From NCBI GenBank assembly GCA_964016885.1, contig OZ024752.1:13268001-13332000 (forward strand): a stretch of 64,000 bases of DNA. Direction: 5' to 3'. How positions within the stretch are numbered: position 1 is the stretch's first letter; each line of letters starts with the position of its first letter. This document shows, piece after piece, positions 1 to 64,000 of this stretch. Source of the stretch: Eledone cirrhosa (taxonomy: Eukaryota). The notes under the pieces are model-generated. The model ran no database searches. It saw only the letters and a program-made list of their open reading frames with translations, and was not told the DNA's origin. Both the position numbers and the translations under genes were made by a program.

Positions 1-765
1 CTTCAAAAAGTCCCTGGCCTGGCAGTGCTACCGAGGAGCTCTACCAGTTAGAGACAAGCTCTACAGACATGGGCGCCCGGGCAGGGACCCTGCAAAAAAG
101 ATCTGTCCGAGGTGCGTACGAGACGAAGAAACCGTCGCGCACGCATTCATACACTCCCCGGGCGTCACCGACCTGTGGGGCTATGTGGAACGACTATTGT
201 CGCGGGTGGGACCAATCCAGTTGACCACCGAGTCCATTGTCATGATCAAACCGCCACCCTCCTTCAAAAACGAAGGAGAGGCGGTTTTCCTTTGTGTGAT
301 AGCTATGGCGAAAGAGGTTGTATGGTGGACAAGGTTGAAAGGGCTGAGGTCAGACACCTTTCTCTCCGGCCAACAACTGATTCATTTTTTCAAATACCAC
401 TTTGGAAGAAGAATCAGGATGGAGAGAGAGGTGCTGTACCCCAGCAAGTTTTATGAAAGGTGGGTGAAAGTGGCGAGAATGGCCCGAGTGAATGGGCCTT
501 CTCTCTATATCAGCCTCTAGGTTGAGGAAAAAGAGGAGGAGAGGAAGGGAGTACAAACTCTTCGTACTCCTGGAGATGAGGGTTGCACATTTTTTTTTCG
601 GGGGTATGTGTTACCCATATGTAATGTCTCCTCCTATTGGGGAAAAATCGATTAATTTTTAAATTGCATTTGTAATAATATTTTACACGTTTTTATTGTA
701 TGTAAACTTCCCCCTTTGTATTTGTCCCCTTATTTTGTGCCCCTGTGGCTAATAAAGAAACATAT
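1..765 (+). mobile_element. 3' end of a Tx1/L1-like non-LTR retrotransposon (zf-RVT region, 3' UTR, AATAAA, (TATC)n tail)
   Basis: Frameshifted frames FKKSLAWQCYRGALPVRDKL..CPRC and PPPSFKNEGEAVFLC match the minus-strand copy at 54731-55393; AATAAA at 751 is followed by (ctat)n. Confidence 0.85.
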
Positions 766-855
766 CTATCTCTCTATCTCTCTATCTATCTATCTATCTC
801 TCTCTCTATATATAGAACATGTTCGCTCTACATGGCTGAATACTATAAATGTAAT

Positions 856-1177
856 CTGAGTTTTTCGAATATTAATAATAATATTCGATTTGTTTGCAAT
901 TATGCAAACAAGACTCACTTTTAAAGCCATGTCAGTAGAATGAGTCCTCCATTCTTGCTCTTGTGTTGGAATGTAAACAGAACTGCAGACACTAATGTTT
1001 CCCGGTATTACCCTTCATCAGTACAGCTCACTGTCACCTGCAAACCTGCAGTTCTGTTTACATGTCAACACGAGAGCAAGAATGAGGACTCATTCTACTG
1101 ACATGGCTTTAAAAGTGAGGCTTGTTTGCATAATTGCAAACAAATCGAATATTATTATTAATATTCGAAAAACTCAG
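856..1177. repeat. Foldback inverted repeat (arms ~856-988 and ~1046-1177)
   Basis: ctgagtttttcgaatatt...aactgcag is matched by its reverse complement ctgcagttc...cgaaaaactcag with few mismatches. Confidence 0.85.
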
Positions 1178-1179
1178 GC

Positions 1180-1230
<51 letters not shown>

Positions 1231-1387
1231 CTGCTCTGTTAAACAACCGATGTTATTACATTGAGGTATTTATCTTACTGGTAATAAGATAGTAATTAAT
1301 GACTATCTTTCACTATTTAGGGTTTGTATAAAAATATATAACCATAAAAGGTTTTATTACATACATAACCATAAATAGTATCCTTAA

Positions 1388-1437
<50 letters not shown>

Positions 1438-1578
1438 GTGTGTGTTTGGCCTTTAACGTATGTTGTAGCTCTGATTCATATGAATCATCGAGCGCTTGCC
1501 ACACATCTCGGAAGTTGTTTTTCGTTAATTCCTGAGCTGAAATACGATTCTCGCTAATTTATATTTATATATATACAT

Positions 1579-1651
<73 letters not shown>

Positions 1652-1674
1652 TATATATACATATATATATATAC

Positions 1675-1709
<35 letters not shown>

Positions 1710-1750
1710 GATATATATATACATATATATATATACATATATATATATAC

Positions 1751-1827
<77 letters not shown>

Positions 1828-1852
1828 GGTGTGTGTATATATATATATATAC

Positions 1853-1929
<77 letters not shown>

Positions 1930-1930
1930 G

Positions 1931-1994
<64 letters not shown>

Positions 1995-2035
1995 ATACAT
2001 ATACATATATATATACATATATATATAGTTATACT

Positions 2036-2950
2036 ATCTCTGATTTGCCTATCTGCTGGGTCATTCCTATGTTTAGATATTATTCTAATTTCTATGTTGT
2101 CTATGTTACCGTCATGTTGTTGTCTAGCATGTACGAACATGTTGTCTATGTTACCGTCATGTTGTTGTCTAGCATGTACGAACATGCTAGACAACAATAT
2201 GACGGTAACATAGACAACATAGAAATTAGAATAATATCTAAACATAGGAATGACCCAGCAGATAGGCAAATCAGAGAGGCCAGTGAAATAGAAATTAGAA
2301 GACCAAAGCTAAACAGAAAGAATGAGTGGAACAACAACAACACCCAAACAAACAACACTGACCTAAGAGAAGTATAAATAAGTAAATAAAATAAAATAAA
2401 ATAAGATAAATAAATACATACCCAAGCACAATAACAACAAGCACATAAACACACACTAGTCACCCAGCAGACACAACACTATACACACTAGTCACACAGC
2501 AAACGCAACACTATACACACACGCAAACGCATGCGCAAAGAAGACAAAATAAAATAAACAAACAAGCAAATAAATAAATAAATATACAGACAGACTGAAT
2601 AAAAAATGGCGTAGACATACAACACAACAGGAGGAAAAAATATAACACCACTGACGATGTTGCAGATGTGCAACGAAAGATTTATGTAAATTATGTAAAC
2701 TATATATATGTGTTTGTGTCTATATTGTATCTGTATTATTTTTGACCGTCGGTCAGTCAATGGCAACATTGAGGACCGATTAAGTTAGATCGCAGATATA
2801 AAAGACAGCGAGAAGCGAAAACCAACCAAACAGTGAGTGTATTCTGTTATTAATTCTGGCAATATTACGCAAATATGACCCTCCCCAAGTATAACCATAT
2901 TTGTTTCGACACACGATTTCATATAAAAAACCTCGCTAAACTAATTCATC
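2036..2950 (+). mobile_element. Penelope-like 3' remnant: GIY-YIG C-terminus plus pseudo-LTR, with an inverted 5' segment
   Basis: [18 protein letters not shown]...RQIREA...PKLNRKNEW is near-identical to 58271-58460 (-); 2036-2180 is an inverted, partly duplicated copy; weak HHR core CTGACGA at 2651 and GAAA at 2675. Confidence 0.85.
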
Positions 2951-2994
2951 ATATATATACATATATATATACATATACATATATATATATATAC

Positions 2995-3029
<35 letters not shown>

Positions 3030-3142
3030 CATATATATATACATATACATATATATATATACATATATATATACATATATATACATACATATATATATAC
3101 ATATATATATATATAGATATATATATACATATATATACATAC

Positions 3143-3199
<57 letters not shown>

Positions 3200-3268
3200 C
3201 ATATATATATATACATATATATATATACATACATATATATATACATACATATATATACATACGTATAA

Positions 3269-3357
<89 letters not shown>

Positions 3358-3630
3358 AATGAAAGGTATAGAAAATATTGTAGCAAAAAGCCAACAATAT
3401 ATACATATATATATACATATATAAATACATATATACATATATATATATATACACATACATATTTATATATACATATATATATATATACACATATACACAT
3501 ATATATACACACATATACATATATATATATATACACATATACATATACATATATATACATACATATATATATATATATACACATATACATATATATATAT
3601 ACACATATACATATATATATACACACACAT

Positions 3631-3683
<53 letters not shown>

Positions 3684-3724
3684 TATATATATATACACAC
3701 ATATACATATATATATACACACAC

Positions 3725-3755
<31 letters not shown>

Positions 3756-3772
3756 CATATACATACATATAG

Positions 3773-3845
<73 letters not shown>

Positions 3846-3861
3846 GTAATAATAATAATAA

Positions 3862-4195
3862 AAAATGGGAAAAAATGTGGAAATTGAGAACTAAAACAAT
3901 ACCAGTGGTTGTAGGCGCTCTAGGAATGATACCTAAGGGGTCTAATGATTACTTATCGCAAATCCCAGGAAACCCGCATATAGGAGAAATACAAAAGATA
4001 GTACTAATGGGAACTGCCCATATACTAAGGAAGATTCTGTCAATATAAGTACATCACAAGTCAAAACACTAAAGATGCATGTGTGAGTATGTATGTTCTT
4101 TATTGAACATGGCGGACCTTGTTGTCTCTTGAGGTCACTGGTTGTGACTTGGTGATAACTCGTATGAACATAAAGCAAGATAAATGCAACTGTAA
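3862..4195 (+). mobile_element. 5'-truncated R4/Dong-type (restriction-like endonuclease) non-LTR retrotransposon tail in a (TAA)n tract
   Basis: Manual translation [23 protein letters not shown]...EIQKIVLMGTAHILRKILSI* (stop ~4048), the typical RLE C-terminus; (taa)n on both sides. Confidence 0.75.
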
Positions 4196-4305
4196 TAATA
4201 ATGCAACTGTAATAATAATAATAATAAATTTGAAGACTAAAATCCAAAGAGGGCTCGATAAGGATAAATATATATCAGATATATAAGAACCGTAGAGCAA
4301 ATATT

Positions 4306-7045
4306 TATTAAAATAACAGATTAAAGTTTAAGCAAAGAATCGCTGCTTTCACCCTTAACGGGATCTTCTGAAACTAACAAAGTCAATCTGTAAACGCAGA
4401 AGTGGATATTTCAAAAAACGTTGCAACCGGAGGGAGACAGGAAGACGATACTTTGGTTCGTGGAAACGTTCCCTGGCAAAGAACGGGAAAAAACGAATAT
4501 AATACGTCATTACCCTACGAAGTCCGATTTAGGTAGACTTAGTAAAAGGATTCTTGATAGAATTATACCTGAAATTAGAAGTTTGGCCCCTCTTGCACTG
4601 TGGAACAATTCTTTCGCAGTGATTGATTGGTTCAACGGCATATGCAACAAGGAACATTGCCGTTTTATCCAATTCGACATCAACAATTACTACTCCTCCA
4701 TCACTTTACCACTTCTCCTTAGAGCTATCAATTTCCCTAAAACACTCACAGTGGTTAAGGATTTCGAAGTTGATGTCATCCTCAATGCCCGTAAGTCGGT
4801 GATTAATTTCGACGACTCTATTTGGATTAAAAAATCCAATAGTACCCCATTCGACGTGAGTATGGGCGCCAGCGATTCTGCGGAGGTTACTGATCTTATC
4901 GGCCTTTTCCTTCTTTTCTCTATCAAGGACGAATTCCCCAACGCGGGCGGCGGTGTGTATCGTGACGATGGTCTTTTGACCATGACTAAGTGCGGACCTC
5001 GTGCTTGCGACAGGTTCAGAAAAGAACTCACAGCCTTCTTTAAAGGCTTCAACCTCTCTATACAGGTTGAGGCCAATCTCTCGGTCGTTAATTACCTCGA
5101 CGTTACCCTCAGTTTATCGAATGGGTTGTATTACCCGTATAGAAAGCCGAATGATACGCTTAATTACATAAGTAAGCATTCCAACCATCCTGCCAGCATA
5201 ACTAAGAATCTGGTAAGAAACGTTTCGTTGAGGCTTTCCCGTCTATCTACTAACGAGGATATATTCAACGACCATTCCACTTATTACAATGAAGCTCTTG
5301 CTCGGAGTGGATTTGTCGATAAGGTAGCTTATACAGAGTACGAAAATAGACCTAGAAGTAATAGATCTCGTCGCATTTGTTGGTATAACCCACCATATAA
5401 TATGGAGGTGGCCACACCATTAGCTAAGATCTTTCTTTCCTTTATTACGAAGCATTTTCCCCCTACACATAAATATAGTAACATTTTTAATAGAAATACT
5501 AATAAAATTTCTTACTCTACGACTCCTAACCTTGCACATAACATCACAGCTTCAAATTTAGCTAAACTACCTAGCCGTAGGAACACGTGCAACCCTGTAG
5601 TTAGTACTAACTGTAATTTTAGGATTCGGGTTGATTGCCCCTATCCGGGAAATGCCTCTCTAGTAACATTGTCTACAAATTTAAGGTTGAAACACCCACG
5701 TCCCGTAGGGCATACATAGGGTTAACCGCCAATAGATTCAAGCAGCGTCTTTACATGCATACCCATTCTTTTCGTTACCCTCTAAGAAGGAATATGACGT
5801 CACTTTCAGCTTATATCTGGAATCTAAAAGACAACCACACCCAATTTAAGTTACACCGGGAGATCCTAGCTAGGGCTAGATCGTATAACGGAAATAAAAG
5901 ACCGTGTGACCTCTGCGCCGCTGATCCCTGGAAATACTCTACGCCACAGACCACATCTTAAACAAAAAATCTGAGGCAATTTCGGCTTGTAAACATAAAT
6001 TGCGCAAAACTTTCCTGTATTACAGCCCCACGTTATACCCTAACGGATAGTACGATCTATATGTGGATATTTTACGTCTTGATGTGGTAGCTAAGTATAT
6101 GTTTTGTTTATATCATTACTTATTTGCATAGGTAAGTATATATTACCTGTATGTTTTGTGAAGGTACGTATACTTTCTCGTACGTATATTTGATTGTATA
6201 TGTTATGGCGTATAATTTTTTATATATTCTGGTACATACGGTTTGGTTATGTGTGTACGGGAGTTTTGCGTCTGTGTGAGTATGCAGGTTCGTTCGTATG
6301 TAGGGTGTGTGTATATGTGTACTTCATGTTTTGGTTGACGTTGGTCTCCGAACATTTGTGTATTTACATGTAGGTATGTGTGTGCGCTTGTTATATACGT
6401 ATTTATTTATTTATATACGTTTATTTAATTATTTATTTATTTGTATACACACACACATTTTTATATGTGCGTGGTTTTGTATACCTATGGCAAGTGTTTT
6501 CGCGTTTGCTCGTGTATGTACGTATTTGCATGCGTGTATGTATTTATTTAATTTCTATTACCTTTGTATTGTATTTTATTTACTTTATTCTTAACTCTGA
6601 AGCGGAGATTCATTCGCTTTCCTAGTAAGAATTTTAGTCTACGACTTCAGTTATACCATTTACGTGGTTTTGTCTTTGCGTGCAATTGTTCTCCACGCCC
6701 CACATATGACGTATTATCTTCGTTTTTTCCGTTCATTGCCAGAGAACGTCTCTATGAACCACCTCAGAGAACAGTAGTCTACGACTTCTTTTATACAATA
6801 AACGTGGTTCTGTCTTTGCGTGTAATTGTTTTTCACCGCTCCAAATAATGACGTATTATATTCGTTTTATTCCCGTTCTTTGCCAGGGAACGTTTCCACG
6901 AACCAAAGTATCGTCTTCCCGTCTTCCTCCAGTTGCAACGACTTTTGAAATATCCACTTCTGCGTTTACAGATTGACTTTGTTAGTTTCAGAAGATCTCG
7001 TTAAGGGTGAAAGCAGCGATTCTTTGCTTAAACTTTAATCTGTTA

Positions 7046-7053
<8 letters not shown>
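4306..7053 (+). mobile_element. Penelope-like element (probably Naiad-type) with an inverted 5' pseudo-LTR copy
   Basis: RT and GIY-YIG coding region followed by a pLTR; 4306-4511 is the reverse complement of 6846-7053. Confidence 0.88.
4512..6050 (+). pseudogene. Penelope-like RT + GIY-YIG endonuclease, 5'-truncated, frameshifts near 5640 and 5925
   Basis: QFDINNYYSSI, SMGA, YRDDG, YLDV, WYNPPY, CP.SGKC..NIVY, AYIGLT..FKQR, CDLC, and LNKKSE..CKH in the next frame. Confidence 0.88.
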
Positions 7054-7091
<38 letters not shown>

Positions 7092-7152
7092 TAACAGATT
7101 AAAGTTTAAGCAAAAATCGCTGCTTTCACCCTTAACGGGATCTTCTGAAACT

Positions 7153-10100
7153 CCATTGGATCTCTGAAGATCCATAGTTGCCGTCAGTGTGTGAAGGAGT
7201 GCAAGTCTCTAGCAGGCTTGAAAAGCCATATCTGAGGGACGCTCCGATATGGCTTTTCAAGCCTGCTAGAGACTTGCACTCCTTTACACACTGACGGCAA
7301 CTATGGATCTCCCTGGCTTGAGGTCCTGCATCAGGTTGGCCGTGAACCCTCGCAATACCTTGGAGATCATAGTTCACTGGTTCTCTTTGAACATGGCTGC
7401 GACTGTGGCTCCTGAGACCAGATTTGCTCAAGCAAATTTTTCTACACTCAGGGCACTTCAATTTAATGGACACACCGATCGTTTCAAGAGATACACCAGG
7501 GCATTGCTTACGCACATCCCGATTGATCTTCTCGTGCTCTATGCGTCTGTCCTCAAAATTATGGACCTCATCATTCACTATTCCACGGCAAGTTTCTCTT
7601 CCAAGATTTTCTATCTCCCAGTCAGCCATCATCAAACCAGTTTCTTTCAACGAGTTCTTTACACAATCATTGAATCGGAGCCCTGGCTTGTGAGATGGTC
7701 TCTTACCCTCACAAAGCTCGCAATACAAGAGTTGTTTTGGGATTTGATCATCCTCTATTCTGCAGAGGTGTCCGGTCCACTGCAAACGCCGTTGGTGGAT
7801 GACACTCTCAATGCTCCGACACTCACTTCTCTCAAGGCCCTCAACATCACTCACATGCATCTGCCACTTGATACCGAGCATCTTTCTGAGACACTGCTGG
7901 TGAAACCGTTCCAGTCTGTAGATATGCCATTTGTAGGCAACCCATGTCTCACATGCATACAGCAAAGCTGACATTACACATGCAGCATACACTCTCACCT
8001 TGGTCCTCATTGTGATTCCTCGCCTGCACCAAAGACGGTCGTTGAGCCTTCCAAATGACTTACTTGTCTTACTAACACGTAGACCAACTTCTGCATCCAG
8101 AGAGCAGATCACACCCAGAGTACTCCCTAAATACACAAATGTGTCAGCAGCCTTCAGCTTTTGACCGTATACGTGTATGGAGGGTTCATTGAAAACTTTA
8201 TCCGGAGCAGGTTGGTACAAGACGACAGTCTTCTTCAGACTGATTGTCAGTCCCAAAGCACTGCACAAATGGAAAAAGAATCCATAAGGTGTTGCATATC
8301 ACTCTGGGAGTGTGCAAAGAGATCACAATCATCAGCATATAAAAATTCTCTGATCAAGGTACTCAGTACTTTAGTGTTGGCACTGAGACGCCTAAGGTTA
8401 AACAGCCTGCCGGAAGTGCGATAGATACCGTGTTGACAATCCTTGAAGGCCATGAAGAACACCATCGCGAAATACAAGGCAAACAAAGTTGGTGCAGGTA
8501 TATCACCTTGTTTAACACCATTTTCAACCGAGATTGGCTCAGACAGTTTACCTGCAACATTCACCCATGCCTGCATGTCATCGTGGAAGAGTTTCAGAAT
8601 GTTCACAAACTTTTCAGGACAGCCCAATCTCTCCAAAATAACCCACAAAGCCTTCCGATTAACGGTGTCAAATGCCTTGGTCAGATCGACAAAAACTTGG
8701 TATAAGTCCATGCGCTGCTCAATGCATTTCTCTTGAAGTTTTTTGGCCGAGAAGATCATGTCAACAGTGCCTCTGCCGTTTCTAAAGCCATATTGGGACT
8801 CAGGAAGTACCTCAACAGCAATGTGCTGTATCAATCTGTCCAACAATATCCTGCACAAGATCTCCCCAGCCACAAATAGCAGTGAAACACCTCTGTAGTT
8901 GCCACAGTCATCTTTGGCTCCCTTTCCTTTGTAAAGTACCACCATCAATGCATCTTTCCAATTCTGTGGCACATCTTCATTCCAAACATTCACAAAGAGA
9001 TCAATGAGGCGGTTTAAGAAGTTATCACCAGCACACTTGAAAATCCCGGCACTCAGTCCATCCATTCCAGGTGACTTGCCGCTGTTTAATTTGGCAATGG
9101 CCTTCGCCACCTCTTCAAATGAAGGAGGATCAGCCATTGCCAGCTTTGTAGGTCTGGATGGAATCGACCGGATGAACTCATCATCAATTTTTGATGGTCT
9201 GTTGAGAGGCTCATCAAAGTGGTCATGCCACCTGATCAGGATTTCCTTCAGATCTCTGAGCAATTCCTTGCCGTCCTCGGAGCGAAGTGGTGATATTCGT
9301 GAACCGGTCAGACCATACACATCCCTGAGCAGACTGTATAGGCACTTTGTATCATGTCTATATGAGGCCTTCTGGATTTCATCAGCCTTTTGGCTCCACC
9401 AGGTATCCTGCATGGCTCTAAATCGATGTTGCAGACGTGCCTTGATCTTCCTGAAGATCCTGTCACTCCCATCAGAACGTGTCTCACACAACAATCATGT
9501 CAGCACTTTTTGTTTCTCTTCAAGCAAGGTCTGGATCACTGGATCATTTTCATCGAACCAGTCTTTATGCTTTCTATTGGTATGACCCAAAACTCCATCA
9601 CTAACATCATAGACGGTTTTCTTCAATGATTCCCAAGTGTTTTCACATTCCAAGGACTCAAGGGACCTCGACGGCTCAGCTCTGACTTTCAGACAAGCCA
9701 GGTTTAGTTTTTTTTGGAAGTGCAACCTTCTTCGCCCTTACTTTGGGCTTCACAACAAATTGAAACCTGGCGCGCACCAGACGATGATCAGTCCAACATT
9801 CGGCACCTCGCAATACACAAGCCAACGTGATATCCCTGATATCACGTTTTCTCGTTAAAACAAAGTCAGTAAGGTACCACTTCTTGGAACCTGGATGCAT
9901 CCAAGTTGTCTTATATTTGTCTTTCTGCTGAAAGAGCGCGTTCCCAACAACAAGATCCATCTCAGTGCACATCTGCAACAGTAGGCCGTTGTTATTCCAC
10001 TTACCTACTCCATGCCTGCCCACCACACTCCAAGATTCCCAGTCATTACTAACACGTGCATTAAAATCACCAAGGGTGACAATCTTGTCTGCATAAGGTA

Positions 10101-11135
10101 TACCATGGATGACCTCTCTCAAAGACATGTAGAAACTTAGTTTTTCATCATCACTAGCACACACAGTAGGAGCGTACACACTGACCAGAGTCACAAAGCG
10201 GTTTTGAATCAGAGGGACATTATCCGATCATTGAATCCACAACGAAGATTTTCTAGCTTTGAGACGATTCCATTCCTGACTGCAAATGCCACCCCTGCTT
10301 CTCTCCTGCAACCCTCTGCTCCACCACTCCAATAGAAGGTATATCCTTCCTTCTGTTCTGTGAATTGACCCTCACCTGCCAATCTCGTTTCTGAAAGAGC
10401 AACGATGTCCATGTTATAACGATCGAGTTCCCTCGACACCAAAGCAGATCTTCTTTCAGGGCGAGTTTTACTGGACTGGGAATCCAGTAAAGTTCTTACA
10501 TTCCAACATCCAATATTCAGAGGTTTGAAACTCCTTGCATTTGTAGCATGACGACCGGGCCCACGCTGCGGTGCCATGGGACACCTGCCGGGCCAGACCC
10601 CTTCACAATAAGTTCCAGAGCCCTTACTGCCATTGACCTCAAGGCTATCATCTGTCATCATAGAGTTTGGTGCACTTTTAGGCTATGGCCAGCCACACGA
10701 ACCTGTAACAGATCCTGAACAAGCGATGCCTGTGCATTGAAGGTTTTTTAAAGTGGGGAAAGGCCTTGCACGCGACCAATCCCACTCTCTGAGCATCGAA
10801 AACACTACCCGAAAAGGAGAACTGGTCAACATCATCGGATGCTTCCAAAGCTGCAGGTTTTTTTTCATAGTTTCCCTCTCCTAGAAAGGTGTTGTGACAA
10901 CAACAGGGGACCCTTCACTCCCAGGTAAAAAAATAAAGTACTATTGGATGGCCCTTGACTCTGCTGAGTTCCTCCGCCCTTTGACGGGTCTTGTATTTCA
11001 TCCCACAGGGTGTCCAAATATCACCCTCCCCACCAAGCAAGCTTGGTGGGGTTGCCGATTAAGTCGCCGACGATCCGACCATGAAGCAGGTAGTACCGGG
11101 TTACATGTTACCAGTAGCACTCGAGAGCAACCTGA
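7153..11135 (-). mobile_element. Near full-length degenerate RTE-clade LINE (5' UTR, APE, RT, C-terminal C2H2 fingers)
   Basis: APE motifs GCWNVRTL, ALSETR, SVYAPT, GDFNARV, WTDH; RT motifs GKSPGMDG, NYRGVSL, FVDLTKAFDTV, GVKQG, YADD; CPEC..H..H; spread over several frameshifted ORFs. Confidence 0.92.
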
Positions 11136-11234
11136 CACATATATACATATATATGCATATATACATACATATATATATATACATATACATACATATATAC
11201 ATATATATATATACATACACATACACATATATAC

Positions 11235-11298
<64 letters not shown>

Positions 11299-11375
11299 CG
11301 AAGGAAATGTGGTAAGGAACCAGGTGGACCATAACGCACCAAAGTACTCAATACTTGAGGTAGTAGAGTGGGTAA

Positions 11376-11496
11376 TAGGAACCAGTAGGACCCCGACAGC
11401 TGAGCTCAAGCCGTTTCGACGGCTAATTCTGGACTGAATTAGTCCAGAATTAGCCGTCGAAACGGCTTGAGCTCAGCTGTCGGGGTCCTATTGGTT

Positions 11497-11501
<5 letters not shown>
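11376..11501. repeat. Near-perfect palindrome with ~60-bp arms (loop gaatt, 11436-11440)
   Basis: ataggaacca...ctggact / agtccag...tggttcctat with a single mismatch. Confidence 0.9.
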
Positions 11502-11529
<28 letters not shown>

Positions 11530-11540
<11 letters not shown>

Positions 11541-12306
11541 GTAGTTTAGAAAGCCACAACAATGCAGATGGGAAATCTCGAGGTAAGAAGTGAGTGAGAA
11601 ATAGGAGAATAGAGAAAATTGAGAGAAACGAAAATGAAAACAAAACAAAGGTAGAAGGGTTACCGTAGTGGAGATTTAATCCCAATATTTCGGGCTCACG
11701 CCCATCAACGGGGGAAAGTTATAAAAGGGGGGGGGGACACACAGGCTAAGCCGGAGAAAGTTGTATTGTCGTTAAAACACAGGAATGCCGTTATGGGGAA
11801 AATTCAAACGAGGGAAAGAATGCGTGTGCGCGTGATAGGCTGTGGCAAAAGCTACTGACCAATTGGGTTAAATCAATAGGGTGAGCTAGCGTGTGAAAGC
11901 CGTAAAATATGTGTGTGTTAATATATATGTGTGTGTAACTGTGTGTGTATATGTGTATGTGTGTATGTATGTGTGTGTGTGTGTGTGAAAGATAGTGGGC
12001 CGTAGAAGCTGGAAATCAAAGGGTGTGAAAGGTGCTAGGTTGTATAAACATGTGTGCGTGTATAAATATAGATGTGTGTGTGTATGTGTATGGGTATACA
12101 TATAAGTGCGTGTGTGTGAAAGATAGTAGGCCGTAGGGGCTGTTACTGGTCACTATGGTTAAATTAGCCATGTCAGCTCATTTCTCTCAGCCCTGTTGTT
12201 AAGTGGGGGTCTGAGATTCTTAATAACAAGTGCTTCCTTTATCCTTAAGGATCCGATGCTGCGTTCAGTCGCTAGGACTGTGACCAAGGGTCTGCTCTGT
12301 GGGTTT

Positions 12307-12310
<4 letters not shown>
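11530..12310 (-). mobile_element. Penelope-like 3' remnant (GIY-YIG C-terminus plus pLTR)
   Basis: [17 protein letters not shown]...* on the minus strand; the downstream pLTR recurs as the inverted pair at 24177-24573. Confidence 0.7.
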
Positions 12311-12380
<70 letters not shown>

Positions 12381-12429
12381 ACATATATATACATATATAC
12401 ATATATACATATATATATATACATATATA

Positions 12430-12745
12430 ATATATAAGATCAAAAGATGGTTAAAAGAGTTCCATGTATTTTATTATATTATCAAAAACAAATATCATCA
12501 TGCAATAATATTTGTGTTTTCATCAGATAAAATAGGAAGACATGATATGAAGGTTAAAAAACACTTGTGAATAGTGCAGTTTTAAATCAACATATTTTTG
12601 AAATGCGCATAATAAAATACACGGAACTCTTTTAACCATCTTTTGATCTTATATATTATGTATACTCCAGTCCTACAAACTGTAGAGTGCTTCTTATCCG
12701 ATATCTGCATTGCTTTATTGTACTACAATAAAACTCACCTCCTAC
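12430..12745. repeat. pLTR-like foldback related to 40770-41030, with broken HHR halves
   Basis: atataagatcaaaagatggttaaaagagttcc is present in both orientations; tcatcag near 12520 and gaaatgcgcata near 12600. Confidence 0.7.
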
Positions 12746-12872
12746 ATTATATACATATATATATATGTATAATATATATACATATATACACATATATATA
12801 TATATATATATATATATGATAATAATGATGGCTGCGCGTTGCAAATGGTGGTGCATATGAAAAAGTAAGTCC

Positions 12873-12960
<88 letters not shown>

Positions 12961-13003
12961 CATATATATATATACATATATATATATACATATATATATA
13001 TAC

Positions 13004-13048
<45 letters not shown>

Positions 13049-13055
13049 TATATAC

Positions 13056-13087
<32 letters not shown>

Positions 13088-13194
13088 ATATATATACATA
13101 AATATAAATATATATATATATACATACATATATACATACATATATACATATATATATACATATATATATATACATATATATATACATATATACA

Positions 13195-13640
13195 TTGTAG
13201 TATCAACAGCGATATATGCCTGTGAAACATGGAAGAGTACGGAAAGTGTATGTAACAAGCTTGATGTATTCCACCGTCGTTGCATTCGGACCATATTGAA
13301 AATTTCATGGAGAGACCAAGTTAGCAACGAGGAAGTGATGAGGGGGTCAGGATTGGAGAAGTTAAGGGACATTGTCCGGAAAAGGAGACGGCGCTTCGCG
13401 GGCCACATCCTTCGTTTGATGGCAGATCGACATATTGCCATGGATTGGGTACCAGAGGGTGGCAGGAGAGAACGGGGAAGACCAAGAAAAACATGGCGGA
13501 GCACATTCAGTGAGGACCTGCGGAAGATGGTAATTACCTGGAGAGGTGCTAGAAGGGCCGCCAGTGAGAGGATCAAGTGGAGGAAGCCCGTCGCCCAATG
13601 TTCCACACGGGACTGGAGGAACTAAGACTAAGACTGAGAC
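13195..13640 (+). mobile_element. RTE LINE 3' fragment with an (actaag)n tail
   Basis: YACETW...[26 protein letters not shown]...RRFAGHILR...RGRPRKTW. Confidence 0.85.
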
Positions 13641-13648
13641 ATATATAC

Positions 13649-13679
<31 letters not shown>

Positions 13680-13692
13680 CATATACTCATAC

Positions 13693-13723
<31 letters not shown>

Positions 13724-14479
13724 CAAACATATATACATATATACATGCATATATATATATATATGTATATACATATACTCATACATATATATATATATAT
13801 ACATATACAAACATATATACATATATACATACATATATATATATATACATATACATACATATATGAAATATAAGAATCAAAGAACTGTTCAAAACATTAT
13901 TGTGCTTACAGCTGTTTCCTCCAAACCGAGGTTTGGATTCTTCGGAGCAATTTATTAATGCATGGACAGTTATATGACCTCCTTTTCAGTCGAGAGACAT
14001 ACCAATACATATTCAAACATTGATACATATTCAAACATTGAGGGTCAACATTCATTACAGAATTTAGAGTGGCAGTACACACTTTGAGATTACATTTATA
14101 TTAATAGGTACAATCAAAAATCAAGGATATAGGTTAAAGTACAACATAAGATTGTTTTTACATTGAGCTACTTAACTTACTGGTAATAAGGTAGTAATAC
14201 ATTACTGCCTACCACTATTTAGGGTGTGTGTAAAATACTTACAACTGCTTAAGGTTTTGTGTTTACATAACCATAAATAGTATAACTAATACATACATAT
14301 ATACATTTACATGTGCACATATACATATATGCACACCTGTGAGCGTATATACATACATATACACACACCTAACTATACTTCATGATAGATTTTTATATAT
14401 TTCAATTTCTATTTCATTTATCTATATCTTTTTTTGATTTTCTTGATGTGTTTTTCTAAGTATTTGCCCATGTTTTATA

Positions 14480-14555
14480 TTGCCTCGTCTGACGAACGAA
14501 TGAAGTCGTTTATTTCGTATTCGCCTCATTCGGGAAACCTCTGGTAATGAGGTAA
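14480..14555 (+). ncRNA. Type I hammerhead ribozyme
   Basis: Stem I ttgcctcgt/atgaggtaa; CTGACGA 14489-14495; stem II cgaatga/tcattcg; GAAA 14534; stem III cc-tct-gg; GUA cleavage after 14546. Confidence 0.8.
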
Positions 14556-35938: not shown

Positions 35939-36050
35939 GTCTAGAGATCGCTATCCGCTTATTTTCACTACAGTGATAAATTCTTCATCTGTCAGATAAA
36001 AACCGACTATTACGGCCACCTACATACATTGTTTACAGACGCCAGCTTAT

Positions 36051-36082
<32 letters not shown>

Positions 36083-36289
36083 TATGTAAACTTTTATATG
36101 TATTTATCTCCCATTAGGTTGAGATACAAAAATGGCAGTATTGTGCTGTGCTTTCTAGCAAATAAGCCACCAGCCGTAAGCAACTACCACACCTCTTCCA
36201 ACCTGACCGCTGCTACGTCACGATTCTTAGCCATTTTGAATGAATTCTTGGCGCGATCACTTTGGAAAATTTAGTGTCTGGATCAGAGC

Positions 36290-36370
36290 AAATCTCCTGA
36301 AGAGTCCGATGCTCGAGTTACATAATTATTGGAAATCTCAAAATGCGGACGAAACCATGGTAGAGGTATT
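36290..36370 (+). ncRNA. Type I hammerhead ribozyme
   Basis: tctc-CTGAAGA(36297)-gtccg...cggac-GAAA(36351)-ccatgg-TA-gagg; helix III palindrome ACCATGGT. Confidence 0.75.
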
Positions 36371-36634
36371 TAAATGTATTCTATTTTCTCCTAGTTTATT
36401 TTACACCTAATTCTGTTTAATTGACTGTATCTGCGCGATTACGCTGTCGAAATATTCAATAAATATTCCGTTGCGGCCGACGCGAAGGGCTAGTTTCGGT
36501 TATTTGTTGGAGATTTCTTCATAGAAGTCTTATTCTTATAGCCTGGTCCATTCGATTTTTATATAGTTAATTATGCTAATTGGGAGAGGAAATGGTATAT
36601 ATTTTATCTGGTGATTCTATAGACAGGTTTTATG

Positions 36635-38056
<1,422 letters not shown>

Positions 38057-38469
38057 GACGATAAATTAACGGAGACATAGGCCCTCGCTATTCCCTGATC
38101 ATTGCCCTTAAACACGCTGTGACATTTCTCTCCCACGTGTAGCTGGACAACCAATTTTAAAATTCTCTTAGTGTTATCTGAAATGTATAGCCTTACACAC
38201 GCTGATGAATTGAGACTAACCCATTTCTTTCAACAAATTATTGGTGAAATATATCTTTGGATTTGTACGTGTGTTATATAGTTATAGAGGTATTTATTTA
38301 CGCTTTAATTTATATTTTTAATTATCGTGTCTATAGTCTGCCTTTCATAGGTTATAGAATCCATACACTGGTGGTTTTTTTCACTGTATTATTGATAACG
38401 CACTGTATATCTCTCTCTGGTGTGTTACCTTTTCAACATATTATATATATATATGTATATATATATGTA

Positions 38470-38524
<55 letters not shown>

Positions 38525-38530
<6 letters not shown>

Positions 38531-38583
38531 GTAAGTATGTGTGTATACGTACATACATATATGTATACAGACGTACAGTAGCA

Positions 38584-38645
<62 letters not shown>

Positions 38646-39079
38646 CATACAGGTACACCTACATATATGCACGTATCAGTTTAGCGGACGCTTATTATAA
38701 CGCCGCTTTGTTCGTTTGTAAACAAACTGAACAGCCTGAATGTTATGCCGTACGGTGATAAGGCAACCACGTCACCTTTTTGTTCAACACTGACACAGGA
38801 ACAATGTACTAGTTTCAAGCTTGTTAGCTATCATCAGCACCGTATACCCATCTGTCAGATAGTTGAACGTTCGAAACTATATACTTTCCTTATGAAAATT
38901 AACGGCTGAGCAGCCTAATTTGCATATCGAGTGAGTTATGTCGGTCAGGCATACCGAGAACGATAAGTTGAAATAAAATGAAAACGAAATTTCATTTCTC
39001 ACTCTTAGTACGGCACTTACTTAAATGTAAGTATGTGTGTATACGTACATACATATATGTATACAGACGTACAGTAGCA

Positions 39080-39137
<58 letters not shown>

Positions 39138-39573
39138 CAGGTACACATATACATACAGGTACACATACATATATGCACGTATCAGTTTAGCGGACGCTTA
39201 TTATAACGCCGCTTTGTTCGTTTGTAAACAAACTGAACAGCCTGAATGTTATGCCGTACGGTGTTAAGGCAACCACGTCACCTTTTTTTTTCGATATGTA
39301 AATTAGGCTGCTCAGCCGTTAATTTTCATAAGGAAAGTATATACTTTCGAACGTTCAACTATCTGACAGATGGGTATACGGTGCTGATGATAGCTAACAA
39401 GCTTGAAACTAGTACATCGTTCCTGTGTCAGTGTTGAACAAAAAGGTGACGTGGTTGCCTTAACACCGTACGGCATAACATTCAGGCTGTTCAGTTTGTT
39501 TACAAACGAACAAAGCGGCGTTATAATAAGCGTCCGCTAAACTGATGCGTGCATATATGTATGTGTACCTGTA

Positions 39574-39637
<64 letters not shown>

Positions 39638-39752
39638 TGCTACTGTACGTCTGTATACATATATGTATGTACGTATACACACATACTTACATTTAAGTAA
39701 GTGCCGTACTAAGAGTGAGAAATAAAATTTCGTTTTCATTTTATTTCAACTT
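38525..39752. repeat. pLTR/retrozyme-like unit in direct plus inverted arrangement, with HHRs at 38801-38843 (-) and 39378-39420 (+)
   Basis: acggtg-CTGATGA-tagct(aaca)agctt-GAAA-ctag-TA-catcgt; 38525-38780 is repeated at 39022-39288 and inverted at 39292-39752. Confidence 0.85.
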
Positions 39753-40095
39753 ATATATATATATGTATATATATATATGTATATATTCAGGTTTGAGGTT
39801 CACCACTGGATAGAGCTGGTCAATTCCGTATGGTCAATCTTAATGTAATAATATGGAGAGTACTCAACGTAAAGCTTGAGGGCGACCGGAAAAGGTGGAA
39901 GATGCTGGATGGCAGTCGTCCTCGGGTCTTTGATTTTCAGCCCCATGGATTTTATCTATTACATTCACTTATTATATTTTGAATACCTGATGATATCACC
40001 GGATTCATACGGAACCCGGTCATTGAAATGATCATAGTATAATAAACCTTTCAAGGATTTACACAAGTCCAGCCTCCTGTCATTTCATTATAATA

Positions 40096-40218
<123 letters not shown>

Positions 40219-40247
40219 GTATATATATATATGTATATATATATATG

Positions 40248-40348
<101 letters not shown>

Positions 40349-40539
40349 GTGTATATGTATATATATATGTATATATATATATATGTGTATATGTATATAT
40401 ATATGTATATATATATATATATATGTGTATATGTATATATATATGTATATGTATATATATATGTGTGTATATGTATATATATATGTATATATATTTGTAT
40501 ATGTATATATATATGTATATATATTTGTATATATATATG

Positions 40540-40586
<47 letters not shown>

Positions 40587-40587
40587 G

Positions 40588-40726
<139 letters not shown>

Positions 40727-40898
40727 GTATATATATTTGTATATATATATGTATATACATATATGTATATATGTAGGAGGTGAGTTTTATTGTAGTACAA
40801 TAAAGCAATGCAGATATCGGATAAGAAGCACTCTACAGTTTGTGGGACTGGAGTATGCATAATATAAGATCAAAAGATGGTTAAAGGAGTTCCATATA

Positions 40899-40965
40899 TT
40901 TTATTATGCGCATTTCAAAAACAAACATCATCAAACAATAATATTTGTGTTTTCATCAGATAAAA
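40899..40965 (-). ncRNA. Type I hammerhead ribozyme
   Basis: ttttat-CTGATGA-aaaca...tgtttt-GAAA-tgcgca-TA-ataaaa; palindrome ATGCGCAT. Confidence 0.8.
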
Positions 40966-41874
40966 CAGGAGAACATGATATGAAGGCTAAAAAACAACTG
41001 TTGATAGTGCAGTTTTAAATCAACATATGAAAAGTGGTTTTAGATTGATGTGTGATATTGGGAAAAATATTTTATTTAGAGAGGGGGGGGGAGAAAAGGA
41101 TGAAAAGGGAAGGAGATGAGAGGGAGAGATGGGTGATAGAGAGAAAGAGATAGTTTTTATAACTGAGAGGAGATATATTTTATATAGAGGGGTTGAAAAC
41201 CGTTGGAAGATACTGTATAAATTAAAAATTTTGAAAATTAACGAAGGGAGGATATGTGCGAGGAAAAAATATTTTATTTAGGGAGGGGGGGGTGGAAAGG
41301 ATGAAAAAAAGGGGAGGAGATGAGAGTGAAGGTGGAAAGGGAGAGATGGGTGATAGAGAGAAAGAGATAGTTTTTATAACTGAGAAAAAGATATCATGTT
41401 TTAATATAGAGAGGTTGGGAACCGTTGGAAGATAATGTATAAATTAAAGGAATTTGAAAATTAACGAAGGGAAATTATGTATGAAGATAGAGAGAAAAAA
41501 ATAATAATTGTGGGTGAATATTCTAACGTCAAAAGAAGAAATGTATGTATTGTGGGAATTTCAAAATTAGCAAAGAGAAAAATGTTAAGGTTTATGTGTA
41601 GAAGGATTTGAGAAAAATAATGTGAAGTTAAAGTTTGTATATTGAATTCATATGTATTAATAATGAGTTCGTTGAACGAACTCATTATTAATACATATGA
41701 ATTCAATATACAAACTTTAACGAACACATTATTAATACATATGAATTCAATATACAAACTTATATATCACTCTTAGTACGGCTGATACCTAAATATAAGT
41801 ATGTATACATACATACATATATGTGTATCAGCCGTACTAAGAGTGAGAAATGTAATTTCGTTTCATTCTTTTCC

Positions 41875-41916
<42 letters not shown>

Positions 41917-42109
41917 GTATATATATGTATATGTATATATATGTATATGTATATATATGTATATGTATATATATGTATATGTATATGTATATATATGTAT
42001 ATGTATATATATGTATATGTATATATATGTATATGTATATATATGTATATGTATATATATGTATATGTATATATATGTATATGTATGTATATGTATATGT
42101 ATGTATATG

Positions 42110-42149
<40 letters not shown>

Positions 42150-42198
42150 TGCATATGTATATATATATATATATATATGTATATGTATATGTATATAT

Positions 42199-42304
<106 letters not shown>

Positions 42305-42415
42305 GTATATGTATATATATATGTATATATATATTTATATGTATATATATAGTTATATGTATATATATATATATATATGTATATGTATATATATATGTAT
42401 ATATATATTTATATG

Positions 42416-42452
<37 letters not shown>

Positions 42453-42701
42453 GTATATATATTTATATGTATATATATATTTATATGTATATATATATTT
42501 ATATGTATATATATATTTATATGTATATATATATTTATATGTATATATATATTTATATGTATATATATATTTTTATGTATATATATATTTTTATGTATAT
42601 ATATATGTATATATATATTTATATGTATATATATATTTTTTATGTATATATATATTTATATGTATATATATGTATATATATATATGTATATATATGTATA
42701 T

Positions 42702-42733
<32 letters not shown>

Positions 42734-42753
42734 ATATGTATATATATGTATAT

Positions 42754-42785
<32 letters not shown>

Positions 42786-42828
42786 ATATGTATATATATG
42801 TATATATGTATATATATATATGTATATA

Positions 42829-43397
42829 TATTGAGATAAGCAGAACAAGCAAAATTCAAACAATATTTTAAAATAAATTAAAAAACATAATTTAAATATT
42901 TACTTACTCCAGTTGCTTTTACCGATCGGTTTCCCTTCACAAAACATTAGAAATCCATGGGGACCTCCAATGGAAAAGTCAAGTTCATCAGAAAGCATTT
43001 TCCTTTCCTAGGACTAAAAGCACAGGAACGGCAAAATATATTGCCATCTGCCAGCTAGAACAGGATCGAATGAGGCCAAAATTTGTCCTGTACATGAACC
43101 AGTCCGTAGCAGAAGCGAAAGTAAGCATAGACGTGTTGTCTACTCCACCACTAAAAATAGCAGCCAAATAGAACAACAGATTTGTTCTCTACATAACGGA
43201 GAATATTAAATGAAGTTAATATGTCCACGGGTACTAAGTACCCCTGGAAATATATAGGTTGTCTATGATACAGGGTTGATCAATGGTATTAATTTTACAT
43301 ACCAGAACTATAATATTGAGATAAGCAGAACAAGCAAAATTCAAACAATATTTTAAAATAAATTAAAAAATACAATTTAAATATTTACCTACTCCAG
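42829..43397 (-). repeat. 485-bp unit with a terminal direct repeat (~1.2-mer) carrying an HHR at 42914-42997
   Basis: ttgagataagcagaac at 42831 and 43316; tgcttt-CTGATGA...GAAA-ccgatcgg-TA-aaagca. Confidence 0.8.
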
Positions 43398-44795
43398 ACA
43401 TATTTACCTACTCCAGACAAATTTATTGATAAATTTATATTACTTCATATAGATATGATAAATAAGAGTTAGATGTAATTGAAGAGTGCTGTTAAAAACG
43501 AAGGGAAAATAAAAAAATAATAATTATTATTATTATTGGGGGGGGGGGGGGTGTAAATTTATGAGTGAGAAATAACAAATTTATATAGATTATAAGGAAC
43601 ATAGAATCATAATCTGAAATTAAAATAGTTTATATGTATACTTATTGTTATAAATTTTAGGAAAAGATAGCTGTAAAAGGGAAATAAAATTATGCAGTTC
43701 ATTAGTAGTAGAATATTAATTATAGGTTAACTAATTTAAAAAAGTGTTATTATAATAATTTCTAAAGTGTATAATATTTAATATAATAATTAATATAATA
43801 ATATTTAATATAATAATATAATAATATAATAATATAATAATATAATAATATAATAATTACAATAATTATAATATAATATAATAATTATAATAATTATAAT
43901 ATAATATAATATAATAATAATAATAATTATAATATAATATAATAATATAATAATATAATAATATAATAATTATAATAATTATAATATAATATAATATAAT
44001 AATTTAATATAATAATTATAATAATTTGTGTTATTATAATAAAAAGTGTTTAATATAAAAAGTGTTATTATAATAAAAAGTGTTTAATATAAAAAGTGTT
44101 TAATATAATAATTATAATAATTATAATATAATATAATATAATAATTTAATATAATAATTATAATAATTTGTGTTATTATAATAAAAAGTGTTATTATAAT
44201 AATTTCTAAAGTGTATAATATTTAATATAATAATTATAATAATTATAATATAATTGTTTCTACTTTAGGCACAAGGCCAGCAATTACCAGTGCATTACTG
44301 GTACTTTATTTTATCGACCCCGTAAGGATGAAAGGCAAAGTCAACCTCGGCGGGATTTGAACTCAGATGGTAAAGGGACGTAACTATGCTGGAAAGCATG
44401 GCGTAATAATAAATTATAATATAATATAATATAATAATTTAATATAATAATTATAATAATTTCTAAAGTGTATAATATTTAAAAGTTCTTCTCAGTTTAT
44501 GATTACATGATATAATTAATTCCTGTCGTTTATTTAATAGGATAACCTTAGATTTCATTATTTCAAAAAGTTCCTGTTATGATTCTATGTTCCTTATAAT
44601 CTATATAAATTTGTTATTTCTCACTAATAAATTTACCAATCCGTATGAAGAACTCAATGTAATCCGAATATCATGAAAAGAGAAGATGTATTAAAAAAAA
44701 TGTTTTCCGACGAAAAATACAGGAAAACAGAGTCAAGATAAATTAATAAAAATTATGAATAAAAACAAAGAAACAGCTCCTTATATTAAAAAAAA

Positions 44796-44935
44796 ATCAT
44801 CATTTTACCATCGTTTCTAGGATATATATGTTTGTGTTGGTATGTATATCATATAGATCTATGTAAAATTTTTACAAACTATCAGAGGGAATATACATAC
44901 CTACACATATATATGCTGTCTTCAGAAATAATGAT
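44796..44935 (-). ncRNA. Type I hammerhead with an extended (~100-nt) helix II
   Basis: Stem I atcattattt/aaatgatgat; CTGAAGA; helix II includes ggtatgtatat/atatacatacc; GAAA-cgatgg-TA (the partial sister copy near 18080 has palindromic cgatcg). Confidence 0.7.
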
Positions 44936-45034
44936 ATTTGTTTATTGAAAAAAACCAACAAAGATTTAAAATAATAGGTCTGTTTGGGAACAGGTTTTGA
45001 ATTGACCAATAGAAAGGTAGTGAGTGGTCAATCC

Positions 45035-45556
45035 ACTGTATGTTTCATTAAAAGCATTTTGAAGACCTTATGCTATTGTTTTAGAGTAGTGACAATGTCA
45101 CTTATTTAAATTTTCAGCAAACAGAGGAGATAATCTGACAGAATTCTGTTTCGTACTTTTAGGTACTTATCAAAGTTCACTTCTCCTCCTACTTGCTGAA
45201 AATTATGTGTGTTGGATTCTTATAGAATTCCAATAATAATCAGGAACTGATTATACAGAGCGGTCACCGGTCCAGCATAAATTGAAAATTAGAATTGGTG
45301 CTCTGAAATAGTGATATATATATGAATGTATATACAGTGTATTTTGCAATACACTGTATGCTTAAAAGCATTTTGAAGACCATACGCTATTGTTTTAAAA
45401 TAGTTACACTGTCACTTATTTAAATTTTCAGCAAACAGGGTAGATAAACTGACAGAGCTCTGTTTCGTACTTTTTGGTACTTATCAAAGTTCAGTACCCC
45501 TCCTGTTTGCTGAAAATTATGTGTGTTGGGTTCTTATAGAATTCCAGTAATAATCA
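45035..45556 (-). repeat. 314-bp diverged dimer homologous to the 310-bp array, with variant HHRs (45132-45178, 45446-45492)
   Basis: Shares ggtcttcaaaat, ctatttcagagca, ggaccgg..accgctct and attctataag with the array; core TTGATAA-gtac..gtac-GAAA-cag....ctg-TC. Confidence 0.8.
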
Positions 45557-45650
45557 GGTCTTCAAAATGCTTTTAATTAAGCATATAGTGTATTGCAAAA
45601 TACACTGTATATACATTCAAAATACACTATATATATATAGCAAGGGAGAA

Positions 45651-45694
45651 ACCGTCTATGCATTTCAGGCTTAACTGGCCTTCGTCAGGACGGT
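45651..45694 (-). ncRNA. Minimal type I hammerhead ribozyme
   Basis: accgtc-CTGACGA-aggc(cagttaa)gcct-GAAA-tgca-TA-gacggt; all helices pair perfectly. Confidence 0.88.
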
Positions 45695-46006
45695 CCCTCC
45701 CACCGCTTACGACTGCTGGACTAGAAGACAGGCGAGAAAATATACTTTTCTCGTCTGTGTAAATGAGGTGATTAATCTCATTTGCATATGAAACTGCATA
45801 AGTTGGCTCAACTTATAATGAAAAAGAAATAGGATTTCGCTTCAAGCATAGCTTTATAAAATATGTATAAATATTTCGTATCTCCAAGGAAATACGGTTT
45901 TAGGAAGCCGTAGCTATGCAAACACCGGGGGGGTGGGGGGGGGGGGGACTAACGCCCTCTGGTAATGTCCTCCAGCAGAAGCAAGGGGGACAACCGTATA
46001 TGTATA

Positions 46007-46051
<45 letters not shown>

Positions 46052-46135
46052 ATATGTGTGTTTGATGGTATCTATGATGCTTCCATCGGCGGTATACCGG
46101 TTGAGCACTCTATGTTCTTACAGAGCAGAGTGTGA

Positions 46136-46660
46136 TATAATATAAAACGAAAAATCAGTGATGCATCTGGACTCAATTTAATGTGTGTTACAATTGTTTC
46201 GCCGGCAGACAGCTCGAGACACGATCATTGTATGGATCTGTCTGATTCTGGAACTTGAGGTTCGTCGGACACTGGAATATTTCCGGATCAAATTTTCTCA
46301 CTGGGGTGTTAGCGTCAAAAAACGAGTGGACTTGTGAAATACCAAACCCACCATGAATTCATTGAAGTGTGTCAGGCGGGGGGTAGCTGATGGACAGTCT
46401 GGTAGCAACTATTGGCCAGAATTTTGATGACTTAGAAAAACAACAGCCAACAGCAGGATAAGCGAGGATGATGTTTTTTGAGGCTAACACCCCGGTGAGA
46501 AAATTTGATCCAGAATTATTGCCAGTGTCCGACGAACCTGCAGTTCCAGAATCAGACACATCCATACAATGATCGTGTCTCGAGCTGTCTGCCAGCGAAA
46601 CAATTGTAACACACAATAAATTCAGTCCACATGCATCACTGATTTTTCGTTTTATATTAT
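46136..46660. repeat. Inverted repeat (arms ~46136-46323 and ~46472-46660) with HHR-like motifs carrying a CCGACGA core
   Basis: gtgt-CCGACGA(46529)...GAAA(46597)-caattg-TA-acac and its mirror copy at 46185-46272. Confidence 0.8.
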
Positions 46661-46719
46661 ATATATATGTATATATATATGTATATTTATATGTATATGT
46701 ATATGTGTATATATATATA

Positions 46720-46778
<59 letters not shown>

Positions 46779-47034
46779 GTATATATATATGTATGAATGG
46801 ACCTGTTATTTTTATCTAAAGACATTTTTTTCTAATTCCAACCCGCCGGTCCCCTCAATCTATTTTATTTCTCATACTTTTTTCTGATGAAGGACTACCA
46901 TCCGAAACGTTAAGACCCTCTTCTTGCTATATCAAGCCTTAACCTAATATATACCTTCCATATACTATACTGATTGTGTTGTTATTTCTGGTTACCTTTT
47001 ACATACATAAATATATGTATATATATGTGTATAT

Positions 47035-47880
47035 CTTGAGTGCTACTGGTAACATGTAACCCAGTACAACCTGTCGCATGGTTGGGTCGTCGGCGACTCA
47101 ACCGACAACCCTACCAAGTTTACTTTGTTGAGGAGGGTGATTTTGGACACACTGCAGGACAAAAAACAAAACCTGACAAAGGGCGGAAGAACTCATAAGA
47201 GTCAACGGCCATCCGAAAGTGTGTAAATATGTATATGCACATGTAGCACGTGGTTAAACCACTGGGAGTGAAGGACTCTGCGCCTTTGTCAGGGCATTCT
47301 TCTAGGAGAAGGCAACTCAGGAAACTGGGATAACTTTGACATAAAACCTGCGGCTCAGTAGTTACCGATGATGTTGATCTTTTCTTCTTTTCGGGTTATA
47401 GCTACTGTCGCTCAGAGAGTGGAATTGGCTCAGTGCACAGTCTTTCCTCACTTAAAAAAATATCTTCACGCATAGGCAGTGCACGATAGAATTAATTAAT
47501 AATTATTAATAATGGTATATCGTGCAATGGCCATACTCGATAACGAGGCAGCCATCATATATGTAAATATCATATTTGGTAAATATCATCTTGGTTAAGA
47601 GAGTGGGACTGGCTTTGTGCAGTGCCTTTGTTCACTATAAAAGCTTAACGGCACAGGTATTGCTTTATATCTGGAGATCTCTGCACTTGTCGTCACATGG
47701 TACCATGGGCCCAGCACTGTGTCAATAATTGTCACAAGTCTAGTGTTTGTACCAGAGTTTTCAAGTCGCTGGCTGGACTAAAAAGTCACACTCGTTCAGC
47801 GCATCGGTAAGGGTTCTCCTACATGGATATAAAGTAGTGGCCGTACTCGAAAACGAGTTGGCAGCCACCATATATGTATG
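47035..47880 (+). mobile_element. Two adjacent RTE-derived non-autonomous elements (47035-47560; truncated 47575-47880)
   Basis: RTE 5' head at 47035-47215; tail atggccatactcgataacgaggcagccatcat at ~47528; the second piece matches 21980-22280. Confidence 0.75.
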
Positions 47881-48959
47881 TATATATATATGTATATATA
47901 TACGTATATATGCATGTATATATGTATATACATATATGTATATATATATATGTATATACATGTATATATATGCATATAGATGTATATTTACAACACCACC
48001 TGCCTCTTTGAGGTCAAATACCAACCCTACTAGCATCTACAAACTGACCAATGAGAATTAAGACTATTCCTGCTGACAACATTAAATTATTCCTAACAAG
48101 CTCATATGTCCCAAGGCTGTGATACCATCAACACTATAAACACAGAGCTGGCATATCTAAGAACTGACTAACTACCTGATGAGGTCATAGCCATTCAATG
48201 GCTATCATCGAAATATATATGGCAGTAAATAAAGGTAATTATTACTATAGGTAAGTTTAAGTAATTATTACTATAGGTAAGTTTAAGTAGGAATCCCACG
48301 GAACTCAACATTGCTCTCACTGATCATTTCTACGCATTTCTCCACAGCAAAATCCACGTCAATAGATGGATACAGGGACACAACATCCATACTACCTATT
48401 ATGCAGTTTGTTAGGGCCCTAGATCGGTTACTCACGCCGATTCTGCTGAGGAGGTCCTCCGTGCTGTCACATACATCTGGGGACATTTCGATGATGGGGC
48501 GTATGATCAGGGAGAGGAAGTAGGACAGTCTGTAGTTACTAGCAATGTTAGCTCCACAGACTGGCCGTGTTGGTGGTCCCGCGACAGGGTCACTGCCCGT
48601 TTTATGGTCTTTTCGAAGCCCATACAACGCCGGCACGTCATTGTTCCAGGCTTGGAAGTTGTTGGCAGTCCTTTTGTTGGGCTGCATTATATTCGTCCAC
48701 ATCACCATACGGGCATTGAGGGCTTTTTCTCTATCCTCATGCTCCTGTGGTGTTACCTCTCTTGTGTTAGTGATGTGGGGTTGCATTGCCTGGATGTATT
48801 TTGGCAGGCTGTCAACTGACATTCTGCCAGACTTGTCTGTTGGAAAGCATGCTATCTCTCCATTACGCGAGCGCTGCATGAGCTTACGCAAGCCATTTGC
48901 AGATTTTTCTCCCAGTTGCTGGGCCTCCATTCTATTATGCTTCTTGCTATACTGTTCTA

Positions 48960-50403
48960 TAATACCTCAATGGCCAAGAAAACCCACACAGATAGATGGA
49001 ACGGGTGGACCAGAGCCATACGGACACCCGAAAACCACGATGAACTGAAGAAAATGATTGCACATGCGGTAGGGGCCAGCATAAAACTAACCCTTAAGGA
49101 ACATATGTTCAAATTTAATGGAAAAACATATGCCCAAGAGGAAGGAGCAGCCATTGGTGTTAGCATTGCAGGCGACATAGCTAACTTATTCATGGTATGG
49201 TGGGACAGTAGACTTAAACTTAAGCTTAAAGAACAATTAGAAGACCCCTTAACCCTGATAATGTACTCCCGCTACGTTGATGATATAAACATCGTAGTTA
49301 AGACACCCCCACTAGAGAACAGTCAAGAACTAGAGAAAAACACAATGGAAAGCATCCAGCAAATAGCTAACTCCATCCACCAGAGCATTAGAGTTACTAT
49401 AGACTACCCTAGTAAACACCCCAACCATCGATTACCTGTACTAGACACAGAGCTCTGGTTAGATACCATTAATAACAAAAAACAAATCCTCCATTCCCAT
49501 TATGCCAAACCCATGACTTCCAAACATCTGATCCACCGAAACTCGGCCGTTTCGGACCATACCAAAATCAACATACTGATTGCGGATTTGGTACGGGTGA
49601 TGAGAAACGTGTCCCGCATGTGCAACCCCGAAGAACTAGAGAGACACATACAACACTTCATCCACCGTATGCAGTTCTCTGGCTACAATCAGAGAGATAA
49701 AATCAGAGTGTATAGTGGAGCCAGAACCAAATGGGAAAAAATGGTAAATAATGACATAAATGGGACCTGCCCCTTGTATAGGAGCAAATTTTGGAATAGA
49801 ATAGAAAGAACTAGGAACAAGGCTAATAGAATAAACTCATGGTATGATAGCAAAAAATACCAGAGTGTAATGTTCATCGATACAACCCCTAGAGGTGAAT
49901 TAGCTTACAAATTTAGAAGGGCCCTAAATAAACATAAACTCAATATTAAGATAGTAGAAAAACCAGGTACCTCCGTAAAAACACTTATTAGCAAGACATA
50001 CCCTTTTCAAAGACCCTCATGTATGGATAAGAAATGTATAACCTGTAAAATAAGCCCCCATATTAACTGTAAAACTAGAAATGTAGTGTATAGCATAAGA
50101 TGTACTGAAGGACAATGTAGAGACAAAAATATAGTGTACATAGGTGAGACAGCTCGTAGTGTAGGGGAACGGATAAATGAACACTGGCGAGACCTTCAAG
50201 ATAGTAAAGAATCATCTGTACTCTACCAACATGCTAAAATAGAACACAAGGGTAAATTAGAGAACATAGAAATAAAAATAGAATCTACACACAGAAAAGA
50301 CGCAATGTTTAGACAAATTACAGAGGCAATAAACATAAAAGAATTACAACCAAAATTAAATAGAAAATATGAGTGGAACAGCAACATCACAACTTACAAT
50401 TAA
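48960..50403 (+). CDS. Uninterrupted Penelope RT (C-terminal half) + GIY-YIG frame, N-terminally truncated by the inversion
   Basis: ORF 48916-50403; homology starts at TSMAKKT. Confidence 0.75.
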
Positions 50404-50604
50404 GGACAAAATGAAAACACACACACACATAGAACAAACAACCAACCAGTAACATGTAAATAAACAAATAAATAAATGAACATAAACACACACAGACACC
50501 CGGATGTGGCGCATGCGCAGACTGAGCACACAACACACACACAGAAACAAAATGGCGTAGGACAGAACAAAGGAGAGGCACAGAAACAAAGAAAGGAACC
50601 CCCA

Positions 50605-50647
50605 GTCACTGAAGAGGTCACAGAGTGTGTGACGAAAGAACTATGAC
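50605..50647 (+). ncRNA. Minimal hammerhead ribozyme in the Penelope pLTR
   Basis: gtca-CTGAAGA-g-gtcaca..tgtgac-GAAA-gaac-TA-tgac, ~200 nt after the ORF stop. Confidence 0.82.
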
Positions 50648-50860
50648 AATATATAAACAACTATCTGGTTGTGGAACCAACCAACCAACCAGAAATTTAT
50701 AAGTTTGTAGATTTATAAATTTATAAATATATAATAAATTGAAGTGAAAGCAACTGGTGCGTGTGTTTCTTATTGGCAACATGACCCTCCCAAAGTATAA
50801 CAATATCGGTTTCAACACACGGTTTCAGATAAAGAATCTTGCTAAACAAATTCAGAAACG

Positions 50861-50892
<32 letters not shown>

Positions 50893-50978
50893 AGAAGTTC
50901 CATTTAAATTGTTGGGATACAAAAAGCAAATATTTTTATAACTGATATAAAGCACTAAACAAATTATCGGAGTAAAAG

Positions 50979-51370
50979 TACGATATATTAACAAATGGAA
51001 ACTATATTTATAAAACCATATTTATTTCATTATACATATTTCAAGGACACCAAGTTAAATTATGGTGTGCTTTCATCAGATAAAATATAATATAGATCAG
51101 TTTTATAAATAAATATTGACATACCCTTAAAGAATGCGACCATTTCTAATTTGCATAATAGAATAAATAAATTTAATAACCCCACTATCCGGGAGCTTCC
51201 AACAGAAATGGTGGCATTCTTTACGGGTATGTCAATATTTATTTATAAAACTGATCTATATTATATTTTATCTGATGAAAGCACACCATAATTTAACTTG
51301 GTGTCCTTGAAATATGTATAATGAAATAAATATGGTTTTATAAATATAGTTTCCATTTGTTAATATATCG

Positions 51371-51372
<2 letters not shown>
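50979..51372. repeat. Inverted repeat (arms 50979-51137 and 51214-51372) with an HHR in each arm (51025-51085 -, 51266-51326 +)
   Basis: ttttat-CTGATGA-aagcacacca..tggtgtcctt-GAAA-tatgta-TA-atgaaa. Confidence 0.85.
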
Positions 51373-51401
<29 letters not shown>

Positions 51402-51625
51402 GAATAATCGAGTATCGAAAAATCGGCGCACGAGTTCACGATAAACAAAATTGGATATGAGCGGCAATTTTGAGAATGTATAATGATTTCATTTATTAAT
51501 CACAAGGGCCGACATGTAATGGACAATACAAAGTACAATACAATGTATAATACAAATAGAAAAGATACGACTAAATGCTTGATTGGTGCTACTGATAGTA
51601 GTAGTACTATAGTAGTAGTACTACA

Positions 51626-51698
<73 letters not shown>

Positions 51699-52504
51699 GT
51701 GTTAATAGTAGTAAGTGGTGGTACTACTACTACCACCACCAACAACACCAGCAGCGCCGCTTCGTTTGTATTTACTTCGTCTATTGTTAATGTTACTGTC
51801 AACTACGAGAAAAACTATGGAGGGATATATACACCTACATTAAATATATATATATGTATGAATTACTGTTGGCTTCTTGCTCACATTAATTTCTCTATTT
51901 TCATTTATATATATATATATATATATATTTATTTAAAGGTTAAACAAGGTTCGATGAATAAATCAAAGAATGAGTTTTACAATAGATTGGAAGCACTCAC
52001 ACACACACACACATATGCACTCACTCACTCACTCACTCAGACAGATACAGACACAAATATACTCTCTCGCACACTCACACATAGACAAGTTCGTCTCTTT
52101 CTCTCACATACTCACATACACGCACTTACACACACGCCGCACACGCTAACATACACGCCGCACACGCTAGCATGGAAAACAAAAATGGACGTAAACGGTG
52201 ATGATAATTATGATGATGATGAAGATGATGATATGTATGTATAGTATATGAAAGAATGGCAATGGATTCGGACATGTGTATATATTTCCAAAAGGATGTA
52301 TATACTCTATAAATGAGAATATTTAAGAAGGAAGAAGGACAAGTTGCGCTGTTGGTATGTTTTAAATTCTAACTCATAATAACGTAGTTTTGTATCGTTT
52401 AAACAACTTATTTGGAAGTGGTGGGGGGTGAGGCGGTGATCAATGTTCTTTATAGTATTACTGTCTTAATTATTCGTGTTGTTATTGTTGATGTACGTAC
52501 ACCT

Positions 52505-53651
52505 GTCATTGTTTTTGTTGTTGTTATTATTGGTCGTTGCGGTGGTTGTGATTTTGTTGTTCGTGTTGTTGTTTTTGTCGTGGTGGTCTTTGTGTTGTTG
52601 TTGTTGTTGTTAGTTGTGGTTGTTGTTGGTTGTGGTGGTGTTTCTGTTGTTGGTGGTGTTGTTGTTGTTGTTGGTGTTGTTGTTGGTGGTGGTGTTGTTG
52701 TTGTTGTTGTTGGAGGTGGTGGTGTTTGTGTTGTTGGTGGTGTTGGTGGTGGTGGTGTTGTTGTTGGAGGAGGTGGTGTTTGTGTTGTTGGTGGTGTTGT
52801 TGTTGTTGGTGGTGGTGTTGTTGTTGTTGTTGGAGGTGGTGGTGTTGTTGTTGTTGTTGGAGGTGGTGGTGTTTCTGTTGTTGGTGGTGTTGTTGTTGTT
52901 GGTGGTGGTGTTGTTGTTGTTGTTGGAGGTGGTGGTGTTTGTGTTGTTGGTGTTGTTGTTGTTGGTGGTGTTGTTGGAGGAGGTGGTGTTTGTGTTGTTG
53001 GTGGTGGTGGTGTTGTTGTTGTTGGAGGTGGTGGTGGTGTTGTTGTTGTTGGAGGTGGTGGTGGTTGTGTTGTTGTTGTTGGTGGTGTTGTTGTTGTTGG
53101 AGGTGGTGGTGTTTGTGTTGGTGGTGGTGTTGTTGTTGGAGGTGGTGGTGTTTGTGTTGTTGTTGGTGTTGTTGTTGGTGTTGTTGTTGTTGGAGGTGGT
53201 GGTGTTTGTGTTGGTGGTGGTGGTGTTGTTGGAGGTGGTGGTGTTTGTGTTGTTGCTGGTGTTGTTGGTGGTGGTGGTGTTGTTGTTGGAGGTGGTGGTG
53301 TTTGTGTTGTTGCTGGTGTTGTTGGTGTTGTTGGTAGGGGTGTTGTTGTTGTTGGTAGGGGTGTTGTTGTTGTTGGTAGGGGTGTTGTTGTTGGTGGTGG
53401 TGGTGGTTGTGTTCGTGTTGTTGTTGGTGTTGTTGTGGTGTTTGTGTTGGTGGTGGTGGTGTTGTTGGTGTTGTTGTTGTTGTTGTTGTTGGTGGTAGTG
53501 GTGGTGTTGTTGGTGGTGTTGTTGGTGTTGTTGTTGGTGGTGTTGTTGTTATTGTTGGCGGTGGTGTTGGTGTTGTTGTTGTTGGTGGTGTTGTTGGTGT
53601 TGTTGTCGTTGTTGTTGTTGGTGGTGGTGGTGTTCGTGTTGTTGGTTGTGG

Positions 53652-53683
<32 letters not shown>

Positions 53684-53800
53684 GTGGTGTTGTTGTTGGT
53701 GGTGTTGTTGGTGTTGTTGTTGTTGGTGGTGTTGTTGTTGGTGGTGGTGTTGGTGTTGTTGTTGGTGGTGGTTGTGTTCGTGTTGTCGTTGTTGTTGGTG
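52505..53800. repeat. Compound (GTT/GGT)n trinucleotide repeat
   Basis: 1.3 kb of mixed gtt/ggt triplets with recurring ggaggtggtggtgtttgt subunits. Confidence 0.93.
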
Positions 53801-54310
53801 ACTGTGTACGGTTATTGTTATAGAACATATATATTGATAGAGAACTATTGCCGCTGTTGTGTAGCCTAGTATAGCCCAGGGTTGTACTTTACGGAGAATA
53901 CCAACTATGAAAGTCGTTCTAAGCGTGACCATTCCACTAGATTCTCTGCCATATCTGTCTGCATTAACCGCTTTTATTCAAACATTTTTAGACGGCGCTG
54001 ATTTTAAACGTGCGACCCACTCCACAGGGAGGTGGAGAAATTAGGATATTTGGGGAGCACTTTTCTTAAAAGTTATACAGGCTATTTCTAGTGGGTTTAA
54101 TGGTCCTATAATGGTTTTATTTTTTATTTATTGCTGTCGTTACTATTATTATTTTTAATCTTGTATTCACTATTCACGTTGTTATTATTCATGTTGGCAG
54201 CAAAGTTGTGTTGTTGTTTAATCCCAAGGCTACAGTTCGATCAGGCGTTCTACCCACAACCATCCCAACACATTAGGATTATGTAGGACAATACTATATG
54301 AAAATGCATT

Positions 54311-54364
<54 letters not shown>

Positions 54365-54365
<1 letters not shown>

Positions 54366-56990
54366 TCTTTCTTTATTTGCCACAGGGGCGTACAAAAATG
54401 GGACAATACAAGACGTGACGGCGGGGGTTTTACATAAAAATAACTTTAACATTAATAAATAACAATAAACTATATATAATAAAATAACAATTGAAATCCC
54501 CAATAGGGGGGAACGTTACTGCAGGGTTGTTTTACACCCCGTGGATAGAACAACCCTTAACACCAGGAATAGGTTTTGTAGGTGTTCCTATCTCCCCTCT
54601 GTTAATCTTCCTCAACCTACAGGTGTATATACAGAGAAGGCCCATTTTCGCCACATTCACCCACCTTTCAGCCAATTTATAGGGGTGTAGCACCTCTCTC
54701 TCCACTCTCACCTTCCTTCTGAAGTGATACTTAAAGAAGAGGATAAGTTGTTGCCCAGAAGGTGTTTGCCCTCAGTCCTTTTAACGTTGTCCACCATATT
54801 ACCTCTTTCGCCATAGCCACCAGACAGAGGAAAACCGCCTCTCCTTCGTTCTTAAATGAAGGCGGCGGGCTGATCCTCACGATGGAGTCGGCTGACAACT
54901 GGATGCGTCCCACACGTGACAGCAGTTGTTCGACATAATTCCACAGGTCGGTCACCCCGGGGCACTGAACAATTGCGTGCAGAACGGTTTCGATGTCCTG
55001 CTCGCATCTTGGACAGGTCCTTTTGGCAGGATCTCTGCCAGGGCGTCTGTGCTTGTAAATTTTGTCTGGAACTGGTAGAGCTCCTCGGTAGCACTGCCAG
55101 GGCAGAGACCTCTGGAAGTTATCCATAGGCCCTGGACGGAAAGTCCTCCCGAACAGGCTGGTCAGTTCGTCCTCCTCGATGCCTAGAGTTTCCCCGAGAA
55201 CGTCGTCGCACCTATCCTCCACTAATCGCCTATAGAATGTCGAAGTGGAGTCTCCGCTGATTGCCGTTTCCGCTTGGTAGAGGGCTGCGAGCGCCTGTAG
55301 GCACTCGAGGTGCCAGGCACCCATTTTCGGTCTTCGCTTGACCCAGGACTGCAGCTCTGTTAGTGAGACGAGTTGTGGAAGAACTCGTCTCACAAACGAC
55401 AGCTACACCGGTTCACCGGTCAGGAATACCTGCGCTTCATCAGCCAAGGCATGCCCAGCCCTCCGTTAGAAGGGTGTTGACAGCAGATGGGTCTCCTCAC
55501 CAATGGAGCCTGTTTCTTCCAGAGGAACTTGATGAGTAGGCGTTCCATTTTGGTAAGGTATTCGCGGGGCCAAGGCACGACTGTCAAGCGGTAAAAGATG
55601 ACGGACGCTATGTAAGTGTTCGCCACCTCCGCTCGACCTTTCAAGGAGAGTTTGCACTCAGCCCATTTCTGGGTGAGTGCAAACACCTTCGCCGTAACCT
55701 CGTTCCAGTTCTTGTCCACCTGGAGGTCTGGACCAAACCAGACCCCGAGCAATTTCACCGGTCCTTCCGTCCTGGGCCTAACGTCACTGTCGGAAGGCAT
55801 GGGTTTGCCTCTCCATGTGCCGAGTTGCAAACCGACAGACTTGTTTGGGTTTAGTCTTGCTCCTGTCAACGTTTCGTATTCCTGTAATAGGTTGCCGATT
55901 ACCCTGATTTCCGAGGTTTTCGACACTATTACGGTTATGTCGTCGGCATAGGCCGACGCTGCTTTCCGCAGTCCTGATTCGATCGGGATGCCCTGCAACA
56001 GCTTTAACTTGCGCAGTAACGGCTCGAGAGTCAGTACATACAGAATGGAGGAGAGAGAGAGCATCCCTGACGGATGGAATGCATGATTTGGAATGGCTCT
56101 GATAGGTAACCATTCACCTTGACTGCCGAGCAGATGCTGGTGTGCATGGCAGCGATCCAGCCTCTGAAGACGGGACCGAAGCCGGCCGCCTTGAGAACTG
56201 CTTCCAGGTATTGATGGTCGACACTATCAAATGCCTTAGACTGATCTAAATTGATCAGAGCCCCACCGAAGCCAGGTTTACACCCTACCCTCTCTATGAT
56301 GTATCGCATGAGGTGGAGGTTGTCATGTATGGACCTGGTCGGGATTGCACACGTTTGGGCTTCCCCTACCAGGTTCTCGACGACAAGCGCCAGCCTTGCT
56401 GCTAGCACTGTGGCCAAAATCTTTAACTCTGTGTTGAGCAGAGTTATGGGCCTGAAATTGCTTATCTCATCCCCCTTGTTCGACACTATCAAATGCCTTA
56501 GACTGATCTAAATTGATCAGAGCCCCACCGAAGCCAGGTTTACACCCCTTTCGCAGCTCTCTGCATCCGTGCTCGAGAGTCGCGATACGCCGTCGAGGTA
56601 GGAGCTGAAGTCCATCACCTCGCTCGAAGTACCACTTTGCTCGAACAGTTGTGTAAAATGCTGCTGGGAAGGCCGTGCACATCTGCTTGGATTCAAGTAT
56701 AATGCGTCCATCGTTGTCTTGCAAAGACGGAATTGTGGATTTGTTGCCACTTTTCGCCTCTGCCACTCGGGCCCATCTAACAGCTTTGGCTCCCTCGTTG
56801 CTTAGAGCACGTGTTCTACTTCTGACAATACAACCTTCGTGTTTCACGTTGAAGAACTGGTCTAGTGTGGTTCTCGCCGCTAGCACGCAAACTGTACTGC
56901 CATTCCTAAGTGCCTCTTCTATTTTAACTACCAGTTCCTTTTCAGTTTTGTTTTTTTCTAAAGGTACTTCCTTGCTAAATGCTATCGATC
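54365..56990 (-). mobile_element. Degenerate 5'-truncated Tx1/L1-like LINE (RT + zf-RVT) between (GATA)n tracts
   Basis: NFRPITLLN, LDQSKAFDSVDH, SIRQGC.LS, AYADD, LSLKGR, GGLGMP, CPRC..ETVLH..C; (gata)n at 54312-54364 and 57005-57057. Confidence 0.9.
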
Positions 56991-57003
56991 CTAAATGCTA
57001 TAT

Positions 57004-57058
<55 letters not shown>

Positions 57059-57744
57059 TGTGTATCCCGGGTTCAATCGGGAGTAACCACAGTAAGTAAT
57101 TACTCACTACATTCTTCCTCACCATTTCTCCCTCTCACTTTCATTCATCCTCTCTCTGTCAGCCACCTCATTGTTTCCCTCGCCTGACCCTCTAGCACTC
57201 CTTTTCTCACTTACATTCGTTGGGGCCAGGCGTGTCTCTTGGCTCGCCGACACGCTCTTGAACTTAAGTTCTCTTATCGCTGTGGTCTTGGATTTTCTTA
57301 CCTTAAGTTGCTCGCACATTGCTCGGTTTGTTGTTTTTTTTTCGCTGTTATTTTTCGCTGTTTTCTCTTTTCTTCCCTTTTCCTTTCTATTTTGCTCCCT
57401 CCCTTCTCTTTATCCAGTTATTGAACGCTCTGGGGGGTAGATATATTGTCTTTAAAGCGTGGAAATATCCGAGACCTCCAGTAGACAACTGATGAAGAAA
57501 ACTCCCCCCCCCCCTCGTTCTTGCTTTCTTCTTATTCTCACTCCATTTTAAGCTATATATATATATAGTTTCAGAAGATCCCGTTAAGGGTGAAAGCAGC
57601 GATTCTTTGCTTAAACTTTAATCTGTTATTTTAATAAATATTTGCTCTACGGTTCTTATATATTTGATATATATTTATCCTTATCGAGCCCTCTTTGGAT
57701 TTTAGTCTTCAAATTTATCATTATTACTATATATATATATATAT

Positions 57745-59933
57745 ATATTGTTATATTTGGGGAGGGTCATATTTGCGTAATATTGCCAGAATTAATAACA
57801 GAACACACTCACTGTTTGGTTGGTTTTCGCTTCTCGCTGTCTTTTATATATATATATCTGCGATCTAACTTACTCGGTCCTCAATGTTGCCATTGACTGA
57901 CCGGCGGTCAAAAATAATACAGATACAATATAGACACAAACACATATATATAGTTTACATAATTTACATAAATCTTTCGTTGCACATCTGCAACATCGTC
58001 AGTGGTGTTATATTCATTGTTCCTCCTGTTGTGTTGTATGTCTACGCCATTTTTTTTGTTCAGTCTGTCTATATATTTATTTATTTATTTGCTTGTTTGT
58101 TTATCTTATTTTATTTTGTCTTCTTTGCGCATGCGTTTGCGTGTGTGTATAGTGTTATGTGTGATGTGTGACTAGTGTGTATAGTGTTGTGTCTGCTGGG
58201 TGACTAGTGTGTGTTTATCTGCTTGTGTATGTATTTATTTATCTTATTTTATTTAATTTTATTTACTTATTTATACTTCTCTTAGGTCAGTGTTGTTTGT
58301 TTGGGTGTTGTTGTTGTTCCACTCATTCTTTCTGTTTAGCTTTGGTCTTCTAATTTCTATTTCACTGGCCTCTCTGATTTGCCTATCTGCTGGGTCATTC
58401 CTATGTTTAGATATTATTCTAATTTCTATGTTGTCTATGTTACCGTCATGTTGTTGTCTAGCATGTTTGTATAGTACTGACCCGTTTTTTCGTCCTTTTA
58501 GTTCCCCCCAGTGTTGGTCTATCCTTTCACCTATGCTACGAGCTGTCTCACCTATGTATGTTGTTGTCATGTTTCTGCAAGTACCCTCTGTACATCTTAT
58601 GCTATAGACTACGTTTCTAGTTTTACAGTTTATCCGGGGGTTCACAAATGATACATTTCCTATTGGTATAGTGGGTTTTCTTAAAAGGGTAGGTTTTGCT
58701 GATCAGGGATTTTATGGTGGTTCCTGGCTTTTCTACCACCTTTATTTTTAAGTGGGTCTTTCTCAGGGCCTTTCTACACTGGTTAGCTAATTTCCCTCCA
58801 GGGGTGGCGTCCACAAACATGACACTCTGATATCTCTGGTTGTCGTACCATGATGTGGCCTTCCCTATCTTATGTCTAGCCCTATCTAAGCTATTCCATG
58901 ATTTGCTCCTGTATAGTGGGCAAATTCCTTTCATGTCCAGTTCTATGAGGGTCTTATACTTTTCCATGGCTCCTTCGTATACTCTGACTCTGTCTCTTTG
59001 GTTGTAGCCAGAGAACTGCATGCTGTTGATGAAGTGTTGGATGTGTCCTTCCATTTCTGTTGGGTCGCACATGCTGGACACATTCTTCATCACTCGTACC
59101 AAATCTGCGATCAGAATATTAAACTTAGCACTACTGGACATTGCTGAGTTTTTGAGTATCAGGTATTTGGAGGCCATGGGTTTAGCATAGTGTGAGTGGA
59201 GAATTTGGGCTCTCTCGTCTATAGTGTTAATCCAGAGTTCTGTGTCTAATACAGGTAGTCTATTGTTAGGGTGTTTGGAAGGGAAGTCTATAGTTACAGT
59301 TATACTCTGGTGTATGGAATTAGCTATCTGCTGGATGCTTTCCATCGTGCTACGTTCTAAATCAAACTTGTTAGTGCTCTCTAGTGGGGGTGTTCTTATA
59401 ACTATATTGATATCGTCTACATAACGAGAGTACATGATGAGGTCTATGGAGCTTTCATTAAGGAGATCTTTAAGTCTCCTTTCCCACCATACCATGAAAA
59501 GGTTGGCAACATCACCAGCTATGCTGACGCCGATGGCTGCTCCCTCATTTTGGGTGTAGATTTTCTCATTGAACTTAAATATGTGGCCCTTTAGGGTAGT
59601 TTTGATACTAGCCCCTATTGCATGTGCGACCATTTTTCTTACCTGATCAGTGTTTTGGGGGGTCCGTATAGCTTTGGTCCACCCAATCCACCTTCCTATG
59701 GGAGTCTTTTTAGCCATTGAGGTTATGGTGGGGGGTCTACCTCTTATAGGTCTACTAGGGCAGAAACATCTAAGGTCATGGCTGTCTAGGTAGTCAGTGT
59801 CGTAGGTAAGTCTAAGTAGGAGGCCCAGTTCGTCTGTGTCGACGTCGCAGAACTCCACCTCACTCTCAATGATCATCTCCACACATCTTTTCACAGCAAA
59901 ATCAATGTTAATGGATGGGTACAGTGACACCAT
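57745..59933 (-). mobile_element. 5'-truncated Penelope-like element (sister of 48286-50860), frameshift near 58640, pLTR 58270-57745
   Basis: VSLYPS, GAAIG, YVDD, YIGET, RQIREA; pLTR near-identical to 2378-2900; HHR-like core at 57975-58002. Confidence 0.92.
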
Positions 59934-59949
59934 ATATATATATATATAT

Positions 59950-60422
59950 ATTCAGGTTTGAGGATCACCACTGGATAGAGCTGGTCAATTCCGTATGGTC
60001 AATCTTAATGTAAGAATATGGAGAGTACTCAACGTAAAGCAGTTCAACCGTCTTTGTTTTTGTAGTTGGTGGTGCTATTACGGAGTTAAATATTATAATG
60101 AAATGACAGGAGGCTGGACTTGTGTAAATCCTTGAAAGGTTTATTATACTATGATCATTTCAATGACCGGGTTCCGTATGAATCCGGTGATATCATCAGG
60201 TATTCGAAATATAATAAGTGAAGACTTGAGGGCGACCGGCAAAGGTGGAAGATGCTGGATGGCCGTCGTCCCCATGGATTTTATCTATTACATTCACTTA
60301 TTATATTTCGAATACCTGATGATATCACCGGATTCATACGGAACCCGGTCATTGAAATGATCATAGTATAATAAACCTTTCAACGATTTACACAAGTCCA
60401 ACCTCCTGTCATTTCATTATAA
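59950..60422. repeat. pLTR-like foldback with opposed HHRs
   Basis: 60090-60222 is the reverse complement of 60295-60425; family shared with 34480-34830 and 39786-40092. Confidence 0.85.
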
Positions 60423-60946
60423 TATATATATATTTAATACATTAACAGAGAAAGCTTTAAACAATATTCCGACCGGCTTCCGTCTCACTCAACAAACATT
60501 AGGATATACCTTAGTATAATCTCAATATATATATATATATATGTCATTTTGATTCGTCAAAGTGACATGTCGCTTGTCACTTTGACGAATCAAAGAAAGG
60601 AAAAAAAACAAAAAAAAACAGACCCTTAAATATATTTTCCGTGCTATTTCCAATTTCACCTTTTCTCTACAACCACTTTTTTGTATAGAAGCTTACTTCT
60701 GTTTTCAAATATATATATATATACTAGCTGGCTCGTGAGGCTGACGCCCGGCTAGGTATACCTGCCCCCACCACTCCACTGCAAAGATACCACACACCCT
60801 CCTGTGTCACATTGTCCTTCCGACTCTCTCTCTCTTTTTCTCTGAATAACTAACACTTTAATTGTATCACTCTCTGTCTAACGGCCTATCTCTCTCCCCG
60901 CTCTCTTTTTCTGTCTCTCTCTGTTGATGTGTGTCTGTAGTTTTCC

Positions 60947-61015
<69 letters not shown>

Positions 61016-61149
61016 TCTCGTTCTCTCTCTCTCTCTCGCTCTCTATGTGTATATATTGAAGGGAGATACGGAAACTAAAACAGTGTTGTCATATAGAGAG
61101 TGAAGAGCGACAGAGAGAGTAAAGCAGTTAAATTATAGAGAGACGGAAT

Positions 61150-61580
61150 GATCTTACATACATACATACATTCTGGCTGCCAACTCGTTTTCGAGTACGG
61201 CCACTACTTTATATCCATGTAGGAGAACCCCTACCGCTGCGCTGAACGAGTGTGACATTTTAGTCCAGCCAGCGACTTGAAAACTCTGGTACAAACACTA
61301 CACTTGTGACAATTATTGACACACAGTGCTGGGACCATGGTACCCTGTGACGACAAGTGCAGAGAGATCTCCAGATATAAAGCAATGCCTGTGCTGTGAA
61401 GCTTTTATAGTGAATAAAGGCACTGCACAAAGCCAGTCCCACTCTCTTAACCAAGATGATATTTACCAAAAAGAAGAACAAGTCAACATCATTGGATACC
61501 ATCAAAGTTGCAGGTGTTATATCAGAGTTTTCCTTCTCCTAGAATTCTGCCTTGACAAAGGCTAAGGGGTCATCTCTCCC
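61150..61580 (-). mobile_element. Truncated copy of the RTE-derived non-autonomous element
   Basis: Reverse complement of 21867-22280. Confidence 0.85.
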
Positions 61581-61675
61581 GGATATACATACATACATAT
61601 ATACATGATGATGGCTGCCCCCTCGTTATCGAGTATGGCCATTGCACAATAAAAAAAAAAAAAAAAAAAAAAAAA

Positions 61676-61721
<46 letters not shown>

Positions 61722-61800
61722 GCAATAATAATAATAACGACAACAACAATAATAATATACATATTCATATATATATACACACACACGCACGCACATAAGC

Positions 61801-61838
<38 letters not shown>

Positions 61839-61846
61839 GATAGCAA

Positions 61847-63559
61847 CTAACAGTGCTGCGATCGAATGTGGCTTTTTAGCCCAGCCAATGATCCAAAATG
61901 TCTTGCACAGAGTCGGCAACCAAAACATTTACTGGGAATAGTCGGCTGTGGTTGGAGTTCGTGTACTTTTGCATGTCGCTTGAGTCCTCCTGCTGATTTA
62001 CATTCTCTACCACATGTTTGGCAAGCATGATGAGTAGCATCTCCAACAGCAGCCTGGTAGTCAACCACTGGTCTTACTTTATGACTGCGAAGATGACTTT
62101 CGAGTCCAGCTTTGCTTAGGCAGAGTCTCGCACAGACGCTGCATGTCAGAAACATAGGAGGACCCTCGCCGTCTGGAAGTGCAACAGCAATACCCTTCCT
62201 CACGTCCCGCTTTACTTTCTCGTGTGCGATTCGAGATGCCTCAAAGGCAACTTTTCCCTCATATACAGTCTTTCTCCATTTATTACGATCAGCAGCAATA
62301 TTTTCCCATGTATCAGCAGAGATGTTAGCGTCTTTCAGAGAGGCCTTCAAGGAATCCTTATACCTCTTTTTTGGTTTATGTGGCGGTCGTTTTCCTTTAA
62401 CCAACTCTCCATAGAAGAGTTGTTTTGGTATTCTAGAATCCTTCATCCTGGCAAGGTGACCACTCCAACGGAGTCGCTGCTTAAGCACAAGAGCTTCTAT
62501 ACTGTCACACATAGAGCTTTCCAAAATCTCGACATCACTGATGTGGTCCCTCCAGCGAACGCCATGTATCCGTCTGAGACACATCTGATGGAAACGCTCC
62601 AATTGCTTAAGGTGGCGTCGATATGTGACCCAGGTCTCGCAGGCATAAAGAAGACAAGAGAGTACACATGCCCTGTACACCCTTACCTTTGTCCTCCTGC
62701 ATATGTCTCGCCGACCCCAGAGTCGCCTTTCTAGCTTTCCGAAAGCATCACTTGCTTTCCTAATCCTAAGTGAGATTTCACTGTCAAGGTTGCCGTATCG
62801 ATTGACAGTGCTTCCCAGGTAGACAAACTGATCAACCACTCCAAGTCGTTTGCCATACACATAGATGTTTGGTTCAGTGTACTGCCTACCAGGTGCAGGT
62901 TGGTACATGACGACGGTTTTCTTGAGACTGACAGTCAAACCCAGGGCAGTGCAAGCGTCAGAAAATACATTCAAAATGTGCTGCATATCACTCTCTGTGT
63001 GCGCTACAAGATCGCAATCATCTGCATACAAGAGGTCTCTTATGACTGATGTAAATACTTTTGTCTTCGCAGCAAAGCGCCTGATGTTAAATATGCTGCC
63101 TGAGGTTCGATATCGGATGTAAACACCATGCTCGCAATTCCTGAATGCAATACAGAAAACCATTGCAAAGTATATGGCAAACAGGGTCGGTGCTGGAATA
63201 TCCCCCTGTTTCACTCCATTTTTTACTGAGATAGGCTCCGACATGTTACCTCCGACATTAACCCAAGCCTTCATGTCGTCATGGAAAGACCTAACTAAAG
63301 CAAGGAACTTATCAGGGCAACCAAGTTTCTGGAGAACCTTCCATAATGCATCTCTGTTGACAGTATCGAAAGCCTTTGTCAGATCGACAAAAACCTGATA
63401 CAGATCCAAGCCCTGTTCAATGCACTTCTCCTGGAGCTGTCTAGCTGAGAAGATCATATCAGTAGTGCCGCGTCCAACACGAAAACCAGATTGACTTTCA
63501 GGAAGGACACAATCTGCAATGTGTGTCAGCAGACGGTCCAGAAGCACCCTACATAAAAC
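61847..63559 (-). CDS. RTE LINE RT + three C2H2 zinc fingers, uninterrupted but 5'-truncated (3' UTR and tail extend to ~61590)
   Basis: PESQSGFR, FVDLTKAFDTV, GVKQG, LYADD, YLGS, LYACETW; CSVC..H..H, CQTC..H..H, CRLC..H..H. Confidence 0.88.
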   Translation of the reverse strand, partial: VLCRVLLDRLLTHIADCVLPESQSGFRVGRGTTDMIFSARQLQEKCIEQGLDLYQVFVDLTKAFDTVNRDALWKVLQKLGCPDKFLALVRSFHDDMKAWVNVGGNMSEPISVKNGVKQGDIPAPTLFAIYFAMVFCIAFRNCEHGVYIRYRTSGSIFNIRRFAAKTKVFTSVIRDLLYADDCDLVAHTESDMQHILNVFSDACTALGLTVSLKKTVVMYQPAPGRQYTEPNIYVYGKRLGVVDQFVYLGSTVNRYGNLDSEISLRIRKASDAFGKLERRLWGRRDICRRTKVRVYRACVLSCLLYACETWVTYRRHLKQLERFHQMCLRRIHGVRWRDHISDVEILESSMCDSIEALVLKQRLRWSGHLARMKDSRIPKQLFYGELVKGKRPPHKPKKRYKDSLKASLKDANISADTWENIAADRNKWRKTVYEGKVAFEASRIAHEKVKRDVRKGIAVALPDGEGPPMFLTCSVCARLCLSKAGLESHLRSHKVRPVVDYQAAVGDATHHACQTCGRECKSAGGLKRHAKVHELQPQPTIPSKCFGCRLCARHFGSLAGLKSHIRSQHC

Positions 63560-64000
63560 TATACATACATATATACATATATACATATATACATACATAC
63601 ATATAAAGTATAGATATGTGTGTTTGTGTATGTGTGTATGTGCATGTGTGTTTTGTTTTGATGTTATCCGGCAATTGACGAAATCAGGTGTGAAAGTATG
63701 TGTATTTGTGTGTGTTGCCCGTCCCTCTGTTTCTCTTTCCCTGTCTCTCTTTCCTCTCTCCTCTCTCTCTCTCTTTAGATGTGTGTGTGTGTGTGTAGTT
63801 TTCCTAATCTGACTCTTTCACTCTCTGTCTCTCTAAGAGGGTTGCCTTTTGATGTATGTATTACCTGTTTGAAACGGAAAGGAAAAGAGTATTGTCATAT
63901 AGAGAGTGAAGAGAGACAAAGAGTAAAGCAGTTAAATTATAGAGAGGGTGAAAGAGGGAGAGAGAGAGACGACGCTCAGCTTTATAATATTATAGATATA

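Follow-up and report, generated by a model that had tools for sequence, protein, structure and literature searches.

What is a hammerhead-shaped motif that carries A in place of the canonical U at core position 4, repeated over and over in the genome of Eledone cirrhosa, and does it still cut? The question is raised by a stretch of 64,000 nucleotides of contig OZ024752.1 (the window), in which a sequence-only reading had picked out seven copies of a CAGAAGA core and had proposed a natural core variant in a recently mobile Penelope-type lineage. All seven copies lie where that reading had put them. The pattern CAGAAGA..GAAA is expected 0.13 times in the window, and seven occurrences were reached in none of 100 shuffles. 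The seven motifs align as copies of a single repeat family and therefore count as one event, not as seven. We numbered the main motif from core position 4, which is position 0 and lies at window position 6990. The cut is predicted after +39 (7029), and the earlier placement of the site was right. The features of the window that belong to this family and to a second one are as follows (A4, C4 and U4 denote A, C and U at core position 4).

4211 to 4512, minus strand: 3' end of the element, inverted and 5'-truncated, with a long tail (to +157 from position 4); A4 motif at 4325-4375 (blastn to the intact copy L101, 96.7-97.9%).
4512 to 7053, plus strand: Hydra-type Penelope-like element, direct 5'-truncated copy with a (TA)n end (92% over 2588 columns to L101).
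4514 to 6047, plus strand: broken ORF with RT (YRDD), a CxCx5C linker remnant plus GIY-YIG at the C-terminus, spanning residues 198-709 of the intact protein (tblastn, query the 709-aa intact ORF of L091; translations).
6968 to 6976, plus strand: 5' strand of distal helix I, partner of 7035-7043 (fold, mean pair probability 0.94); missing in an RNA that starts at the equivalent of 6984.
6984 to 7034, plus strand: type I hammerhead-shaped motif with A4 at 6990, predicted cut after 7029 and putative RNA start at 6984.
7035 to 7053, plus strand: 3' strand of distal helix I; copies usually have their 3' end here (+63 to +69).
7079 to 7152, minus strand: minimal copy, tail to tail with the main copy, beginning at base 1 of helix I behind a non-reference G and ending in (TA)n; motif at 7103-7152 (from the sequence).
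13860 to 14152, minus strand: 3' fragment of a second Hydra-type family; hammerhead at 13903-13949 with C at position 4.
23094 to 23370, minus strand: inverted long-tail copy; A4 motif at 23203-23253 with two helix mismatches.
23440 to 23962, plus strand: older, diverged 3' fragment; A4 motif at 23890-23938 with a deletion upstream.
25249 to 25412, plus strand: short copy of an older type; A4 motif at 25338-25388.
57567 to 57730, plus strand: short copy from base 1 of helix I to the long-tail end; A4 motif at 57567-57617.

The A4 motif has the type I layout: three helices surround the core, and helix I joins the ends. The helices do not covary within the A4 family. Helix I pairs -6 to -2 with +40 to +44. 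Helix II consists of 3 bp closed by a U10.1.U11.1 mismatch, and helix III of 4 bp and a G.U pair with a 7-nt loop. Helix III is thus a true hairpin, as had been noticed from the letters, and in this the published Hydra motifs differ. Absent from the earlier reading was a distal helix I of 9 bp, 6968-6976 with 7035-7043 (-22 to -14 with +45 to +53). The three helices can be drawn at the motif as described, but they are not intact in all seven copies: the copy at 23203 has one mismatch in helix I and one in helix II, and that at 23890 has lost helix I's first base to a deletion and is mismatched in helix II. The core bases C3, G5, A6, G8, A9, G12, A13, A14, A15.1-U16.1 and H17 are the majority in both subfamilies. 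Since the canonical U at core position 4 is replaced, we file the motif as a hammerhead-derived variant and not as a canonical member. Its triplet is CUU, and the C16.2 that this entails is absent from the outside motifs among the matches listed, which counts against activity. When the window was scanned against Rfam, the best 150 of 409 matches were (TA)n and inverted-repeat sequences that resemble microRNAs, with hammerhead families absent among them, and the output of a repeat finder was dominated by microsatellites.

The window ORF begins at about codon 198 and carries two frameshifts, near 5640-5690 and near 5925. A search of the 3.0-Gb host genome gave full-length copies with a single ORF of 709 aa from the first Met, in which RT is followed by a C-terminal GIY-YIG endonuclease without CCHH (alignment A1). 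The protein has the motifs DKT, RWR, CxCx5C, CxxC and CxH; among the full-length loci, DKT and CxCx5C were each present at 19 of 20 and CKH at 20 of 20. RWR stands in place of the RWK of Hydra and is also found in 7 of the 21 homologues of alignment A1. A Pfam search of the protein returned no family, so the domains rest on motifs and alignment. The homologue P0005 (44%, E 2e-175) agrees by eye with the Hydra-2_Amil fragment. Most 3' junctions of 97 copies lie in (TA)n, a Hydra-like target.

By its protein, then, the element is assigned to the Hydra type. The Hydra clade (PMC8557442) shares with it the single ORF with C-terminal GIY-YIG, the motifs DKT, RW[K/R], CxCx5C, CxxC and CxH and the lack of CCHH; insertion at (TA)n, tails and partner copies that are inverted and 5'-truncated; and, in the pseudo-LTR, a type I motif on the sense strand that often has U following A9, U preceding G12 and U17. 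The element departs from the Hydra rows in A4, in G15.2-C16.2 and in the 7-nt hairpin loop, and its unit is 3.3 kb as against < 3 kb; Hydra-1_Obim is a separate family with a canonical core (PMC8557442). According to the text of Craig et al. 2021 (PMC8557442), canonical hammerheads are universal in the Hydra clade, and the clade itself is defined on protein; the A4 family is the exception. The same text calls the role of hammerheads in Penelope-like elements unclear and allows parasites as a possibility. The label "Naiad-like", proposed from the letters, has to be given up. Naiads are alike in their (TA)n targets, in very high copy number and in being without a canonical hammerhead, but they have an N-terminal endonuclease and DKA (replacing DKG), whereas the ORF of the A4 element opens with RT-proximal motifs, has its endonuclease at the C-terminus and reads DKT.

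Recent mobility, on the other hand, was correctly read. All 20 loci chosen for long frames have open frames of at least 712 aa, and identity to an intact copy was 84-99% (median 95%) for the 58 of 97 copies that were long enough to measure. A FastTree tree of 46 partial proteins (midpoint root, Hydra-like relatives only, rows < 220 residues excluded) groups the A4 family with P0001 and P0007 inside a subclade of support 1.00 in which C4 and U4 families are found as well; the A4 family is not nested within C4. The nearest outside protein, P0001 (56%), used as query, returned nothing but the A4 family, and the viral contigs that we searched contained no relative. Hydra-type animal retroelements were also seen in prokaryotic genome bins from animal hosts (L248-L263), most likely as host contamination.

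A4 is the founder state of the family. An exact 26-base pattern matched 22,654 A4 copies and 730 U4 copies genome-wide; the consensus is A4 and not U4. A4 is thus the state of the family and not a product of random decay, in agreement with the reading from the window. When the helix I strand is intact, position 4 is A in 18,086 (15,803 + 2,283) of 18,272 copies and another base in 186; the first 100 of these 186 among the matches listed comprise, by hand count, 39 G, 34 T and 27 C. All 27 motifs beside full-length frames (19 of the 20 long-frame loci) have A4. A U4 subfamily could be rejected, since 28 of the 30 U4 loci inspected are head-to-head inversion junctions with one strand reading CTG, and in-place U is no commoner than G. 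The remaining two are in-place changes; L053 and L056 are natural U4 copies of this kind within the A4 family. An assembly artefact is unlikely, as in the contigs of two runs of one study position 4 is A and every alternative letter stays below 2%. The inversion junctions (among L031-L060) would number about 650, as estimated from 28/30 of 730. They are centred on core position 4 and sit at a small palindrome, TTC-A-GAA, that recreates CTGAAGA on one strand.

We compared 30 old loci with 31 young full-length loci column by column. The old loci were found with the 3' UTR of an old copy, a query that stops about 380 nt before the motif. The majorities of the two sets differ at 108 of 923 3'-UTR columns but agree at all 51 columns of the motif and at all 19 that follow it (Fisher, motif versus 3' UTR, p = 0.004; versus the nearest 144 columns, 0.02). 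Over the block as a whole, none of 70 columns has changed, while the flank has changed at 11.7% (p = 0.0004). Of 409 ORF codons, 36 differ synonymously and 23 by replacement between old and young copies. The unchanged block, and the A4 found in 27 of 28 old copies, which arose before the young burst and share the block, weigh heavily against the view that a broken ribozyme hitch-hiked in one master copy, its conservation being due to chance or to terminal-block exchange by template switching at the RNA start. Such an origin would suit a single founder for all copies and the high frequency of cDNA ends and junctions precisely at the 5' edge of the block; even so, we consider it very improbable.

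What the block is kept for is a separate matter. The conserved block equals the putative start site plus the 3' end, and the 19 columns past the motif are as conserved as the motif; the constraint therefore need not be catalytic. The ~11 core columns alone are insufficient for showing constraint at 12% divergence, and no compensatory changes were seen inside the A4 motif between subfamilies. Variants among the subfamilies point both ways: pairing survives a C-G to U.G change in helix II and a G.U to A-U change in helix III, whereas a G to C change, at the same helix III base as G.U to A-U and at similar depth, breaks it. In an earlier subfamily comparison of close copies, 15 upstream columns and 2 in the motif region were variable, a divergence too small to be informative. 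The ribozyme may be dead, the block being kept as a terminal repeat of the RNA that supplies the start site, promoter-proximal signals and an RT start or jump site. We regard this as a substantial possibility, though short of probable; that conservation opens exactly at the putative start base and reaches the 3' end past the motif is what it would lead one to expect.

The ends of the copies point to where the RNA starts. Among 97 copies picked by core pattern only, 26 have their start no more than 12 nt upstream of position 4, as against 3 that start in the 20 nt beyond, and the 3' ends cluster at +63 to +69 and at +150 to +158, in (TA)n. Genome-wide, 2,283 copies have a non-reference base directly before helix I; 28 of 30 inspected are true copy ends. 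G makes up 52 of 100 of the non-reference bases among the matches listed (p = 9e-5 versus one third). An extra G at a 5' junction is a known trace of a copied cap, and its presence before helix I makes it likely that the capped RNA starts at the first base of this helix. The start base lies in TTAGTT, which we take to be an initiator-like word. Copies starting at helix I extend across the cut site and so come from uncut templates. At the predicted cut site junctions are rare, 118 as compared with 76 at a control site 4 nt upstream (1.6-fold, a ratio inflated by an A-run that admits neighbouring junctions) and with 2,283 at the start site. A dead ribozyme would explain this rarity, but the observation does not discriminate: a family with a canonical core that served as control (window 38813-39408; 23,653 copies genome-wide, often in tandem arrays of 420-500 bp) gave 58 cut-site and 70 control-site junctions. 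As the canonical family lacks a cut footprint too, the footprint says nothing on the activity of A4. The idea that A4 might create a TTTCAG splice acceptor found no support in the contigs of four runs, of unrecorded kind, a source in which neither ends nor splice joints are visible.

Predicted folding of the motif is weak, as would be expected of a dead ribozyme. The hammerhead shape is not the minimum-energy fold (z ~0) and lies above the ensemble by 6.2 kcal/mol in its 5' form and by 4.5 kcal/mol in its 3' form. The pair probability of helix I is 0.01 on the cap side versus 0.07 on the tail side, where the distal helix reaches 0.94; in an RNA starting at -6, the cap-side motif is without distal helix I.

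Published work on related motifs bears on the activity to be expected. In the deep mutagenesis of a type III hammerhead by Roberts et al. 2023, every single CUGA mutant had low activity (PMC9901934), a further point on the side of a dead motif. The inactivating mutants that Olsthoorn 2014 selected in phage MS2 include no U4 change, a point in favour of residual activity, although the screen was one of mostly transitions and so tells in favour of C4 more than of A4 (PMC4075628). A viroid U4C was far slower yet still sufficient in vivo, and U10.1.U11.1 was tolerated; Perreault et al. 2011 proposed that core variants are perhaps offset by tertiary contacts (PMC3088659). Penelope-type motifs cut slowly according to Cervera and De la Pena 2014 (PMC4209133). 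For the anole element, Frangieh et al. 2024 reported that uncut RNA is the main template, that core mutants insert normally in vitro and that cutting requires protein (PMC11167929). The uncut templates of the A4 copies fit these data, and the normal insertion of core mutants is equally compatible with a ribozyme that has died, as is the amplification of Naiads without canonical hammerheads (PMC8557442). Taken together, this literature makes strong attenuation appear more likely than either normal activity or complete loss.

The same sources allow closer comparison. The metazoan Penelope-like minimal hammerheads of PMC4209133 resemble the A4 motif in lying in both terminal repeats, in their short helix I, in thousands of solo copies and in low expected activity; they differ in a helix III that is absent or palindromic (dimer-dependent), and the sole core variant named in that text is a compensatory U3-A8 pair. 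Among the natural variants of Perreault et al. 2011 are both a position 4 change and the U10.1.U11.1 mismatch, but these are single sequences, whereas A4 marks a family with thousands of copies (PMC3088659). Neither the main text nor the text supplements of that paper mention U4A, a scope that does not extend to figure S7 (inactive variants). More generally, we found no natural U4A in literature texts on hammerheads and Penelope-like elements, a survey without figures and without Lunse et al. 2017, a possible source of position-4 variants. Poseidon of the green anole is like the A4 element in having two internal RT starts that define the tail, AT-rich targets and uncut RNA as the main template; it is unlike it in its canonical core and in belonging to another clade, and the helix I start and the two 3' ends of the A4 element are deduced from genomic copies alone (PMC11167929).

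Could A4 simply be near-neutral, with the hairpin helix III, the loop contacts of a distal helix I or the element protein restoring near-normal activity? Both A4 families known from this genome (see below) have a hairpin helix III and a long helix I, while the U4 and C4 Hydra motifs have a short palindromic helix III, and the tertiary contacts suggested to offset core variants (PMC3088659) are of the kind required. But the retention of U4 elsewhere argues that this base matters. Of 93 loci outside this genome with related proteins, 65 had a motif, and the best motif has U4 in all 65. The descriptor, which allowed one core mismatch, gave no match at the other 28 and picked up five of the window's seven copies; the set does not include the hammerheads of P0001 and P0007, which stand nearest to the A4 family in the tree. 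The 26 Hydra rows of File S2 all have CUGA, with a helix III loop of 0-3 nt (PMC8557442). Furthermore, fast cutting by the monomer would destroy the very templates that gave rise to the copies. We therefore judge near-neutrality improbable.

Position 4 has changed repeatedly in this genome, in a C4 radiation and in a second A4 family. The C4 family (window 13860-14152, minus strand; L412-L423, L456-L485) has 3,938 matches genome-wide, with C4 in 99 of 100 among the matches listed. It has intact Hydra-type frames of 832 aa that are ~40-46% identical to the A4 protein, and its ORFs are very young. Older C4 relatives, which include a U4 sister family, gave 2,079 matches with C4 in 80 of 100 among the matches listed. 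The helices of the C4 relatives covary: 92.5% of cells are paired and 9 changes are two-sided (0 of 500 shuffles; 28 rows including a single U4 row, relatedness not controlled). The second A4 family, unrelated-looking and with at least 78 copies of ~600 bp (L025, minus strand; L426-L455, L486-L505), has A in 76 of 78 matches, a helix I of 8-9 bp, a hairpin helix III and a GUC triplet. An ORF of its own was not found for it, and neighbouring Hydra ORFs carry their own U4 motifs. Its helix II is irregular, which counts against a slowed ribozyme. In yet another family C4 occurs as singletons and the motif is mostly canonical (92 T, 7 C and 1 A of 100 among the matches listed).

A scan of 1.99 Mb of the genome itself, with one change permitted anywhere in the core, found a family-level change at position 4 only; the loci scanned were enriched by design for the A4 and C4 families. 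A dead ribozyme could decay at about ten core positions, yet at family level only position 4 has changed, in three lineages, and the C4 lineage retains helix covariation and an otherwise intact core. These points speak against the loss of catalysis in the A4 family. Two variants were noted in passing. The 3' UTR of a Hydra-type fragment (L364, minus strand) contains a C4 motif with a very long helix II insertion, and L267 and L272 (L424, L425) represent an apparently non-autonomous derivative that shares ~140 nt and the A4 motif and differs in sequence both upstream and downstream.

The chances are about even, in our estimate, that the motif is the terminal-repeat hammerhead of a recently amplified Hydra-type element whose A4 core, in 22,000-plus copies, constitutes a strongly slowed but not dead ribozyme under selection. 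In the mechanism that we propose for such a slowed ribozyme, the capped RNA would begin at base 1 of helix I and bear the motif at both ends. Reverse transcription would begin downstream of the cut site (+63 or +157) at (TA)n nicks, so that uncut RNA alone would be copied. Cutting would strip the RNA of its cap or its priming site, so that a slow core could be tolerated or favoured. Residual cutting, probably assisted by protein, would take place chiefly at the 3' copy, the sole holder of distal helix I.

A wider proposal is more tentative, and we hold it to be possible but somewhat doubtful. Penelope-like elements of this genome may tune their ribozyme via position 4, with U4 where the motif depends on dimers, C4 in a radiation of long standing and A4 on two occasions, in motifs that acquired a self-sufficient helix III. 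In the main family, whose RNA would start on helix I, the cap-side copy would be disarmed and only the tail-side copy would cut, slowly. U4A would then be a new natural active core, with tens of thousands of copies missed by searches for CUGA.

The family-wide, conserved U4A variant of the hammerhead in a Hydra-type element is real whichever of these readings applies. One subclade in one genome provides a natural series of families with U4, C4 or A4, of which two have young copies that are intact, and the U4 copies L053 and L056 of the A4 family can serve as matched controls. Should A4 cleave, the consensus for natural cores would have to be widened, and any census that insists on CUGA would be missing tens of thousands of motifs per genome. 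Should it not cleave, this genome would offer a hammerhead fold that selection maintains in the absence of catalysis, together with massive amplification of an element with no working ribozyme, and this in a clade to which one has been ascribed without exception.

The window contains several other elements. Seven tandem 310-bp units at 18375-20259 (plus strand), each with a canonical minimal hammerhead, form an array resembling non-LTR retrozymes. Canonical hammerheads of other Penelope-like families, several as inverted pairs, lie at 20899-22771, 45663-45688 and 51039-51312, and ORF fragments at 48283-50403 and 58623-59951. Core variants with U3-A8 (TTGATAA, TTGAAAA), a known kind of variant, occur in at least two families (window 45487, minus strand; L095, L150, L268). 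Finally, the minus strand has broken non-LTR retrotransposons at 7132-10682, 54731-56997 and 61847-63817; they contain RT and AP-endonuclease frames and have no relation to the A4 motif.

Follow-up and report, generated by a model that had tools for sequence, protein, structure and literature searches.

Analysis of a 64,000-nucleotide stretch of the Eledone cirrhosa genome (hereafter the window) revealed on its minus strand a repeat that is probably a non-LTR retrozyme with a U3-A8 hammerhead fold, the RNA of which is predicted to cut itself and which was likely copied into (TA)n by a Penelope-like enzyme. The repeat belongs to a genomic family with subfamilies; its members carry sequence compatible with the hammerhead fold, end at two fixed sites, possess inverted arms and are flanked by TA repeats. 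The copy in the window is an aged, decayed representative of a high-copy, non-coding tandem repeat of about 320 bases. The footprint left by insertion, which the original prediction had not mentioned, turned out to be a more useful result than the palindrome that it had flagged.

The original prediction described a minus-strand dimer at 45035..45556. Two units 314 bp apart are indeed present, forming an array of approximately 1.7 units on the minus strand, but the flagged extent omitted an inverted arm through which the insertion continues to 45639 (Table 1). Copies A and B are 88% identical to each other over 216 nt. Over the true unit, no fetched copy exceeds 92% identity to copy B, the long branch of which in the family tree reflects in part an artefact introduced by 46 nt of flanking sequence. 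The units are short and tandemly arranged with one hammerhead each, as in retrozymes. Since there is no ORF of at least 110 aa over the unit, it is non-coding, and the 2-kb bin that contains it has a GC content of 29%, below the threshold of 50%. No ORF for a reverse transcriptase (RT) or GIY-YIG endonuclease was found in the unit, which thus does not qualify as an autonomous Penelope-like element. Genome-wide, a DNA similarity search yielded 3518 first-look candidates, and the best full-length copies elsewhere were 89-94% identical (40 scored). A core pattern in which either state was allowed at positions 3 and 8 gave 2137 matches throughout the genome and 1 in the control, and the tandem period was 311-330 in 25 of 27 adjacent pairs. 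Counts made by CUGANGA alone would overlook more than 2000 motifs in the Eledone cirrhosa genome. Three sequencing runs of unspecified type yielded thousands of diverged contigs, which carry no information about expression. Long, diverged U3-A8 tandem arrays were seen at two loci, L121 (G000:C1:82389800-82396600) and L133 (G000:C1:93462200-93466900), which would permit a test of local homogenisation.

Table 1. Positions, in window coordinates, of the U3-A8 insertion, its parts and related elements.
Feature	Position	Strand	Remarks
Copy A, upstream full unit of the U3-A8 retrozyme-like family, 314 bp	45245..45558	-	Best full-length copies elsewhere 89-94% identical
Copy B, downstream partial unit	45029..45244	-	Stops at unit position 212, short of the usual family end sites
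Hammerhead A with extended helix I	45425..45516	-	
Parts of hammerhead A	U3 45487; A8 45482; helix II 45480-45467; palindrome 45463-45452; C17 45451	-	
Predicted cut in hammerhead A	45451/45450	-	
Hammerhead B	45111..45202	-	U3 45173; palindrome with AATT centre 45149-45138; C17 45137
Scaffold common to copy A and the 310-bp unit	45245..45381	-	About 75% identity; hairpin, TA run, tail
Region with both usual family end points and the tail between	45277..45323	-	Site A in TA run (unit ~236-245), site B further on (unit 271-282)
Inverted 5'-truncated arm, back-to-back with main arm	45557..45639	+	Unit 178-236, short duplication, TA run
Sister 310-bp array	18359..20404	+	6.6 copies; C3-G8 core; 6-nt palindrome; GUA triplet; ends at site A equivalent
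Copy of third hammerhead repeat family	45640..46000	-	C3 at 45688; U3-A8 insertion abuts right after its ribozyme
Penelope-type ORFs, broken or partial, with RT and GIY-YIG motifs	48283-50403; 58271-59951; 4394-5719		Scores below Pfam cut-offs; no Pfam match at 4394
LINE-like RT and endonuclease fragments	7132-10682; 54731-56997; 61847-63817	-	Judged by eye from translations

The ends of the insertions were compared across 124 distinct loci. Of 199 arm ends, 169 fell at two sites located 26-37 nt apart, with 85 at site A (unit ~235-250) and 84 at site B (unit ~268-290). The majority continue into (TA)n, which masks any target-site duplications, expected to exceed 4 bp in non-LTR retrozymes when present, and site A is blurred by the TA run of the unit itself. 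The arms of two-arm loci were arranged back-to-back in 75 of 76 cases. When both ends lay at the usual sites (53 two-arm loci), the combination was A-B in 43, A-A in 6 and B-B in 4 (p 6e-6). The natural ends of the 310-bp family lie at the equivalent sites in 6 of 6 seen. Penelope insertions are described as carrying an inverted copy and a tail of 30-40 bp on one end, with a bias toward microsatellites, in the available portion of one report (10.1101/2021.04.23.441226), and the tail of the PAc element of Anolis has been traced to two internal RT start sites together with AT-rich nicking, according to part of another (PMC11167929). The insertions studied here show the features expected of a Penelope-mobilised element, namely an inverted 5'-truncated copy, a one-sided tail, partial tandems and an AT-rich target. 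At the level of sequence, the two-site ends and back-to-back arms are the Penelope 'tail' signature. Mobilisation of animal retrozymes by Penelope elements has so far been argued, in the accessible text of the accounts, from co-occurrence and pLTR similarity (PMC7229834; 10.64898/2026.07.22.740005). Two-site ends with a one-sided tail, in two families 25% apart, constitute a mechanistic footprint of mobilisation, and this footprint names an RNA segment to try with a Penelope protein.

No autonomous element sharing the scaffold or pLTR homology was found in the window, in the fetched loci or by means of one tail pattern; the search with this pattern returned 5 broken or mutated copies. Penelope protein fragments near some loci had no consistent position, none of the Penelope-type fragments in the window contains the scaffold, and the third hammerhead family has no scaffold in common with the U3-A8 element. 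The ORF at window position 4394 had no Pfam match and resembles Naiad elements in its motifs.

A relationship between the U3-A8 unit and a 310-bp unit, which had been proposed at the outset, was borne out by alignment. The local score was 116, compared with a shuffle mean of 19.8 and a maximum of 28 in 300 shuffles, and the part common to both units contains 105 identities over 137 nt (~75%), a value as high as which was reached by 0 of 500 shuffles. The ribozyme had also been viewed as an exchangeable module on a conserved scaffold. In local alignment, the ribozyme half was at chance relative to the 310-bp unit (69 of 300 shuffles as high), which suggested a module swap. However, the ribozyme half is colinear with the 310-bp unit in global alignment, where the two cores line up in register; an equally high value was reached by 1 of 500 shuffles (11 of 500 for the part 5' of the core). 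Because it is in register globally, the ribozyme half appears to have diverged in place, and a swap is needless. Six 310-bp copies on other chromosomes showed 2 differences each from the window unit (99% identity). The 310-bp family forms long back-to-back arrays and is much younger than the U3-A8 family; since it is very young, its partner element may still be active.

The hammerhead itself was present as first described. Both copies contain the core UUGAUAA (U3-A8), a helix II of 4 bp (GUAC/GUAC), GAA, a 12-nt palindromic helix III and a GUC triplet. The sequence of helix III is ACAGAGCTCTGT in copy A, the upstream one, and ACAGAATTCTGT in copy B, the downstream one. Helix I is extended by ~15 pairs in each unit and includes an A-A mismatch in copy B. 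Every element of a type I hammerhead core was found, specifically a Watson-Crick 3-8 pair, G5, G12-A13-A14, A15.1-U16.1 and H17, and all 12 core positions were intact in 48 of 59 copies picked by DNA similarity. The helices are foldable by prediction; helix I is interrupted by an internal loop and loop II has 5-6 nt, which would be the partners of a possible tertiary loop 1-loop 2 contact. As anticipated, a CUGANGA pattern would miss the U3-A8 core. Rfam at the gathering score gave 0 matches in the window, a null result that has little power here since the canonical ribozymes of the 310-bp unit were missed as well. Structure prediction returned a stable, self-paired circular monomer (z -3.2; linear z -5.55), and the palindrome was predicted to form a self-dimer of -20.1 kcal/mol, as compared with -1.8 kcal/mol per hairpin.

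We examined whether the U3-A8 pair is a property of the family, and this proved to be the case. Among 99 distinct cores, obtained from the first 100 pattern matches on contig C1 and thus chosen by core pattern, 93 were U-A, 3 were C-G, 2 were U-G and 1 was C-A. A lineage with a 5-nt loop contained 72 C-G, 25 U-A, 3 C-A and 0 U-G cores by hand count of the 100 of 114 matches listed, and just 10 matches combined C3 with a 6-nt loop, 8 being C-A. The C3-G8 copies make up one clade of 10 rows (support 100/99) in which the palindrome centre is GA. The clade and the counts for the 5-nt-loop lineage indicate that positions 3 and 8 switch jointly between sister subfamilies. C3-G8 is nested inside U3-A8 in the best tree, and monophyly of U3-A8 was not rejected (AU p 0.28, 49 rows). 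Three related C3-A8 copies (L033, L034, L040) with a shortened 10-nt palindrome fall in one clade, which may be a minor source lineage whose core is mismatched. Helix II occurs in three subfamily states (43, 17 and 15 copies). Along a tree of the 161 rows, out of 218 extracted, that aligned over at least 200 nt, the palindrome goes from AGAGCTCT via G-U states to AGGGCCCT and AAGGCCTT, with moderate support. Pair 5 of the palindrome is A-U in 165, G-U in 11 and G-C in 20 of 208 rows. Since pair 5 would sit in the loop of a monomer, compensation there speaks for pairing of one ribozyme with another. Of the 99 palindromes sampled, 14 have a U-C or C-C mismatch at pair 4, and mismatched palindromes occur in common subfamilies.

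Covariation among the genomic copies, put forward originally as a check, was assessed by our own tree-aware simulation of 208 rows, which contain few independent events. Pair 2 of helix II passed (137 T-A and 56 C-G of 208, E 0.0009), whereas 30 of the 31 proposed pairs failed and the top score went to a non-structural pair. Significance was lost on correction for both the 3-8 pair (p 0.026) and the palindrome pairs (p 0.009-0.033). At core positions, private changes numbered 11 as compared with 19.7 expected, a lower but non-significant value (p 0.19 and 0.31) that fits mostly neutral decay after insertion. Real compensation occurs between subfamilies and not in the flagged pair of copies.

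The latter had been called a covarying palindrome, and its change from GC to AT had been read as a sign of selection on dimer pairing. Neither claim was supported. When the central dinucleotide was left free, an AT centre was present in 2 of 1067 exact matches, one of them copy B, and palindrome-breaking single changes were present in 73 (AC 46, GT 27). Under independent decay, with the GC centre at 780-880 copies (estimated from 76 of the first 100 matches listed), 1.4-1.6 AT doubles would be expected by chance; AT doubles are thus no commoner than chance. Moreover, the AT change would weaken the predicted dimer by 4.7 kcal/mol, from -20.1 to -15.4. The broader idea of selection on dimer pairing, although it draws nothing from this double change, receives some support from the other subfamilies, but the palindrome pairs fail the tree-aware test. 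With 2 exact copies, an AT-centred palindrome was ruled out as a subfamily of its own, and five of the fetched one-mismatch AT candidates (L160, L161, L162, L167, L168) had no family context. The two AT copies (window 45137-45120 (-) and L031:1500-1545 (+)) come from different subfamilies or clades and have in common, in addition to the AT centre, two nearby changes that are otherwise rare (2 and 3 of 110), so that four identical changes lie within ~25 nt. The two copies may represent a single event, propagated by template switching or conversion. In 4 other copies, which form a set of their own, the centre is A-U with G-U on its flanks.

By analogy with other retrozymes, as presented in the available part of PMC7229834, the RNA-level steps can be proposed as follows. 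A tandem transcript would be cut at each GUC, probably best with two neighbouring ribozymes paired via the palindrome, because the copy A monomer is predicted to misfold, an inactive fold being preferred by 5 kcal/mol. A host ligase would circularise the resulting 314-324-nt monomer, a step demonstrated in other retrozymes. A Penelope RT-endonuclease would then bind the scaffold held in common with the 310-bp family and nick AT-rich DNA, and reverse transcription starting at two internal sites 26-37 nt apart would generate partial tandems and the 5'-truncated inverted arm. Selection would act on a few source elements, where compensation appears, while inserted copies such as those of the window would mostly decay. 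We further offer, as a tentative proposal in which our confidence is less than even, that a retrozyme lineage with a mainly U3-A8 core reverted to C3-G8 in one of its subfamilies with no intermediate having been amplified, that its dimer palindrome was rewritten via G-U steps, and that the two-site tail which it has in common with the young 310-bp family serves a single Penelope enzyme for recognition and priming. If true, this would be a direct genomic footprint of animal retrozyme mobilisation.

The dimer step of this scheme has a serious competitor. An active retrozyme could employ its ribozyme as a monomer, with helix III as a 4-bp hairpin, the palindrome as a by-product of the stem and no selection on dimer pairing, and we judge this possible, if on balance doubtful. 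A 4-bp helix III would be longer than the 1-2 bp given for dimer-type ribozymes in part of PMC4209133, the active monomer fold is predicted to lie 0.6-1.3 kcal/mol from the ensemble in two subfamily examples, and the loop of the C3-G8 clade is non-palindromic. However, the move of the loop-located pair 5 from A-U through G-U to G-C, which amounts to about one lineage event and is non-significant after correction, argues for pairing between ribozymes. This alternative concerns the dimer step only. A more far-reaching one, which we consider unlikely, is a Penelope-mobilised repeat for which cleavage is dispensable, where uncut tandem transcripts would serve as template and the hammerhead would be an inherited relic in slow decay or a fold that binds protein. 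Such a repeat would be consistent with the location of the insertion ends 130-175 nt away from the predicted cleavage site, with the predicted inactive fold of copy A and with the non-significant core protection among copies. Likewise, the Anolis element retained the capacity for insertion in vitro when its ribozyme was mutated, so that cleavage was not required there (PMC11167929). Against dispensability, the catalytic residues are kept in all sampled subfamilies and in the 25%-diverged 310-bp family, and the 3-8 pair changes both its members together, no mismatched subfamily having been seen to be amplified. The TA-rich targets, the arrangement in tandem and the hairpin close to the 3' end would also fit Helitron-like repeats and thus amplification at the DNA level, by satellite turnover or Helitron-like rolling circle, with no RNA step and an incidental hammerhead. 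The dispersed short arrays, back-to-back truncated arms and one-sided tail follow the Penelope pattern instead, and both of the diverged families have a hammerhead in an identical register; we regard DNA-level amplification as highly improbable.

Retrozymes, natural U3-A8 cores and the dimer model are individually known. U3-A8 in place of C3-G8 was reported in 2011 for several natural ribozymes in an article that refers to previous work on activity of the pair in vitro (PMC3088659), and U3-A8 hammerheads are given at ~1300 copies in one genome for Schistosoma Penelope elements (PMC4209133), so the rarity that had been implied for this core was overstated. The hammerhead dimer model has been reviewed (PMC6765202, available in part). 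A 2026 preprint presents retrozymes as non-autonomous Penelope derivatives and reports that 1 of 9 Xenopus dimers cleaved and 8 of 9 did not (bioRxiv 10.64898/2026.07.22.740005), which weighs against the cleavage proposed here. Like metazoan non-LTR retrozymes as described in available sections of PMC7229834 and bioRxiv 10.64898/2026.07.22.740005, the element has non-coding tandem units of 150-450 bp with one type I hammerhead each, low GC, thousands of copies, a predicted self-paired circle and Penelope elements in the genome. Unlike them, it has a U3-A8 majority core, a 12-nt palindromic helix III and a long helix I extension; the U3-A8 core and the two-site tail are both unreported for them in the accessible text of the published accounts examined. 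Cleavage and circular RNA have been shown in metazoan retrozymes, whereas here they are predicted from sequence and folds. With the hammerheads of the Schistosoma mansoni Cercyon Penelope elements the element has in common the core covariation, the Penelope context and the dimer model. The Cercyon hammerheads are described, in part of PMC4209133, as mostly single motifs without helix III and with a helix II of 7-8 bp, in contrast to the 4-bp helix II, long helix III, tandem non-coding unit and C3-G8 sister clade seen here. The 5' truncation, partial tandems, inverted 5' copy, one-ended tail, AT-rich or microsatellite targets and ends downstream of the hammerhead resemble Penelope insertions and Anolis PAc, as far as the accessible text of the reports goes (10.1101/2021.04.23.441226; PMC11167929). 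Unlike those elements, the unit lacks an RT/endonuclease ORF, and it had no autonomous pLTR partner in the window or fetched loci. The covariation from C3-G8 to U3-A8 and the palindromic helix III noted for repeat-type ribozymes also have precedents among natural core variants (PMC3088659, in part). These variants are scattered, whereas here a single repeat has either core in subfamilies that are nearly identical and that provide a ready comparison of both cores in one scaffold. Neither a retrozyme dominated by U3-A8 nor a tail signature in retrozymes was found in the literature searched, and Lunse et al. 2016 may already describe similar variants.

Additional hammerhead motifs occur elsewhere in the window. 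The third hammerhead family, a copy of which the U3-A8 insertion abuts, has a C3-G8 core, a 6-nt palindrome, inverted arms and a scaffold unrelated to the U3-A8 unit; it yielded 1739 first-look candidates, the best copies being 95-97% identical. Hammerhead-like motifs at 22735 (+), 20935 (-) and 50609 (+) passed a simple helix check, and matches by motif only were located at 34588, 39987, 60316, 60199, 39384, 38837, 48176, 51272, 51079, 2651 and 58002. Several of these hammerhead-like motifs occur in inverted pairs.
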